Below, piece by piece: positions 1 through 64,000 of a stretch of 64,000 nt of DNA (within the stretch, counting starts at the first letter, position 1; each line of letters starts with the position of its first letter). Made by a program: the position numbers and the translations under genes. The notes beneath the pieces are model-generated. The model saw only the letters and a program-made list of their open reading frames with translations. It was not told the origin of the DNA and searched no databases. This DNA is from Deltaproteobacteria bacterium (GTDB taxonomy: Bacteria > Desulfobacterota > GWC2-55-46), in contig JACRCE010000011.1 of the NCBI GenBank assembly GCA_016213015.1, positions 10,586-74,585 of the forward strand, given 5' to 3'.

Positions 1-273
1 CCGCCGAGGTTGACGCCGACTATGGGAACCTTCCTGCCGGCGATGAGGCGCGCCGCGGCAAGCATGGTGCCGTCGCCTCCAAGAACTATCATGGCCTCGA
101 TTGCATCCGGCAGGTCGTCAAACGAAAGAGCCTCAGCCGCGCTTATCCTGTCCGCTAGGTACGGCGGTATGAAGACCTCTTTCCCCTTGCCCTTGATCCA
201 TACAGCCGCCTCGCGCCCAAAGGCAACGGCCTCGGCGGACGACGACTTTACCATGAGACCTATGCGCTTCATG
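1..273 (-). CDS. nadK: NAD(+) kinase, N-terminal part; 3' end runs off the window start
   Basis: The reverse-complement translation from the ATG at 273 reads MKRIGLMVKSSSAEAVAFGREAAVWIKGKGKEVF...MIVLGGDGTMLAAARLIAGRKVPIVGVNLGG, which contains the GGDGT motif diagnostic of NAD kinases. The 6-frame track does not list it because it is truncated at the edge. Confidence 0.8.
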
Positions 274-357
274 TCGCGCTCCCGTGAAAAGATAGGCTGT
301 AGGAAGAAATTATACGTGGCTAACAGTCTACAGCCTAACAGTCTACAGCCGGCAGTC

Positions 358-1374
358 CTACGGCTCTATCACGACCTTGAGCGAATCAGCGGCCTTAGCA
401 ACAAGACTAAAGCCCTTTGCCGTCTCGGCAAGCGGCAGACGGTGTGAAACCATGTCGCTGACCTTTACCCTGCCGGAAGCGATAAGGTCTATTGCGAGCA
501 TTGTATCATAAGGCGGCGAGGCATAAGAGTTGACAATGGTGATATTGTCCTTCCACAGATCGAAAAGCGGCATCGGATAGGTCTCGCCCGGCGCCTTCGG
601 CGCAAAGAACATCACGGCCCCGGCGCGCTCGACCGAGGCCAATCCCTGCGCTATGGCCGAGTCCGCGGAGGCGCATATCACAACTATGTCAGCTCCCCTG
701 CCAAGGCCGCTCCTTATCTTTTGAACCGCGTCCTTATCCGCCTTCACTGCGACGTCGGCCCCGGAGGCAAGCGCGGCCTCAATCCTGAAGTCGCTTATGT
801 CCGTGGCCGCTATCCTGCCGGCCCCAAGCGCCCTTGCGACTTTTATGTGCAACAGCCCGGACATGCCGCTGCCTATCACGAGCACGGTCTTTCCAGGCTC
901 CATTCCGCAGGCGCGAAGCCCCCTTATGACGCATCCCAAAGGCTCTGAAAAACTGCCCTCGACGAAACTAACGCTCTCAGGCAGGTGAAATACGCCCCTG
1001 TCAACGTTAATGGCCGGAACCCTGACGTACTCGCAAAACCCGCCGGGGTCGAAGTTGGTTGCGCGCAGCGTGTCGCACACCGAGTGGTTGCCTGACAAAC
1101 AATGCCTGCATGTGTTGCACGGCACATGATGCGCCGCCGTTACCCTGTCGCCGTTCTTGAAGCGTACAACCCCTGCGCCGACCTCGACAACGGTTCCGGC
1201 TATCTCATGGCCGAGTATGATCGGCGCTTTCTTTATGCGATACCACTCCATCACATCGCTTCCGCATATCCCGGAAGCCGCTATCTTGACGAGTATCTCG
1301 CCGTCGCCTATTTTTGGCGTAGGCACATCCTGTATGCGGACGTCGCTATTGTTGTAATATACCGCGGCCTTCAA
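358..1374 (-). CDS. Zn-dependent alcohol dehydrogenase (MDR family)
   Basis: The 338-aa ORF carries GHEIAGTVVEVG and the Cys-rich structural-zinc loop CNTCRHCLSGNHSVC, plus a GSGMSGL Rossmann motif. It overlaps the downstream aldolase gene by 4 nt. Confidence 0.85.
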   Translation of the reverse strand: MKAAVYYNNSDVRIQDVPTPKIGDGEILVKIAASGICGSDVMEWYRIKKAPIILGHEIAGTVVEVGAGVVRFKNGDRVTAAHHVPCNTCRHCLSGNHSVCDTLRATNFDPGGFCEYVRVPAINVDRGVFHLPESVSFVEGSFSEPLGCVIRGLRACGMEPGKTVLVIGSGMSGLLHIKVARALGAGRIAATDISDFRIEAALASGADVAVKADKDAVQKIRSGLGRGADIVVICASADSAIAQGLASVERAGAVMFFAPKAPGETYPMPLFDLWKDNITIVNSYASPPYDTMLAIDLIASGRVKVSDMVSHRLPLAETAKGFSLVAKAADSLKVVIEP

Positions 1375-2171
1375 GCGAACACCGTCTCCTTTTCACGCGA
1401 CAACGTATCAAACATGTCGTAAGCCTCTTTAAGCGGCAGATTGTTATGCACTATCTCGCGCACCGTGCGTATCATGGCAACCGGATGAGTAGACTGGAAT
1501 ATGTTGCGTCCCATGTCAACGCCGATTGCGCCGTGACTCACCGCGTCGAAGGAGAGCTTCAAGGCGTCTTTCTCAGGTATCTTCTTACCGCCCGCGATCA
1601 CAACCGGCACGGGGCAGTTCTTCACGACCTTCTCGAAGTCGTCGCAATAGTAGGTCTTTACGTAGTGCGCGCCAAGCTCTGCCGCTATCCTGCACGCAAG
1701 CCCAAGATACCTTGCGTCCCGCGCCATCTCCTTGCCGACTGCGGTTACGGCAAGCACAGGTACGCCATGCTCCTCGCCCTCGTTGACAAGCTCCGCAAGG
1801 GCAAGGAGCGTCTTTCTCTCAAGCTCCGACCCGACGAATATGGAAAGCGCGATGCCGGCCACGTTAAGCCTCAAGGCGTCCTTCATGGATACGGTCGTGC
1901 CTTCATCGGCAAGGTTTCCCAGTATGCTCGTCCCGCCGCTCACCCTCAAGACTATCGGGATGTCGGTGGCCGGATTGACGCACGCCCTTAAAACGCCCCT
2001 CGTGAGCATCAACGTGTCGGCGTAAGGCAACAGCGGCGCTATGGTCTTTCCCGGCTCCTGCAGTCCGGTAGTAGGCCCAAGGAAATACCCGTGGTCAACG
2101 GCAAGCATCACGGTCCTGCCGGTTTCAGGCCGTATTATCTTCGACAGACGATTCTTCATGCCCCAATCCAT
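1371..2171 (-). CDS. class I aldolase of the DhnA/LsrF family (fructose-bisphosphate aldolase / ADH-synthase-like)
   Basis: The 266-aa ORF has the LAVDHGYFLGP...VKTYY...IAGG layout typical of DeoC/DhnA-type TIM-barrel aldolases. A 4-nt overlap with the ADH gene suggests an operon. Confidence 0.7.
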   Translation of the reverse strand: MDWGMKNRLSKIIRPETGRTVMLAVDHGYFLGPTTGLQEPGKTIAPLLPYADTLMLTRGVLRACVNPATDIPIVLRVSGGTSILGNLADEGTTVSMKDALRLNVAGIALSIFVGSELERKTLLALAELVNEGEEHGVPVLAVTAVGKEMARDARYLGLACRIAAELGAHYVKTYYCDDFEKVVKNCPVPVVIAGGKKIPEKDALKLSFDAVSHGAIGVDMGRNIFQSTHPVAMIRTVREIVHNNLPLKEAYDMFDTLSREKETVFA

Positions 2172-2192
2172 AAAAATCCTCCTTATCTATGT

Positions 2193-2678
2193 TTAATTTA
2201 TACGTCTTACCCCGGCAGCGAAGCTTACCACGCGAGCGAGCGCGGCAACGGTCTTTCCCGATACAGGATGAACGAACTCCGGCGCTATCTCCTCAAGCGG
2301 CACAAGCACAAATGCGCGTTCATGGACAAACGGATGCGGTATCACCAATTCCGTGCCATTATACACGAGGCCGCCGTAAAAGATAATGTCAAGGTCGATA
2401 ATCCTCTCGCCCCAGCGCCTTGTTATCCGCCTGCCCATCGTTGATTCGATTGATTTGAGAAACTCAAGAAGCGCATCGGGCTCCAAAGCCGTTGACATCT
2501 CGACGACGGAATTTATAAACTTCTCTTGGTCAATCAACCCCCACGGCTCGGTTTCGTAAAGCGAGCTGCGCTTGACGACCCTTGCCTTTCGGACATTCGC
2601 TCCGAGCAACTCGACGGCCTTCAGGCAGTTAGCCTCCCTGTCGCCTGCGTTGGAGCCTATTGAGATGAATACGCGCAT
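2193..2678 (-). CDS. folK: 2-amino-4-hydroxy-6-hydroxymethyldihydropteridine pyrophosphokinase (HPPK)
   Basis: The internal start MRVFISIGSNAGDR followed by ...ETEPWG...IDLDII is the HPPK signature. The ATG is at 2678; the longer track ORF (to 2771) is an upstream in-frame extension. Confidence 0.85.
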   Translation of the reverse strand: MRVFISIGSNAGDREANCLKAVELLGANVRKARVVKRSSLYETEPWGLIDQEKFINSVVEMSTALEPDALLEFLKSIESTMGRRITRRWGERIIDLDIIFYGGLVYNGTELVIPHPFVHERAFVLVPLEEIAPEFVHPVSGKTVAALARVVSFAAGVRRIN

Positions 2679-2682
2679 TAAG

Positions 2683-2710
2683 ACCGTGAACCGTGAACCG
2701 TGAACCGTGA
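2683..2710. repeat. tandem heptamer (CCGTGAA)x4 immediately upstream of the folK start codon
   Basis: The sequence is accgtgaaccgtgaaccgtgaaccgtgaa. The same heptamer recurs near 19000-19030. Confidence 0.8.
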
Positions 2711-2777
2711 AGGCCATAAACCGTATAAAAGAAGAATCCTTACACGGTAACGGACAACGGTCACGCATCACGGCCCT

Positions 2778-4007
2778 TCAGAACTCCAACTCCAACGCCT
2801 TTAGCCGCTTCTTCATCTCCTCTATAACCCTGAACTCGTCGTCCTTGCCCTTTGCGGCGAAGGTGGCGGAAAAACGGAGGTATGCGCCCACGTCGTCCCA
2901 CGGCACGGACGATATGTGCGCCTCCTTTATCAGAAACTCGGAGACGTCCTCGGCTGAGTTGAACTTGACGTTGCCCTTTGCCCCCTTGGGTGCCTTTGCG
3001 TACATATAAAAAGAGCCTTTGGGCACTGACGCCGAAAATCTGCATTCGCTCAAGGCCTCGGCCATGAGCACGAGCCTTCTTTTGTACTTTGCCGCTATCT
3101 TTTCCGTTATATCGGGATTATCCAGCGCGTACACGCCCGCCTTCTGGATGGCGATGAACTGGCCGGAGTCGCAGTTGTCCTTGACATGCCCGAATGCGCC
3201 CACCACCTTCTCATTGCCAACGACAAAGGCAAGGCGCCAGCCGGTCATGTTGAACGCCTTTGAGAACGAATGTATCTCTATGCCGACCTCCTTTGCGCCG
3301 TCAACGGACAGGAAGCTAAGCGGCGCGGAATCGAAGGAGAGCGCCGCATAAGCCGCGTCATGCACGACCAGCAGCTCATGGGTGTGCGCGAACTCGACGG
3401 TCTCCTTGAAAAACTCGGTCGTCGCCGACGCGCCCGTGGGATTATTGGGATAGTTGATGTACAGGAGCTTGGCATTCTTGAGGTCAACAGCCTTTATAGC
3501 CTTGTAGTCCGGCAAGAATCCCCTCTCCTCGACCAGCGGCAGTTTAACGACGCGCCCGCCGTTCCACTCGGTATGCGTTCCGATTATCGGATACCCCGGC
3601 ACCGTCATAAGCGTTACGTCCCCCGCGTTTATAAACGCGTCCGGCAGCATGGCAAGCGCCGGCTTAGAACCGATGGAGTGTATGACCTCCTTTGCCGGGT
3701 CAATGCCTGTTACGCCGTAGACCTTTTCAAGATAGCGGGCCGCGGCCTCCTTCAACTCCATTATGCCGTTGTCGGCATACCCGCGGTTCTCCGGCTTTGC
3801 GCTCTCATGTTTCAGAGCCTCGACGACAATGGGAAACGCCATCTCATCCGGCTCGCCCACGCCGAAGTCAAGAAGCTCCATGGCCGGATTGTTCTTCTTG
3901 GCCTCGGCCTTTGCCCTCTTGATCTTCTCAAACTTGTATATCTTTGTATCCTTGCCAAAGCCCTTGCCGCCGATCCGCTCGGCAAAGAGCATCTGAATGT
4001 AGTCCAT
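2778..4007 (-). CDS. dapL: LL-diaminopimelate aminotransferase (methanogen/DapL2-type)
   Basis: The 409-aa ORF has N-terminal MDYIQMLFAERIGGKGFGKDTKIYKFEKIKRAK and PLP-fold motifs NYPNNPTGA...HSFSKAFNMTGWRLAF, which are characteristic of DapL. Confidence 0.8.
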   Translation of the reverse strand: MDYIQMLFAERIGGKGFGKDTKIYKFEKIKRAKAEAKKNNPAMELLDFGVGEPDEMAFPIVVEALKHESAKPENRGYADNGIMELKEAAARYLEKVYGVTGIDPAKEVIHSIGSKPALAMLPDAFINAGDVTLMTVPGYPIIGTHTEWNGGRVVKLPLVEERGFLPDYKAIKAVDLKNAKLLYINYPNNPTGASATTEFFKETVEFAHTHELLVVHDAAYAALSFDSAPLSFLSVDGAKEVGIEIHSFSKAFNMTGWRLAFVVGNEKVVGAFGHVKDNCDSGQFIAIQKAGVYALDNPDITEKIAAKYKRRLVLMAEALSECRFSASVPKGSFYMYAKAPKGAKGNVKFNSAEDVSEFLIKEAHISSVPWDDVGAYLRFSATFAAKGKDDEFRVIEEMKKRLKALELEF

Positions 4008-4041
4008 TAAAACTCTGCCTCCTGTTTATTGGCGCTCGCAA

Positions 4042-4821
4042 CTACGATTGACGCAACGCCGCAACCCGATTGACAAGCGCCCCTATCCCGGCGATGCTTA
4101 CCTCCACCTCGTCGCCCGGCTTTAACTTTCCCACGCCCGACGGCGTGCCCGTCGCTATACAGTCACCGGGCAATAGCGTCATTACGCGGGATACGAAACT
4201 TACCAGTTGAAACACGTTGAATATCATGTCCGCCGTTGACGTATCCTGCTTCAATTCACAGTTCAAGCGCGTCTGAATCCTTACGTCGAGAGGATTAAAC
4301 TCCGTCTCGATCCACGGGCCTATCGGCGCAAAGGTGTCAAAGCCCTTTGCGCGGGTATACTGCACGTCCTTGCCCTGCAGATCCCTTGCCGTTACGTCGT
4401 TGAAGCAACTATAGCCCAGAATATGCCCAACGGCCTCCTCAACAGGAACGTCCTTTGCCCTTGAGCCTATTACTATTGCAAGCTCTCCCTCGTAGTCGAC
4501 TCGCCGCGACATGTGGGCAGGGTAGATTATCTCCTCCCCCGGCCCTATCACGGCGGTAGAGGGCTTCATGAAAAGCATCGGCTCCTCGGGGAGAGGCTTA
4601 TTAAACTCGGCCGCATGCGCCCTGTAGTTCAAGCCTATCGCGACTATCTTAGACGGGACGCAAGGGGCAAGAAGTTTAACATCACAGAGCCGGTATACGC
4701 CAGTTTTTTTTATCGCATGAGCGCCTGACACAAACGGAGAGGTTTCAAGCGCATATACCAGATCGCCTTCCACCATGCCCCATGAAACAACGTCGCCGAT
4801 TGAAAACCTGCAAAGCCTCAC
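4042..4821 (-). CDS. fumarylacetoacetate-hydrolase (FAH) family protein
   Basis: The 259-aa ORF ends in the FAH-fold C-terminal motifs ...[17 protein letters not shown]. It overlaps argG by 4 nt. Confidence 0.75.
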
Positions 4822-6047
4822 CTTCCGCGCCCCTTGCCCGCGCCTTTGTCCATCATGGCCTTTATCTTGAGCCTCAGCGCGTTTATCTTTATAAACCCTT
4901 CGGCGTCCTTCTGGTCATAAACCGTATCCTCCTCAAAGGTGGCGAAGTCCGGGTGATAGAGCGACTTATCCGCCTTCCTGCCGACAACGGTCGCGCTTCC
5001 TTTATATAGCTTCATGCGCGCAACGCCGGTTACACCAACCGTCGCCTCGTCCACGAGGCGTTGCATGACCAGCCTCTCAGGCGAGTACCAGTAGCCGTTG
5101 TATATAAGCTCCGAATATCGCGGTGTTATGGAGTCTCTAAGGTGCATGACCTCCCTGTCCATGGTAAGCGACTCGACCGCCCTGCGCGCGCCGTGCAGTA
5201 TGGTCCCGCCCGGGGTCTCGTACACGCCCCTCGACTTTATGCCCACGTACCTGCTCTCAACCATGTCCACTCTGCCGATGCCGTGCGCCCCGCCGATCTC
5301 ATTCAAAAGCGCAAGGAGCTTTGCCGGAGAGAGCCGCTTTCCGTCAATCGACACAGGGTTGCCGTCCTCAAAGCCTATCTCCACGTAAACTGGTTTTGCG
5401 GGCGCCTTCTCAGGGGAGCACGTAATAACATACATATCCGCAGGCGGCTCGGCCCACGGGTCTTCAAGTATGCCGCCCTCGAAACTGATGTGAAAAAGAT
5501 TCCTGTCGGAGCTATAAGGCTTTGCCTTGGTAACCGGCACGGGTATGCCGTGAGTCGCCGCGTAACGCACGAGGTCGGCCCTGCCCTTCATGTCCCACTC
5601 GCGCCACGGGGCAATGACCCTTATATGAGGGTCAATGGAGTAGCAGGTCAGCTCGAACCGCACCTGATCGTTTCCCTTGCCGGTTGCGCCGTGGGAGACC
5701 GCGTCGGCCTTGACCGCCATTGCCACGTCCATCTGAGCCTTTGCGATGAGCGGCCTTGCGATGGACGTGCCTAGGAGATATGCGCCCTCGTAAACCGAGG
5801 CCGCCCTCAACATGGGAAATACGAAGTCCTTTACGAACTCCTCACGGAGGTCTTTTATGAATATCTTTTTAGCGCCGGTCTTTATCGCCTTTTCTTTAAG
5901 CCCGGCAAGCTCCGCGCCCTGACCGATGTCCGCTGAAAAGGCGATGACCTCGCAGTTGTAGCGCTCTATGAGCCACTTGATTATGACCGATGTGTCAAGC
6001 CCGCCCGAATAGGCAAGCACCACCCTCTTTACCGGGTTGTTCATCAT
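4818..6047 (-). CDS. argG: argininosuccinate synthase
   Basis: The 409-aa ORF has the N-terminal [11 protein letters not shown]-loop and is conserved along its full length. Confidence 0.95.
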
Positions 6048-6973
6048 TGCCGCTCATCCCCCTTCGTCAACAAAAATTCCAATACCGCCTTCTGCGCGTG
6101 CAAACGGTTCTCCGCCTGATCCCACACAACGGATTGACGCCCTTCCATCACCTCTTCGGTAATCTCCTCGCCCCTGTGCGCCGGAAGGCAGTGAAGGACT
6201 ATCGCGTCTTTGGCGGCTATCTTCAACACGGCCTCGTTTATCTGATAGCCGGCAAATGCCTTGCGCCTTTCGGTAGACTCGGCCTCCTGCCCCATGGAAG
6301 CCCATACGTCGGTATTCAGCGCCTGAGCGTCTTTGGCCGCCTCGACAGCATCATCGCACATCCGTATCTTGGCGCCCGGCCTTGATGCGGCCTCCTTAAA
6401 AAAAGCCTCGTCAGGCCGATACCCTTCAGGACAGGCCAGCCTTAATTCAAAGCCGAGAATGGAAGCGGCTTCTATCCATGAATTGGCCATGTTGTTGCCA
6501 TCGCCGATCCAGCAAACGCTCATGCCATCGTATCCGCCCTTTTTCTCGATGATCGTCATCAGGTCCGCAAGCACCTGACACGGATGATGCGAATCGGTAA
6601 GACCGTTGATTACAGGTATATCCGAGTACCTTGCAAACTCGGCGACTATGGAATGGGCAAATGTCCTTATAACCACCGCGTCAAGGTAGCGGCTCATAAC
6701 GCGGGCCGTGTCCTTGATCGGCTCGCCCCTGCCCATCTGCGAATCCTTCGGGCTGATGAAGATAGAGTAGCCTCCAAGCTGACTCATCCCCGCCTCAAAG
6801 GACAGCCGCGTACGGGTTGACGCCTTCTCAAACACGAGCCCAAGGGTCTTGCCGATGAGCGGCCTATACGGGATGCCTCTCTTTTGCCTCGCCTTGAGAT
6901 GAACCGCCCTTTTAAGAAGGGCGTCCAACTCATCCTTTGTCAGGTCCGATAATCTGAGAAAGTGCCTTGTCAT
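6044..6973 (-). CDS. argF: ornithine carbamoyltransferase
   Basis: The ORF contains the STRTR carbamoyl-phosphate motif and the HCLPA motif. It overlaps argG by 4 nt. Confidence 0.9.
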
Positions 6974-6993
6974 GTTAGATTCAACCGTCCTCC

Positions 6994-8196
6994 TTACGCC
7001 TTTTGCACCGCCCCAAGCACCGTGCGCAATATTGCGATCATCTCGTCAATCTCGTCCTTCGTAACGGTAAGGGCGGGAATGAAACGGAGCACCTTGTCGC
7101 CTACGCAGTTCAAGAGAAGCCCTCTCGCCAAGCTCTCCCTTACTATGTCCGTGCCCTTTATCCCATCGGCAAGCTCCACGCCGATTAAAAGCCCCTTGCC
7201 GCGCACCTCGATTATGAAAGGATAGTCCTTCTTGAGCGCGTTAAGTTTCTCAACCAGATAGTCGCCTGACTTAACGCAGTTCTCCAGCGCGCCTTTGTTG
7301 ATAACGACGTTGAGCGTTGCCAGACCGGCCGCGGTTGCAAGCGGGTTGCCGCCGAATGTCGAGGCATGGGTCCCGGGGGTAAACGCCTTTGCAACGGCGT
7401 CGGCAGCTATCATCGCGCCTATGGCGACGCCGCCGGCCAGCCCCTTGGCAAGGGTCATTATATCGGGGGTTGCGCCCCAGTGCTCATGGGCAAAGAGTTT
7501 TCCGGTCCTGCCGACGCCTGACTGCACCTCGTCGAAAACGAGAAGTATGCCGGATGAGTCGCACACGGCGCGAAGTTCCTTGAGGTACGCCTCATGCGGC
7601 ACGTTGACTCCGCCCTCGCCCTGTATCGGCTCGACCATCACGGCGGCCGTTGAATCGTTAATGGCAGACTTTACGGCCTTTATGTCGTTGAACGGCACAT
7701 AAGTGAACTTTTCAAGGAGAGGGGCAAACCCCTCCTGAAACTTCTTTTGCCCTGTCGCGGCCAGAGCGCCGAAGGTGCGTCCATGAAAGGACTTCTCCAT
7801 CGTTATTATCTGAAACCTTTTGGAACCTTTCAGGCTAAAATACTTTCTCACGAGCTTCATGGCCGCCTCGTTGGCCTCAGCCCCTGAGTTGCAGAAAAAG
7901 ACCTTGTCCCCGAACGAATTGTCGGTCAGGAGCTTTGCAAGACGCGCCTGCGGCTCTATGTGATAAAGGTTCGATATGTGCAAGAGAGTACCGGCCTGCT
8001 CCCTGATTGCCTCGACCACGTCTGGATGACAGTGCCCGAGGTTGCAGACCGCAAGACCGGATGTGAAATCAAGATACTCTCTTCCGTCAGCGTCCTTAAC
8101 CCTCCTGCCGTCCCCGCTTACGATCGCAACCGGAAAGCGGCCGTAGGTGTTCATTACGTGGCTGGAGGTAAGCTCCATTATCTCTTTGTTGCTCAA
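6994..8196 (-). CDS. argD: acetylornithine aminotransferase
   Basis: The 400-aa ORF is a class-III aminotransferase with the DEVQSGVGRTG motif. Confidence 0.85.
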   Translation of the reverse strand: MSNKEIMELTSSHVMNTYGRFPVAIVSGDGRRVKDADGREYLDFTSGLAVCNLGHCHPDVVEAIREQAGTLLHISNLYHIEPQARLAKLLTDNSFGDKVFFCNSGAEANEAAMKLVRKYFSLKGSKRFQIITMEKSFHGRTFGALAATGQKKFQEGFAPLLEKFTYVPFNDIKAVKSAINDSTAAVMVEPIQGEGGVNVPHEAYLKELRAVCDSSGILLVFDEVQSGVGRTGKLFAHEHWGATPDIMTLAKGLAGGVAIGAMIAADAVAKAFTPGTHASTFGGNPLATAAGLATLNVVINKGALENCVKSGDYLVEKLNALKKDYPFIIEVRGKGLLIGVELADGIKGTDIVRESLARGLLLNCVGDKVLRFIPALTVTKDEIDEMIAILRTVLGAVQKA

Positions 8197-8228
8197 TTCG
8201 GATGTCCTTTCAGATGTTTTCGGTTGCT

Positions 8229-9098
8229 TTAATGAGCCGCGCCCCTTTTAAGCCCTATGGCCGTGCCGACCCCCTCATCGGTAAAGACCTCGAGGAGCAC
8301 GGCGTGTTCGACCCTGCCGTCAATGATATGCGCCGTGGTTACGCCTCCGGCCACTGCCTCCATGCAACAGTTGAGCTTTGGGATCATGCCGCCGACGGCA
8401 ACCTTTTTCGTTATCAGGGAGCGCGCCTCGGACAGGCTCAACGACGAGATGAGCTTCTTGTTCTTGTCCATGACGCCCGCTACGTCCGTAAGGAGTATCA
8501 GTTTTTCCGCCTTCAAGGCCGATGCGATCCTTCCGGCCACGGTATCGGCGTTGATGTTGTAGCTCTCGCCGTCATCCCCGGCGCCCACCGGCGCGATGAC
8601 CGGTATGAAGTTGTTGGCCTCGAGCGTCCTTATGACGGACGGATTTATGGCCGCGATATCTCCGGCAAAACCCATGTCCTCGCCCTTAATGGCGATCTTT
8701 TTTGCGGTTATCAGGCCGCCGTCCTTGCCGCCGATGCCCACGGCCTTGCCGCCGTAGTGGTTTATGAGTCCGACTATCTCCTTGTTTATCTTGCCGACCA
8801 GCACCATCTCGACCACGTCCATGGTCTCGTCGTCGGTTACGCGAATGCCCTTTACGAACCTCGACTCCTTGCCAAGGCGGGCAAGGAGAGAGCCTATCTG
8901 CGGCCCGCCCCCGTGCACGATGACAGGGTTGATGCCGACGTACTTCATCAGCACCATGTCGCGGGCAAAGCTCTTTTTGAGCCCCTCCTCGACCATCGCG
9001 TTGCCGCCGTACTTGATGACGATGGTCTTGTCGTTGAACTTCCTGATGTAAGGCAACGACTCGAAGAGCGTTCTTATCTTCTCTATGTTTTTTTGCAT
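8229..9098 (-). CDS. argB: acetylglutamate kinase
   Basis: The track ORF runs to 9152, but the conserved start [21 protein letters not shown]...KYGGNAM begins at the ATG at 9098, which has a GGAG-rich region upstream. Confidence 0.85.
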
Positions 9099-9205
9099 GT
9101 TTGCCGTCCCCCGCTCCATCTGATAAAAAAAGAAACGCCACGGGGTGTCCATCTATGGACGCTGCATCGCCGTGGGTTTCCGTTTCGGATGTTTATGCCC
9201 TGCTG

Positions 9206-11485
9206 TTACTTAATCCCTTTGAGCGTAAGCCTTGCCTCCTCCGCGCCCTTATGCTTGTCGTTGAGCTTCAATGACCGCGTCAATTCTTCCTTTGCAAGAC
9301 GCATGTCGCCCTTCTTGAAGTAGGCCATGCCGAGGTGATAGCGGATCATGGCGTCGTCAGGCTGTTTTTCGGCGGCCTCTTTGATGTGCGTAACGGCCTT
9401 CAGGTACGTCTGCTTTTTATAGTATATCCAGCCTAACGTATCCGATATTCCCGCGTTGTCAGGGAGTTCTCCCTTTGCGGTTTCGGCAAGCGAGAGCGCC
9501 ACGTCGATATTGCCGTTGCCTTCGGCGTACAGCCACGCAAGGTTATTAGCCGCAGGCGCGAACTTAGGGTTTATCTCCAGCGCCTTCTTGTAATTCTTAA
9601 TAGCCTCGTCCGTCTTGCCTTGCTTTTCATATATGAGTCCGAGAAGCATGTACGGAGGCAGATGATCCGGCCTCTTGACGGACGCCTCGGCGTAGTGCTT
9701 CGCGGCCTTGTCGAGATCGCCTTTCTGGGCGTAGACGTTGCCGAGGTCTATATAGGCGTCTATGAAGTCGGCCTTTGTTTCAATCGCCTTCAAGAGCGCA
9801 TCCTCGGCGCTCTTGAAGTCCTTCAGGTACAGGTACGTCCTCGCAAGGATATGCTGGAAGACGGGATTTTTGGGCGAGACGGCGATCTGCGCCTTTATCC
9901 TCTCGACGGCCTTGTTGTTTTCCTTGTTGGACAGGTGTATCGCCGCTATCATGCCGAGCACGTCGGCGATATCGGGGTTGAGGGAAAGCGCCTTTTCAAA
10001 CTGCTCAAGCGATGCCCTGTTGTTCTTTTGCAATTGATACAACAGACCGAGTTTTGCGTACCCCCTCGGGTCCTTCGGCATAGCGACGATGAATTTTTCA
10101 AAATGCCCGCGCGCCTCAGCGGTCTTCGACTGTTTAAGGAGGATGTCTCCCGCAAGGAGGTTTGCGGCCGGATTCCCCGGATTTTTTGCCAGCACCTTCC
10201 CTGCCTCTTCCAGCGCCAATTTATAATCCCCTGACGCCGCGTGGATGGATGCAATGGCCAGGCGAGCGCCGGAGGCGGCCGGGTTCAACTTCAACGCCTC
10301 GGCATACTCCGACTTTGCGGCCTGACTATTTCCAACCGCCTGATACGCGGCGCCAAGGAAGTAGTGAGACTCGGCGGCGCGCGGCTCTTCCTTGATGGAA
10401 GCGCTCAGGTTTTCGGCCGCCTCCTTCGGCTTGTTGGCCGTAAGGAGCAGCCTGCCGTTAAGGTAGAGCGCATAAGCGTCCTTGGGGTGTTTCTTTAAGA
10501 TGGCGGCTATGCGCTCCTCCGCCTCCTTTGTTTTGTTCAACTCAAGGAACAGATTGGCAAGACTTTTCTCGATTGGCAGCGTCTCGGATGCCTTTTCCAA
10601 TCCCTTTTTAAGGGTCGCTTCCGCGTCCGACACCCTGTTGGTCGCCGCATAGAACTCGGAGAGCATCAGGTACGCGGCCGGGGCGGCCGGCTTGAGTTCG
10701 ATTAAAGAGAGGAAGGTCTTGTCGGCATCGGTCATTTTCCGCACCGCTATGTAAAAATTGGCAAGGGCCGCGAGCGCGTCCGGATTTTTCGGGTTCATCT
10801 CAACGGCCTTTTTCATCTCCGCTTCGGCCTCGGTCTTGTTGCCGCTGCTGAGGTACAGATTCGCAAGCGCAAGACGCGGCTCGATGGCATCGGGCTTGAC
10901 GCCGAGCGCCTTCCTATAATGCTTCTTGGCCGACTCGACATCCTTGCCGGCAAGATAAATGGCCGCGGCGGCCATATAGTGCGTAGGTTCGGTGGGGCCT
11001 GACTTGAGAATATCCTCTATCATCGATATGGCTTCCCGCGTCTTACCCTTACCGGCTAAGGCCGAAGCAAATAAAACCTTGCCTTCGACGTTCTCCTTTT
11101 CCTTATTAACGACAAGTTCGGCCTTTTCCTTCGCCTTATCATACTCCTGCGACAACAGATATAGTTGACCGATCTTGAGTTGCGCGTCAATCAGGCCGGG
11201 ATTTAAGTCAACCGCCGTTGAAAACTCGCGGAAGGCAAGTTGAAGGTTCGTGACGTTGCCGAGCTTCAGGTACGCAAGCCCGAGCTTATAGTGAGCCTCG
11301 GCGCTTTTCGGGTTTATCTGCACGGCATTCTTGAACTCTATGGCCGCTTCCCTATATTGAGACTGGGCGATGTACTCATCCCCTTTTTTAATGTGGCCTG
11401 CAAGTTTTTTCTCGGGGCTTGCACCGCAAGCAACGACAAAAAACGTTATACACACTATAACAAGTATATTTTTGAGAACTGTCAT
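9206..11485 (-). CDS. TPR-repeat lipoprotein (PEP-CTERM-system PrsT-like?)
   Basis: This is a ~760-aa protein built of consecutive TPR units. It starts MTVLKNILVIVCITFFVVACG, which is a signal peptide plus lipobox. The ATG at 11485 is preceded by GGAGGAG. It is adjacent to tRNA-Glu and a PEP-CTERM gene. Confidence 0.75.
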   Translation of the reverse strand: MTVLKNILVIVCITFFVVACGASPEKKLAGHIKKGDEYIAQSQYREAAIEFKNAVQINPKSAEAHYKLGLAYLKLGNVTNLQLAFREFSTAVDLNPGLIDAQLKIGQLYLLSQEYDKAKEKAELVVNKEKENVEGKVLFASALAGKGKTREAISMIEDILKSGPTEPTHYMAAAAIYLAGKDVESAKKHYRKALGVKPDAIEPRLALANLYLSSGNKTEAEAEMKKAVEMNPKNPDALAALANFYIAVRKMTDADKTFLSLIELKPAAPAAYLMLSEFYAATNRVSDAEATLKKGLEKASETLPIEKSLANLFLELNKTKEAEERIAAILKKHPKDAYALYLNGRLLLTANKPKEAAENLSASIKEEPRAAESHYFLGAAYQAVGNSQAAKSEYAEALKLNPAASGARLAIASIHAASGDYKLALEEAGKVLAKNPGNPAANLLAGDILLKQSKTAEARGHFEKFIVAMPKDPRGYAKLGLLYQLQKNNRASLEQFEKALSLNPDIADVLGMIAAIHLSNKENNKAVERIKAQIAVSPKNPVFQHILARTYLYLKDFKSAEDALLKAIETKADFIDAYIDLGNVYAQKGDLDKAAKHYAEASVKRPDHLPPYMLLGLIYEKQGKTDEAIKNYKKALEINPKFAPAANNLAWLYAEGNGNIDVALSLAETAKGELPDNAGISDTLGWIYYKKQTYLKAVTHIKEAAEKQPDDAMIRYHLGMAYFKKGDMRLAKEELTRSLKLNDKHKGAEEARLTLKGIK

Positions 11486-11711
11486 GAACTCCTCCACGCG
11501 CTCGTCGTTTTCATCAATAATCAGACAATTTTTGATTATATTGAAGCTATGCAGGCATGTCAATCAATTAAAAGATGGTTAGTCTGAATGGGTTTAGGCT
11601 GAAGGCTGAAAAGACCGATCACCGTGAGTTGCCTCGCCTTCGGCTGCGGCAACTCCCCCGGTCGACCCTTCGGGTTCTCATCCCTTGCATTTCGGAAGAT
11701 TCTATCTTTCT

Positions 11712-11787
11712 TGGTGATCCTATCGGGATTCGAACCCGAGTTTTGGCCTTGAGAGGGCCACGTCCTAGGCCTCTAGACGATAGGACC
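11712..11787 (-). tRNA. tRNA-Glu (anticodon CTC)
   Basis: The 76-nt sequence GGTCCTATCGTCTAGAGGCCTAGGAC GTGGCC CTCTCAA GGCCA ... GGTTCGAATCC ... TAGGATCACCA folds as a cloverleaf. It has a 7-bp acceptor stem with one G-T pair, the canonical Glu D-arm, anticodon loop CTCTCAA, and an encoded CCA. Confidence 0.85.
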
Positions 11788-12019
11788 GACAATGCAAGAC
11801 AGATACAATACCCGAATCCTGTGTGCTTGTCAAATAAAACCTGCCTTTTGAAACGGAGGCACGATGTAAACATTCGGCAAAAAACACGACCGAAGTGTCC
11901 ATTTTTTTTACAAAAAAGCCTTTGTCCAAACTGTTGAAAACCAGCAAGCCGGCACAGGGGCTACGCAAAAGCCTTTAGAATCAACCAGTTACATTGTATG
12001 GCCTCTTGTATGCCTATTG

Positions 12020-12035
12020 TGGCATAGGTCTTGCA
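12020..12035 (+). promoter_or_regulatory. candidate sigma54 (-24/-12) promoter TGGCATAGGTCTTGCA
   Basis: The GG-N10-GC spacing is exact and it matches the TGGCAC-N5-TTGCA consensus. It lies about 35 nt upstream of the PEP-CTERM gene ATG. Confidence 0.5.
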
Positions 12036-12070
12036 TTTATTTTATGTAAGTGCCGTAAACTAACTGTACA

Positions 12071-12853
12071 GTGCAAAAAATGAAAAAACAACTTGAAACC
12101 ACGACAATCTTCCTGCTCGCATTCGTTGCGTTTGCATTAGCGGCGTTCATACCGGCTCAGGTTCAGGCACTCCCTACCTTGCAGCTTGACATAGCAAATG
12201 GAGTGTACGACCCTGTGAGCAAGACGATCGTTTCGTCCGCCGACAAATTTACGTTGTATGCATTCCTATTGCCTGGAAAAACTCAGGCGCCGGTAACCGG
12301 CGCATACTATATCTCCGCGGCGCTCGTTGCTACGAATGGCAAGACAATAGGGGCAGGCAACTTCGGCAGCTTCTCCTTCAACGGCGTTCAAAAGAACGTT
12401 ACCAACGATATGGTCTTTGGGACGCCGCCGCTTGAGGCCAATCTGGCATTTGACCCAGGCGATCTTTCCAAACACGGCATATACCCGACGTACTTCAACG
12501 AGTTTTCATTCAAGTTCAACTCCAACAACGAAACGGCTCAATACAACACGCAAGACAGGGCCAAGGCAGGTACGCCGATCAACATCGCGCCGAATCCTAA
12601 CAACGGCAACATGTATTACGCGGCGTTTTCGGTGGATACGACGCTTCTCGCGCCCGGCTATGCCATACATTTCGACCTGTACAACGAGAAGGTCAGACGC
12701 GGGGATACCGATGTAAATCTCTTTGCTCCCTTCTCGCACGACGCTCAGTCAAGGGCAAAGGTGCCGGAGCCTGCCACGGCGCTGTTGATTGGCGCCGGAT
12801 TTGCCGGTCTGTGGCTACATGGCAAAAAACAGAAGGGCACCTCTAAAAATTAG
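12071..12853 (+). CDS. PEP-CTERM sorting-domain secreted protein
   Basis: The ORF has an N-terminal signal peptide and a C-terminus VPEPATALLIGAGFAGLWLHGKKQKG (PEP motif, hydrophobic helix, basic tail). The last residues TSKN and the TAG stop are encoded by the terminal inverted repeat of repeat element B1. Confidence 0.8.
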   Translation: MQKMKKQLETTTIFLLAFVAFALAAFIPAQVQALPTLQLDIANGVYDPVSKTIVSSADKFTLYAFLLPGKTQAPVTGAYYISAALVATNGKTIGAGNFGSFSFNGVQKNVTNDMVFGTPPLEANLAFDPGDLSKHGIYPTYFNEFSFKFNSNNETAQYNTQDRAKAGTPINIAPNPNNGNMYYAAFSVDTTLLAPGYAIHFDLYNEKVRRGDTDVNLFAPFSHDAQSRAKVPEPATALLIGAGFAGLWLHGKKQKGTSKN

Positions 12854-12970
12854 AGATTTTTTCCGCAATCAAGGAATGGCGAAAATAAAAAGTGGAGCAT
12901 ATATGTGAATATGTGAGCATTTTTATTTTAGCCATGACACAGAGCCCGGAAAAAAGATCAATTTTTAGAG
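12842..12970. mobile_element. MITE-like element, family B, copy B1 (intact, ~129 bp)
   Basis: It has imperfect ~24-bp TIRs TCTAAAAATTAGAGATTTTTTCCG ... CCGGAAAAAAGATCAATTTTTAGAG. The interior is homologous to the other B copies. Confidence 0.6.
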
Positions 12971-13074
12971 GTGGCCATAAAATAAGCGCTTGATTTTTAA
13001 GAAATCTGCCGCTATAATGCCCAAAAAGCATGTAGGTTGAAAATCCCGTACTAATAAGGTGAACGGATTAACGA

Positions 13075-13437
13075 ATGAACACCAATATCTGCCCAAGATG
13101 TTTGGACAAATTTTACACCGCCGTTACAGGAGTAGACCTTACCTGCCCGTTTTGCGGATTCATTCTCAAGTATGCGGATGTCAAAAGGCGTTGCGAGATG
13201 CGCTCCTCCATTGAAAGGGGATGTCTCCTTTCAAAAGGCGAGACCATCGTGAGCGCCAAAACCTTCGACATCTCAAGCAAAGGCGTAGGCATCACCTCAA
13301 ACGGCATACTGCCGTTCGTTACCGACGAAGTGATGAACGTCATCGTCAAGGAGTTTGACATAGACTCCACGGCCCGCATCGTCTGGGTACAAAAGTTTGA
13401 AAGCGCCATTTACAAGGCTGGGCTGAAGTTTTGTTAG
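13075..13437 (+). CDS. PilZ-domain protein with N-terminal Cys4 zinc ribbon
   Basis: The ORF has a CPRC...CPFC ribbon followed by RRCEMRSS and DISSKGVGI, which match the PilZ RxxxR / DxSxxG c-di-GMP-binding motifs. The gene has lower GC than its neighbours. Confidence 0.55.
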   Translation: MNTNICPRCLDKFYTAVTGVDLTCPFCGFILKYADVKRRCEMRSSIERGCLLSKGETIVSAKTFDISSKGVGITSNGILPFVTDEVMNVIVKEFDIDSTARIVWVQKFESAIYKAGLKFC

Positions 13438-13594
13438 CTGACGGCAGTGAAGGCGCGTAAGCTGTAGCGGCTGTTGGCCGGGTCAACACCTTAGTAGCCC
13501 TACCCGCGAAAAACATCCTGCTGGAAATACCTCGCCGGATTTGTTAGTATCACCTCTCCCCGCTTAAAACGCGCGGGGACATGTCTTAATTCAC

Positions 13595-14851
13595 GTGAGT
13601 CCTGACAGAAAAAAAAGTATAGGCATTGCCCTCGATCTCGGCACGACCACCGTTGTCTGCGCGGCAATGACCCTGAACGACCGCGAAGTCATCGGCAGAC
13701 AGGCGCGTCCAAATCCGCAATCGGCATGGGGCGCGGACGTAGTGGCAAGGATGAGCGCGCTGAAGGCCGACGCTGAACTACTTCCGGCAATGTCGGAACT
13801 GACTGTCGGCGTCTGCAACGAAATGATACGCTCATTTGCATCGCCGGCCGAAATGGATGAGATTGTCGTTGCCGGTAATCCTGTAATGCAGGCGATCCTT
13901 CTGAGGGTGTCCCCTCTTTCCCTTGCCCTGCCGCCGTACAGGCCGCCGTTCAAGGAAGCGCAGAGGGTACAAGCCGATAGATTCGGCTTCGACACGCGGA
14001 CCGGCGCGGGGTTGTACGTCTTCCCGCAGATAGGCGGTTTCGTGGGCGGGGACGCCGTGGCGGTCGCTTTATCGCTCAACATGGGCAAGCGCCATAATGC
14101 CGATAACGCGGTCATTGCTATTGACATCGGCACGAACAGCGAGGTAATCCTCTCCGCTGGAGAAAAGCTGTTCGCGGCAAGCGCGCCTGCAGGCCCGGCA
14201 TTCGAGGCGGCGGGGGCAAGATGCGGCATGATTGCTCAGGCCGGCGCCATGCAGGGCGTGAGCATCACGGGCGACAGGGTAACGCTTGATGTAATAGGCA
14301 ACGTAGCGCCGAAAGGCATCTGCGGCTCCGGCCTTGTAGACGCGGTTGCCGCGTTGCTTGACAGAGGGGTCATCGCCCCTTCAGGCAGGATAAAAGACAA
14401 AGACGAGATACCGGACAACCTTTCAGGCAGAATAAAAAAGGACGGGGAGGCCAACGCATTCGTGCTCCACCGGGGAGCTTCAGGCGACATCTGTCTTTTT
14501 CAGGAGGACATACGCGCCCTTCAAAACGCGAAGGCCGCCATACGCGCAAGCATATCCATGCTCATGCTCAAAGCGAAGATAAGCCCTGGCCGCGTCGAGA
14601 AGATATATATATCCGGGGCCTTTGGATCCAATCTGAAGAGCGCGTCTTTATCAAGACTGGGCATCATTGATCCCCTCTGGCGCGATATCGTCTCTCCAGT
14701 CGGAGACGCGGCGCTTGACGGCGCAATGATGGCGCTTGGGTCCGACCCTGCCAAGAAAGAGGCCGAGCGGATAGCGGAAGACGCGAAGTTCGTAGCGTTA
14801 TCCGGAAGCGCGCAGTTCGAGCGGGAGTTCATAAGCAATATGACGTTTTAG
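13595..14851 (+). CDS. ASKHA-fold ATPase-like protein (DUF4445 / RACo C-terminal-domain-like)
   Basis: The 418-aa ORF has a GTG start, IGIALDLGTTTV and IAIDIGTNSE (two sugar-kinase/actin-like phosphate loops), and ICGSGL. Confidence 0.55.
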   Translation: MSPDRKKSIGIALDLGTTTVVCAAMTLNDREVIGRQARPNPQSAWGADVVARMSALKADAELLPAMSELTVGVCNEMIRSFASPAEMDEIVVAGNPVMQAILLRVSPLSLALPPYRPPFKEAQRVQADRFGFDTRTGAGLYVFPQIGGFVGGDAVAVALSLNMGKRHNADNAVIAIDIGTNSEVILSAGEKLFAASAPAGPAFEAAGARCGMIAQAGAMQGVSITGDRVTLDVIGNVAPKGICGSGLVDAVAALLDRGVIAPSGRIKDKDEIPDNLSGRIKKDGEANAFVLHRGASGDICLFQEDIRALQNAKAAIRASISMLMLKAKISPGRVEKIYISGAFGSNLKSASLSRLGIIDPLWRDIVSPVGDAALDGAMMALGSDPAKKEAERIAEDAKFVALSGSAQFEREFISNMTF

Positions 14852-14867
14852 AGAAACACTGGAAGAT

Positions 14868-15374
14868 ATGAAAAAAGCGATCCGCATATTAAATGAGCTT
14901 GTCGAAAAAGGCGTTGTCGAGCAATACGCCCTTGGCGGCGCCGTGGCGGTTTTATTCTATACGGAAACGCTCAACACCAAGGACGTGGATGTATTCGTAA
15001 CCACGCACGTTACAAAATCTAAAACCGGCATCGTACATCTCGGCTCCATATACGAGCATCTGAAAAAAGCCGGTTACAAAATGGACGGCCAATACTTCAT
15101 CGTAGACGGCGTCCCCGTTGACTTCATAGCGGCTTATGACGACCTAACCATGGAGGCCGTGGATAACGCGGCGGATAAATTGTACGGCGGGATAAAGGTC
15201 AGGGTTTTCAGACCGGAGCATCTCATGGCCATAGCCTTGCAAACCGGAAGGCCGCAGGACTTAAGAAAGATAGATTTGCTGAAGACGCAAACCGCGCTCG
15301 ACGAAAAATTTTTAATGGCCACATTGAAGCGCCACGGCTTGGTTGAAAAATGGAGAAGATATGCCGACGGATAA
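14868..15374 (+). CDS. nucleotidyltransferase-fold protein (minimal Pol-beta-like NTase)
   Basis: The 168-aa ORF contains LGGAVAVLFYTETLNTKDVDVFV, which fits the hG[GS]-x(9-13)-DxD NTase signature. Its function is unknown. Confidence 0.45.
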   Translation: MKKAIRILNELVEKGVVEQYALGGAVAVLFYTETLNTKDVDVFVTTHVTKSKTGIVHLGSIYEHLKKAGYKMDGQYFIVDGVPVDFIAAYDDLTMEAVDNAADKLYGGIKVRVFRPEHLMAIALQTGRPQDLRKIDLLKTQTALDEKFLMATLKRHGLVEKWRRYADG

Positions 15375-15564
15375 AAAAAGGCTTTTCAAGGAAGCCCTGA
15401 AACACAACCGCGCAATATTTGCCTCAAAGGAAAAGATGCGCCTGATATGGGCGAAAAAGCCGGTGGAGGAAAAGATTGCCGAGCTTATAAAACTGCAAGA
15501 GGCAACGGCCGTCCTTCATCCCGAGTTGAGGAGCTTAATCCCGTGGAGGTTGAAAAAACGATGA
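15343..15564 (+). CDS. small basic helical protein (73 aa), hypothetical
   Basis: It overlaps the NTase gene by 32 nt. Its TGA stop overlaps the purH ATG (ATGA), which suggests translational coupling. Confidence 0.35.
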   Translation: MKNGEDMPTDKKRLFKEALKHNRAIFASKEKMRLIWAKKPVEEKIAELIKLQEATAVLHPELRSLIPWRLKKR

Positions 15565-17138
15565 AGAAGATACACAGGGCGATAATAAGCGTAACAGACA
15601 AGACCGGCGTCGTGGAGCTGGCAAAGGAGCTTCACGCGGCCGGGGTGGAGATAATATCAACAGGGGGAACGGCCGATCTTCTCAAGAGGTCGGGCGTTGC
15701 CGTAATCCCCATATCGTCCTACACCGGCTTTCCAGAGATGCTTGACGGAAGGCTCAAAACGCTCCACCCCAAGATACACGGCGGCATCCTCGGACGCCGC
15801 GCCGACGAGGCGCATCTCAAGGACATGCGGACGCACGGGATACTGCCCATTGACATGGTGGTCGTGAACCTTTACGCCTTCGAGCAGACAATCGCCAAGG
15901 GGGCAGGCTTTGCCGAGGCCGTGGAAAACATTGACATCGGCGGGCCGACCATGATCCGCGCCGCGGCAAAGAACCACGAGGACGTGGCCGTGGTGGTTGA
16001 CCCTGCGGACTATCAAAAGATACTCTCAGAGATGAAGGCAAAGAAGGGGATGCTCTCGCTCAAGACGCGCCTTTCCCTTGCGAAAAAATGCTTTCAGCTC
16101 ACGGCGCGCTACGACGCCGCGATATCCAACTACCTCGGCGGCTTGCCGGACTCGGCGGAGGACGCGCCCAAGACCTTCCCTGACACCTATACCGTCCAGC
16201 TCGAGAAGGTGCAGGACTTGAGATACGGAGAGAACCCGCACCAGAGCGGGGCATTCTATAAACCTCATTCAAACGGCGACGACGCGGACGCCGGCTTTAC
16301 GCAGTTGCAGGGCAAAGAGCTTTCCTACAACAACATCCTCGACATGAGCGCGGCAATGAATCTCGTCGGCGACTTTCATGAAAAGGCCGCAGTCATCATA
16401 AAACACAACAACCCGTGCGGCGTGGCGCTGTCGAAGACAGGGTTGCTTGACGCTTACGCCTTGGCTTATGCGTGCGACAAGACCTCGGCCTTCGGCGGCA
16501 TAGTCGCTTTCAACGGCAAGGTGGACTCAACGCTCGCTCAGACGCTGAACGGAATATTCCTCGAGGCAATCATAGCCCCTGCCTTCGACGCTGCCGCGCT
16601 TTCAACCTTCAACGCCAAGAAGAACCTCCGCGTCATAGAAGCGCCATCGCTGGGCAAGCGCATGCCGCAAAATCGTTTCATCTACGACATAAAAAACGCG
16701 CTCTCAGGCGTACTCCTCCAGAGCCATGACGTTGAAAGCGCGAAGGAGTTGAAGACCGTGACGAAAAGGGCGCCTGATGAAGCCGAGCTTGAAGACCTGC
16801 TGTTTGCATGGACGTGCTGCAAACACGTAAAGAGCAACGCCGTCATTTTCGCGCATTGTCAAGCCGCCATAGGCATAGGCGCTGGACAGATGTCGAGGAT
16901 AGATTCAACGCGCATAGCGGCCATCAAGGCGCAGGAAGCCGGCCTTGAGGTCGAGGGCGCGGTCATGGCCTCCGACGCCTTCTTCCCATTCAGGGACAAC
17001 GTGGACATGGCGGCAAAGCACGGCCTCAAAGCCATTATCCAGCCCGGCGGCTCCATAAGGGACGAAGAGATCATAAAGGCCGCGGACGAGCACGGCATAG
17101 CAATGGTATTTACCGGCATAAGACACTTCAAGCACTAA
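15561..17138 (+). CDS. purH: bifunctional AICAR transformylase / IMP cyclohydrolase
   Basis: The conserved start is MKKIHRAIISVTDKTG at 15561, preceded by GGAGG. The track ORF begins earlier at 15447. Homology runs the full length. Confidence 0.95.
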   Translation: MKKIHRAIISVTDKTGVVELAKELHAAGVEIISTGGTADLLKRSGVAVIPISSYTGFPEMLDGRLKTLHPKIHGGILGRRADEAHLKDMRTHGILPIDMVVVNLYAFEQTIAKGAGFAEAVENIDIGGPTMIRAAAKNHEDVAVVVDPADYQKILSEMKAKKGMLSLKTRLSLAKKCFQLTARYDAAISNYLGGLPDSAEDAPKTFPDTYTVQLEKVQDLRYGENPHQSGAFYKPHSNGDDADAGFTQLQGKELSYNNILDMSAAMNLVGDFHEKAAVIIKHNNPCGVALSKTGLLDAYALAYACDKTSAFGGIVAFNGKVDSTLAQTLNGIFLEAIIAPAFDAAALSTFNAKKNLRVIEAPSLGKRMPQNRFIYDIKNALSGVLLQSHDVESAKELKTVTKRAPDEAELEDLLFAWTCCKHVKSNAVIFAHCQAAIGIGAGQMSRIDSTRIAAIKAQEAGLEVEGAVMASDAFFPFRDNVDMAAKHGLKAIIQPGGSIRDEEIIKAADEHGIAMVFTGIRHFKH

Positions 17139-17160
17139 TAAAACATAGGCACAATACCTC

Positions 17161-18408
17161 ATGAAAGTCCTTGTAATAGGAAGCGGCGGCAGGGAACACG
17201 CCCTTGTATGGAAGCTCAAGCAAAGTCCCCTCGTCAAGAAGATATATGCGGCGCCGGGCAACCCCGGAACAGCGGCGATTGCCGAGAACGTGCCCATCGA
17301 CTCGCTCGACGCGGGACGCCTTAAGGATTTTGCGCTCAAGAACAAGATAGACCTTACGATAGTTGGGCCCGAGGCGCCTCTTGCGCTCGGCTTATGCGAC
17401 CTGTTCAGGACGAACAAGCTTGCCGTCTTCGGCCCGTCGAAAAAGGCCGCCCAGCTTGAGGCGAGCAAGGTCTTTGCAAAATCATTGATGGTCAAGTACG
17501 ACATCCCGACAGCGGACTACCGCGCGTTTGATGCGCTTGACGAGGCCGTCAGGCACGTCAAACAGGGCAAGCCGCCGTTCGTCATAAAGGCGGACGGTCT
17601 TGCAGGCGGCAAAGGCGTCATAATCTGCAAAGAGACGGACGAGGCCGTTGTGGCCCTGAACGCGATGATGAGCGGCGCGGGGCGCGTGCTCATAGAGGAG
17701 TTTCTTGAGGGCGAGGAGGCTTCATTCCTCGCCATAACCGACGGCAGGGCCATCGCGCCGCTTGCCCCGGCGCAGGATCACAAGACCATCTTCGACGGAG
17801 ACAAAGGGCCGAACACCGGCGGCATGGGCGCGTACTCTCCGGCGCGGATAGTAACCCCGGCCATCGAAAAGGAGATAATGCAGACCATCATCCGTCCGGT
17901 GGTAGACGCCCTGCAGAGCGAATACATCCCGTTTTGCGGCGTAATCTATGCCGGGCTGATGATCGTCAACGGAAGACCGAAAACCCTGGAGTTCAATGCG
18001 CGTTTCGGAGACCCTGAAACACAGCCGATATTGATGCGTCTTGATGAAGACCTTGCCGGACTCCTGCTCCTCGCCGCACAGGGAAGGCTCAGAGAGAGGC
18101 CGCTCCGCTGGAAAGACAACGCCTCGGCCTGCGTTGTCATGGCATCGGAAGGGTATCCGGGAGAATATACCAAAGGCGCTGAGATAACCGGCATAAAAGA
18201 GGCCGAGGCCGAAGAGAACGTAAAGGTCTTTCACGCGGGCACCGCGATGAAGGACGGAAAACTCGTTACGGCCGGCGGCAGGGTGCTCGGCGTAACGGCT
18301 CAAGGACATGGTCTACGCGAGGCCGTTGACGCGGCGTACAAGGCGGTGGAAAAGATACACTTCAAAGGCGCGCAGTTCAGGCGCGACATAGGGAAAAAGG
18401 GGTTATAG
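17161..18408 (+). CDS. purD: phosphoribosylamine--glycine ligase
   Basis: The 415-aa ORF starts MKVLVIGSGGREHAL and has an ATP-grasp fold. Confidence 0.95.
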   Translation: MKVLVIGSGGREHALVWKLKQSPLVKKIYAAPGNPGTAAIAENVPIDSLDAGRLKDFALKNKIDLTIVGPEAPLALGLCDLFRTNKLAVFGPSKKAAQLEASKVFAKSLMVKYDIPTADYRAFDALDEAVRHVKQGKPPFVIKADGLAGGKGVIICKETDEAVVALNAMMSGAGRVLIEEFLEGEEASFLAITDGRAIAPLAPAQDHKTIFDGDKGPNTGGMGAYSPARIVTPAIEKEIMQTIIRPVVDALQSEYIPFCGVIYAGLMIVNGRPKTLEFNARFGDPETQPILMRLDEDLAGLLLLAAQGRLRERPLRWKDNASACVVMASEGYPGEYTKGAEITGIKEAEAEENVKVFHAGTAMKDGKLVTAGGRVLGVTAQGHGLREAVDAAYKAVEKIHFKGAQFRRDIGKKGL

Positions 18409-18416
18409 GCGGTTAA

Positions 18417-18470
18417 GGGTTGAAAGACGGTTCAGAGATAACCATAAACCGTCTTCCAACCGTCTTTAAC
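18417..18470. repeat. hairpin repeat, family E (GTTGAAAGACGGTT ... AACCGTCTT..AAC)
   Basis: This inverted repeat lies between purD and purE and is followed by the AGGAGG RBS of purE. A second copy is at 18967-19012. Confidence 0.6.
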
Positions 18471-18480
18471 AGGAGGCCAT

Positions 18481-18981
18481 ATGTCTTCAAAACCGGTCGT
18501 AGGCATTCTCATGGGGAGCGATTCAGACCTGGCCGTAATGCGGGAGGCGGAGAGCGCGCTCAAGACGCTTGGCGTGCCATGCGAGATGACCATATCGTCG
18601 GCGCACAGGACGCCTGAGAGGACCGGCGAGTATGCGAAAACGGCCGTAAAGCGCGGCATAAAGGTCATAATCGCCGGGGCCGGAAGCGCGGCTCATCTTG
18701 CAGGGTTCGTTGCCGCGCATACCCCCTTGCCCGTAATCGGCGTGCCCATCGATTCAGGTCCGCTCAAAGGGCTTGACGCCCTTCTTGCAACCGTTCAGAT
18801 GCCTGGCGGAGTGCCAGTCGCATCGATGGCGCTTGGCAAGGCAGGGGCAAGGAACGCGGGCATCTTCGCGGCCCAGATACTTGCCGTATCGGACAAGGCG
18901 CTGGCAAAAAGGCTTGCCTCATATAAAAAGACGCTCGCAAGACAGGTTGAGGAAAAGGCAAGGAAGTTGAAAGACGGTTGA
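18481..18981 (+). CDS. purE: N5-carboxyaminoimidazole ribonucleotide mutase
   Basis: The 166-aa ORF has the signature GILMGSDSDL...IAGAGSAAHL. Confidence 0.9.
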   Translation: MSSKPVVGILMGSDSDLAVMREAESALKTLGVPCEMTISSAHRTPERTGEYAKTAVKRGIKVIIAGAGSAAHLAGFVAAHTPLPVIGVPIDSGPLKGLDALLATVQMPGGVPVASMALGKAGARNAGIFAAQILAVSDKALAKRLASYKKTLARQVEEKARKLKDG

Positions 18982-19012
18982 GAAATAACCGTGAACCGTC
19001 TTTAACCATGAA
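18967..19012. repeat. hairpin repeat, family E copy 2
   Basis: The sequence is GTTGAAAGACGGTTgagaaataaccgtgAACCGTCTTTAAC. It overlaps the 3' end of purE. Confidence 0.6.
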
Positions 19013-19014
19013 CC

Positions 19015-19632
19015 GTGACCGTGAAACCTCTCATAATCACCGGCGAAGACCTCTTTGATTGCATCAAAGAGGTCTTCGCAAGAGGCGGGATAATAGCCTT
19101 TCCCACCGAGACCTTTTACGGCCTTTGCGTTGACCCGTTCAATCCAACGGCCATACAAGCCCTGTTCAACCTCAAGGGACGGCCTGAGTTAAACCCTGTT
19201 GCGCTCATCGTAAAAGACGCGCCCATGCTTGATACGATCGTCTCCGTGATACCGCCGGTTGCCCGGTCCCTCATGGACCGTTTCTGGCCCGGCCCGCTTA
19301 CCATCATATTCAAGGCAGGCCCCGGCTTGTCGATGGAACTCACGGCCGGAACAGGCACAATCGGCGCGCGCGTTTCAAGCAACGTCATTTGCCAAAGGCT
19401 TGTTGCCTCTTTCTCATCCCCGATCACCGCAACCAGCGCAAACCCGTCCGGTCTCCGAGCCGCAACGACGGCCCAAGAAGTGATCGCTTACTTCAACGGC
19501 TCTATTGACGTTGTAATTGACGGCAAGGAAACTCCGGGCGGACACGGCTCGACCGTCGTTGACGTAACCAATAACCGCGTCAAGATCATCCGCGAAGGCG
19601 TAATCCCTTCATCGTCCCTGTTCATAAAATAA
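19015..19632 (+). CDS. tsaC: L-threonylcarbamoyladenylate synthase (TsaC/YrdC family)
   Basis: The 205-aa ORF has the YrdC-fold motifs FPTETFYGL and SANPSG. Confidence 0.8.
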   Translation: MTVKPLIITGEDLFDCIKEVFARGGIIAFPTETFYGLCVDPFNPTAIQALFNLKGRPELNPVALIVKDAPMLDTIVSVIPPVARSLMDRFWPGPLTIIFKAGPGLSMELTAGTGTIGARVSSNVICQRLVASFSSPITATSANPSGLRAATTAQEVIAYFNGSIDVVIDGKETPGGHGSTVVDVTNNRVKIIREGVIPSSSLFIK

Positions 19633-19792
19633 TCCTAAAGGTGCGGCATTACTCCGCCGATAAGATAAATAGCGGCGGAATTACCTTGTTGTAACTCTTA
19701 TCAACAACACGGCTCAATCAAGTCAACGACTCTTCACAACCAAAGGTGTTAGGGTATGCTGCGCCATGACTCATCAGGGAGGGGGTATTGCC

Positions 19793-21913
19793 ATGAATAT
19801 TCTAAAGAGCGTGAGCATCAAAAACTTTCTCAGCGTCGTTGTATGGCTTCTTGTAGTGATGCTTGTGATACAATCCGCATTGGACATCAAAAGACTCGTA
19901 TACAACAACGACGAGCTTAAAAGGATACTGGCCGTAGACGAACTGTCAAACGGCATCCTCGTTGCCTCCGGTTTTGAGGCAAAGGAGCGCGGCGTTACGT
20001 CAATGGCGCTCTCTTCAAGCTCTGCCGTCGACTCCGGCGTGCGTCAAAAGATGCAGGATATGAGGGACAAGGGCGACGACGCCTATAAAAAAGCGCTGAC
20101 GGCCGGAGGCGTCCTGTCCGGCATGGGCGCGATGGGGAGCCTCCAACGCGAAGCGTTGCAAAGGTCTCAGAAGATGCACGCGGACCTTGAGGCCGCAAGA
20201 CGCGCAATTGACTTGGAACTCGGCAACGCGGTCAAGAACTACAGCCCGCAGGTGTGGATAAGGCTCATCACCTCGGTCATCGACTCCAAGGCCGAACTCC
20301 GGCTTGCCGCAAGGGAGCTGGCCAACGGCAGTGCGGTTCAGGACTCCCTGAGAGCCAACATGGATATGAAAGACGCCATCTGGCATGTGAGCGAGTACGC
20401 GGGCAGGGAGAGGGCCGCCATGGCCTATTATGTAACCTCCAGAAAGCCGATCGACGAAGCGGGCATGGCCAAACTCAATACCTTCAGGGCGGTAGTGGAG
20501 AAGAACCTGTTGCGCATCATGCAACTCAAGGCGTCCAAGGACACCGGCGCCGACGTGCTCTCCGCCATATCGAGGATGGAGGCGATATACCTCGGCAGTT
20601 TCAGCGAGGTGCGTAGATCGGTATACGACTCTGCCCAGACCGGCGCCTATCCCATAACCGGCAAGGAGTGGATAGAAAAGAGCACCGAGGCGATAGATAC
20701 GATACTCGCGGTTGACGTTGCCTCTGCAAAGATGATGGACGGCAAGGTCGAGACCGGTGTTGCCTCGTCAAGGCGCGATATGGCGATTACCGTCGGCGCT
20801 TTCGGCGTCATAATCGGCATCGGCCTCTTTGCGCTCCTCGTCATAAAACGCAAGGTTACGGCCCCCATGCGCCACCTTACCGAGGCCATAGCCGAGGTGG
20901 AAAAGAGCGGAGACCTTACCGTAAAGCTGAATATCACGTCAAAGGACGAGACCGGCATGATAGCCTCTTCCTTCAACAGGATGATGGACAAGTTCCATGA
21001 CATCATAAAGGAGATCCACGCCGGAGCCGAGCATCTGGCCTCGTCGTCCGAGGAGCTTTCCGCTACCGCGGCCCAGATAGCCGCGGGCACGCAGACGCAG
21101 GCGTCAAGGGCGACTCAGGTCTCGACCTCATCGAACGAAATGAGCTCGACCATCATAGAGGTTACGAAGAACATCGGAGGCGCGGCACAGGCGGCAAAGG
21201 AGGCCGGCGACGTGGCCGTAACCGGCGGCGTTCAGGTTCAAAAGACCATAAACAGCATGAAGGATATCTCCGGCACGGCGCGTGAGGCGAGCAGGATAAT
21301 ATCCGCGCTCGGCGGCCGTTCAAGCGAGATAGGCGGCATCATAGGCGTCATAAACGACATAGCGGACCAGACGAACCTCCTTGCGCTCAACGCGGCCATA
21401 GAGGCCGCAAGGGCCGGGGATCAGGGCAGGGGCTTTGCCGTGGTGGCCGACGAGGTGAGAAAACTCGCCGAAAAGACGATGCAGGCCACCAAGGAGATAG
21501 GCGCCATGATAAAGGCCATGCAGGACGAGACCAAAAGGGCCATCGCCTCGGTTGACGGCGAGGTAAAGGCGGTCGAGGGAGGCGTGAAACTGGCCGAGGA
21601 CGCCGGGGGCGCATTGAAGGCGATAGTCGGCAAGGTTGACGTCGTTACCTCTATGATACACCAGATAACCAGCGCCATGGAGGAGCAGTCCGCCGTAACC
21701 GAACAGATATGCGGGGACGTGGAGGCCGTGGCCAACGTCGCTACAGAGACCACGACGAGCGCAAAGCAGATAGCACGGGCGAGCGAGGAGCTGGCGCAGT
21801 TGGCGGCGGGCCTGAAGTCCAACGTGGACATGTTCAAGGTGATGAAGACGATAGGCGCGGCTGCCGGCACAGCCCTGCCCATGGCGCGAAAGCGCGTGCT
21901 CTCGGCCGTGTGA
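19793..21913 (+). CDS. methyl-accepting chemotaxis protein with a large periplasmic helical sensor (possibly NIT-type), HAMP and MA domains
   Basis: The ATG at 19793 is preceded by GGAGGGGG. The protein has two TM segments flanking a ~290-aa sensor, and the signalling-domain motif [32 protein letters not shown]. Confidence 0.9.
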
Positions 21914-21953
21914 TGCGGTTATCCGTTAACGGTTAACGATGAAGGCATAAAAG

Positions 21954-21995
21954 AAGCCCCTCCCCTTTTTTCAAGGGGAGGATGGGAGGGGTTGT
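21954..21995 (-). terminator. GC-rich hairpin with T-tract (read on the minus strand) downstream of osmC
   Basis: The hairpin is CCTCCCC-ttgaaaaaa-GGGGAGG followed by cttcttttat on the minus strand. A second hairpin, CCCCGTTGC...GCAACGGGG, sits at 22030-22062, between the convergent MCP and osmC genes. Confidence 0.4.
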
Positions 21996-22087
21996 CGTAA
22001 GGCGTAAATACAACCTCCCCGCTCCCCGTTGCAACGCTTCGCGGCAACGGGGGCCCCGCCTCCTTGGCAAGTAAGGGATTACAGAGG

Positions 22088-22609
22088 TCACCCTATCCTC
22101 AACTCCGTCTCAAGCGGAATCGGGTTGGTGAGGCAGTAGACCGCAGGGCATCTTTGCCTTGACAGCTCTTCAAGCTCTTTTATCTTCTCCTTGGGCGCGT
22201 CGGCCTCGACATACAGCGTGAACTTGACCTTCTCTGCAATGGGGTTTTCCGAAAGGCCGAAGACCTTTGAAAAGTCGATGTTGCTCTCGGCGATCACCCT
22301 GAGTTTTTTGAGTTGAATCCCCTCCATCGCAGCCATTGTCGCAAAGGTCGCCACGTAGCATGAGGCGCTACCGTAGAGGCAGTATATCATCGGGCCGGGC
22401 TTTAATCCGCCTCCGCCGAGAAACGACGGCTGGTCTGCCTCAAGAATGACCTTGCCGTTTTCAAAACTCACCTCTGCCTTGAACTGCGCCCCGGCGGAAA
22501 GACTCCACTCCCCTTCCACCTTGTTGGTCTTTTTGGCCTTTGATAAATCCTTTTGTACGGATGCAACGGTTTCCTTCAGCTTGTCCACGTTGACGTTATT
22601 GACGCCCAT
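22088..22609 (-). CDS. OsmC/Ohr-family peroxiredoxin-like protein
   Basis: The 173-aa ORF has the OsmC fold, with paired Cys in CLYGSASCYV and a second Cys in the C-terminal half. Confidence 0.8.
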   Translation of the reverse strand: MGVNNVNVDKLKETVASVQKDLSKAKKTNKVEGEWSLSAGAQFKAEVSFENGKVILEADQPSFLGGGGLKPGPMIYCLYGSASCYVATFATMAAMEGIQLKKLRVIAESNIDFSKVFGLSENPIAEKVKFTLYVEADAPKEKIKELEELSRQRCPAVYCLTNPIPLETELRIG

Positions 22610-22633
22610 ATTTCAAACCCCCCTTTTACAACG

Positions 22634-23680
22634 TTATTCAAGTTTCAATTGCCGGCCCCTTGTCCTCGACTCCACCCTGCCGATTATAGCGCATCCAGCG
22701 CCCTGCGCCACAAGCCGCTTTACAAGCCTTGCACAACTTGCCTTTGGCGCTGAAATCAGAAGACCTCCCGACGTCTGCGGGTCATATCCAAAAAGTTCCA
22801 TCGGCCCGCTCACTCCCGATACACGGACATCCTTTCCAAAAGATGCCCTGTTCCTCTCTAAGCCGCCCGGCCTTGCGGCCTTGTTGCCAACGAGCCGCAT
22901 GGCGGCTTTGAACACGGGCACATCCCCTGCCCTGATTACGATGTTCACGCCGGAGCCTTTGGCCATCTCCATCGCATGGCCAATGAGTCCATAGCCGGTT
23001 ATGTCGGTGCAGGCATTTACCTTGACGCCCGTCATGGACAGGGAAGCCGCTTTGTTCAGCGCCTTCATGCTCTTTATAGCCTCGGATGCGGCTGTGGTTG
23101 AAAGAATCCCGCGCTTCAAGGCGGTCGTTACTATCCCCGTGCCAATGGGTTTCGTGAGTATGAGCACATCCCCGGGACGCGCCGTAGAGTTCCTAATGAC
23201 CTTATCCCTGTCAACGAACCCGGTTACTGAAAGACCATATTTGACCTCGTTGTCTACAATGGAGTGTCCGCCCGCAAGGACCACCCCTGCCTCTTTGAGC
23301 TTTGAAAGACCGCCCTTCAATATACGCTCAAGCACGCCAAGGCCGAGCGTATCTGGAAAGCAGACGATATTGAGCGCAAAGGCGGGCGTGCCGCCCATTG
23401 CATAGATGTCGCTCAGGGCATTTGACGCGGCTATCTGGCCAAAGGTGAACGGGTCGTCAACAACCGGCGGGAAAAAATCCAGCGTCGCAACCACGGCCTT
23501 ATCGCCATGAATTTCATAGACCGCCGCGTCATCGGCCGTGCCGAAACCTACCATAAGCGAAGCGCTTTTTTGAACTGGCAAACGGCGCAGAACCTGCGCC
23601 AGAGGGCTTGCGCCCATCTTGGCCGCTCAACCGGCGCAGCTTGCCCAGTTCGTGAGCTTTATCTTGCGTCCTTGGTTCAA
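22634..23680 (-). CDS. selD: selenide, water dikinase (selenophosphate synthetase), Sec-containing, with a non-ATG (TTG) start and in-frame UGA
   Basis: The track ORF starts at the internal Met codon 23617. Extending upstream in frame gives (TTG at 23680) LNQGRKIKLTNWASCAG-U(TGA at 23629..23627)-AAKMGASPLAQVL..., which aligns with E. coli SelD IRLTQYSHGAGC17GCKISPKVL. The GGTPAFALNIV...LAGGHS motifs follow. Confidence 0.75.
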
Positions 23681-23697
23681 GGCTCAAGCCCTTTCTT

Positions 23698-25629
23698 TCA
23701 TCTCAGTGTTCGCACGTCGCCATTCCTGAGCGTAACGCGCTCCTTGTCAAAATATTCCAGTATCTCTATGGCGAGCTTTCTGCCACAACCGACGATGTCC
23801 CTGAACTCAGCCGCCTTTATGCCGTGCTTTGCCTTTATGTGCTCAATCATGGCAACGCGCGAGGCCGCCTCAGCCTCGACGCGGATATAACTGCCTTCCT
23901 TGAGCTTGACAAGCACACCGGTCTTTTGCAGATACCCCAACACCCGCTTAACGTCACTGTCTTTGAACAAGAGTTTCCCCAGCGCCTCAGTACCGATATG
24001 TCCGAAACCGTCGGCAACGATTGCGGCCCTTAGCGCGCGCTCTATATCGGCGTCAACGCCGGTAAGTTTCAATACCGGCGAATGAGAGGCCATTGCAACG
24101 AGATGCCCGTCCTTTTTCAAGACCTTCCGCTCGACAAGCGAGGCAATGACATCCGCAAAAAACTCATTTTTACGGTCTTTCATCCGCATTGCCGCATAGA
24201 GTGTTTCTTCATCAAGCCCGGCTTGAACGGGGCGCGCCGTATGATGCGCTGACAGAGCGCCAAGCGTCTTGCCCTCTATCTCCTCGGCCCATTTATTGCT
24301 TGCCGCCCAATGACCGATTACCTTGAGAGAGCGCGCAAAATCCTTTTCAGGCGCGCGCTCGTTGAGCATGAGGCCGAGCGTTCGCAAGTCGATTACAACA
24401 ACACTGTCAAGCAGACCGCAAATGACATCAGGCGTATCGTTATTATACAGAAATCCGGCATCCGCAAGACGCGGAGCAAGGGATGGCGACGGATACGGCA
24501 GGACAACAATGCCGCCGCCGATGGTCATGTTCCTTGCCGGGTCTCTCAATATGAATCTGTCCCCCCTTAGCATGGGCAAAGGGGTCTTGAGATACAACCT
24601 GCCAAGCACGGCCTTTTGACGCGCAACGGTAGTCCCGATAAAACGCACCGAGGCGAGCGTCTCGGCCGTGAGGTGATGCACCTTAACGTTTGAAAGGAAT
24701 TTTCCGTCAAAAGATGCCTCCTCCACAAATTCTATAAGGCAGTCCGCCTGAAACCTGTTGGCCGGCGAAGCGTTGAAAAAGGCCGCGAGTTCCTTGGAAC
24801 ATACCATAAAACCCCTGCGAACGTCCTTATGTTCAACGCCGGACAGGTTCAGGGCAACACGCTGTCCGGTACGCGCCGCGTACGCGTCCTTATGTGTGCT
24901 TTGTATGCCGCGCACCCTGACATGAGCGCCGGTCGGAAATATCATTGCCTCATCGCCCTTTTTGATCGAGCCTGACGCAACCGTGCCTGTAACGACCGCT
25001 CCAAACCCCTTTACCGCGAATGAACGGTCTATCGGCAGTCTGAACGGAACGTCATCGGAATCTCTAACAGACCTTTCAACGTATCCGGCGATCAGCGCCT
25101 TGAGTTCCTCAATCCCCTGCCCGGTGCGCGTTGACGTGGAGCACACGGGGGACACTGAAAGCGTTGTGCCTTTTACAAGCGCCTCGATGTCGCGTTTAAC
25201 CGCCTTCAAACGCTCGCCGGTTGCGAGGTCGGCCTTCGTTATGACGAATATCGCGCCCCTTATGCCGAGGAGCCTGATTATCTCAAGGTGCTCCCTTGTC
25301 TGCGGCATCACGCCGTCATCCACGGCCACGCACACGAGGGCAAGGTCGATCCCCGTCGCGCCCGCGAGCATGTTGCGTATGAACCGCTCATGCCCAGGCA
25401 CGTCGACTATGGCGATGCGCGCAAGGCCGCGTCGGGTTTGAACGTCCGTGTGTGCGAAGCCCAAGTCAATGGAGATGCCGCGCCTCTTCTCCTCTGCAAG
25501 AGAGTCCGTGTCCATGCCGGTCAAAGCCCTCACGAGCGCGGTCTTGCCGTGGTCGATATGCCCGGCAGTGCCAAGGGTGAAGGTCAAAGGGATTGGACTA
25601 TCCGATGTTTTGTCTGATGATTGCATCAT
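23698..25629 (-). CDS. selB: selenocysteine-specific translation elongation factor
   Basis: The ORF has [11 protein letters not shown] and DVPGHERF G-domain motifs and a long C-terminal extension typical of SECIS-binding winged-helix domains. The probable start is ATG 25629 or 25626; the track uses TTG 25656. Confidence 0.85.
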
Positions 25630-25707
25630 GGCAATTATGTGGGTCTTTCCAAACAAGGCGTCTTATAAAAATATCTTGTCCGCGTCGAGTTGTCCAGCCC
25701 TAAGTAA

Positions 25708-25787
25708 GACGGTTATCTGTGGACGGTTATCGGTTTAAGGATAATTATTCTTTCACCTGCACCGATAATTGATAACCGATAACCGTC
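25708..25787. repeat. palindromic intergenic repeat, family D, copy D1 (GGTTATCGG / CCGATAACC arms)
   Basis: The sequence is gacGGTTATCtgtggacGGTTATCGGTTTAAGGATAATTATTCTTTCACCtgcaCCGATAAttGATAACCGATAACCgtc. Confidence 0.65.
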
Positions 25788-25904
25788 TTTGCTGATTTTA
25801 CAGACCGGCCTTTGTGTGGTAGGATTGAGCATTCGATCGGCATAACTCAAACTGTAAGCACACCGGACAAACCTGACGGCTTGGATAAAGGATAACAAAT
25901 TATT

Positions 25905-27608
25905 ATGGCTAATATACTTTTTGAACCCGGTTCCCCATCTTTCATGGATCTCATTGGAAACGGCAAGATACACGTCGTTCCCAGATACCAGAGGGATTAT
26001 TCGTGGAATTATGAAGAATGGGATGATCTATGGAATGACATTGAAGGCATTAAAACCGAAAAGATACATTATATGGGTTACGTGGTTTTGCAAAAAACAG
26101 ATGACCCGCTGAAATTTTTGGTTATAGACGGCCAACAAAGAATAACCACGTTAAGCATTCTGGCGCTTGGCGTTATCAAGGTATTGGAAGACTGGGTCGA
26201 GCAAGGCGTGGACGCGGCCAACAACAAAAGAAGGATTGCAATTCTTTCGGATAAATTTATCGGATTTACTCCAGCCGCGTCTCTCATGCCTGTAAGCAAG
26301 TTACACCTTAACCGCAACAATGACGGCTTTTATAAAAGTTATTTGATACGGCGGCGCAAACCAACGGCGATTGGAAAGTTGAAGCCGTCGGAAAAAAAGA
26401 TGTGGAGGGCATTCGAGTTCTTTTGCGATAAATTGAAAAAAAGATTCGATGACGATAAGGACGGGGCAACGCTTTCGGACTTTCTGGAAACGACCATTTC
26501 AATGAATCTTGTCTTTACCTCTATTACGGTAGGAAATGATCTGAATGCCTATAAAGTATTTGAGACTCTGAATGCAAGGGGCGTCAAACTTTCAACAGGA
26601 GACCTGATTAAAAACTATCTGTTTGCCGAGGTGGCAAAAACAAGCGAGCATGATCTGGATGAAGCGGAAAGACAATGGCAAAGGATAAACGACATCCTGC
26701 AACAGATCGAACTGCCTGTATTTTTAAGGCACTATTGGAATTCAGCTCATACATTGGAACGAAAAAATACCCTTTACAAAGCCCTGAATAGCGAAGTAAG
26801 AGGCGCCGCCGCCGTATTTAATCTACTTGGGGACATGGATAAGCTGGCTCTTGTTTATACGGCACTTGACAAACCATCCGATACCTTATGGAGCAAGGAA
26901 CAAGCCGTCCTTATAGAAGAACTGTCTTTAGTCAGTAGAACACAGCCTTTTCCTTTATTGCTGGCCGCTTACAAGCATATAAAGCCGTTAGATGAGGCGG
27001 AATTTACCAAGATAATAAGGGATTTAGTTGTCGTGTCTTTTCGTTATAATACCGTCAGCGGATTGAATCCCAATACACAGGAAGAAGCATATAACAAAAC
27101 GGCTATTGGTATCAGTAAGGGAACGTATAAAACCGCGCGCGACGTGTTTAACGGTTACACAAAGGAATTATATGTGGCTGATGAGAAATTTGAAAACGAC
27201 TTTACCTACATGACAATGAACACCACGCGCAATAAAACACTGGCAAGGTATCTTTTATGCAAAATGGAAAGACAACTCTCCGCCATACCGGTTGATTGGA
27301 ACGACAGTAAAGTTACCATTGAACATATACTTCCTGAAAATCCCAATTCCGAATGGGAAAAATGGTTCGACGCTGAACAACAGAATGAAAGCATCTACCG
27401 TATAGGCAACCTTACCTTGCTGGAAACAGGCAAAAACAAAGATTGCGGAAATAAGCTTTTTGCCGAAAAAAAAGACATCTATGCGACAAGTCAATACCTG
27501 CTTACCAAAAACAAAACATGCTTTAACGAATGGAAGCCTGAAGTCTTATTAAGAAGACAGCAAGGGATGGCCTCTCTTGCTAAAACCGTTTGGAAGGTTC
27601 AGTATTAA
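25905..27608 (+). CDS. DUF262/DUF1524 protein (GmrSD-like type IV restriction / ParB-like NTPase + His-Me-finger nuclease)
   Basis: The N-terminal motifs are VPRYQRDYSW and IDGQQRITT. The C-terminal motif is TIEHILPEN...RIGNLTLLETGKN. GC content is markedly lower (~40-45 %) than the ~60 % of flanking genes. Confidence 0.75.
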   Translation: MANILFEPGSPSFMDLIGNGKIHVVPRYQRDYSWNYEEWDDLWNDIEGIKTEKIHYMGYVVLQKTDDPLKFLVIDGQQRITTLSILALGVIKVLEDWVEQGVDAANNKRRIAILSDKFIGFTPAASLMPVSKLHLNRNNDGFYKSYLIRRRKPTAIGKLKPSEKKMWRAFEFFCDKLKKRFDDDKDGATLSDFLETTISMNLVFTSITVGNDLNAYKVFETLNARGVKLSTGDLIKNYLFAEVAKTSEHDLDEAERQWQRINDILQQIELPVFLRHYWNSAHTLERKNTLYKALNSEVRGAAAVFNLLGDMDKLALVYTALDKPSDTLWSKEQAVLIEELSLVSRTQPFPLLLAAYKHIKPLDEAEFTKIIRDLVVVSFRYNTVSGLNPNTQEEAYNKTAIGISKGTYKTARDVFNGYTKELYVADEKFENDFTYMTMNTTRNKTLARYLLCKMERQLSAIPVDWNDSKVTIEHILPENPNSEWEKWFDAEQQNESIYRIGNLTLLETGKNKDCGNKLFAEKKDIYATSQYLLTKNKTCFNEWKPEVLLRRQQGMASLAKTVWKVQY

Positions 27609-27635
27609 AAATATTCGACGGTTACGAGCCAATCC

Positions 27636-28397
27636 ATGTCCATCAAACCCAAGGCGGCCTTTTTCTCGTTCACCTGTTGCGAGGGGTGCCAGCTCATGAT
27701 ACTGAGCTGCGAGAAGGAACTGCCGTCCATACTCGAACATATCGAGATAGTCAACTTCCGCGAGGCCATGACCGAACGGAGCGAGGACTATCAGGCGGCC
27801 TTCATCGAAGGCTCCGTCAGCAAACGTGAAGAAATCAAAAAACTCAAAAAGATACGTGAAAAGGCAAAGGTGGTGGTTGCCCTTGGCGCGTGCTCCGCAA
27901 TTGGCGGACTTAATTGCCTTAAAAACCGCTTCCAGATGGACTATCTAAGGAAAGAGGTCTACGGGCAGGACGGCCTGAAGTTCAAGGCCTTTGAAACCAT
28001 ACCGGCAAGGCCCATTGACTCGATAATCCATGTCGACTACTATATACACGGCTGTCCCATACCCAAAAAAGAGTTCCTGTCCGTCCTGACCTCCCTGCTC
28101 ATGGGAAGCGTCCCACGCATCGTGAACCACCCGGTTTGCGTAGACTGCAAGATAGCGGGAAATATCTGCGTGTTCGAGAAGGGCTTAACCTGCCTCGGCC
28201 CGATAACAAGGGCCGGATGCGACGCGGTCTGTATTACTTACGGATGCGTATGCTGGGGATGCAGGGGGCCGGTCGACGACCCGAACACCGCGGCGCATAA
28301 GGAAACGCTTCTAAGACACGGCCTTTCAGCCGATGACGTATCGCTCGCTTTGAGTCTTTACGGCGCTCACAAAACAAAGACTACCTCTAAAAATTAG
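27636..28397 (+). CDS. [NiFe]-hydrogenase small subunit, group-3 (MvhG/VhuG-like)
   Basis: The ORF has the N-terminal FSFTCCEGCQ motif and distal [4Fe-4S] Cys clusters (CVDCK...C, CxxGCxxxC...CWGCRGP). The TAG stop at 28395-28397 lies within the terminus of repeat B2. Confidence 0.85.
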   Translation: MSIKPKAAFFSFTCCEGCQLMILSCEKELPSILEHIEIVNFREAMTERSEDYQAAFIEGSVSKREEIKKLKKIREKAKVVVALGACSAIGGLNCLKNRFQMDYLRKEVYGQDGLKFKAFETIPARPIDSIIHVDYYIHGCPIPKKEFLSVLTSLLMGSVPRIVNHPVCVDCKIAGNICVFEKGLTCLGPITRAGCDAVCITYGCVCWGCRGPVDDPNTAAHKETLLRHGLSADDVSLALSLYGAHKTKTTSKN

Positions 28398-28654
28398 GGA
28401 AGCTCTGATTAATTCGCCAATCCGTCATTCTCGCTCCGCGAAGCAATCTCGTCTTCAAGGAAATCAATAAGTTACGAGATTGCCGCGCCGCAAAAGCGCG
28501 GCTCGCAATGACAAATAAGAATTAATCAGAGCTTCCTTAGATAGTTTTCCCGAGGTCAAGGAAGGGCGAAAATAAAAAGCGTAGCATATATGCAATATGT
28601 GAGCATTTTTATTTTAGCCATGACGCAGAGATCGGGAAAAATAGCAATTTTTAA
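28385..28654. mobile_element. family-B MITE-like element copy B2 carrying a nested family-A MITE
   Basis: The B TIRs are cctctaaaaattag ... gggaaaaatagcaatttttaa. The interior is homologous to B1 (agcatatatgcaatatgtgagcatttttattttagccatgac). Confidence 0.6.
28398..28536 (+). mobile_element. MITE family A, copy A1 (139 bp)
   Basis: It has perfect 17-bp TIRs GGAAGCTCTGATTAATT / AATTAATCAGAGCTTCC and is flanked by a 4-bp direct duplication TTAG (28394-28397 and 28537-28540). Confidence 0.8.
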
Positions 28655-29944
28655 ATGAAAAAAGACCTCCACATAAAGATAGATGAAATAACCCGCGTCG
28701 AGGGACACGGCAACGTGGTCATTGACGTAAAGAAGGGCGTGGTTAAGGATGTCGCTCTTGAGATAATCGAGTCCCCCCGGTTTTTCGAGATGATGTTAAG
28801 GGGCAGAAGATACGACGAGGCACACCACATCATGTCGCGCATCTGCGGCATCTGCGCGGTGAGCCATACGTCGGCCTCTCTCAAGGCCATAGAGTCGGCA
28901 ATGGGCATTCGCATCTCAAGGCAGGCGACGCTATTGAGGAAACTCGCCTTTGCGGGCGAGATGCTTCAGAGCCATATACTGCATCTGTACTTTCTCGTAT
29001 TCCCTGACTTTTTAGGCGAAGGCTCGATAGTGCCGATATTGAAGACCCATCCTGAGATAGCAAGGAAGGGTCTTGAACTCAAGAGGCTCGCCAACGAGAT
29101 ATGCGCCGTCGTGGCCGGCAGGCACATCCACCCGATATCGCTCGCCCCCGGAGGCGTGGCGCATCTGCCGACCGCTCAGGAACTTAAAAAACTCCGCTCC
29201 AGCCTCGATGCCTCCTTTGACGACCTTGAGTTCACTTATGACCTGCTCTCAAAGGTTCACGTGCCGGAGTTCGAGAAAAGGCGCGACTTCGTGTCGCTGA
29301 AGTCGCGGGGAGAGTACGGCGCTTACGCCGGAGAGCCGGCATCAAGCGAGGGCTACGCCATTACGGCCAAGACCTACACGAAAAAGATTCGGGAGTACAC
29401 GGTTGCCCACTCCGCGGCAAAGCAGGCAAGAAGTCCGAAGGGCGCCTTCATGGTAGGCGCCCTCGCAAGGGTCAACAACAACTGGAAAAGGCTCTCACAG
29501 CGCTCGCGCGCTATAGCCGAGAAGGCCGGATTGAGGCCGCCATGCTTCAATCCGTTTCACAACAACACGGCCCAACTCGTGGAATGTTTTCAGATGACCG
29601 GGGACGCGATACGGATGATAGACGCCCTGCTTGAGGCCGGATTGAAGCCGGAGCCGTTGAAAAAACCCAAGGGATGGGGCATCGGCATAGGCATCGTCGA
29701 GGCCCCGCGAGGGACGCTCTACCACGAATACCGGATAAACAGGGACGGCTTTGTCGAGGCCGCGGAGTGCGTCATACCCACGGCGCAGAATCTAAGGGCT
29801 ATCGAAGAAGACCTCCGCGCCTTCGTGCCGCTCATAATGGATAAGCCGAAAGAGGAGATACGGCGTATAGTGGAGACGCTCGTAAGGGCCTATGACCCGT
29901 GCATATCGTGTTCGACGCATATAATGGACGTAAGATTCGTTTAG
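28655..29944 (+). CDS. [NiFe]-hydrogenase large subunit, group-3
   Basis: The ORF has the N-terminal RICGICAVSH motif and the C-terminal DPCISCSTH motif, followed by a short IMDVRFV tail. The first Cys is Cys and not Sec, so this is NiFe, not NiFeSe. The ATG directly abuts the end of MITE B2 and no SD is visible. Confidence 0.9.
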   Translation: MKKDLHIKIDEITRVEGHGNVVIDVKKGVVKDVALEIIESPRFFEMMLRGRRYDEAHHIMSRICGICAVSHTSASLKAIESAMGIRISRQATLLRKLAFAGEMLQSHILHLYFLVFPDFLGEGSIVPILKTHPEIARKGLELKRLANEICAVVAGRHIHPISLAPGGVAHLPTAQELKKLRSSLDASFDDLEFTYDLLSKVHVPEFEKRRDFVSLKSRGEYGAYAGEPASSEGYAITAKTYTKKIREYTVAHSAAKQARSPKGAFMVGALARVNNNWKRLSQRSRAIAEKAGLRPPCFNPFHNNTAQLVECFQMTGDAIRMIDALLEAGLKPEPLKKPKGWGIGIGIVEAPRGTLYHEYRINRDGFVEAAECVIPTAQNLRAIEEDLRAFVPLIMDKPKEEIRRIVETLVRAYDPCISCSTHIMDVRFV

Positions 29945-29953
29945 AGGGAAAGA

Positions 29954-31075
29954 TTGCGTATAAACATCGCTAAAGCGCCGCTCCTTGAGCGGATACTCCA
30001 GAGGCAGATAGTCTCTTCCAAATCCGAAGACGTTGACCTCAAGGCCGTGCTCCGGGAGATACTCCTTCGGGCAAACAGGTTCGTGCCCTCGGAGTCGGGT
30101 TCCATACTGCTTGACGCGCCCGCCGGGGATGAAACCGACAAGGCGCTTGCCAAGCTCTACTTTGTGGCATGCTTCGGCAAGGGTTCCGTCGCTCTCGTCA
30201 ATACCACGCTGCCTTCAAGCACGGGTATAGCGGGCAGGACATACTCGACAGGAAAGCCGTACATAAGCAAAAAGGTGTCCAGAGACAAATGCTTCTACCC
30301 GGGCCTCGACAAAAAAACAAAGTTCTGCACGAAGTCCATCGTATGCGCGCCGATAAAATTGAAAAAACATACAATCGGCGTAATAGAGTTGATCAACAGG
30401 CTCTCCGACATAAACTACACGTCAAAGGATTTGTCGCTCCTTAAGATATTCGCCGAATACACCTCAAAGCTCATCCAGAACGCGCTTGACGCAAAGACCT
30501 TCGAAATACTCTCGAAAAAGGACAACCTCACGTCGCTTTACAACGACCGGTACTTCTACAATCAGCTTACAAAGGAAACGGCGCGCTCAATCAAGCGCGG
30601 GACGGACTTGAGTCTCATCTTCATGGATCTGGACAGGTTCAAGGAGGTCAACGACACCTACGGACACCTTGCCGGAAGCCGGGTGCTGACCGAGGTCGGC
30701 TGTATAATAAAAGATACGCTTCCCACCGCTGATTCAAGAGGCATTCGCTACGGCGGGGACGAATACGTCGTGATACTGCCGGGGTTGAATCTCGACGAGG
30801 CGGCCGACTACGCGGAAAAACTGAGAATGGCCATTCAGGAGTTCACGTTCCTGACGAAAAGGCTCCACGCAAACGCCAAACCCATAATGCTCAAGGGTCA
30901 TATAACAAGCTCGATCGGGGCGGCCTCTCTCATGGAGAACGTGGAGGAGGCCGGCAGCGTCAACGAGATACGCGACAACCTGATAAAACAGGCGGACACG
31001 GCCATGTACAAGTCCAAACAGAACGGCAGAAACCTTATAACAGTTGCCCCGGCCGGAGGCAAAAAGAAAAGCTGA
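29954..31075 (+). CDS. GAF-domain diguanylate cyclase (GGDEF)
   Basis: The ORF has a TTG start with gagggaaag upstream. An N-terminal GAF domain is followed by RYGGDEYVV (intact GGDEF-type A-site). The upstream inhibitory-site motif RxxD is not clearly seen. Confidence 0.8.
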   Translation: MRINIAKAPLLERILQRQIVSSKSEDVDLKAVLREILLRANRFVPSESGSILLDAPAGDETDKALAKLYFVACFGKGSVALVNTTLPSSTGIAGRTYSTGKPYISKKVSRDKCFYPGLDKKTKFCTKSIVCAPIKLKKHTIGVIELINRLSDINYTSKDLSLLKIFAEYTSKLIQNALDAKTFEILSKKDNLTSLYNDRYFYNQLTKETARSIKRGTDLSLIFMDLDRFKEVNDTYGHLAGSRVLTEVGCIIKDTLPTADSRGIRYGGDEYVVILPGLNLDEAADYAEKLRMAIQEFTFLTKRLHANAKPIMLKGHITSSIGAASLMENVEEAGSVNEIRDNLIKQADTAMYKSKQNGRNLITVAPAGGKKKS

Positions 31076-31077
31076 AA

Positions 31078-31167
31078 ACGGTTATCAGTTATCGGTAGTC
31101 GGTTATCGGTTTGAAAACAATGATTCTTTCACCTTCGCCGATAACCAATTACCGATTACCGATAACC
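31078..31167. repeat. family D palindromic repeat, copy D2
   Basis: The sequence is aacGGTTATCagttatcggtagtcGGTTATCGGTTTgaaaacaatgATTCTTTCACCttcgCCGATAAccaattaCCGATtaCCGATAACC. It has the same orientation as D1. Confidence 0.65.
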
Positions 31168-31544
31168 TTCTTCACCAGCCTCAACTCCTCAGGCAACCTC
31201 ATCGGCTTGCCGTCATTTCCGACCGAGGCAAGCGTTACGCTGCCCTCAACCAGAGTCTTCTCCTGCTTGAACAAGACGTGTTCAAACGTAATGGTCGCGC
31301 CCGTTGCGCCTGAGAGACGCGTATCGAGGATGAGCAGGTCGTCATATCTCGCCGGTGCGATATATCGCGCCTCCACGCTCCGCACCACGAATATCACGCC
31401 TGAGGTGTGCAGTTCTCCAAGCGAAACACCCCGCTCTCTCAACAACTCCGTCCTGCCGCGCTCGAAGTATCGCAGATAGTTGGCGTAGTAGACCACGCCT
31501 CCGCAGTCGGTGTCCTCGTAATATATCCTTATCGGTATACGCAT
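31149..31544 (-). CDS. acyl-CoA thioesterase, YbgC/4HBT family
   Basis: The 131-aa ORF begins MRIPIRIYYEDTDCGGVVYYANYLRYFERGR, a hotdog-fold signature. Confidence 0.8.
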   Translation of the reverse strand: MRIPIRIYYEDTDCGGVVYYANYLRYFERGRTELLRERGVSLGELHTSGVIFVVRSVEARYIAPARYDDLLILDTRLSGATGATITFEHVLFKQEKTLVEGSVTLASVGNDGKPMRLPEELRLVKKVIGNR

Positions 31545-31547
31545 CTC

Positions 31548-32270
31548 CTATGTATGCCCCTTGAGCCTCTCAAGCGCCTCCTTTGCGGCCATCTGCTCGG
31601 CCTCCTTCTTGGACCCGGCGACGCCCCTTCCTTGTCGGAGTCCGTTTATCACGACCTCCACCTCAAAGGTCTTTTTATGGGACGCGCCGGTCTCGTTGAT
31701 AAGGACATACTTGGGGGCCTGCTTATAGAGGCTCTGAACAAGCTCCTGCAGAGCGGGCTTATAATCGAAATGACCTTGTCCGCCCTGCGCCTGCTCGATT
31801 GACGCTGAAAAAAGGGACGCAACATAAGAGGCGGTCAGGTCATGGCCGCGCTCGAAATACACGGCGGCGATGAACGCCTCGAACACGCCGGCGAGTATGG
31901 CCGTATTCTCCCTGCCATTGGATGCGCGTTCTCCCTTGCCGAGGAGCAGGTACTTGCCGAGCTTCATCGCCTTTGCCGTCTCGGCAAGCGCCCTTCTGTT
32001 TACAAGCCGCGCGCGAAGGCGCGTCAGTTCGCCCTCGTTGACGGCGGGGAACATCCGGTAGAGCGTCTCGCTTATGGCCGCGCTCAGGATAGCGTCCCCA
32101 AAAAATTCCAGCCTTTCGTTGCACTCCAGCGCGGCAAACCCCAAGGCGCCCGGCTCGTTAAGGAATGACTTGTGGGTAAAGGCGGTCTTCAAGATCGCTG
32201 TTGACGCAAACCCGAAAGGCAGGGTTGAGATGAACTCGGCCATGGATTCGTCGAACGTCTTGTTATTCAT
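31548..32270 (-). CDS. rnc: ribonuclease III
   Basis: The ORF has the ERLEFFGDA catalytic signature and a C-terminal dsRBD (KKTFEVEVVINGL...GSKKEAEQMAAKEALERL). The ATG is at 32270; the track ORF extends further to 32441. Confidence 0.9.
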   Translation of the reverse strand: MNNKTFDESMAEFISTLPFGFASTAILKTAFTHKSFLNEPGALGFAALECNERLEFFGDAILSAAISETLYRMFPAVNEGELTRLRARLVNRRALAETAKAMKLGKYLLLGKGERASNGRENTAILAGVFEAFIAAVYFERGHDLTASYVASLFSASIEQAQGGQGHFDYKPALQELVQSLYKQAPKYVLINETGASHKKTFEVEVVINGLRQGRGVAGSKKEAEQMAAKEALERLKGHT

Positions 32271-32877
32271 CCAACTCCCTGAGCACGGATTGTATATGCG
32301 CCCATGTATCGTTCCTGAGCGATTTTTGTTTGTCAAGCGCGTCAAGGCCGTGCGTAAGCATGAGCCTTGCGCCGTTGTAGTCGTAAAAACTTCCGTATCG
32401 AAGGGCCTCGTCATCGAGCAACGCCCTTCCCGCGCATTCACCGAAGGCGACTATAACCCGAAAGGACATGGTTGACAACTCTCTTGCGAGAAAACTTCTG
32501 CACAGCCGGACGCGCTGAAAGGCCGCCTCAAGGCCGCCTTCCGGCGGCGAAGGGCACTTGAAGGCGCATGTTACGTAAACCTTGTCCCTAACCAGTCCTG
32601 ATTTTTCAAGGAGGCTCGCAAGGAGCGCGTCTTCGGATTTATTGCACGACGCGCTCAGCACGATGACCAGTCCTGATACAGCCTCTCCGACGCCATAAAC
32701 CTTGTTTGCGCTCGCGCCTGAGTCGCACAGCGCGCAAGAGGCGATCTCGGCGCGCAATGCGGCCTGAGCGCCTCTTGCACCCTCGCGCCGGATAAAGTTC
32801 ACCCCGGATGAGCGCAAAAGATCAAGAGAGCCGACAAGGCTTGAGAGTATGTCGTTATATTCCCTGATTATATCCAT
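32263..32877 (-). CDS. uracil-DNA glycosylase, family 4
   Basis: The ORF has the family-4 UDG Cys pattern CALCDS...GEAVSGLVIV..., with the ATG at 32877. It overlaps the rnc start by a few nt. Confidence 0.75.
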   Translation of the reverse strand: MDIIREYNDILSSLVGSLDLLRSSGVNFIRREGARGAQAALRAEIASCALCDSGASANKVYGVGEAVSGLVIVLSASCNKSEDALLASLLEKSGLVRDKVYVTCAFKCPSPPEGGLEAAFQRVRLCRSFLARELSTMSFRVIVAFGECAGRALLDDEALRYGSFYDYNGARLMLTHGLDALDKQKSLRNDTWAHIQSVLRELDE

Positions 32878-32880
32878 TAG

Positions 32881-33062
32881 CGCGGTTATCGGTGGACGGT
32901 TATCCGTTATCGGATTAAGGATAAGGAAAACCACCTCACCCTACCCTCTCCCCCTTGGGGAGAGTAGAAAAAAACGAAACTCTTTCTTAGGGAAGCAATT
33001 AATCAGAGCTTCCTTAATTATCTTTTTCCTTCACCGATAACCGTCAACTGATAACCGATAAC
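32881..33062. repeat. family D palindromic repeat, copy D3, expanded by an internal insertion containing a family-A MITE remnant
   Basis: The D arms are gcGGTTATCGGtggacGGTTATCcGTTATCGGaTTAAGGATAA ... TTATCTTTTTCCTTCACCGATAACCgtcaactGATAACCGATAAC. The interior carries the hairpin ctctcccccttggggagag and, at 32991-33013, GGAAGC+AATTAATCAGAGCTTCC, flanked by TTAG/TTAA. Confidence 0.6.
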
Positions 33063-33083
33063 AGCCTTTACATATATGCGGCC

Positions 33084-33956
33084 TTGCTGTACCATATTTT
33101 TATGGTACTAACAGCGGTTGTCTTACTTGTCGTCCTGCTCGTCATGCCGGATGCCGCCGATGCGTGGGGGCCGGCGACGCACCTTGAACTCGCGCTCACG
33201 GCGCTCAACAACGCCTCCGTCGTTTCCGCACCGGTCAGGTCGCTCATCGAACATTTCCCTTACGACTTCCTTTACGGCAACATAAGCGCAGACATCTATG
33301 TCGGTAAAAATCTCGTTGAGGAGTTGAAGCACTGCCATAACTGGAAGGCCGGTTTCGCCCTCCTGAAAAACGCAAAGTCCGGCTCTCAGAGGGCGTTTGC
33401 CTACGGGTATCTCTCCCATCTCGCGGCGGACACCGTGGCTCATAATCACTTCATCCCCGAAAGGATGCTTCGCTCGTTCTCCGCAAGGACATTGAGGCAC
33501 GTCTACTGGGAGATGCGGGCCGACGCCCTGGCCGACAAACGTGTCTGGCGCCTGCCGAAAAGGATCGCGGCTCAGGCCGCTGAAGACAACGACGCCCTGT
33601 TGAACGCAACTATTGAGGGCGCTCCGTTATCGTTCAGAACGAACAAGACCATATTCTCAAGCATCATGAGCATCAACAGGATGAAGCACTGGCACAGGAT
33701 GCTCGATCTGCTCTCCGTTACGTCAAGATGGTCTCTCGACAAACAGGAAAGGGAGTTGCACTTCAACGACTCCCTTGACGCCATAATGGGACTTCTCAAA
33801 TCCCCGCTCAAGGCGCCTTGCCTCAAAAAAGACCCCATCGGCAGACTCAACCTTGCCCTTGCCTCCACGGCGAGAAAACGCCTGAGGGCAATGAAAAAGG
33901 CCGGCCTCGCATGGGAAGAGGCGCTTTCAGAGGAACTCGCCAAAGTAGCGCCCTGA
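33084..33956 (+). CDS. secreted zinc-dependent phospholipase C / S1-P1 nuclease-like protein
   Basis: The ORF has a signal peptide, then AWGPATHLELA...HLAADTVAHNHF His-rich zinc-ligand motifs. Family assignment is tentative. Confidence 0.5.
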   Translation: MLYHIFMVLTAVVLLVVLLVMPDAADAWGPATHLELALTALNNASVVSAPVRSLIEHFPYDFLYGNISADIYVGKNLVEELKHCHNWKAGFALLKNAKSGSQRAFAYGYLSHLAADTVAHNHFIPERMLRSFSARTLRHVYWEMRADALADKRVWRLPKRIAAQAAEDNDALLNATIEGAPLSFRTNKTIFSSIMSINRMKHWHRMLDLLSVTSRWSLDKQERELHFNDSLDAIMGLLKSPLKAPCLKKDPIGRLNLALASTARKRLRAMKKAGLAWEEALSEELAKVAP

Positions 33957-34320
33957 TAAAAATTAGAAATTTTTTTCGAGGTCAAGGAAGGGCGAAAATA
34001 AACTTGTCCTCGTGGTATCTATCGAGCAAAGCGGAGCATATAATTAAGGAAGCTCTGATTAATTCGCCGACCCGTCATTCTCGCTCCGCGAAGCAATCTC
34101 GTCTTCAAGGAAATCAACAACTTAGAGATTGCCGCGCCGCGAAAGCGCGGCTCGCAATGACAAAATAAGAATTAATCAGAGGTTCCTTAATATATGAACA
34201 TTGGGCCAACCGCAAAAGCGCGGTTAGGCCCTGCAAGGAAGCTCACGCTCTCTTTGAAGCCCGTCTTATTGCGCCCTGACGCCCGTAACGTAACAGTCGG
34301 GGAAAATAGCAATTTTTACC
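33957..34320. mobile_element. family-B element copy B3 (long variant) carrying a nested family-A MITE at a different internal site
   Basis: The left TIR is aaaaattagaaatttttttcgaggtcaagg and the right TIR is cggggaaaatagcaatttttacc. Its terminus overlaps the TAA stop of coaBC (34316-34318). Confidence 0.55.
34048..34186 (+). mobile_element. MITE family A, copy A2 (139 bp)
   Basis: The TIRs are GGAAGCTCTGATTAATT / AATTAATCAGAGGTTCC (one mismatch). It is flanked by the 4-bp duplication TTAA (34044-34047 and 34187-34190). Confidence 0.8.
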
Positions 34321-35500
34321 GCGACTTGAGCCTTACCACCCTGTCCAGTATCCTGTCCGCGATATCATCCTTGTTGAGAGGCGGAACCGCCTCAATCTCG
34401 CCGTCCCTATTGATTATCAGCACCTCGTTGGTCGCGCCGGCGAGACCGGCTGGGCCGTTCGCAACCACCATGTCGAGATTCTTGTCTTTAAGTTTCTTCC
34501 TCGCGTTCTCTTCAAGGTTTTCGGTCTCGAGCGCGAAACCGACGAGGAACTGTCCCTTCTTTTTCCTGCCCATCTGCTTCAATACGTCCTCAGTCCTTTC
34601 AAGCTCAACGCTCAGCGTGCTTGCGTCCTTCTTGACCTTCTCGGAATAGCTCTTTTTCGGCCTGTAATCGGATATCGCCGCGGCCATTATCACCAGAGTG
34701 GACTGCGGGTAGTACCTTACCGCGGCCTCGTTCATCTCCTCGGCGGTAGAGACGCTCACGCAGGTTACGCCGGACGGCCTCGGCAGATCTGTGGGCCCGC
34801 TTATGAGCACGACCTCCGCCCCTCTTCTTTTGGCCGCCCTCGCAAGGGCGTAGCCCATCCTGCCGGACGAGGCGTTGGACACGAAACGCACCGGGTCTAT
34901 GGCCTCCCTTGTAGGCCCGGCCGTAACCAGCGCCTTTTCACCCTTCAAATCCTTGCGCGTCAGCGCCTCGCAAGCGGCCTCAAATATCTCCTCAACCCCG
35001 GCAAGCCTGCCCTTGCCGATGCTTCCACACGCAAGCGCGCCCTCGCCGGGTCCCACGAACTTATAGCCGACGGATAGCAGCCCTTCGACGTTGCCCTTTA
35101 CAATCGGGTTTTCCCACATGCGATCGTTCATGGAAGGCGCTATGAGCACCGGGCACGCCGCGGCCATTATTATCGTGGTAAGCGGATCGTCGGCAATGCC
35201 TGACGCGATCTTGCCGATGACGTTTGCCGTCGCGGGAGCAACGATGATCAGGTCGGACTTTTGCGCCAGTTCGATATGATTGATTGAAACATCGCTTCCC
35301 CGCTCGAAAAGAGAGGTTGAGACAAGGTTCTTCGCGAGCGTTGAAAGGCTCAAAGGCGTTATAAACTCCTGAGCCGAGCTTGTCATCACGGGCAAAACCG
35401 TTGCCTCGCCCTTGACAAGCAACCGGACAAGCTCAAGCGCCTTGTACGCGGATATGGCGCCGCTAACGCCCAAGACTATCCTCTTATCCTTGATTATCAA
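34316..35500 (-). CDS. coaBC: bifunctional phosphopantothenoylcysteine decarboxylase / phosphopantothenate-cysteine ligase
   Basis: The 394-aa ORF has an N-terminal flavoprotein domain (RIVLGVSGAISAYKA) and a C-terminal CoaB domain. Confidence 0.9.
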   Translation of the reverse strand: MIIKDKRIVLGVSGAISAYKALELVRLLVKGEATVLPVMTSSAQEFITPLSLSTLAKNLVSTSLFERGSDVSINHIELAQKSDLIIVAPATANVIGKIASGIADDPLTTIIMAAACPVLIAPSMNDRMWENPIVKGNVEGLLSVGYKFVGPGEGALACGSIGKGRLAGVEEIFEAACEALTRKDLKGEKALVTAGPTREAIDPVRFVSNASSGRMGYALARAAKRRGAEVVLISGPTDLPRPSGVTCVSVSTAEEMNEAAVRYYPQSTLVIMAAAISDYRPKKSYSEKVKKDASTLSVELERTEDVLKQMGRKKKGQFLVGFALETENLEENARKKLKDKNLDMVVANGPAGLAGATNEVLIINRDGEIEAVPPLNKDDIADRILDRVVRLKSR

Positions 35501-36135
35501 CCGCCGGCCTCCCCGGTTATATACGGATTCGTCTTCTCTTCTTTTCCAATGGTCGTGGCATCGCCGTGTCCGGGATAGACCTTGACGGCATGGCCAAGCG
35601 GCAGAATCTTATTGCGTATCGAATCCATTATTACAGCGAACGAACCGCCGTCCAAATCGGTCCTGCCGACGCTTCCGGCAAAGAGCGTATCGCCGGTAAA
35701 AAGCCGTCCACCCGCTTCGTCGTAAAGACAGACCCCGCCGCGTGTGTGTCCCGGCGTATGGATGACCCTGAGCGTGATGCCGCCCGCGTTTATAAGGGAG
35801 CCGTCTTCAAGTATGACGTCCGGCCGTTTCTGCGGCTCGGTCTTTACGCCGAATATCACGCCGTGCTCGTGCGCCTCAAGAAGCATGTCCACGTCCACGC
35901 CGTGCATGGCCACCGGACAGTTGAAGACTCGCCTAAGCTCCTCGTCGGCCCCGACGTGATCAAAATGCCCGTGCGTGTTGACGATCCACCTGACCTTGAA
36001 CCCGTTTTTTTTCACGACGGAGATTATCGCCTGAGCGTCCCCGCCCGGGTCTATTATAACGGCCTCCTTGCTCGAATCATCGGAGAGGACGTAGCAGTTG
36101 ACCTCCAGAGCCCCTACCGTAAGCGTTTTCAGCAT
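35497..36135 (-). CDS. MBL-fold metallo-hydrolase (glyoxalase-II-like)
   Basis: The ORF has the HGHFDHVGA zinc-binding motif. It overlaps the coaBC start by 4 nt. Confidence 0.8.
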   Translation of the reverse strand: MLKTLTVGALEVNCYVLSDDSSKEAVIIDPGGDAQAIISVVKKNGFKVRWIVNTHGHFDHVGADEELRRVFNCPVAMHGVDVDMLLEAHEHGVIFGVKTEPQKRPDVILEDGSLINAGGITLRVIHTPGHTRGGVCLYDEAGGRLFTGDTLFAGSVGRTDLDGGSFAVIMDSIRNKILPLGHAVKVYPGHGDATTIGKEEKTNPYITGEAGG

Positions 36136-36288
36136 AATACTCCCTGCCTTATGAATATATGCAAGCGAGGAACGTCAGAACAAAGCAGACCAAGGCGCGA
36201 CGAGAGTGAGGAGCGAGGCGCGCTTTTTCTGTGCGCCGCAACGACGAGCCGGGAGCAACGCAGGTATGCGAAGTTATGACGTTCCTCG

Positions 36289-38802
36289 TCATGCCTGCCA
36301 TTTCTTTATCTTCTCCACGTACCTCGTAACGAGCGACATTGCCTCGCGCTCGGTAGCGGCCTCGGCAATGATATGGAAGTAGGGCTGGTCCTGACTCGGA
36401 TAGGCCACGAGCCAGTCCTCCCCTAAGTTTATCTTTATGCCGTCGATCAACATAGTGCTGAGGTCCTGCGCGTCCTCGGCGAGCCGCCTCATCACCATGC
36501 CCTTGTGCTCGAACGGACACGTAACCTTCTCCTTAACTATAATGCTCGGCGGCAGTTCTCTTATGAGCCTATGGAGTCTCGTCTGTTGCCTTGCAAGCAT
36601 CTCCAGTATCTTCACGATTGCGTACATGCCGTCGAAGTTCGGCTGAAACTGCGGAAATATGAAGCCTCCTGTCGGCTCGCCCACGAGGAGCGTTCCCTCG
36701 TCGGATGCGGCCTCCATAAGCCCCCTCGCGCTCGTCTTGGTGCGCTTTACGGTAAAGCCGTAGGTCTGGGCAAGCCTGTCAACGGCGCGGGATGCGGTAA
36801 CCGGCACGGCCACAGCCCCCTTCTTTTCGTCGTCCCTGTGGCACTTGAGCGCAAGGAGCGTAACCATGTTCAGGGCCGTGTCGCCGTCGAGTATCTCGCC
36901 GGTATCGTCCACGAGGAATATCTTTTCACCTCCGGCGTCGAGGAGCACGCCGAGGTCCGCCTTCAATGACCTGACTATCGACGAGAGCTGGTTGAGCGCC
37001 CTTTGAAACTCCTCGGCGGTCTTCGTGGTCTTTGAGCCGTCGAGATTGGCGTTGAGCGCGATTACGTCGCAGTTGAGCGCCCCGAGTATCGCCGGGAATA
37101 TGCGCGATGAAGAACCGTAGGAGTAGTCGAGCACGAGTTTGAAGGCCGCTTTTTTGACGACCCCGGCGCCCACCGTGGACATGAAGCCGTTCTGGTAGCG
37201 CTCAAAGCCGTGTATTGGAAAGGACATCTCCCCTGTCTCGTCCATCGCCATCCTTGCGAAGTCCTCCCTGAAAAAGAGCCGCTCAACCGACTTTTCATAA
37301 CCGGGATGCAGGTCAAGCCCCTTGTTGTCGAAGAACTTCATGTCGAGTATCTGAGACTCGAAAGGCGACCTGCGCGTGTGTATCCCGCCCGCCTCCAAGC
37401 CGCCCCTTGCAAGAAACCGGCAGACCGGCATGGGCGTTACGCCGTAGTCGTAGACGTTCACGCCGGATGAGAGTATGCCCGTCATCACGGCCCTGTTTAT
37501 CATCCTTGACGTCTTGTGCGCGTCCCTGCTCGTCGACACGGCCGACCCCTTGGGGAGAGAGGCGCCGTAGGCCGCGCCGAGCTTTGCCGCAAACTCCGGG
37601 GTTATCTCTATGTTGGCGAGGCCGGTTACGCCGTAGGTGGAGAAGATGTGCCTCGACCACTTCTCACCCCATATAAGGCTTGATGCAAGGGTGGCCTCGT
37701 CCTCGACCGTCTTTCTCGGCCAGACCTTTACGTTGGCCTTTACCGTGGCCATTCGCCCTATCGAACAATGGTCGCTGACTATGACCCCTTCGGCAAGATG
37801 CGCGCCTTCGTGTATCTCGGTTGAAGAGCTTACCACGGCCTCCTGCATGACGGCGCGCCCTCCCACCTTTACGCCGTCCCAAAGCACGGAGTCTATGATG
37901 GTCGCGCCCTGCTCCACGACCGTGCCTGAGCCGATAATGGAGTTCACTATCCTCGCGTCCGCGGCGACAGAGCAGTTGTCGCCTATTACGACCGTTCCTT
38001 CAAGCTTTGTCGTGAAGTCTATCTTCGAACCCGCGCCTATCCATATCCGCCTGTCGTTTATCTTTTCCCCGGGTATCCTGACGCTGACGCGGCCGGAGAG
38101 GATGTCCATATTGGCGGCGCGGTACTCCTCAAGGCTCCCCACGTCCTTCCAATACCCCTCGGTTACATAGCCGTACAAGGCTCTCCCATCGGCCAGAAGG
38201 CGCGGAAAGAGGTCCTTGCTGAAGTCGAACTCCTTGTCTTGCGGGATGTACTCGATCACCTCTTTTTCAAGTATATAGATGCCGGTGTTTATGGTGTCGC
38301 TGAAGACCTCTCCCCAGCCCGGTTTTTCAAGAAATCTGATGATCCTGCCGTCCTTGTCCGTTATGACTATGCCGAACGACAGGGGGTTGTCAACGCGGGT
38401 AAGGACGATGGTCGCGATGGCCTTTGACCTCGCGTGAAACTCAAGCGCCTTTTGTATGTCTATGTCGGTAAGCACGTCCCCGCTTATGACGAGCGTGGTC
38501 ACGCCCTCGCCTTCCCATCTCCTCATGGCAAGGCCCACGCTTCCGGCGGTGCCGAGGTCAACGCCGGCCGTTATGTAATCAATGTTGACGCCAAGGCCGC
38601 CCCCGTTGCCGAGGTGAGCGGTTATCATCTCCGGCTGAAAAAAAAGAAGGGCGGTAATGTCCGTAATCGAATGGGTCTTCAAAAGCTCTATGATGTGCGC
38701 GATCATGGGCCTGTTGGCCATCGCCACCATAGGTTTGGGCAGGTTGTTGGTAAGCGGCCTCAATCTCGTGCCGAATCCGCCGGCCATTATAACGCTCTTC
38801 AT
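36289..38802 (-). CDS. sugar-phosphate nucleotidyltransferase fused to a phosphohexomutase-like domain (837 aa)
   Basis: The N-terminus MKSVIMAGGFGTRLRPLT is a GMPP/G1P-NTase fold with a left-handed beta-helix. The C-terminal ~450 aa resembles PGM/PMM, but the catalytic-loop position reads GGIHTRRSPF rather than the canonical TASHNP. Confidence 0.7.
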   Translation of the reverse strand: MKSVIMAGGFGTRLRPLTNNLPKPMVAMANRPMIAHIIELLKTHSITDITALLFFQPEMITAHLGNGGGLGVNIDYITAGVDLGTAGSVGLAMRRWEGEGVTTLVISGDVLTDIDIQKALEFHARSKAIATIVLTRVDNPLSFGIVITDKDGRIIRFLEKPGWGEVFSDTINTGIYILEKEVIEYIPQDKEFDFSKDLFPRLLADGRALYGYVTEGYWKDVGSLEEYRAANMDILSGRVSVRIPGEKINDRRIWIGAGSKIDFTTKLEGTVVIGDNCSVAADARIVNSIIGSGTVVEQGATIIDSVLWDGVKVGGRAVMQEAVVSSSTEIHEGAHLAEGVIVSDHCSIGRMATVKANVKVWPRKTVEDEATLASSLIWGEKWSRHIFSTYGVTGLANIEITPEFAAKLGAAYGASLPKGSAVSTSRDAHKTSRMINRAVMTGILSSGVNVYDYGVTPMPVCRFLARGGLEAGGIHTRRSPFESQILDMKFFDNKGLDLHPGYEKSVERLFFREDFARMAMDETGEMSFPIHGFERYQNGFMSTVGAGVVKKAAFKLVLDYSYGSSSRIFPAILGALNCDVIALNANLDGSKTTKTAEEFQRALNQLSSIVRSLKADLGVLLDAGGEKIFLVDDTGEILDGDTALNMVTLLALKCHRDDEKKGAVAVPVTASRAVDRLAQTYGFTVKRTKTSARGLMEAASDEGTLLVGEPTGGFIFPQFQPNFDGMYAIVKILEMLARQQTRLHRLIRELPPSIIVKEKVTCPFEHKGMVMRRLAEDAQDLSTMLIDGIKINLGEDWLVAYPSQDQPYFHIIAEAATEREAMSLVTRYVEKIKKWQA

Positions 38803-38822
38803 CCGTATGCCCCATTCCGAAG

Positions 38823-38911
38823 CCGATAATCGGTTGACGGTTATCAGTGAAGGTGAACGAATAATTATCCTTAAACCGATAACTGATAACCGTCTTATAA
38901 CCGATAACCGT
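38823..38911. repeat. family D palindromic repeat, copy D4 (inverted orientation)
   Basis: The sequence is ccGATAAtCGGttgacGGTTATCagtGAAGGTGAAcGAATAATTATCCTTAAACCGATAActGATAACCgtcttataaCCGATAACCG. Confidence 0.65.
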
Positions 38912-38917
38912 TCTTAC

Positions 38918-39715
38918 TTACAACGTCTGCATTACCCATGTTACCCTGCCGACAATCGCAACTTCTCCGGCGCTCGCCGTAAGCTCCGGGAACTGCGGGT
39001 TATCGGGCCGCATAATCAACGCATTATTGCCCTTGAATATGCGCCGCACTGTGACGCTTCCGCTTGCCGTCCTTACGATGTATATCGCGCCGTCCCTTAG
39101 CGTTAAATCCCTATACTGTATCCCGACGATTGCGCCGTCTCTTATGGTGGCCTCCATGCTGTCGTCCGACACGCTAAAGGCAACCGGGCCCGCCTTTGCC
39201 AGAAGCTCTGAAACGATCAGCGTATCAACCGGTACGCGCAGGAGCGCGTTAGCAGGGTCTTTCAACAACTCAAGCCTGTACACGTTGATCGAGATCATCT
39301 CTTGCGGGGAGCGCTCGTCTTGGACGCCGCCCCCGGCCTCAAGGCCGCGCCAATCTATCACCGGCTCCTCTGCCCTCGCGTATTGATTGAGCGCGGCATC
39401 AACCACGGCGTACATGCCTTCATCGTTGACGTGTCCATACTGCCCTTGTGCCCGCGCAGGGACCTGCGAAGGCATAATCCCCTTGCCTGACATAAGCCAC
39501 TCCATGTTAACGCCTAACTTCAGGCATATTAACTCGGTTAACGACGCGCCGGGAGACCTCTTGCCCTGCTCAATCATGGTTATATAAGCCGGAGATACGT
39601 TCAATAAGGCCGCAAATTCAGCGCGGTTAAGCCTGCCGCGTACGATGCCGATCCTGCTTGCGATGCTTGACTTCCGACGGCCTTCCGAACCGTTGTTAAT
39701 TCTTTTTCTTGACAT
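38918..39715 (-). CDS. XRE-type HTH + S24 (LexA/CI-like) peptidase repressor
   Basis: The N-terminal HTH is AEFAALLNVSPAYITMIEQGKRSP, followed by a long linker. The C-terminal S24 fold (...SMEATIRDGAIVGIQ...) has a conserved Ser-Lys dyad region. Confidence 0.7.
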   Translation of the reverse strand: MSRKRINNGSEGRRKSSIASRIGIVRGRLNRAEFAALLNVSPAYITMIEQGKRSPGASLTELICLKLGVNMEWLMSGKGIMPSQVPARAQGQYGHVNDEGMYAVVDAALNQYARAEEPVIDWRGLEAGGGVQDERSPQEMISINVYRLELLKDPANALLRVPVDTLIVSELLAKAGPVAFSVSDDSMEATIRDGAIVGIQYRDLTLRDGAIYIVRTASGSVTVRRIFKGNNALIMRPDNPQFPELTASAGEVAIVGRVTWVMQTL

Positions 39716-39738
39716 TGTTAACTTTGTTAAGTTATCAT
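39709..39738 (+). promoter_or_regulatory. sigma70-like promoter (TTGACA-N18-TATCAT) with embedded direct repeat TGTTAAC / TGTTAAG; the -35 element overlaps the start codon of the divergent repressor gene
   Basis: The sequence is cTTGACAttgttaactttgttaagtTATCATacc. The CAT inside TTGACAT is the ATG of the minus-strand S24 repressor. Confidence 0.45.
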
Positions 39739-39876
39739 ACCTTCAACGAAGCGGTGACTCTCAGCCAATGAATAAAGTCTAATGTGTTTTTGCCCGCAAG
39801 TCAACGTCTAAGACGCACGGGGTATCGTATGCCGCGCTATCCGTTGATTATAAACCTTCTTCGGGATGATACGGAC

Positions 39877-40020
39877 ATGGACGAGAAAAAAAACGACGAG
39901 ACATTCATCTGCCCGGTATCCGGCATGGAGGTAACCATGAAGATTTGCGAACTGTCCATCGAGGCAAACCCGGACGTCTGCAGACTATGCACAGTCCATC
40001 GCCCGCCGTTTAACTCGTAA
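39877..40020 (+). CDS. small Cys4 protein (47 aa), hypothetical
   Basis: The product is MDEKKNDETFICPVSG...ICELSIEANPDVCRLCTVH. No clear SD is present. The track ORF starts further upstream at 39784. Confidence 0.3.
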   Translation: MDEKKNDETFICPVSGMEVTMKICELSIEANPDVCRLCTVHRPPFNS

Positions 40021-40122
40021 CTGTAAATCCTGCCGACGTCTTGCTGAAAACCATTGACTTTACCATGTCCGTATGTTAAAAATCACCGACCAATCGAAAT
40101 GAAAGGTCGCGGTAGAAACGCC

Positions 40123-40353
40123 ATGTCCGAGCCTGAAAAAGATACCGGCCCAGGTGGAGTGCTCAGGGGGCTGTCCACGCTCGCCTCGATGGGCATTACA
40201 ATGGTTGCCTCTACCTTTATCGGACTGATTATCGGCATCTATCTGGACAAATATTTCTCGACAAAGCCGTGGCTCACGATAATCTTTCTCGTTTTCGGCA
40301 TAGCGGCGGGCTTTAAGAACATACATACACAGACGAAAAAGTATGTCTCATAA
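40123..40353 (+). CDS. atpZ: AtpZ-like small membrane protein (putative F0F1-ATPase-associated subunit)
   Basis: It has two TM helices (LSTLASMGITMVASTFIGLIIGIYL / WLTIIFLVFGIAAGF) and sits immediately upstream of atpI-atpB. Confidence 0.55.
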   Translation: MSEPEKDTGPGGVLRGLSTLASMGITMVASTFIGLIIGIYLDKYFSTKPWLTIIFLVFGIAAGFKNIHTQTKKYVS

Positions 40354-40759
40354 CCCCGCTGAAAAGGGCGATGTCAACAAGGCCGGAGCCGCAAAAACGG
40401 CAAGCGGTTTTGCGCGCATGGCGATTTGGGGCGGCGCAATAGCCGCAGTTGCAGGCTTGCTGCTCAGCAACCGGCCTACAACGGGTTTTGCGGTCGGATG
40501 GATGATAGCCGCCGTCAACATGTCATGGCTTTTAAGGATTGCAAGGCGTTGCCTTGAGCTAACCCCGGAAAAAGCGGCGAGGTCGGGCGCGCGTACCTAT
40601 TACCTGAGATTCGCGGCAACGGCGCTTGTGTTCACTATAGTCGTATCAAGGAAGCTCATAGATCCTGTGCCGCTTCTGGCCGGGTTTAGCGGTTCGTTGT
40701 TTCTTATCATCGGCATTATGATCGCGGTTGCAAGGGAGGAGTTCAGACAAGATGCATGA
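40343..40759 (+). CDS. atpI: ATP synthase protein I
   Basis: It is a 138-aa multi-TM protein in the canonical position before atpB. It overlaps atpZ and atpB. Confidence 0.6.
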   Translation: MSHNPAEKGDVNKAGAAKTASGFARMAIWGGAIAAVAGLLLSNRPTTGFAVGWMIAAVNMSWLLRIARRCLELTPEKAARSGARTYYLRFAATALVFTIVVSRKLIDPVPLLAGFSGSLFLIIGIMIAVAREEFRQDA

Positions 40760-41408
40760 GATAATACTGCCGACTTTCGGGCTGTACGCGCACACGGCGA
40801 TGATGATCTACATAATCATCGGCCTTGCGATATTTTCAATCCTCCTTACAAAAAGGCTTGCCCTCGTGCCGGGACAGACTCAATCGCTCATAGAGCTTGT
40901 GATCAGCGCCTTCGCAGGCATGGTGGACGAGAACATGGGGCACAAGGGAAGAAAATACTTTCCGCTTGTCATGACCCTTGCGGTCTTGATATTCGCGTCG
41001 AACGTCATGGGACTCATACCGGGTTTCTTGCCGCCGACCGCCAATCTCAACGCTACCGCCGGGCTCGCCCTTGTAGTGTTCTTCGCAACCCATATAATAG
41101 GCTTCAAGGAGCATGGCGTTAAATACCTCAAACACTTCGTCGGGCCTGTCTGGTGGATGTTCCCGATCATGATACCTATAGAGATAATCGGCCATCTGGC
41201 AAGGCCGCTCTCATTGTCACTCCGTCTGTTCGGCAACATGATGGGCCATGAGCAGATAGTCATGGTGCTCCTGATACTCATGCCTGTAGCCTATCCGCTT
41301 CTTGCCATATCAACGGTGATGGGTGTGCTCGTCGTATTTCTGCAGACGTTCATCTTCTCGCTCCTTACCATGCTGTACATCGCCAGCGCGCTCGAAGAGG
41401 CGCACTGA
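40752..41408 (+). CDS. atpB: F0F1 ATP synthase subunit a
   Basis: The ORF has the LSLSLRLFGNMMGHE essential Arg-helix motif, with the ATG at 40752. No atpE follows. Confidence 0.9.
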   Translation: MHEIILPTFGLYAHTAMMIYIIIGLAIFSILLTKRLALVPGQTQSLIELVISAFAGMVDENMGHKGRKYFPLVMTLAVLIFASNVMGLIPGFLPPTANLNATAGLALVVFFATHIIGFKEHGVKYLKHFVGPVWWMFPIMIPIEIIGHLARPLSLSLRLFGNMMGHEQIVMVLLILMPVAYPLLAISTVMGVLVVFLQTFIFSLLTMLYIASALEEAH

Positions 41409-41644
41409 TATGGCGGGCGGACCTGTAGGGTGGGCAATGCCCTTCCTACGACTGTCCAATAACCTTACAACTCCTTTTTGAATCTAACCTATTGATATAA
41501 TTTAAAAACCATCGCAATTGAAGCCGCTGGTTCGCCCCGTGCTGTAACCGTGCTGTAAAAATATCTGACAGTCTTTGGTTTTACAAAAGTGTGCGCCCTA
41601 TTAATTTGCTAATAAAATCAAGCTGTTTTGAATATTGGTTGGTT

Positions 41645-41660
41645 TGGCACGAAGAATGCG
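41645..41660 (+). promoter_or_regulatory. candidate sigma54 (-24/-12) promoter TGGCACGAAGAATGCG
   Basis: The GG-N10-GC spacing is exact. It lies about 45 nt upstream of the PEP-CTERM gene ATG at 41704. Confidence 0.45.
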
Positions 41661-41703
41661 TCACTAATATGTAAGGCATATCTATTCCATATCGGAGGAG
41701 AAA

Positions 41704-42345
41704 ATGAAAAAGTTTATTCTGTCCTGCGTATTCGCCATCGGGCTGGTTTTTTGTGGCTCAAAGGCTCAGGCAGCGCCTGTCTCATGGATTGACTGGTCTA
41801 CCACCTCATCCGGCACGCTGACAATCGGGTCAACAACCTCTGGCGTTTCCTTAACAGGTCCTGCAGGCAGCCTTGTTAACGGCAACTACTACTACAGTTC
41901 CTTCCCCGCCACATACAACGGATTGGCCCCATCTGATCTAATTCAAATTTGGGGCACAGGCATCTTTAATCTGACATTCAGCAGCCCTGTTCTCGACCCT
42001 TACATTGCGCTGGTCAGCGTTGGGCAAGGCGGCCTTCCGGTTACATACAGCTTTAACAATCCGTTCTCCGTCATATCGTCAGGCCCGAACTTCTGGGGAT
42101 ATGGGGGCTACTCAGTGAGCGGGAATAACTTTACAGGGTATGAGTACAACGGCGTACTGCAATTCACCGGGGCATATAGTTCCATATCCTTCAGCGTCAA
42201 CCAACCGGAGTATTGGCACGGCTTCAACTTCGGCGCTTCCAGCTTGGCGCAAACGGCCGCCGTGCCCGAACCTTCCACGCTTCTCCTTCTCGGCACTGGC
42301 CTTGTCGGACTTGCGATAAGAAAAAGGTTTAAGACAAAAGGTTAA
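41704..42345 (+). CDS. PEP-CTERM sorting-domain secreted protein
   Basis: The ORF has a signal peptide, a Ser/Gly/Thr-rich body, and the C-terminus VPEPSTLLLLGTGLVGLAIRKRFKTKG. The ATG is preceded by GGAGGAG. Confidence 0.8.
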   Translation: MKKFILSCVFAIGLVFCGSKAQAAPVSWIDWSTTSSGTLTIGSTTSGVSLTGPAGSLVNGNYYYSSFPATYNGLAPSDLIQIWGTGIFNLTFSSPVLDPYIALVSVGQGGLPVTYSFNNPFSVISSGPNFWGYGGYSVSGNNFTGYEYNGVLQFTGAYSSISFSVNQPEYWHGFNFGASSLAQTAAVPEPSTLLLLGTGLVGLAIRKRFKTKG

Positions 42346-42377
42346 TTGTGGTTTCCTGCAGGCTACCGGGTCGTATT

Positions 42378-42417
42378 AAAAAAACCCCGTCGCTCGTTGA
42401 AGAGCGACGGGGTTTTT
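42378..42417. terminator. bidirectional rho-independent terminator
   Basis: The hairpin is aaaaaaaCCCCGTCGCTCgttgaaGAGCGACGGGGttttt. It sits between convergent genes. Confidence 0.8.
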
Positions 42418-42453
42418 AACGTTGTGGCAAGTCCTTCTTGCTCCTCGTAAGCC

Positions 42454-43404
42454 TTACTTCACCTCGCTTACCAGCACCTTGCCTTCCAGCATCTTCGGCA
42501 TCCACATCAAGCCGTGCTTCCTGACGTACAGAAAATCGGCAGGCCCGCGCACCTCTTCGCTGAGTGAGCGCGTTGACAACTCGCCTGTCTTGAGATTAAA
42601 GACGCGCAGGACGCCGGACTTGTCAAACGAAACCCAGTCCGAGAATATCAGGTTGTCGTCGTCAAACCTTGCGAGGCCGTCGAGATAACCAAGCGGCTTG
42701 GTCAAACTTTGATAGCTGTGCTCGCCGCCCTTATACTCAACTACGCCAAGCTCTCCGTTGCCTTGTTTGCCGTCGCCGAATCCCGCCACATAAAGTTTAT
42801 CCGCCTTTTTATCGTAATACAGGCCGTTTGGGCCTTTGATGCCATGTGCAATTGCCTTGTAAGAGGTTGAGTCCGCATCCTGCCCGATGGTTATCATGTA
42901 GACCTTGCCGATGTCGGTCGCCGACAAAAAGAGGGTCTGCTCATTGAACACCTCAAGATCATTCAAAAAGCCGCTCTTCTCCGACGACAGGTCAAGGTCA
43001 AAGACCTTCTCCCGCGTCTTTATATCAAAGCCGACGACCCTGTCAACGTCGGCAACATAGAGCGTATCCTTGATGATCGCCATGCCCTTTGGCGAATTGA
43101 GATGCCCATCCTTTGGCAGATAGTTCCTGTTCAGTATCATACCGTCATGGCCTATCTCGGTTATGAAGCCGTCGTTGTCCTTTGCGTAGTGGACAAGTTT
43201 GTCCCCCATGTTAGATACGAATATCCGCTTGCAGTCCTCGGTCATAACAACTGATTCAGGGGAAGAAAAACCCTGAATGGTCATTGGAGAGACGGCCTTG
43301 TGCTTCATGGCCATACATCCGGCAATCATAATGACGGACGCAGCCACGAGGACGGTCTTGACGAACCTTACGACATCATTGCTCTTCATACGCTGCCTCC
43401 TCAT
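42454..43404 (-). CDS. lipoprotein with predicted beta-propeller (SMP-30/NHL-like) fold
   Basis: The ORF has a signal peptide plus lipobox (IMIAGC). Repeated ...G.D....YV.D... blades suggest a beta-propeller. Its start overlaps the glyQ stop (ATGA). Confidence 0.5.
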
Positions 43405-44294
43405 TCTTGTACGACGTTTGTCGGGTCTTTTTTCAACAACGGGAAGCCCATCTCTTCGCGGGTCTTGAGATATGTCCGTGCGGTGTCCCTTGCAAGCGCC
43501 CTTACGCGGCCTATATAGCTCGTCCTCTCGGCAACGCTTATCGCGCCCCTTGCGTCAAGGAGGTTGAACGTATGCGAGCACTTGAGGCAGTAGTCATAAG
43601 CCGGGAGTGAAAGTCCCTTTTCAATAAGTCGTTTCGATTCGGCCTCGTACATGTCGAACAGTTTGAAGAGCATGGCCTTGTCCGATTCGTCGAAGTTGTA
43701 GCCTGACTGCTCGATTTCATTCCTCTTGTGCACGTCCCCATAGGCAACGCCATCAGTCCACTTAAGGTCGAAGACGTTGTCAACGCCCTGCAGATACATG
43801 GCTATCCTTTCAAGGCCATAGGTTATCTCGCCTGAGACGGGCTTCAAGTCAATGCCGCCGGCCTGCTGGAAGTACGTGAACTGGGTTATCTCCATGCCGT
43901 CAAGCCAGACCTCCCAGCCAAGCCCCCACGCGCCGAGCGTCGGAGACTCCCAGTCGTCCTCCACGAACCTTATGTCATGGGCAAGCGGGTCGATGCCCAA
44001 CTCCTTAAGGCTCATCAGGTATATGTCTTGAATATCGTCCGGCGACGGTTTAAGTATAACCTGAAATTGATAGTAGCGCTGGAGCCTGTTGGGGTTTTCG
44101 CCGTAGCGCCCGTCCGTGGGACGCCTCGACGGCTCCACGTAGGCCGCCTTCCACGGCTCAGGCCCGAGCACGGCCAAAAAGGTCGCGGGGTTAAAGGTGC
44201 CTGCGCCCTTCTCGATGTCGTAAGGCTGTTGTATGACGCAGCCCCTTTTTGCCCAAAACTGCTGGAGCCTCATTATCACGTCCTGAAAAAGCAT
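43401..44294 (-). CDS. glyQ: glycine--tRNA ligase alpha subunit
   Basis: The ORF begins [26 protein letters not shown] and is conserved along its full length. The ATG at 44294 is preceded by AGGAGG. The track ORF starts at GTG 44309. Confidence 0.9.
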
Positions 44295-44324
44295 AGCCCT
44301 CCTTGCCACATGCGATTATGATAG

Positions 44325-44462
44325 GGAAGGTCTGATTAATTCTTATTTTGTCATTGCGAGCCGCGCTTTCGCGGCGCGGCAATCTCTAAGTTGTTGATTT
44401 CCTTGAAGACGAGATTCTACGCTGCGCGAGAATGACGGGTCGGCGAATTAATCAGAGCTTCC
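44325..44462 (-). mobile_element. MITE family A, copy A4 (138 bp, inverted orientation)
   Basis: The TIRs are GGAAGGTCTGATTAATT / AATTAATCAGAGCTTCC. It is flanked by the 4-bp duplication ATAG (44321-44324 and 44463-44466) and lies about 30 bp upstream of the glyQ start. Confidence 0.8.
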
Positions 44463-44597
44463 ATAGGCAAACATAGCAAAAAAAAGCGCGAAAGTCATCA
44501 TGGAAATAATCAGGCGGCTTATACCTCCGGGACGCACAAAAACAACGTTCAGGGTGTATACTGTAACGTCGTCAGGATTACCAAAAGGATACCCACT

Positions 44598-45062
44598 ATG
44601 ATAATTATAAAATTTCTTCATCTCCTCAGCCTTTCGATATGGGTCGGCTCAATGGTATTTTTCAGCTTCCTTGCGGCTCCGGCCATATTCAAGAAACTGC
44701 CGAGGGAAACGGCTGGCGACGTGGTAGGCGAGATATTTCCGAAGTACTGGCTCCTCGGTTATACAGCTTGCGTAACCGCCGTCCTTACGCTCGTAATAAT
44801 GTCGGTTGAGGGAGGTTCAATTCCGACGGCACGAATGACGGTCATCGCGGCTATGACGCTCATTGTCTTTTGTAACGGCCTTGTCGTGGCGACAAAGGCA
44901 AGAAGGATAAAGGCCGAAATAAGAGTTGCCGGGCAACAGGATGAAAAGGACGGGCTCAAGGCACGGTTCAAAAGACTTCACGCCGTGAGCGCAGTCCTTA
45001 ACATGGCAAGCCTTATCCTCGGTACCGCCTTGATATTCCTTACCACAATGGAACTACGCTGA
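44598..45062 (+). CDS. DUF4149-like integral membrane protein
   Basis: The 154-aa ORF has four TM helices and begins FLHLLSLSIWVGSMVFFSF. Confidence 0.5.
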   Translation: MIIIKFLHLLSLSIWVGSMVFFSFLAAPAIFKKLPRETAGDVVGEIFPKYWLLGYTACVTAVLTLVIMSVEGGSIPTARMTVIAAMTLIVFCNGLVVATKARRIKAEIRVAGQQDEKDGLKARFKRLHAVSAVLNMASLILGTALIFLTTMELR

Positions 45063-45189
45063 TGACTTTAACATCGCCATCCGGTAAAACCGCGCCTGAT
45101 AAGCATATCTCAACGATATTGCAAAATCTTGAAGATGATTTCATCCCTTTTCATCTATCTCTCCTTACTTACCTTGTAAATCAGGTCGC

Positions 45190-45217
45190 CTTGACAATCT
45201 CCCTCCAACTGTTATAA
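45190..45217 (+). promoter_or_regulatory. near-consensus sigma70 promoter TTGACA-N16-TATAAT
   Basis: The sequence is cTTGACAatctccctccaactgtTATAATat. It sits about 215 nt upstream of the OMP gene, implying a long 5' UTR that contains a GGCGAA/TTCGCC hairpin. Confidence 0.5.
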
Positions 45218-45434
45218 TATAACTATTAGCACCGCTTGACATGAGGCATAACCATGCTAAGATTAAACGGTTTCATCGTGTTCATGTCTTTTTTTCCATT
45301 GGCCATCGGTTTTTTGATCTATTGCATCTGGTCAGGCGAAAGCCGCGATTCGCCGGAAAGAGGCAACCTCGACGCAAGCGCTCAAGCATCATGAAAACCA
45401 TCCAACGGCTCAATACCTAAACAAAGGAGGTTTT

Positions 45435-46727
45435 ATGCTACGGAGCATGTCGATTGCACTCGCAACAATCTTTCTGGCGATAACGGCCGTATTCTACGTC
45501 TCGCAAGACAGCCTTGCGGCCCCGACGTTCGCAAGACAAACGGGCATGGCCTGCAACACCTGCCACTTTCAGCACTTCCCGACCCTGAACGCCTTTGGCA
45601 GGGCATTCAAATCAGGCGGCTACACCATGGCAGGGGGACAGAGCCTTCTGGAGGGGGATCTCCTTTCCATGCCGTCGAGCCTCAACGCCTCTCTTGTAAC
45701 GAAGATACGGTATCAGAAAAGAAACGGCGACAGCGGCAACGCCGGCGCCTCTACGTCCAATCAGGAGATGAACAAAGGCACGTTGCAGTTCCCTGACGAG
45801 GCCGCGCTTCTTATCGGCGGACGCGCAGGGGAACATATCGGCTTTTTGCTTGAGGCTTCATTGAAGGACTCGGCCACGACCGGGACGACCATGTTCACGT
45901 CTTACAAGATGCCGGTGGTATTCGACGCGGCAGGGACGAAGTTGAGCGTGATACCGTTCACCACGGACGCGGCAGGGCCGTCTTACGGCTTTGAGATATT
46001 GAACACCGGCGCGGTAAGGATGCTTCGTCCTCTTGAACACCGCAATGACACGTCGGCGCAACAGTACGTCGGCACCGACGGCGCGGCAACCGGCTTTGCA
46101 TTCGTTGCCGCTCATAACCTCGTGCATGCCAACTACACGGCATGGTACCCGGCGCACGGGGACTCGGACGCGGGGCCGTACATGGGTTATTTCAGGGCCG
46201 CAATAACCCCGACGATCGCGGGCTGGGACATTGCCGCAGGCACTCAAGTTTGGCGCGGAAGCTCCAAATCAGGCGGAGAGACTGCGCCGACGCGCGTGGC
46301 GGGCAGGGCATTCGCGCTTGACGCACAGGCGCAGGGCACTGCGGGAAAATTGCCATTGGGAGCGTATCTCACCTACACACGCGCCCCTAAATCAAAACCC
46401 ACGTGCACGACCTGTACCGACTCCAACACTAATATGTATAATACGAGCCTTAACAAAACAAAATCCGCATGGACCGCAACGGCCGAGGCCGGCGTCATCC
46501 CGAACAGGGTTACGCTTGCGGCAAGCTACAGGAACGGCAAGGATGGGGACCCTGACGGAGACAACAAGGACGGGGACAACGCAAAGATGCTTGGCGCGGT
46601 CTATACGATCGCGCAGAATCTACAACTTCAACTAAATAACTCTTGGTTCTCTGGAAGCGCAAAAACAGGCAGCATGAGGGCTAACGGCAATATGCTTACC
46701 ACTGTGATGCTGTTCGGCGCGTTTTAG
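45435..46727 (+). CDS. outer-membrane beta-barrel protein with an N-terminal CxxCH motif
   Basis: The ORF has a signal peptide, then ARQTGMACNTCHFQHFP (a single CXXCH), then alternating amphipathic beta-strand-like segments. The C-terminal residue is Phe (...VMLFGAF), typical of OMPs. RBS AAGGAGG is upstream. Confidence 0.6.
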   Translation: MLRSMSIALATIFLAITAVFYVSQDSLAAPTFARQTGMACNTCHFQHFPTLNAFGRAFKSGGYTMAGGQSLLEGDLLSMPSSLNASLVTKIRYQKRNGDSGNAGASTSNQEMNKGTLQFPDEAALLIGGRAGEHIGFLLEASLKDSATTGTTMFTSYKMPVVFDAAGTKLSVIPFTTDAAGPSYGFEILNTGAVRMLRPLEHRNDTSAQQYVGTDGAATGFAFVAAHNLVHANYTAWYPAHGDSDAGPYMGYFRAAITPTIAGWDIAAGTQVWRGSSKSGGETAPTRVAGRAFALDAQAQGTAGKLPLGAYLTYTRAPKSKPTCTTCTDSNTNMYNTSLNKTKSAWTATAEAGVIPNRVTLAASYRNGKDGDPDGDNKDGDNAKMLGAVYTIAQNLQLQLNNSWFSGSAKTGSMRANGNMLTTVMLFGAF

Positions 46728-46746
46728 TCGGCTTCCATTCGTCGTC

Positions 46747-46783
46747 AAAAGGGGAGGGCTGATAAAACCCTCCCCTTTTTATT
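46747..46783 (+). terminator. rho-independent terminator
   Basis: The hairpin is aaaaGGGGAGGGctgataaaaCCCTCCCCttttt. Confidence 0.8.
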
Positions 46784-46793
46784 GGAATAAGGG

Positions 46794-47696
46794 GTGCTGA
46801 TGAACAACACGCAACCACAGCGCAACAGGACAGGCGCGGCCTATCCAACTATTTTTTCTCTTTTTCTTCTGCTCTCGGCCTGCGCCGCCCCGCTTGAGAT
46901 CAACACGCGCATCGATAAAGCCTCCCTTCATGACAAGGCGCTGGTCAGCGCACCGGTTACAGTGTACATCCAACCGTTCATTGACAACCGCGACCAATCG
47001 AAAAGTCCATTCAAAGACCCGCGCACCATCGGACGGGTGAACGTGCCGATCTCGGACATGATCGGCGACTCCTTGACACTTTCAGAGGACATACCGGTAA
47101 TAGTAACAAGCGCGTTTGCAAACGGACTAATCGCCGCCGGTTATGCGATAGCCCAAGAGGAGAAGGACGCGGACTTCATGATCTCAGGCACGGTTGAGGA
47201 GTTTTCGCTTAACCTCGACGCAAGGGATGCGTTGAACATCGGCCTGTCGGGACGGATCGTCGAGAGGGAAACCAACAGGGTGATATGGGCGGGTGTCGAA
47301 ACGGAAAAGACGGACAGATACGCTGGAGTGATGGGCAACTCAAGGGCAACGATAACCAAGTACATCGCCTCGTCGCTGTACAAGCTGGTCAACAACGTGC
47401 TTGTCAAGGCCACCCCAATGATTGAAAACACCCGCGCCGTCTACCGGCCGAACATTGACAAAGAAAACACAGCGATACCGGCCTCCACGGGCAGGGCCGT
47501 CGTGCTTGCCGAGCCGGTGCGTTCAAAGGTCTATATAAACGACGTCTACTACGGCCTCACCCCGCTGAAATTGGACATCGCTCCGGGCGTATACGAGATT
47601 ACCGTAAAACACAGAGGCTTTAAGGACGCAATGGAAAATATCTCGGTCAGACAAGGGCAGATTACCGAGATGGAGGTTGTATTGGAAAAGGAGTAG
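46794..47696 (+). CDS. PEGA-domain lipoprotein
   Basis: The ORF has a signal peptide plus lipobox (LLLSAC). The C-terminal ~70 aa is VYINDVYYGLTPLKLDIAPGVYEITVKHRGF, a PEGA-like beta-sandwich. Confidence 0.55.
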   Translation: MLMNNTQPQRNRTGAAYPTIFSLFLLLSACAAPLEINTRIDKASLHDKALVSAPVTVYIQPFIDNRDQSKSPFKDPRTIGRVNVPISDMIGDSLTLSEDIPVIVTSAFANGLIAAGYAIAQEEKDADFMISGTVEEFSLNLDARDALNIGLSGRIVERETNRVIWAGVETEKTDRYAGVMGNSRATITKYIASSLYKLVNNVLVKATPMIENTRAVYRPNIDKENTAIPASTGRAVVLAEPVRSKVYINDVYYGLTPLKLDIAPGVYEITVKHRGFKDAMENISVRQGQITEMEVVLEKE

Positions 47697-47767
47697 CCTG
47701 AACAAATTTTGAGTTTTTCAACAAATTGGAGGTCCATGCGATACTCATTCCAGCCTTTTATTGGTTG

Positions 47768-48238
47768 CCTTTAAAAATTAGGGAGGCTCTGATTAATTCT
47801 TATTTTGTCATTGCGAGCCCAGCACCACTTTGGATTATGAAAGCGTGTTCCTTGGCAAATTCCTTCGTGCAACAAAGTGGTGCTGGGTTGATTTCCTTGA
47901 AGACGAGATTCTACGCTGCGCGAGAATGACGGATCGGCGAATAAATCAGAGCTTCCTTAGATAGTTTTTCCGAGTTCAAGGAAGGGCGAAAATAAACTTG
48001 TCCTCGCGTGTATTTAGCGGGGAAAGCGCAGCATATACGTTAATATGTGAGCATTGGGCTACCTCCCCCATTCCCCCCCTTAGTAAGGGGGGGAATGGGG
48101 GAGGTAGCCTCGGCAAGGAATTGCTCATTTTGAAAGCGCGTCTTATCGCGCCTGCGGCGCGAGCCGACGGGCAACCGATGTATTTTCGCCCTGACACCCG
48201 TAACGCAATCGGTCGGGAAAAATAGCAATCTTTAGAGG
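47768..48238. mobile_element. composite repeat: family-B long variant (B4) with nested A3 and a 53-bp perfect palindrome
   Basis: The B TIRs are cctttaaaaattag ... cgggaaaaatagcaatctttagagg. The interior is homologous to B3. The palindrome is ggctacctcccccattccccccc-ttagtaa-gggggggaatgggggaggtagcc at ~48057-48109. Confidence 0.55.
47782..47956 (+). mobile_element. MITE family A, copy A3 (175 bp; internal hairpin module replaced)
   Basis: The TIRs are GGAGGCTCTGATTAATT / AAATCAGAGCTTCC. The TSD is TTAG (47778-47781 and 47957-47960). The internal hairpin is CCCAGCACCACTTT...AAAGTGGTGCTGGG instead of CCGCGC...GCGCGG. Confidence 0.75.
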
Positions 48239-48244
48239 CAGCCA

Positions 48245-49627
48245 CTACATCTCCACCATCTCCCCGTCCTCCGGCGTATGCACCTTGAAGCCGAACCTCT
48301 CCCTTGCAAGGGATGCAAGCGACTCTCTCGCCTCTTTTTCGCCGTGCACCATATAGACCTCAGGCGAATCGTTGAAGGCGGCAAGCCATTCAAGAAGTTC
48401 CTCTCTCCCTGCATGTGCTGAAAAGCCGTTTATCGTGTATATCGGCGCCTTGACGACCACCTGTTCGCCGAGCACTGACACGGACTTTGCGCCGTCAACG
48501 AGCCGTCTGCCAAGCGTGCCTTCGGCCTGATAGCCGACGAATATTATCCCGCATTCGGAGCGCCAGAGGTTATGCTTGAGGTGATGCCGTATCCTGCCCC
48601 CTTCGCACATGCCGCTTCCGGCTATGATGATGCAACCGGATTTGACCATGTTGAGCTTCATGGAGTCTTCCACGGAGCGCACGAAATGCATCCTCATGGA
48701 AAAGTCCTTCTGCTTGCCGGTAAAGAGCCTTCTTGCCTCGTCGTCAAAGCACTCCGGGTGCGCCGCGTATATCCTTGTAACCGCCTCGGCCAGCGGGCTG
48801 TCAAGATATACGTCTATCTTGTAAAGACGCCCCTCGCGCACGAGGTTGTTGATGATGTAAAGCAGGTCTTGCGTCCTGCCGACCGCGAAAGACGGGATGT
48901 AGACGTTGCCGCCGCGCTTGAAGGTGGTCTTGATGGCGGCCGTCAATTCGCCTATGCTCTCGTTTATCGGCTTATGAGACCTGTTGCCGTAGGTGGACTC
49001 CATGATAACGTAGTTCGCGCCCTCGGGCTTGAACGGGTCTTTTATTATTGGGTTGTCCTTTTTGCCGATGTCTCCTGAGAAGACTAATTTCTTTTCGACG
49101 CTCGAGTCCTGAAACCATATCTCCACCGAGGCCGAACCAAGGATATGCCCGGCATCCAGAAACCTGTACTTGACGCCGTTGCCGAGATGAAAGACCTTGT
49201 CATACGGTTTGGTATCGAAGAGCGGCAGGAGGTTTTCAACGTCTTCGGTGGTGTAGAGCGGTTCGGCCGGGGCCATGCCTGTCCTCATCCCCTTTTTCGT
49301 AAGCCACTCGGCGTCGCTTTGCTGGATACCGGCCGAGTCATAGAGCATCGGCTCAAGCAGGTCCCGCGTGGGAGAGGTCGTTATTACCCTGCCCTTGAAG
49401 CCTTCCTTCAGCGCCTTTGGCAGCATCCCTGAATGGTCTATGTGCGCGTGGGTTACGAAGATGTAGTCCAACTCAACGGGATTGAACGGGAAGGGGCGCT
49501 TGTTGGCATCGTCTGAGCCGTTGCCCTGACGCATGCCGCACTCCACCAGAATCCTGAGCCTGTTGACCTCTATATAATAACAGGACCCGGTTACGGTGCT
49601 TGCGCCTCCTACGAATCGAAGCTTCAA
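48245..49627 (-). CDS. beta-CASP / MBL-fold ribonuclease (RNase J / CPSF-like RNA-metabolising metallo-beta-lactamase)
   Basis: The ORF has the HAHIDHSG motif followed by beta-CASP and C-terminal RNA-specificity domains. It is 460 aa. Confidence 0.75.
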   Translation of the reverse strand: MKLRFVGGASTVTGSCYYIEVNRLRILVECGMRQGNGSDDANKRPFPFNPVELDYIFVTHAHIDHSGMLPKALKEGFKGRVITTSPTRDLLEPMLYDSAGIQQSDAEWLTKKGMRTGMAPAEPLYTTEDVENLLPLFDTKPYDKVFHLGNGVKYRFLDAGHILGSASVEIWFQDSSVEKKLVFSGDIGKKDNPIIKDPFKPEGANYVIMESTYGNRSHKPINESIGELTAAIKTTFKRGGNVYIPSFAVGRTQDLLYIINNLVREGRLYKIDVYLDSPLAEAVTRIYAAHPECFDDEARRLFTGKQKDFSMRMHFVRSVEDSMKLNMVKSGCIIIAGSGMCEGGRIRHHLKHNLWRSECGIIFVGYQAEGTLGRRLVDGAKSVSVLGEQVVVKAPIYTINGFSAHAGREELLEWLAAFNDSPEVYMVHGEKEARESLASLARERFGFKVHTPEDGEMVEM

Positions 49628-49888
49628 GGTTATGCTCCCTCAAGCTGTGTTGGCGTCGTTACCTTAATTTTACCATAACGAGACGGCAAAGAATAGACGG
49701 ATGTTTTCCGGATGTCAAAAAAATGTCGAACAACGGCTTGAAACATTTGGACATGTAGAGCAGCGGCGTCAAAAGCATGGTTGACAGACAAATAAAATCG
49801 TGTTTAATTATGCTTATGGATGTTAACGGGGCGAGGCGTCTCAAGCTGTTTACCAATGCAATCAAAAGACGGAAGGGAGGCAGACAAG

Positions 49889-50083
49889 ATGCTGATGGAA
49901 GAGATAAAGAAAAAGGCTAAGGCCGCTGGAATCAAGACCGTGCCCGCAAGGACGAAAAAGCTGGAGCTTGTAAGGCAGATACAGACCGCTGAGGGCAACT
50001 TCCCGTGCTTTGGGACGGCTGACGGCTTTTGTGATCAATTGACCTGCTGTTTTTATAAGGACTGCATAGGCAAGGATTACTGA
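49889..50083 (+). CDS. small protein with Rho-N/HeH-like N-terminus and Cys-rich C-terminus
   Basis: The product is MLMEEIKKKAKAAGIKTVPARTKKLELVRQIQ (HeH-like) followed by CFGTADGFCDQLTCCFYKDC. The ATG at 49889 is preceded by GGGAGG. The track ORF starts at 49820. Confidence 0.45.
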   Translation: MLMEEIKKKAKAAGIKTVPARTKKLELVRQIQTAEGNFPCFGTADGFCDQLTCCFYKDCIGKDY

Positions 50084-50171
50084 TACGGTAGTGCAAGTCA
50101 AGCCGTATCATTGGAAAGTATTAACGTTTGCGGAACATCACGATTGTTATTTTCACGCTTGAGGCTCAAAC

Positions 50172-50203
50172 AATAGAGCCGCCAATTCATGGGCGGCTCT
50201 ATT
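50172..50203. terminator. bidirectional terminator hairpin AATAGAGCCGCC-caattcatg-GGCGGCTCTATT
   Basis: It sits between convergent genes. A T-tract follows on the minus strand. Confidence 0.6.
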
Positions 50204-50223
50204 CCATTTCAATCGGACGACCT

Positions 50224-50709
50224 TCATACCTGCTCAACGTTCTTTATCTCATGGGCGTATTTTTTAATAGTGGCTTCCACGCCGGATTTGAGAGTCAATG
50301 CCGCTGACGGACAACCGTTGCAAGCGCCTGTCAGCTTTACCCTTACCGTGCCGGACGCCTCTTGAATCTCCACAAGCTCGACGTTTCCGCCATCCGCCTG
50401 AAGGTGCGGACGCACCTCGGCGAGCGCGGTATTAACCTTGCTCAGGAGCGCCTCTCCCGTTGCCTTGGGCAGTGCGAGTTTTTTGATATTGACCACCCAT
50501 CCGTCTGTTGTTCCCTTTGACACGTAGTCCCATGCGTAGGTATCCTTGTACGCACCCTCGAACTGATACCTAAGCGGCTTGGGGTCGAAATCATTCGTTA
50601 TCTGGAGCGTGGCCTCCTCGGCCAGCTTATCCCACGTATCGAGCACACGCGGGTGTCTCTCATGCACAGGTACCTTCCGCAAATCCATCTTAACGACGCT
50701 GGCATCCAT
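50224..50709 (-). CDS. NifU/Nfu-like Fe-S cluster protein with N-terminal DUF2249-like domain
   Basis: The C-terminal segment VELVEIQ...VRVKLTGACNGCPSAALTLKSGVE is a Nfu-type CxxC domain. Confidence 0.65.
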   Translation of the reverse strand: MDASVVKMDLRKVPVHERHPRVLDTWDKLAEEATLQITNDFDPKPLRYQFEGAYKDTYAWDYVSKGTTDGWVVNIKKLALPKATGEALLSKVNTALAEVRPHLQADGGNVELVEIQEASGTVRVKLTGACNGCPSAALTLKSGVEATIKKYAHEIKNVEQV

Positions 50710-50863
50710 GATGGCCTCCGAGTACGATGTCTTTGACGTATCTTGTTATATTATACTAAAAAGGGTCATTATGCGAGGAGATTTATGTCAGCTTCGAACG
50801 TCTTGCTGAAAAGGGACTAATGCCGAAGGGGACTCGGTCTTCGCTCCTCGCTCCCGCTTCCTC

Positions 50864-50965
50864 CCCAGCACCACTTGAATGAAAATTCAGCATCTAAGGC
50901 ATATACGCGGCTTTTTAGTATTTAACGTTTCTGAAGGCATGCTTACACAAACAAGTGGTGCTGGG
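50864..50965. repeat. long hairpin repeat (family C): CCCAGCACCACTTG ... CAAGTGGTGCTGGG
   Basis: It has 14-bp perfect arms separated by ~70 nt. The same arm sequence forms the internal hairpin of MITE A3 (47812-47890). Confidence 0.55.
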
Positions 50966-51009
50966 TCGGCGCTCGTAAGGCGTTCTATTCCCTCATCAAA
51001 ATCAGAATT

Positions 51010-51049
51010 AAAAATGGGGAGACAGAAAAAAACCTGTCTCCCCATTTTT
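51010..51049. terminator. bidirectional rho-independent terminator downstream of tRNA-Leu
   Basis: The hairpin is aaaaaTGGGGAGACAGaaaaaaaCCTGTCTCCCCAttttt. Confidence 0.8.
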
Positions 51050-51054
51050 AATTC

Positions 51055-51139
51055 TGGTGCCGAAGGGGGGACTCGAACCCCCATGGATCTCTCCACTACC
51101 CCCTCAAGATAGCGTGTCTACCAGTTTCACCACTTCGGC
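51055..51139 (-). tRNA. tRNA-Leu (anticodon GAG)
   Basis: This is an 85-nt class-II tRNA: GCCGAAG TG GTGAAACTGGTAGACAC GCTATC TTGAGGG GGTAG, a long variable arm TGGAGAGATCCAT, GGGGGTTCGAGTCCCCC, and CTTCGGC ACCA. The anticodon loop has U33, G37 and GAG. Confidence 0.85.
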
Positions 51140-51153
51140 ATTTGAAAAAAAAC

Positions 51154-51492
51154 TTATTTGTTCGTTGTCGGCTGCGGGAGCGCGTCGGGCTGTGCCTGCG
51201 TCGCCTGCGGAGCGGCAGGCGCCGTTACCGCCGGAACGTCGCTCATCACGGACGTCTGCTTTACCCTTGACGACTGATACGTAAGGTACAAAGATGTCAG
51301 CATGAATATTCCGGCGCATACGCCCGTAACCTTGGCAAGAAGGGTTGCCGGACCCGCGCTTCCGAAAAGGGTCTGACTCCCCGCGCCGCCAAAGGCCGAA
51401 CCCATGTCCGCGCCCTTTCCGACCTGCAAGAGCACGGACACGATCATCGCTATACTCACGAGGATATGGATTACGATTATCGCTGTATACAT
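51154..51492 (-). CDS. secG: preprotein translocase subunit SecG
   Basis: The ORF has the motif LLQVGKGADMGSAFGGAGSQTLFG and two TM helices. Confidence 0.85.
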   Translation of the reverse strand: MYTAIIVIHILVSIAMIVSVLLQVGKGADMGSAFGGAGSQTLFGSAGPATLLAKVTGVCAGIFMLTSLYLTYQSSRVKQTSVMSDVPAVTAPAAPQATQAQPDALPQPTTNK

Positions 51493-51773
51493 TGGTTGTC
51501 CTGTAGCCCTGCGTAAACGTTGTTCTCAAAGATGAAGACAAGCGGACATTTTACACGGTTGGCAAAATAATGCAAGCATTTTAATTACCCGCCTTTTTTG
51601 TAAAAAAGGCGGGCCAAAAAACTTCTAATTGGGGATAATCAATCTTACCTGACGGAAACTCATGTTGCCCGCGACGCTTCACACATACCCTTCCTTATGT
51701 TAAGATTGCCTTGAATGACAAACGGCTATAGTTTCAGCGCAAATCTAAGCGCTTCGCCTCCCTAACACGTCAG

Positions 51774-52295
51774 ATGGCCGAAAACAACGGTAAACGCAAC
51801 AACAATAAAAATCATCCGCTGAATAAAATCAAGCGGCGCGCACGGCTTTGGTATCTCAAGTTGCTGCGTCTCGACGACCCGCCTGAGAGGATAGCGCGCG
51901 GGGCTGCCATTGGCGTACTCATGGGCGTTTTGCCCACGTTCGGCCTCGGAGGTCTGCTGTCTCTGGCCTTTGCATGGGCGCTTCGTGGCAACAAGGCCGC
52001 GGCCATAATAGGAAGCGCCATCGTGAATCCGCTGACCGCGCCATTCTTCTGGACAGCGAGCATACTGACCGGAAGCGTTATCCTCGGTCGGGACTCCGAC
52101 GCCGTATTCGCAACCTTTAAGAACGAAGACCTGCTTAACGCCGCAGGCGAGGCCGCGCTGGTATATATGGCGGGCAACGCCGTGCTTTCAGCGGTCTTTA
52201 CGATCGCGTCGTACTTTCTGGTGAAAACGGCCATAACCGGCTACAGGGCGAGGAAGGAACGAAAAAGACGGGAACGGGAGGCCAACCTCTCTTGA
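51774..52295 (+). CDS. DUF2062-family membrane protein
   Basis: The ORF has a basic N-terminus followed by LRLDDPPERIARGAAIGVLMGVLPTFGLG. Confidence 0.5.
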   Translation: MAENNGKRNNNKNHPLNKIKRRARLWYLKLLRLDDPPERIARGAAIGVLMGVLPTFGLGGLLSLAFAWALRGNKAAAIIGSAIVNPLTAPFFWTASILTGSVILGRDSDAVFATFKNEDLLNAAGEAALVYMAGNAVLSAVFTIASYFLVKTAITGYRARKERKRREREANLS

Positions 52296-52409
52296 TGCAA
52301 GATGCGGCTTTACCGTCCGACTACCTTGCAAATATCTTGTAAAAGCAGTAGACGCTCACGCCTGCCACCACTCCCCACGATGTAATGAGAAATATCCATC
52401 CCGCGTAAC

Positions 52410-53960
52410 TCAAAGGCGCCTCCTTTTCCACGCGACCCTGACCAGCCAGAGATGGACGAGGAGGAGAAGCGCGAGAAAACCCCGCGTAATCCAGATGCCG
52501 CCGTCCCCCTTTGCGAGGACGCCGGGAAGCTGTTCATAAGTCCACGCCATCAGTATGGCCGCGATGAAGACAGGCGTTACGTACTTCATTATGTAGAAAA
52601 AAAACTTGGGTATCTTTATCTGAGCGCCCCTTTGCATCTCCTCCCATGCGTTAGACGATCCGAATATCCAGAAAAATATCATTACCTCGAAAAATGCCAG
52701 CACGACCAGTCCGAAGGTCCCTGCCCAGAAGTCCATCTCGTCGAGCGCGCCGCTTACGAGCATGGGCAAATGCGCGGAGCCGAAGAAAAAGACGGCAAGC
52801 GCGATGACGGAGCGCTTCCTTGACCAGCCAAGCTCATCCTCAAGAAAGGCTATTGCCGGCTGAGCAAGCGCGACAACAGACGTTATGCCCGCGAAGAACA
52901 GGAGCATGAACCATAGGAATCCGAAGAACTGGCCATAGCTTATATGCGTGAATATCGCGGGCATGCTTATGAAGCCCAGCTTGAACGCCCCGCCGTGCGA
53001 AATATCCCGCGCCCCGTCAAGGCCGAAGAATATCACGGCGGCCGTGAGCGCGATGGTCGAGCCGATGATCACCTCGGCAAATTCGTTGAGGGAGGCCGCA
53101 GTAAGGCCGGAGAGCGCTATGTCGTCGTCTTTTTTCATGTAGCTTGCGTAGGTAACGATGGCCCCCATGCCGAGCGAGAGCGTGAAAAAGACCTGTCCGG
53201 CGGCGGCAAGCCACGTCTTTGCGCTGAAAAGCCCTGTAAGGTTCGGCTCCCACAGGAACGACAGCCCTGCCTGCGCCGTATAATCAGGATTCGTCGGCGA
53301 ACTCATGGAGAGCACCCTTACAAACAGGACAAGGCCGAATACGAACAGAAGCGGTATGGCGATCTTGTTGAGTATCTCGATGCCCTTTGAAACGCCCTTG
53401 CCCAATATCCACATGCCCATTCCAAGGGTGATGATGAAGAACAGATAGGCCAGCGGCGTAGGCGACATGATGGCTCCGCTTGTGGTCTGGCCTATGTAAT
53501 CGCCCAGATACCTCTGGTACGGGGCGAGATAAGCCGCGGTTGACAACGCCTGAACCCCTGCCTCTGGATGAGGATACGAGCCGAACAGCGAAAAGATGCT
53601 GAAGGCAAGGGTCCATGAGCAGATGTAAATATAATATACGAGCACCACGAGCGGCAGAAATATGCCGAGGATGCCGACGTACTTGGCGGCCCTGTTCTTC
53701 CACAGCGCGTCGAACATGCCCGGGGTCGTGCCGTGCCCCAACGAGCCGCCGTAGCGTCCTATGCCCCATTCAATCCACATAAGCGGCACGCCAAGGACGA
53801 GGAGCGACACGAAGTACGGGATCATGTACGCGCCGCCGCCGTTCTCAGCGGCCTGCACCGGAAAGCGAAGGAAGTTGCCGAGCCCAATGGCGTTGCCCGC
53901 CATCGCCAAGATAAGCCCCCACCTTGAGTTCCACTGCTCCCTCTTGCCGTTATCGGCCAT
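52410..53960 (-). CDS. sodium-dependent transporter (NSS/SNF family)
   Basis: The N-terminal motif is WNSRWGLILAMAGNAIGLGNFLRFP, and the protein has ~12 TM helices. Confidence 0.85.
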   Translation of the reverse strand: MADNGKREQWNSRWGLILAMAGNAIGLGNFLRFPVQAAENGGGAYMIPYFVSLLVLGVPLMWIEWGIGRYGGSLGHGTTPGMFDALWKNRAAKYVGILGIFLPLVVLVYYIYICSWTLAFSIFSLFGSYPHPEAGVQALSTAAYLAPYQRYLGDYIGQTTSGAIMSPTPLAYLFFIITLGMGMWILGKGVSKGIEILNKIAIPLLFVFGLVLFVRVLSMSSPTNPDYTAQAGLSFLWEPNLTGLFSAKTWLAAAGQVFFTLSLGMGAIVTYASYMKKDDDIALSGLTAASLNEFAEVIIGSTIALTAAVIFFGLDGARDISHGGAFKLGFISMPAIFTHISYGQFFGFLWFMLLFFAGITSVVALAQPAIAFLEDELGWSRKRSVIALAVFFFGSAHLPMLVSGALDEMDFWAGTFGLVVLAFFEVMIFFWIFGSSNAWEEMQRGAQIKIPKFFFYIMKYVTPVFIAAILMAWTYEQLPGVLAKGDGGIWITRGFLALLLLVHLWLVRVAWKRRRL

Positions 53961-53965
53961 ATTCG

Positions 53966-54382
53966 TTAATTTCCCTTTTGCCTCGGACAGACTATCTTCG
54001 TAAGTTTTGCCTCGTAGCTTTCAGGCACTATGTAGCCCCACCTTGTCGGGTACATCTCAGAGGCGTTCGGGAGTTCCACGACGACGCCGCTTACGCCATC
54101 GTAGCCGTACTTTATAAGGGTGCGTAGTTTCCGCTCGGAACAGCTTATCTCCCAAAGGGCAAGCGAGTATACCTTTGACTTGACCTCCAGCTTTACCCAG
54201 ACGTTTACAATGTTCGCCGAAGGAAAGACAACGCTCTCCGCGTCGTAGTAGTACGATATGGAGTTATCGCCGCTCGTGTGAAAAAACCTCCACTCCGCGG
54301 CCGTTTGAGACGCGCCGCTGCCCGACGGCATGAGACTCGCGCCTATCACAGCCAAAACAATCAGCGTTGAAAGCCTACGCAT
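53966..54382 (-). CDS. secreted hypothetical protein (138 aa)
   Basis: It has a signal peptide (MRRLSTLIVLAVIGASLMPSGSGA) and no recognisable domain. Confidence 0.4.
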   Translation of the reverse strand: MRRLSTLIVLAVIGASLMPSGSGASQTAAEWRFFHTSGDNSISYYYDAESVVFPSANIVNVWVKLEVKSKVYSLALWEISCSERKLRTLIKYGYDGVSGVVVELPNASEMYPTRWGYIVPESYEAKLTKIVCPRQKGN

Positions 54383-54408
54383 GGCATCCTCCTCTTATAA
54401 CCCTTGAA

Positions 54409-55854
54409 CTATTGCCTCGCAAAATCATCGTCAAATCTGACGATATCGTCCTCCTCGACAATAGCGCCGTTCTGCACCTCGATTATCTCAAGCGGCTTAT
54501 CCACCGGGTTTTCCAACCTGTGCTTCACCCCGCGCGGTATGTATGTGCTCTGGTTGACGCCTATCTCCACCGTCTCTTCGCCGCGTTGCACCCGCGCCGT
54601 GCCTGAAATCACCACCCAGTGCTCGCTCCGATGTGCGTGCATCTGCAAACTCAGCCTTCTGCCGGGAAGCACGCAAATCTTCTTTATCTTGTATCCCTGG
54701 CCCTGTTCGAGGAGGGTATACGAACCCCAAGGACGATTGATTGTCCTATGATGCTCATATTCGGAATAGCCCTTCTTCTTCACCAACCCGACTATGTCCT
54801 TGACCTCCTGCGCCCTGTCCTTGGGGCATACAAGGGTCGCATCCGGCGTATCTACTATTATGAAATCCTCGAGGCCGATGGCCGCGACAAGCCGCTCGCA
54901 ACCGAAGATTATCGAGTTACGGCTCCCTATCTCAACGACCCTGCCCCTTATGACGTTGCCTCTCTCGTCGGATGGAAGTACGTCCGACATGGAGCGCCAA
55001 CTGCCGACGTCGGACCAGTCGAAGGCCGTTGGTATGACGACCATGTCTTTGGCCTTTTCAAGCACGCCGTGATCTATTGAAATGGCCTCCATGCCTTTAT
55101 AGGCGTCCTCTATGGGCGCTCCGCGCCTTAACGCATCAAGACCGGCCCTTATGCCGGGCAGGTGTTTTTCTATCTCAGCAAGGATGACGCTCGCCTTCCA
55201 CGCGAAGATACCGCTGTTCCAATAGTAGCCGCCGTCTTTCAGATATTGCTTGGCGCGCCTCATGTCCGGTTTTTCCACGAAGCTGTCGACTCGCATCACC
55301 TCAAACCCGTTGACCTTGTTCAGCGGCTTGCCGTGGGCCTTGATGTACCCGTAACCGGTCTCAGGCGACGTGGGCGCTATGCCGAGGGTTACGAGACGAT
55401 CGTCCTGAGCTACGCTTACGGCTGCTTTGAGCGTTTTAACAAAACTTTTTCCGTCGCCGATGATATGGTCGGCGGGCAGGACGGCCATTATCGCGTCAGG
55501 GTCTTTTTCCTGTATCCTGAAGGCCGCAAGGGCTATGGCAGGAGCCGTGTTCCTGCCGAACGGCTCGATGATGTAACCGGGAAGGGCGGCGATGCCGTCA
55601 TAAGCAAGGTGCGTCCTTATTATCTCGGCCTGAGCCGCGCTGGTAACTATATTGACGCACTCATGCGGCATGAGCGGTTCAAGCCGCCTTATGGTCGCCC
55701 TCAACAGGCTCTCATCCCCTGCGACCTTCAAGACCTGCTTAGGGGCGGTCTCCCTGGACAAAGGCCAGAAACGGCTGCCGATGCCTCCGGCAAGTATGGC
55801 CGCATAGAATCCGCCGGTTGTGCGCGTCCCTTTTCCCGTTGCCTTCTTTTTCAC
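54409..55854 (-). CDS. manC: mannose-1-phosphate guanylyltransferase / mannose-6-phosphate isomerase (cupin C-terminus)
   Basis: The ORF has AAILAGGIGSRFWPLSRETAPKQ and a C-terminal cupin. The start is reassigned to the GTG at 55854, which overlaps the rfbB TGA stop (GTGA). The track start at 55932 would overlap rfbB by 82 nt. Confidence 0.8.
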   Translation of the reverse strand: MKKKATGKGTRTTGGFYAAILAGGIGSRFWPLSRETAPKQVLKVAGDESLLRATIRRLEPLMPHECVNIVTSAAQAEIIRTHLAYDGIAALPGYIIEPFGRNTAPAIALAAFRIQEKDPDAIMAVLPADHIIGDGKSFVKTLKAAVSVAQDDRLVTLGIAPTSPETGYGYIKAHGKPLNKVNGFEVMRVDSFVEKPDMRRAKQYLKDGGYYWNSGIFAWKASVILAEIEKHLPGIRAGLDALRRGAPIEDAYKGMEAISIDHGVLEKAKDMVVIPTAFDWSDVGSWRSMSDVLPSDERGNVIRGRVVEIGSRNSIIFGCERLVAAIGLEDFIIVDTPDATLVCPKDRAQEVKDIVGLVKKKGYSEYEHHRTINRPWGSYTLLEQGQGYKIKKICVLPGRRLSLQMHAHRSEHWVVISGTARVQRGEETVEIGVNQSTYIPRGVKHRLENPVDKPLEIIEVQNGAIVEEDDIVRFDDDFARQ

Positions 55855-56954
55855 GACCTCTCCTTCAACCTTGCCCCGTAGTTGGACTCGTAAAAACGCA
55901 TATATTCGCCGGACAGTATTCTTTCCCACCATCGGCGATTGGCTATATACCAGTCAACCGTCCTTTGCAGACCGTCTTCAAAGGAATGGCGCGGACTCCA
56001 GCCAAGCTGGGCCTCTATCTTGGAGCAGTCTATCGCGTATCTTCTGTCGTGCCCGGGCCTGTCCTTGACAAAGGTGATGAGGCTCTCTCGCGGCTTATCG
56101 CAAGGATAGAGCGCGGCCAATCCCTTATCCTTGACCGCCTCGTCTATCATGGAGCAGACGCGCCTTACTATGTCGATGTTGGCTCTCTCGCTCCTCCCGC
56201 CGACGTTGTATGTCTCGCCAAGAGCGCCATGTTCAAGCGCAAGATAGAGCGCCTCGCAGTGATCCTCCACGTACAGCCAGTCCCTTACGTTCCGCCCGTC
56301 GCCGTAGACCGGAATAGGAGCGCCTTTCAATGCGTTTATTATTACAAGCGGCATGAGCTTTTCAGGAAACTGATACTGCCCGTAGTTGTTCGAGCAGTTG
56401 GTCGTTATCACGGGCAGGCCGTAAGTATGAAAGTAGGCGCGGACGAGATGATCCGACCCTGCCTTTGTCGCCGAGTACGGGGAGTTCGGGCTGTACGCGG
56501 TCTTCTCGGTAAAATAACCTTCATCTCCGAGAGAGCCGTATACCTCGTCGGTGGAGACGTGCAAAAACCTTGCGCCATGCGCCTTCAACGCGCCGTCTGA
56601 GAGCCAATGCCTCTTTGCTGTCTCAAGGAGCGTAAACGTGCCTAATACGTTCGTCTCTATGAACGCCTTAGGGCCGGTTATCGAACGGTCTACGTGCGAC
56701 TCGGCGGCAAGATGCGCCACCGCGTCGATCGCCTCCTTGGCAAAGATAGATTCGACAAGAGGCGCATCGGTTATATCTCCCTTGACAAAGTTGAAACCGG
56801 TCTCCTTTTCAACTGCCTTGAGGTTTTCAATGTTCCCGGCATAAGTGAGTTTGTCGAGAACCGTAACGCGCGCGTCCGGTCTTTTCGAGCGCAGATAAGC
56901 AACGAAGTTGGCGCCTATGAAACCGGCCCCTCCTGTAACGAGGATGCTACGCAT
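55851..56954 (-). CDS. rfbB: dTDP-glucose 4,6-dehydratase
   Basis: The ORF has MRSILVTGGAGFIGANFV and the YSATKAGSDHL catalytic triad region. Confidence 0.9.
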   Translation of the reverse strand: MRSILVTGGAGFIGANFVAYLRSKRPDARVTVLDKLTYAGNIENLKAVEKETGFNFVKGDITDAPLVESIFAKEAIDAVAHLAAESHVDRSITGPKAFIETNVLGTFTLLETAKRHWLSDGALKAHGARFLHVSTDEVYGSLGDEGYFTEKTAYSPNSPYSATKAGSDHLVRAYFHTYGLPVITTNCSNNYGQYQFPEKLMPLVIINALKGAPIPVYGDGRNVRDWLYVEDHCEALYLALEHGALGETYNVGGRSERANIDIVRRVCSMIDEAVKDKGLAALYPCDKPRESLITFVKDRPGHDRRYAIDCSKIEAQLGWSPRHSFEDGLQRTVDWYIANRRWWERILSGEYMRFYESNYGARLKERS

Positions 56955-57837
56955 AGCTTTTACCGTAAAGCGCGGACATGGTGTTTTTAAGCGCCGCCGC
57001 CCAATGAGGTATGACGAGGCCGCACGCCTTTTTTATCTTTGTCTTGTCAAGAACCGAATAGGCCGGTCTTCTCGCGCTCGTCGGATAGTCCTTGCTCAAT
57101 ATAGGCTCTATGGAGCGGCACTTCAAAGACAAGCCGTGCAAACGCGCCTCATTGAGTATAGCCACGGCAAAGTCATACCAGCTTGCCACGCCTTCGTTCG
57201 AGAAATGATACACACCGCTCTTCGCGGTCCCGTCAAAGCGCCTCTGCAGGAGAGCGATGACGGCGTCCGAAAGGTCTGTTGTGCTCGTCGGCGCTCCGAC
57301 CTGATCATACACTACGTTGAGCCTCTCGCGCTCCGAGGCCAGTCTGATTATCGTCTTCACGAAGTTGGCGCCTGATGCGCCGTAGAGCCATGACGCGCGG
57401 ATTATCGCATATTCGCTCATGCGCCTTGCGATCTCAATCTCTCCGGCGAGCTTTGATTCACCGTACACGTTCAAAGCGGCAGTTTGGTCGTCTTCGTTGT
57501 ATGGCGAGGATTTTTTCCCGTCGAACACGAAGTCGGTGGATATGTGTATGAGTTGCGCGCCATGTCCTTGAGCAGTCCTCGCAAGGAGCGCCGGGCCGTC
57601 CCTGTTGACTGAAAACGCCTTGTCTCTTTCCTTTTCCGCAAGGTCTACCTTGGTGTACGCGGCGCAGTTGATTATAGCGTCCGGCTTTAACGAGCCGACA
57701 ACCCTCGCAATCGCCCTTGCGTCGGTTATGTCCAGCGCCTCCCTGTCAAAGGGGATTACAATTGCGCCGGACTTGTCAAGACGCAACAAGAGGTCTGTCC
57801 CAAGTTGTCCGTTAGCTCCCGTTATTAGTATCTTCAC
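56947..57837 (-). CDS. rfbD: dTDP-4-dehydrorhamnose reductase
   Basis: The ORF begins MKILITGANGQLG and has an SDR fold. Confidence 0.85.
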   Translation of the reverse strand: MKILITGANGQLGTDLLLRLDKSGAIVIPFDREALDITDARAIARVVGSLKPDAIINCAAYTKVDLAEKERDKAFSVNRDGPALLARTAQGHGAQLIHISTDFVFDGKKSSPYNEDDQTAALNVYGESKLAGEIEIARRMSEYAIIRASWLYGASGANFVKTIIRLASERERLNVVYDQVGAPTSTTDLSDAVIALLQRRFDGTAKSGVYHFSNEGVASWYDFAVAILNEARLHGLSLKCRSIEPILSKDYPTSARRPAYSVLDKTKIKKACGLVIPHWAAALKNTMSALYGKSYA

Positions 57838-57852
57838 GGCAGGAAATCCATT

Positions 57853-58332
57853 TTAATCGAGCTTGTACGGCGATGCAGCGTCTTCTTCGTGGCGAATCTC
57901 GTCAACCGCCTCGCATCGATCCTTGCCCTTGAACAGCCTGTTCGGGCAGTTTATGACGACGCCGTCGTTGTTGCCTACGTTCTTGTATGCGTGGACTATG
58001 CCCTTTGGAACGATGACGATACTCGGTGAGGATTCACCGGCGATGAAGACCATCTTATGGTTGCGCGTCAAGGACGACCCTCTATTGTCCCAAAGATATA
58101 CCTTGAAGTCCGAAGGGCCGATGAAACAGAAGTAATCGGCCTGTTCAACATGCTCATGCGGGCCGCGCGCAACGCCGGGTCTTGTGAGGGAAACATAAGT
58201 CATGACCGGCAGATATTCGCCCTCAAGCTCGTCCGAGCGGAAAAGTTCCATGAGCCAGCCGCGCCCGTCCGAGTATCTCTTGAGCGGCCTTATGAGCACG
58301 TCCTTTATGTCCGCGTCAATGAAGGTGGTCAT
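57853..58332 (-). CDS. rfbC: dTDP-4-dehydrorhamnose 3,5-epimerase (short cupin-type RmlC)
   Basis: The 159-aa ORF has an RmlC-like cupin fold. Its position between rfbA and rfbD supports the call. Confidence 0.7.
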   Translation of the reverse strand: MTTFIDADIKDVLIRPLKRYSDGRGWLMELFRSDELEGEYLPVMTYVSLTRPGVARGPHEHVEQADYFCFIGPSDFKVYLWDNRGSSLTRNHKMVFIAGESSPSIVIVPKGIVHAYKNVGNNDGVVINCPNRLFKGKDRCEAVDEIRHEEDAASPYKLD

Positions 58333-58333
58333 G

Positions 58334-59419
58334 TCAAACCTCTACCACGGAATCATCGCCTATCATGAGCCTTAAAGCCTCGTGCTTATGAAGGCATTTT
58401 ACGACCTTCGCGTTCCTGCCGATGAGGCTGTCCTCAAGCCGGGAGATGCCGGTTATCTCGGCTCCGGCCAGAATGACCGAATGTTCGATAATCGACCGGC
58501 GTATGACCGCGCCCGGGCCCACGCTCGTAAAAGGCCCTATAAAACTGTCCTCAACGACGGCCCCGTTGCCGACGACTATGGGGCCGCGAAGCGTGCTGTT
58601 TTTTATCATTGCGCCGTCCTCCACGGTAACGCGCCCGGTTATGGTCGAAGAGTCGTCTATTGCGCCCGACAGAGAACGCTTGAACCACTCGTCGAGCACC
58701 ACCGTGTTGGCCGCAAGCAGGTCGTCTTTTTTTCCGGTATCGAGCCACCATGTGTCGAGGATGAAGCTCTTCACCGGCCTTTTCATCTCGATGAGCCGTT
58801 GCACCGCGTCGGTAATCTCAAGTTCGCCTCTGTTGGAAGGCCGTATCTTGTCGATGGCCTTATGTATGGCCTTTGAGAATATGTAAACACCGACAAGCGC
58901 AAGGTTGCTCCTTGGCTCAACCGGCTTTTCCTCAAGCCCGAGTATCTTACCCGCCTCGTCCACCTCAGCCACGCCGAAGGCCGACGGATTATCTACCGGT
59001 TTTAAGAGTATCATGGCGTCGACCCGGGAGGAGCGAAACGTCTTGACGAAATCGCTGATGCGGCAGCCGATGAGGTTGTCCCCAAGGTACATGACGAACG
59101 GAGAATTACCGAGAAAACGCCGTCCCGTGAGCACCGCATGGGCAAGTCCCTTTGGCTCGGCCTGAAGGATATAGGTGATATTCAGCCCCCAAAAAGAGCC
59201 GTCTCCCATCACGGCCTTTATCTCCTCGCCGGTCTCCGGGGAGATGATGACGCCGACCTCTTTTATGTCCGCGTCGGCTATGTTGTCGAAGACGTAGGAA
59301 AGTATGGGCCTATTAGCTATCGGCACAAGCTGCTTTGCGCCCGTGTAGGTCAGGGGCCTTAGCCTCGTGCCCTTGCCGCCCGCAAGCACCAGCGCCTTCA
59401 TGTCAATGGTCTTTGTCAT
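58334..59419 (-). CDS. rfbA: glucose-1-phosphate thymidylyltransferase (long form with C-terminal LbH)
   Basis: The ORF has MKALVLAGGKGTRLRPLTYTGAKQL. Confidence 0.85.
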   Translation of the reverse strand: MTKTIDMKALVLAGGKGTRLRPLTYTGAKQLVPIANRPILSYVFDNIADADIKEVGVIISPETGEEIKAVMGDGSFWGLNITYILQAEPKGLAHAVLTGRRFLGNSPFVMYLGDNLIGCRISDFVKTFRSSRVDAMILLKPVDNPSAFGVAEVDEAGKILGLEEKPVEPRSNLALVGVYIFSKAIHKAIDKIRPSNRGELEITDAVQRLIEMKRPVKSFILDTWWLDTGKKDDLLAANTVVLDEWFKRSLSGAIDDSSTITGRVTVEDGAMIKNSTLRGPIVVGNGAVVEDSFIGPFTSVGPGAVIRRSIIEHSVILAGAEITGISRLEDSLIGRNAKVVKCLHKHEALRLMIGDDSVVEV

Positions 59420-59427
59420 GTATTGCC

Positions 59428-60876
59428 TTATATCCCCGCCGAAAGCCCCGATTCAACCGCCTCAAGCCGTCCCTTCATAAACGCCTTTGCCCCGTCGAGA
59501 AGCGATAAATCCGTTGCCTCGAACCTGAGCACCAGCACGGGCTGCGTGTTAGACGCCCTCACCAGCGCCCATCCGCCGTCGAAGTTTATCCTCAGCCCGT
59601 CTATCCTTATTACGTCCTTCACCCGTATGCCGCTGTCGCCGGCGCCGATGGCCTTGTCAAGCCTTTCGATTACCTCGAACTTTTTGTCGTCGGCGCAATC
59701 GATGCGTATCTCCGGCGTAACGATCGTCTCGGGCATACCGGCAAGGAGGCTGGAAAACACGAAGGCAGGATTCTTTACGCGCATATCAGCCATTATCTCT
59801 ACCAGCCTGCACGAGGCGTATATCGCGTCGTCAAAACCGAAGTACCTGTCCGCGAAGAATATATGGCCGCTCATCTCGCCGGCCATGGCGGCCTTCAACT
59901 CCTTCATCCTCGCCTTTATGAGTGAGTGTCCGGTCTTCCACATGACGGGAACGCCTCCGGCCTTTGCTATCTCGTCGTACATGGTCTGCGAGCACTTGAC
60001 CTCTCCGACTATGGTCGAGCCGGGTTTTACCGCGAGTATCGCCTTCGAGAAGATAACCATGAGCCTGTCTCCCCAGACCACGGCCCCCTTTTCGTCAACC
60101 ACCCCGATCCTGTCCGCGTCCCCGTCATAAGATACTCCGAAGTCGGCCTTCTCGCGCCCAACCGCCTCCATGAGATGCTTTAGGTTGGCCTCTACCGTGG
60201 GGTCGGGATGATGATTAGGGAAACGTCCGTCAGGCTCGGAAAAAAGCTCTATCACCTCGCAGCCAAGTCTCCTTAAAAGCGCGGGGGCAACAGGCCCTGC
60301 CGTGCCGTTGCCGGAATCAAGCACTACCTTAATAGGCTTATTAAGAGTCGGCAGGTTGAAAAGAGAGGCCGCATGAGCGACGTAACGCTCCACTATGTCA
60401 ACGGCCTCCACGCTTCCATGCTTCACGGCCTCAAGCGGCTTGCCGACGACCTCGGCGCGTATTATCCTTTTCAACTCCTGAATCTCGCCGCCGTGTATGG
60501 TCTCACATCCGACGCTGACCTTGAACCCGTTGTACTCAGGCGGGTTGTGGCTTCCGGTTATCATCACGCCGCCGTTGATGTCGTCAATAACGCGCATGGA
60601 AAAATACTGGAGGGGCGTGGGGCAGACGCCTATGTCAACGCAGTCAACACCGCTTGTGGTAAGCGCGTTGATGAGCGCGTCACGCAAAGCCGCCCCGCTT
60701 AATCTCACGTCCCTGCCCACGGTTATCTTCAATCGGCCCTTCTTGAACGCGCCGCGCCTCTTGGCATACAGGGCATAACCCCGGCCTATCAAGGCGGCCG
60801 TCTCCGGCGTAAGGTCCTTGCCGAATATGCCCCTTATGTCATACTCCCTGAAGATAGCATCCGATAGTCCCGCCAT
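59428..60876 (-). CDS. phosphomannomutase / phosphoglucomutase
   Basis: The ATG at 60876 is preceded by AGGAAGGGA. The product MAGLSDAIFREYDIRGIFG ... contains the TGSHNPPEYNGFK active-site loop. Confidence 0.85.
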   Translation of the reverse strand: MAGLSDAIFREYDIRGIFGKDLTPETAALIGRGYALYAKRRGAFKKGRLKITVGRDVRLSGAALRDALINALTTSGVDCVDIGVCPTPLQYFSMRVIDDINGGVMITGSHNPPEYNGFKVSVGCETIHGGEIQELKRIIRAEVVGKPLEAVKHGSVEAVDIVERYVAHAASLFNLPTLNKPIKVVLDSGNGTAGPVAPALLRRLGCEVIELFSEPDGRFPNHHPDPTVEANLKHLMEAVGREKADFGVSYDGDADRIGVVDEKGAVVWGDRLMVIFSKAILAVKPGSTIVGEVKCSQTMYDEIAKAGGVPVMWKTGHSLIKARMKELKAAMAGEMSGHIFFADRYFGFDDAIYASCRLVEIMADMRVKNPAFVFSSLLAGMPETIVTPEIRIDCADDKKFEVIERLDKAIGAGDSGIRVKDVIRIDGLRINFDGGWALVRASNTQPVLVLRFEATDLSLLDGAKAFMKGRLEAVESGLSAGI

Positions 60877-60877
60877 T

Positions 60878-61378
60878 CTATAGTCCCTTCCTGGCCAATC
60901 GTTTTTCTTTTCTGAGCGCCTTGAAAAAACCCTTGAGAAGGCTTGTTGCCTCGTGTTCCATGACCCTTGACGTAACACGCACCCTGTGGTTGAGCCTTGA
61001 GTCGTTTGATAGATCGTAAAGCGTCCCGCATGCCCCGGCCTTCGGGTCAAAGGCCGCGAAGACCAGTCTTGGGACGCGGGCCTGAATGATAGCGCCCATG
61101 CACATGAGACAGGGTTCCAGCGTAACGTAGAGCGTCGTAGCCTCAAGACGCCATGACTTCAATTGCTTGGACGCGCGCCTTAGAACGATCATCTCGGCGT
61201 GCGCAAGAGGGTCTTGACCCGACTCACGGAGGTTATGAGCGGCGCAGATGACCTCCTGATCTCTGACCATGACCGCGCCGATGGGAACCTCGCCTTTGTT
61301 CGCGGCCTTTTGAGCCTCTTTTATCGCCTTTGCCATGAAAAAGGCGTCCACGTCCTCGTGTATTTGCATTGATTTCAA
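60878..61378 (-). CDS. tadA: tRNA-specific adenosine deaminase
   Basis: The ORF has the CDA-fold zinc motifs HAEM and PCLMC. Confidence 0.85.
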   Translation of the reverse strand: MKSMQIHEDVDAFFMAKAIKEAQKAANKGEVPIGAVMVRDQEVICAAHNLRESGQDPLAHAEMIVLRRASKQLKSWRLEATTLYVTLEPCLMCMGAIIQARVPRLVFAAFDPKAGACGTLYDLSNDSRLNHRVRVTSRVMEHEATSLLKGFFKALRKEKRLARKGL

Positions 61379-61504
61379 GAGAAAAACAACTGGTCAACCG
61401 GCAGTATAATATCCCTTAAATCGCCGGTTTTTGCAAATATTTTCTGTACTCTGTACTATCGTCCCCAGAGCTTCCAGCTTTGGAACGAGGGACCTGCGAG
61501 TCGC

Positions 61505-64000
61505 TCACCACTCCACCCACGCCGAATGAGCCGGATAATACAACCCTTTGCGTATCTCCCTTGTTTCACCAAGCGCCTTGAGCGCAACGGCGTAGCGCTC
61601 CAATTGCGGGGCGTATCTTTCCTTCTCGTTTTTTATGAACTCATCGAGTCCGCCGCCTTCGTGGGCGCCGGTCTTGTAGTCAATAATCCATCTTACGCCA
61701 TCTGCGACAAACGTCCTGTCAATCACGGATTTGACAAGGCGATTGTCAATGACGGACGTTATCGGCCATTCAGCGGCGCTCTCGGGGTGAGACTCAAGTA
61801 TCCAGCGTCCCCGCGCATCCTTCAATGTCCTTGCAATGGCCGCGATGCAGTCATCGGCAGAGGCCGAGGCGTCCGCCGCGTTAAGACCAAGGGACTTCAG
61901 ATGCGCCAGCGCCCTGTTTTTTCCCGCCTTGACGCGGGCATCATCCCATTTGTCAGAGCCTTCCCTTGAAATAACGGCAAGGCAGCGATGCACCACGCTT
62001 CCGACATGCCGTATCCTCGCCCCGGCCCAATCGTACACCGGTTCAAGGTCATTGCTCTCGACATCCGGCGCTGTCACTGATGCAACCGCAGGCACAGCCA
62101 AAGGAAGCGTAAACGGACATGGAAGCCTTCTCAACAAAGGTTGAACGGCCCGCGCCTCTTGCGTTGTTTCGGAAGGCCCTGTCGCCTCCGGCTCAGGCAG
62201 CAGATCGCGTATCAAGGCGAAAAAAGATTTTTTGTCAATCTTGCTCTCAACGCCTTCCTCCCTCAAATTAATGCCGACATGGCCGAAAAGAAACAGCCGC
62301 TTTCTTGCCCGCGTGCAGGCCACGTAGAAAAGCCGCGCTTGTTCAAGATCGGCCTTTGTGTTTTGCATACGACGGAGGTAGTCATATACGCCGCTTGACT
62401 CGGATGCGTCCTTTTTCTCCATCGGCGCAAGCAAAAGAGCGTCCTCCCTTTCCAACCACAAGAGGAGCTTTTTCCCTTCCGGCCGAGGCCGCCTGCCGAG
62501 GCCCGGCAGTATGACGTTGTCGAATTCAAGCCCCTTTGCCTTGTGTATGGTCATAATGTCAATGTGTGCATCAGGCGCGGCATGAGCGGCATAGAGCGCC
62601 TTCAACCTTGCCTCAACGTCCTTGGTGGCGTCAAGGCCCCCTGCCGTTGACACTGATTCTATAACCCTGAAGAACGCCTCGGCATCCTTCATTCCGGCAT
62701 CGGTACGCGCCGTTGCCGGGCCGCCGAGTTCTATCCACAGCCCCTCCACAAGCCCTCTGAAGCCGACCCTTCCGACAAGGCTCAACGCCTTTGACAGAAA
62801 CTCGCGGATATGAAGGGCGCGGTCGCGACCGTCATCAGAGAGGCCGCGCAGACGCTCATCGTCATTGAGAAGCGACGATACCGCGCTTTTCGACGCCCCC
62901 GCGCAAAGGCGCAAAAGGTCGTCGAGTTTCATGCCGCAAAGCGGAGAGCGAAGAACGGCAAGCCAAGCTATCCTGTCATAAGGATGCGAGAGCGCCCTTG
63001 CAAGCGCATACAAATCCTGCACTACCGGGGTATGCCGGAGCTGGTCGAAATCCTGCGCCCTGAACGGGACGCCTCCTTTTTTCAACGCGGACACGATACC
63101 GGCCGCATGGGAGCGCGACCTGCATAGCACGGCAACGCTCTCATCTTTAGGGATGCTCTCTATCAAGGACACAATCCTGTCCGCCTCGGTTGCGTCTGTC
63201 CGTCCGGCAAAGGACGCAATCTCCGGCGGAGAGCCGCCGGGAATCACGGCGCTTGACTTAGAATATCGTATCGCGCCGACTACTGCGTCGTCCTTTGAAG
63301 GCATGGCCCGGCCAAAGGCGTCGTTAACCCAATCCACAATGCCTGCATCGCTCCTGAAGTTGCTCCTGAGGTCGATGGGGATAAGATTGACGTTGCCGAT
63401 GCCATTGCGCTTCGCGTCGAGAAAAAGCCCCACGTCCGAGTCCCTGAAAAGGAATATGGACTGCATCGGGTCTCCAACGACAAACAGGGTTCTGCCGTCG
63501 CCCCTCTCCCATCCACGGACAAGGGACGCGAGGAGCGCAAGCTGCGCGTAAGAGGTGTCCTGATATTCATCAACGAGTATGTGGCGGATACTCCAATCCA
63601 GCGAAAGCATCAGATCGGTCGGCGCATCGTCCGGCCCGAGCGCCTCCACGGCTGAAAGCGCGACCGACTGAAAGTCCACCTCGCGCCTTTCCATAAACAC
63701 CTCCTCAAGGCGCTTGACCGCGGATGGAAGCAGATGAATAAGCGCCGACAGGGTGCGCCACTCCTCGTCCGTATATGCCGGAGCAGGGAGTTGCTTCAAA
63801 GCGGCCAGCCTTCCAAGAAGGCCGTCCTGCTCGGAGAGCGCGGCAACGAGTTCAAGGAAGTCCGTCTTTCTCTCCTTGCCTGCCTTGTCGGCTGGAAAGC
63901 CGTTTCTCTTATCCACTTTAATGCGCCATTTGTCATCATCGGTCAAAAGGAGCTTCCTTATGGCCTGCCAGCGTCCGAAATCATCGGCGCTTGCCGACGG
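61505..64000 (-). CDS. UvrD-family helicase / PD-(D/E)xK nuclease (AddA/RecB-like); C-terminal ~830 aa are in the window and the N-terminus runs past the window end
   Basis: Helicase motifs ILVDEYQDTS and VVGDPMQSIYLFR are present, and the C-terminal RecB-type nuclease motif is RWIIDYKTG. The reading frame remains open to position 64000, so the Walker-A N-terminal domain lies outside the window. Confidence 0.75.
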   Translation of the reverse strand, partial: PSASADDFGRWQAIRKLLLTDDDKWRIKVDKRNGFPADKAGKERKTDFLELVAALSEQDGLLGRLAALKQLPAPAYTDEEWRTLSALIHLLPSAVKRLEEVFMERREVDFQSVALSAVEALGPDDAPTDLMLSLDWSIRHILVDEYQDTSYAQLALLASLVRGWERGDGRTLFVVGDPMQSIFLFRDSDVGLFLDAKRNGIGNVNLIPIDLRSNFRSDAGIVDWVNDAFGRAMPSKDDAVVGAIRYSKSSAVIPGGSPPEIASFAGRTDATEADRIVSLIESIPKDESVAVLCRSRSHAAGIVSALKKGGVPFRAQDFDQLRHTPVVQDLYALARALSHPYDRIAWLAVLRSPLCGMKLDDLLRLCAGASKSAVSSLLNDDERLRGLSDDGRDRALHIREFLSKALSLVGRVGFRGLVEGLWIELGGPATARTDAGMKDAEAFFRVIESVSTAGGLDATKDVEARLKALYAAHAAPDAHIDIMTIHKAKGLEFDNVILPGLGRRPRPEGKKLLLWLEREDALLLAPMEKKDASESSGVYDYLRRMQNTKADLEQARLFYVACTRARKRLFLFGHVGINLREEGVESKIDKKSFFALIRDLLPEPEATGPSETTQEARAVQPLLRRLPCPFTLPLAVPAVASVTAPDVESNDLEPVYDWAGARIRHVGSVVHRCLAVISREGSDKWDDARVKAGKNRALAHLKSLGLNAADASASADDCIAAIARTLKDARGRWILESHPESAAEWPITSVIDNRLVKSVIDRTFVADGVRWIIDYKTGAHEGGGLDEFIKNEKERYAPQLERYAVALKALGETREIRKGLYYPAHSAWVEW

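Follow-up and report, generated by a model that had tools for sequence, protein, structure and literature searches.

The gene at 45435-46727 of the 64,000-nt stretch analysed here (the window), which belongs to the MAG of an uncultured groundwater Deltaproteobacteria/Thermodesulfobacteriota member, raises the question whether a 430-aa protein with one haem-binding motif and an outer-membrane (OM) barrel can carry electrons across the OM on a single polypeptide, and if so, which electrons. The gene and its product have the following features.

45435-46727, plus strand: gene for a probable Cyc2-family fused monohaem cytochrome-porin of 430 aa, C-terminal end ...LFGAF
45435-45518 (about residues 1-28), plus strand: signal peptide, MLRS, the hydrophobic stretch IALATIFLAITAVFYV, then S-L-A|A-P
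45516-45542, plus strand: A28-x-P-x-F-A-R-Q-T36 motif, here A28-A-P30-T-F32-A33-R34-Q35-T36
45552-45566, plus strand: putative haem site C40-N-T-C43-H44, the sole CXXCH of the protein
45579-45587, plus strand: P49-T-L51 (PxL), with four residues (F-Q-H-F) between H44 and P49
45678-46724 (residues ~82-430), plus strand: 16-strand barrel in the AlphaFold2 model, pLDDT mostly 75-93

An earlier note on this DNA had described an OM barrel protein with a single N-terminal CXXCH and a C-terminal Phe, and the ORF, the motif and the AlphaFold2 model bore this out. It had also suggested that a monohaem c-type cytochrome fused to an OM barrel would be a compact porin-cytochrome conduit. This plan matches a described family, Cyc2, which is used by iron-oxidising bacteria for electron uptake from iron outside the cell (PMC8406198). 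Keffer et al. 2021 (PMC8406198) recognise a Cyc2 sequence by its signal peptide, one CXXCH only, AXPXFAR[Q/K][T/Y] upstream and PXL downstream of it, a length of at least 365 aa and a 16-strand OprO/OprP-like barrel, and every one of these features was found in the 430-aa protein. The product is probably a Cyc2 family member, combining a short N-terminal c-type haem domain with a 16-stranded OprO/OprP-like OM barrel in one polypeptide, and would most probably take electrons from Fe(II). Pfam and NCBIfam assigned the protein to no family (no porin model, Porin_O_P included, at E<=1), and because these databases fail to recognise it, the protein and its homologues stay labelled "hypothetical". 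In the PDB no sequence match was found, whether the query was the protein or a 35-sequence profile.

The signal peptide was read from the sequence, and AlphaFold2 places a helix at residues 2-21. Signal-peptidase cleavage is probable at S-L-A28|A29-P, since this position aligns with EASA|VPAFARQ of homologues. The alignment gives a mature N-terminus of APTFARQTG... instead of the ARQTG... assumed previously, which was a minor slip. According to PMC8406198, the motif AXPXFAR[Q/K][T/Y] ahead of CXXCH occurs in Cyc2 alone. Five residues (Q-T-G-M-A) lie between R34 and C40, and no other CXXCH was found in ORFs of at least 90 aa across the 64-kb window. C40, C43, H44, P49 and the flanking FARQTG motif residues were invariant among 35 homologues, and the haem-module residues were kept in all N-terminally complete representatives of the best 150 of 3,418 clusters. 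Across the wider family the spacing from haem site to Pro is about 1 residue longer or shorter; P49 lies 5 residues past His44, and in Ralstonia-type homologues the Pro lies 4 past.

The barrel predicted earlier was recovered by AlphaFold2, as 16 strands, with a smaller size: it measures ~350 aa, not ~400, because the modelled strands cover residues ~82-430. Residues 21-80 of the model have a pLDDT below 50, and haem geometry and plug position are unreliable there.

Across 385 aa the 430-aa protein showed 41% identity with a protein of Ca. Thiodiazotropha (E 2e-92). A published tree puts lucinid-symbiont Cyc2 orthologues in the neutrophilic Cluster 1-equivalent set, in a gammaproteobacterial group that is sister to a deltaproteobacterial one (PMC12442345). 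Because of this identity and this placement, with the tree of the lucinid-symbiont Cyc2 as the link, the protein is likely a member of Cluster 1 (Clusters 1-3 as in McAllister 2020 and Keffer 2021). The hosts of the nearest homologues were mainly Thermodesulfobacteriota, Nitrospirota and sulfur-oxidising Beta-, Gamma- and Campylobacterota, most of them not known iron oxidisers. In the Cyc2 literature function is considered uncertain outside verified clades (PMC8406198) and unproven in lucinid symbionts (PMC12442345). Ten distant cluster representatives were labelled only "hypothetical" or Nitrospinae. Using tblastn against plasmids, Cyc2-like genes of Ralstonia, Methylocystis and Caballeronia were found, alignable in the N-terminal module only.

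The family is tied to electron transfer by the genes that adjoin it in relatives. Dihaem and monohaem cytochromes c are encoded 3' of the cyc2-like gene in loci L068, L075, L077, L079 and L086, and in L036 a complete Alternative Complex III (ACIII) operon lies ~1 kb downstream of it. Within the 64-kb window itself neither cytochrome c maturation genes (ccm/ccs) nor a second c-type cytochrome nor a WWD-motif protein was found. A WWD-motif search of loci L001-L085 gave a single match, a 167-aa monohaem cytochrome c-like ORF (L039), which is not a maturation protein. A TPR_CcmH_CycH match at 9206-11563 was rejected as a maturation gene, being a generic 785-aa TPR protein.

The regions on both sides of the gene contain the following features.

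45191-45218, plus strand: sigma-70 consensus promoter, -35 TTGACA at 45191-45196, 16-nt spacer, TG at 45210-45211 (extended -10), -10 TATAAT at 45213-45218
45225-45434, plus strand: 5' untranslated leader of ~210 nt, its start placed from the -10 hexamer, with Shine-Dalgarno AAGGAGG at 45424-45430
45335-45340 and 45349-45354, plus strand: GGCGAA/TTCGCC inverted repeat, 6-bp stem and 8-nt loop
46747-46783, plus strand: intrinsic terminator-like hairpin between the cyc2-like and lipoprotein genes, AGGGGAGGG, a 9-nt loop and CCCTCCCCT, followed by TTTTTATT
46794-47696, plus strand: lipoprotein gene, lipobox LLSA-C30 with Ala at +2, N-terminal alpha/beta domain, helix 184-217, PEGA domain 233-296

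The promoter scored 12/12 and was the sole perfect site in the 64 kb, with 0 such sites in 100 shuffles. Of the 80 genome loci, 17 have an identical perfect promoter ahead of the orthologous gene, as do loci L081-L083, L088 and L089, with diverged flanking sequence. The TTGACA-N16-TATAAT promoter noted previously is thus real, being a 12/12 site that recurs in diverged genomes, and only its coordinates had to be moved by one base, from 45190-45217 to 45191-45218. The ATG of the ORF lies 4 nt past the AAGGAGG. The terminator hairpin has a folding energy of -17.6 kcal/mol and gave a weak sub-threshold Rfam match only; a similar hairpin with T-run (at or below -10 kcal/mol) was found at the same intergenic site in 28 of 46 loci. 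Consensus promoter, consensus Shine-Dalgarno and strong terminator are also present in related genomes. Because of the perfect extended -10 promoter, the consensus Shine-Dalgarno and the strong terminator, very high expression is predicted for the gene, which would form an autonomous unit. This prediction agrees with the reported expression of Cluster 1 cyc2, which is often the top-expressed gene of iron oxidisers (PMC7029218). Upstream, a DUF4149 gene (44598-45062) was syntenic in the nearest relatives only; with its synteny confined in this way, it was set aside as a part of the system.

Downstream, the lipoprotein gene probably starts at the ATG at 46800. The N-terminal alpha/beta domain of its product is of the LptE/PelC/PqiC/CsgG type, and its PEGA domain was recognised by Pfam (PF08308, 50.2 bits versus a cut-off of 20.8, residues 236-299) and modelled by AlphaFold2 as a beta-sandwich at 233-296. 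The only sequence family found was PEGA, plus PF03923 in two homologues; a sequence-level match placing it in the LptE, PelC or PqiC (DUF330) families was not found. The lipoprotein gene lies 3' of the cyc2-like gene in 52 of 79 loci. Among the relevant papers of the literature searched, none was found that mentions this lipoprotein (LptE/PelC-like plus PEGA) and Cyc2 together. We propose that the conserved downstream lipoprotein is an OM accessory of the barrel. Going further, it is possible, and suggested here tentatively, that it is a dedicated OM subunit in a large Cyc2 subfamily, where it might cap or plug the periplasmic mouth, aid assembly or dock electron carriers; the pair would then be an undescribed two-component 'Cyc2 plus lipoprotein' conduit.

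If the Cyc2 reading is right, the precursor would leave the cytoplasm by the Sec route and lose its signal peptide near A28|A29. A cytochrome c maturation system would link haem covalently to both cysteines, C40 and C43, and H44 would be its proximal ligand. The barrel would be inserted by means of its C-terminal Phe signal, with the haem segment at or within its opening on the periplasmic side. From outside, a small redox-active solute would come into the pore, Fe(II) being the most probable one, and would give one electron to the haem. From there the electron would pass to periplasmic carriers, candidates for which are the c4-type dihaem cytochromes whose genes adjoin the cyc2-like gene in beta- and gammaproteobacterial relatives and the ACIII operon that lies nearby in Thermodesulfobacteriota relatives.

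It could be asked whether the same haem-porin plan has another job in this host, in which electrons would run outward, with Fe(III), humics or a partner cell as their acceptor, or another small reductant, e.g. a reduced sulfur species, would be oxidised. Such a job would fit anaerobic or facultative groundwater Thermodesulfobacteriota, and the nearest homologues occur mainly in Thermodesulfobacteriota, Nitrospirota and sulfur oxidisers and not in classical iron oxidisers. The literature likewise notes that the distribution of Cyc2 overlaps that of sulfur oxidisers and that Cyc2 may have further functions (PMC8406198, PMC12442345), and the NiFe-hydrogenase pair encoded in the 64-kb window offers other electron donors. 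However, Fe(II) is oxidised by every Cyc2 protein that has been tested biochemically, one from each cluster (PMC8406198), a narrow 16-strand pore with only one haem fits a substrate that is small and soluble, and the gene context gave no pointer specific to sulfur chemistry or metal reduction, so that we regard a different job as unlikely. It is highly improbable that the protein is an ordinary OprO/OprP-type substrate-specific porin in which the cysteines form a disulfide or a metal site and bind no haem. The closest structural match was indeed the phosphate porin OprP, at 11% identity and with only the fold in common; a few database records call homologues OprO/OprP porins or bear PF13609, and the lack of maturation genes in the window would also agree with a porin. 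Against this, His44 next to C43, the Cys spacing and the FARQTG and PxL residues around them do not vary in thousands of sequences, a pattern to be expected for haem c and not for a disulfide, and haem c has been shown in homologous Cyc2 proteins (PMC8406198). With an N-terminal haem module present, no Pfam or NCBIfam porin model matching and the fold alone in common, the protein does not belong by sequence to the OprO/OprP porins.

A further rival concerns the leader, for which a long structured 5' UTR with a GGCGAA/TTCGCC hairpin and post-transcriptional control had been suggested. Of this, the inverted repeat and the length remain: with the promoter at 45191-45218 the leader measures ~210-216 nt. 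The structure and the control found no support. Rfam was searched with region 44900-46900 in E-value mode and gave three weak matches (E 1.4-8.5), all outside the leader, which thus matched nothing even at E<=10; the minimum free energy of the leader did not differ from that of shuffled sequence (z = 0.03), and no covariation was seen in the hairpin in a four-way alignment of the closest relatives. The hairpin was sequence-identical in two close relatives, and in the third (L001) 2 of the 6 pairs are lost with no compensatory change. A 59-aa leader ORF (45241-45420) was dismissed as a leader peptide, since in the three closest relatives stops interrupt every frame. Two observations could still speak for a cis-regulatory RNA (a riboswitch, a thermosensor or a target of sRNA) through which translation or mRNA stability would be controlled: related loci as a rule have a leader of some length past the conserved promoter, ranging from ~62 to 334 nt, and several leader blocks, the 3' arm GATTCGCC included, are conserved among the four closest relatives. 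In enterobacteria the long 5' UTRs of mRNAs for abundant OM proteins (e.g. ompA) are elements of mRNA stability and sRNA targets. Since neither the length nor the sequence of the leader is conserved past the nearest relatives, and no leader peptide is conserved, we consider such an RNA quite improbable.

Cyc2 is the main marker gene for spotting iron-oxidising bacteria in metagenomes. The family is already known; the lipoprotein has so far not been connected to Cyc2. Judged from the genomes compared, our analysis shows a well-conserved Cyc2 subfamily that is widespread in groundwater Thermodesulfobacteriota and Nitrospirota, seems built for very high expression and usually comes with the lipoprotein. 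If the lipoprotein is a real subunit, models of Cyc2 assembly and of periplasmic electron handover need an extra component. If the hosts oxidise Fe(II), subsurface iron cycling includes lineages that are not counted as iron oxidisers.

Among the known systems, Cyc2PV-1 of Mariprofundus ferrooxydans, Cyc2 of Acidithiobacillus ferrooxidans and Cyt572 of Leptospirillum have the same signal peptide, single CXXCH, AxPxFAR[Q/K][T/Y], PxL, size, 16-strand OprO/OprP-like barrel and C-terminal aromatic residue as the protein described here, and the strong expression signals of its gene are consistent with known Cyc2. Unlike the hosts of these three, the present one has no known iron oxidation. In the rus operon cyc1 comes after cyc2, and likewise a c4-type dihaem cytochrome gene comes after the cyc2-like gene in proteobacterial relatives, whereas in the window there is no adjacent cyc1-like gene and its place is taken by the gene for the LptE/PelC-like lipoprotein with PEGA domain. 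The Cyc2 of Ca. Thiodiazotropha (PMC12442345) has the N-terminal motifs of the window protein; there, a dihaem cytochrome c4 is encoded 3' of the gene, and the LptE/PelC-like PEGA lipoprotein is absent, with a weak PEGA/SHOCT protein on the opposite strand. The Cyc2-like plasmid proteins of Ralstonia and Methylocystis (FARQTG..C..CH-T-x-[FY]-P-E-L-T) share the haem module and the overall plan, with 446-553 aa and a terminal Phe, and three c-type cytochrome genes come after the Methylocystis gene. Their identity to the window protein is ~31% and limited to the first 115-130 residues, the barrels being unalignable, and the distance from haem site to Pro is one residue shorter.

MtrAB, MtoAB and PioAB likewise bring electrons across the OM through a haem-housing barrel, but they do so with a separate periplasmic decahaem protein in a barrel of ~26 strands, where the window protein has one polypeptide, one haem motif and 16 strands. 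No multihaem gene was found in the 64-kb window, and the locus is not of the MtrAB/MtoAB/PioAB type. For the lipoprotein and a Cyc2-type barrel, the proposed model is that of LptD-LptE and PelB-PelC, in which LptE serves LptD and PelC serves PelB. Compared with LptE, PelC and the PqiC/DUF330 lipoproteins, the putative partner described here has a long helix in addition and, at its C-terminus, a PEGA domain.

The ORF of 430 aa on the forward strand, designated here the cyc2-like gene, has exactly the coordinates assigned to it in the earlier note. The gene and the elements around it are as follows.

45191-45218, + strand, promoter TTGACA-N16-TATAAT with a TG upstream of the -10 (extended -10)
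45335-45354, + strand, GGCGAA/TTCGCC repeat, read from the sequence
45424-45430, + strand, Shine-Dalgarno AAGGAGG, with the ATG 4 nt further on, read from the sequence
45435..46727, + strand, cyc2-like ORF, 430 aa, ending in ...LFGAF, read from the sequence
46747-46783, + strand, terminator-like hairpin GGGGAGGG/CCCTCCCC plus T-run between the cyc2-like and lipoprotein genes, -17.6 kcal/mol
46794-47696, + strand, partner lipoprotein: LptE/PelC/PqiC-like N-domain, then a long helix, then a PEGA domain at the C-terminus

Sequence searches of Pfam, NCBIfam and the PDB with the window protein, profile included, gave no matches. More than 1,000 homologues were found, and the one with 100% identity is annotated as "hypothetical protein" in a groundwater Deltaproteobacteria MAG. 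Searched exhaustively with HMMER, 1.84 billion cluster representatives gave 3,418 matching clusters at E 1e-3 or better, 791 at 1e-10 or better and 271 at 1e-30 or better. Among the best 150 of the 3,418 clusters, xPxFARQxG...CxxCH was kept by all representatives with an intact N-terminus; 35 aligned homologues were invariant at A28, P30, F32, R34, Q35, T36, G37, C40, C43, H44 and P49. The window protein has one CXXCH (C40-H44), and no second one was present in the other ORFs of at least 90 aa across the 64-kb window. Judged from the homologue alignment (EASA|VPAFARQ), signal-peptide cleavage probably follows A28. The mature protein would then start with APTFARQTG..., slightly further upstream than the note proposed.

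Cyc2 is the fused monohaem cytochrome-porin of iron-oxidising bacteria. It is recognised by a signal peptide, a single CXXCH, AXPXFAR[Q/K][T/Y] upstream of this CXXCH (claimed to be unique to Cyc2), PXL downstream, a length of at least 365 residues and a 16-strand barrel with a structure like OprO/OprP (PDB 4RJW, 2O4V) (Keffer et al. 2021, PMC8406198). The window protein matches this published signature in motifs and predicted fold, and therefore the "compact porin-cytochrome conduit" first suggested for it was a correct reading, of a family already described. The window protein adds a new and so far unannotated member to the Cyc2 family and is a real feature of a known kind. What goes beyond published descriptions is limited to the lipoprotein partner, the promoter and the terminator, all of them conserved.

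Identity to the plasmid-borne Cyc2-like genes of Ralstonia and Methylocystis was ~31% over 115-130 residues and confined to the N-terminal module; the barrels of these proteins could not be aligned with the window protein. Proteins of Ca. Thiodiazotropha were 46-48% identical to that of L078 (a Thiohalomonas subfamily member used as query), and one of them was 41% identical to the window protein over 385 residues (E 2e-92). Cyc2 orthologues of these same lucinid symbionts are present in a 2025 phylogeny, in a narrow data set equated with Cluster 1, as sister to deltaproteobacterial sequences (PMC12442345). Because of this identity and this placement, the window protein is probably, by way of the literature, a Cluster 1 sensu lato Cyc2.

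The consensus promoter is the only perfect TTGACA-N16-TATAAT site in the window, as against none in 100 shuffles, bearing out the earlier note. The same perfect promoter was found directly upstream of the orthologue in 17 of 80 genome loci and in 5 further loci from close relatives, with diverged flanking sequence. Across ~1.2 Mb of loci, 21 of the 27 perfect sites were upstream of the orthologous gene. The AAGGAGG Shine-Dalgarno was conserved likewise. In 28 of 46 loci the corresponding intergenic site holds a hairpin plus T-run comparable to the terminator, often with the same G-rich stem. This implies that the cyc2-like and lipoprotein genes differ in expression level. Together, the perfect promoter, conserved Shine-Dalgarno and strong terminator make the cyc2-like gene look like a self-contained, very highly expressed unit; the lipoprotein gene looks to be expressed by read-through or on its own. 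In the closest relatives, a second perfect site on the opposite strand, ~40-180 nt upstream of the cyc2-like promoter, forms a divergent promoter pair (L001 3242-3269 (-), L081 2637-2664 (-), L082 357-384 (-)); this second site is absent from the window.

The long structured 5' UTR also proposed for this gene was not borne out. The suggested Rfam search of the leader gave no match even at E<=10, and the predicted folding energy was no different from that of shuffles (z 0.03). In the comparison of the four closest relatives, two keep the GGCGAA/TTCGCC hairpin by identity and a third has lost 2 of its 6 pairs without compensatory change. Subfamily leaders measure between about 62 and 334 nt, and no frame of a 59-aa leader ORF was conserved. 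Nothing found speaks for a structured regulatory element; the leader could conceivably affect mRNA stability or be targeted by an sRNA. Within the first ~40 nt after the -10, L002, L006, L011, L012 and L014 carry a Shine-Dalgarno-like AAGGAGGTGAC(C), near the predicted leader 5' end and well away from the start codon. This motif, which could stabilise the mRNA, is absent from the window's leader.

A homologue of the partner gene was found near the cyc2-like gene in 52 of 79 loci, nearly always just downstream. Of the 63 loci that extend at least 1.3 kb downstream, 44 have it (2 more were missed by overlap). Reciprocally, two independently chosen partner homologues each directly followed a 414- or 422-aa gene carrying the AVPAFARQTG..C..CHFQHFP.L signature. 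The lipobox (LLSAC30, Ala at +2) predicts an outer-membrane lipoprotein by the enterobacterial rule. PEGA was present in 58 of the 59 detectable homologues, the exception being a 171-aa fragment, and PF03923 in 2; a DRYAGVMGNSR block was invariant. The lipoprotein scored 15.8 against XCC0632/DUF330, 12.4 against PqiC, about 11 against PelC, 11.1 against CsgG and 9.5-10.4 against LptE. LptE, PelC and CsgG, well-studied members of this fold, function at or in outer-membrane barrels. By analogy, a putative physical partnership of lipoprotein and barrel is a reasonable hypothesis. No relevant literature linking a PEGA lipoprotein with Cyc2 was found in the library searched, and two papers on cyc2 in Gallionellaceae make no mention of such a neighbour gene. 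L043, L046 and L062 each have a tandem duplication, two adjacent cyc2-like ORFs preceding the lipoprotein gene.

Scanning one genome per species yielded 330 genomic stretches encoding a relative. Hosts among the best 80 were groundwater "Deltaproteobacteria"/Thermodesulfobacteriota, Nitrospirae, Sulfurimonas, a Helicobacteraceae MAG, Hydrogenophilales, Rhodocyclales-type Betaproteobacteria and sulfur-oxidising Gammaproteobacteria; most of these are not known to oxidise iron. Clustering the ORFs of the best loci revealed dihaem c4-type cytochrome genes between the cyc2-like and lipoprotein genes in betaproteobacterial L068, L075, L077 and L079, with an additional monohaem cytochrome c gene in L075 and L079; L074 has the monohaem gene alone. 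In Thiodiazotropha the dihaem c4 gene is directly 3' of the cyc2-like gene. A complete Alternative Complex III operon (pentahaem c7-like ActA, molybdopterin and FeS ActB, NrfD-type ActC, ActD, monohaem ActE, ActF) lies convergently ~1 kb downstream of the pair in L036 (13372-20674 (-), Thermodesulfobacteriota). ActE/ActF-like genes recur just downstream in L039, L040, L042, L043 and L046 (Thermodesulfobacteriota), and L042 has the whole ORF set. The family is therefore embedded in periplasmic and membrane electron-transfer contexts; the window has no such neighbours.

Other neighbours were also recorded. An atpE-like gene separates the pair from the Alternative Complex III operon in L036 and is just downstream of the pair in Thermodesulfobacteriota relatives; in the window, genes for an ATP synthase A-chain (40728-41408 (+)) and a PEP-CTERM-anchored protein (41704-42345 (+)) lie a few kb upstream instead. 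The upstream DUF4149 membrane protein gene (44598-45062 (+)) keeps its place in L081 and L083, but this synteny does not extend to the subfamily at large. At 27636-29944 (+) and 25905-27608 (+), the window also holds paired genes for the small (Oxidored_q6) and large (NiFeSe_Hases) subunits of a NiFe-hydrogenase, with a GmrSD-type restriction endonuclease gene in front of them. Phage-type integrase genes immediately upstream of the pair in two unrelated metagenome contigs (L088 1139-2227, L090 1472-2167) hint that it moves as a mobile module.

The best-supported model for the window protein is that of Cyc2. The precursor would be exported by Sec, haem would be attached covalently to C40/C43 with H44 as ligand, and the barrel would then be inserted. 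A small solute, most probably Fe(II), would be oxidised by one electron inside or at the pore, and the electron handed to periplasmic cytochromes. The 64-kb window contains no cytochrome c maturation genes and no other cytochromes, and published work warns explicitly that iron oxidation should not be taken for granted in unverified Cyc2 homologues (PMC8406198, PMC12442345). The order of cyc2-like and c4-type genes in the relatives recalls cyc2-cyc1 in the Acidithiobacillus rus operon. Reports that Cluster 1 cyc2 often outranks all other genes of iron oxidisers in expression (PMC7029218) fit the high expression predicted for the window gene.
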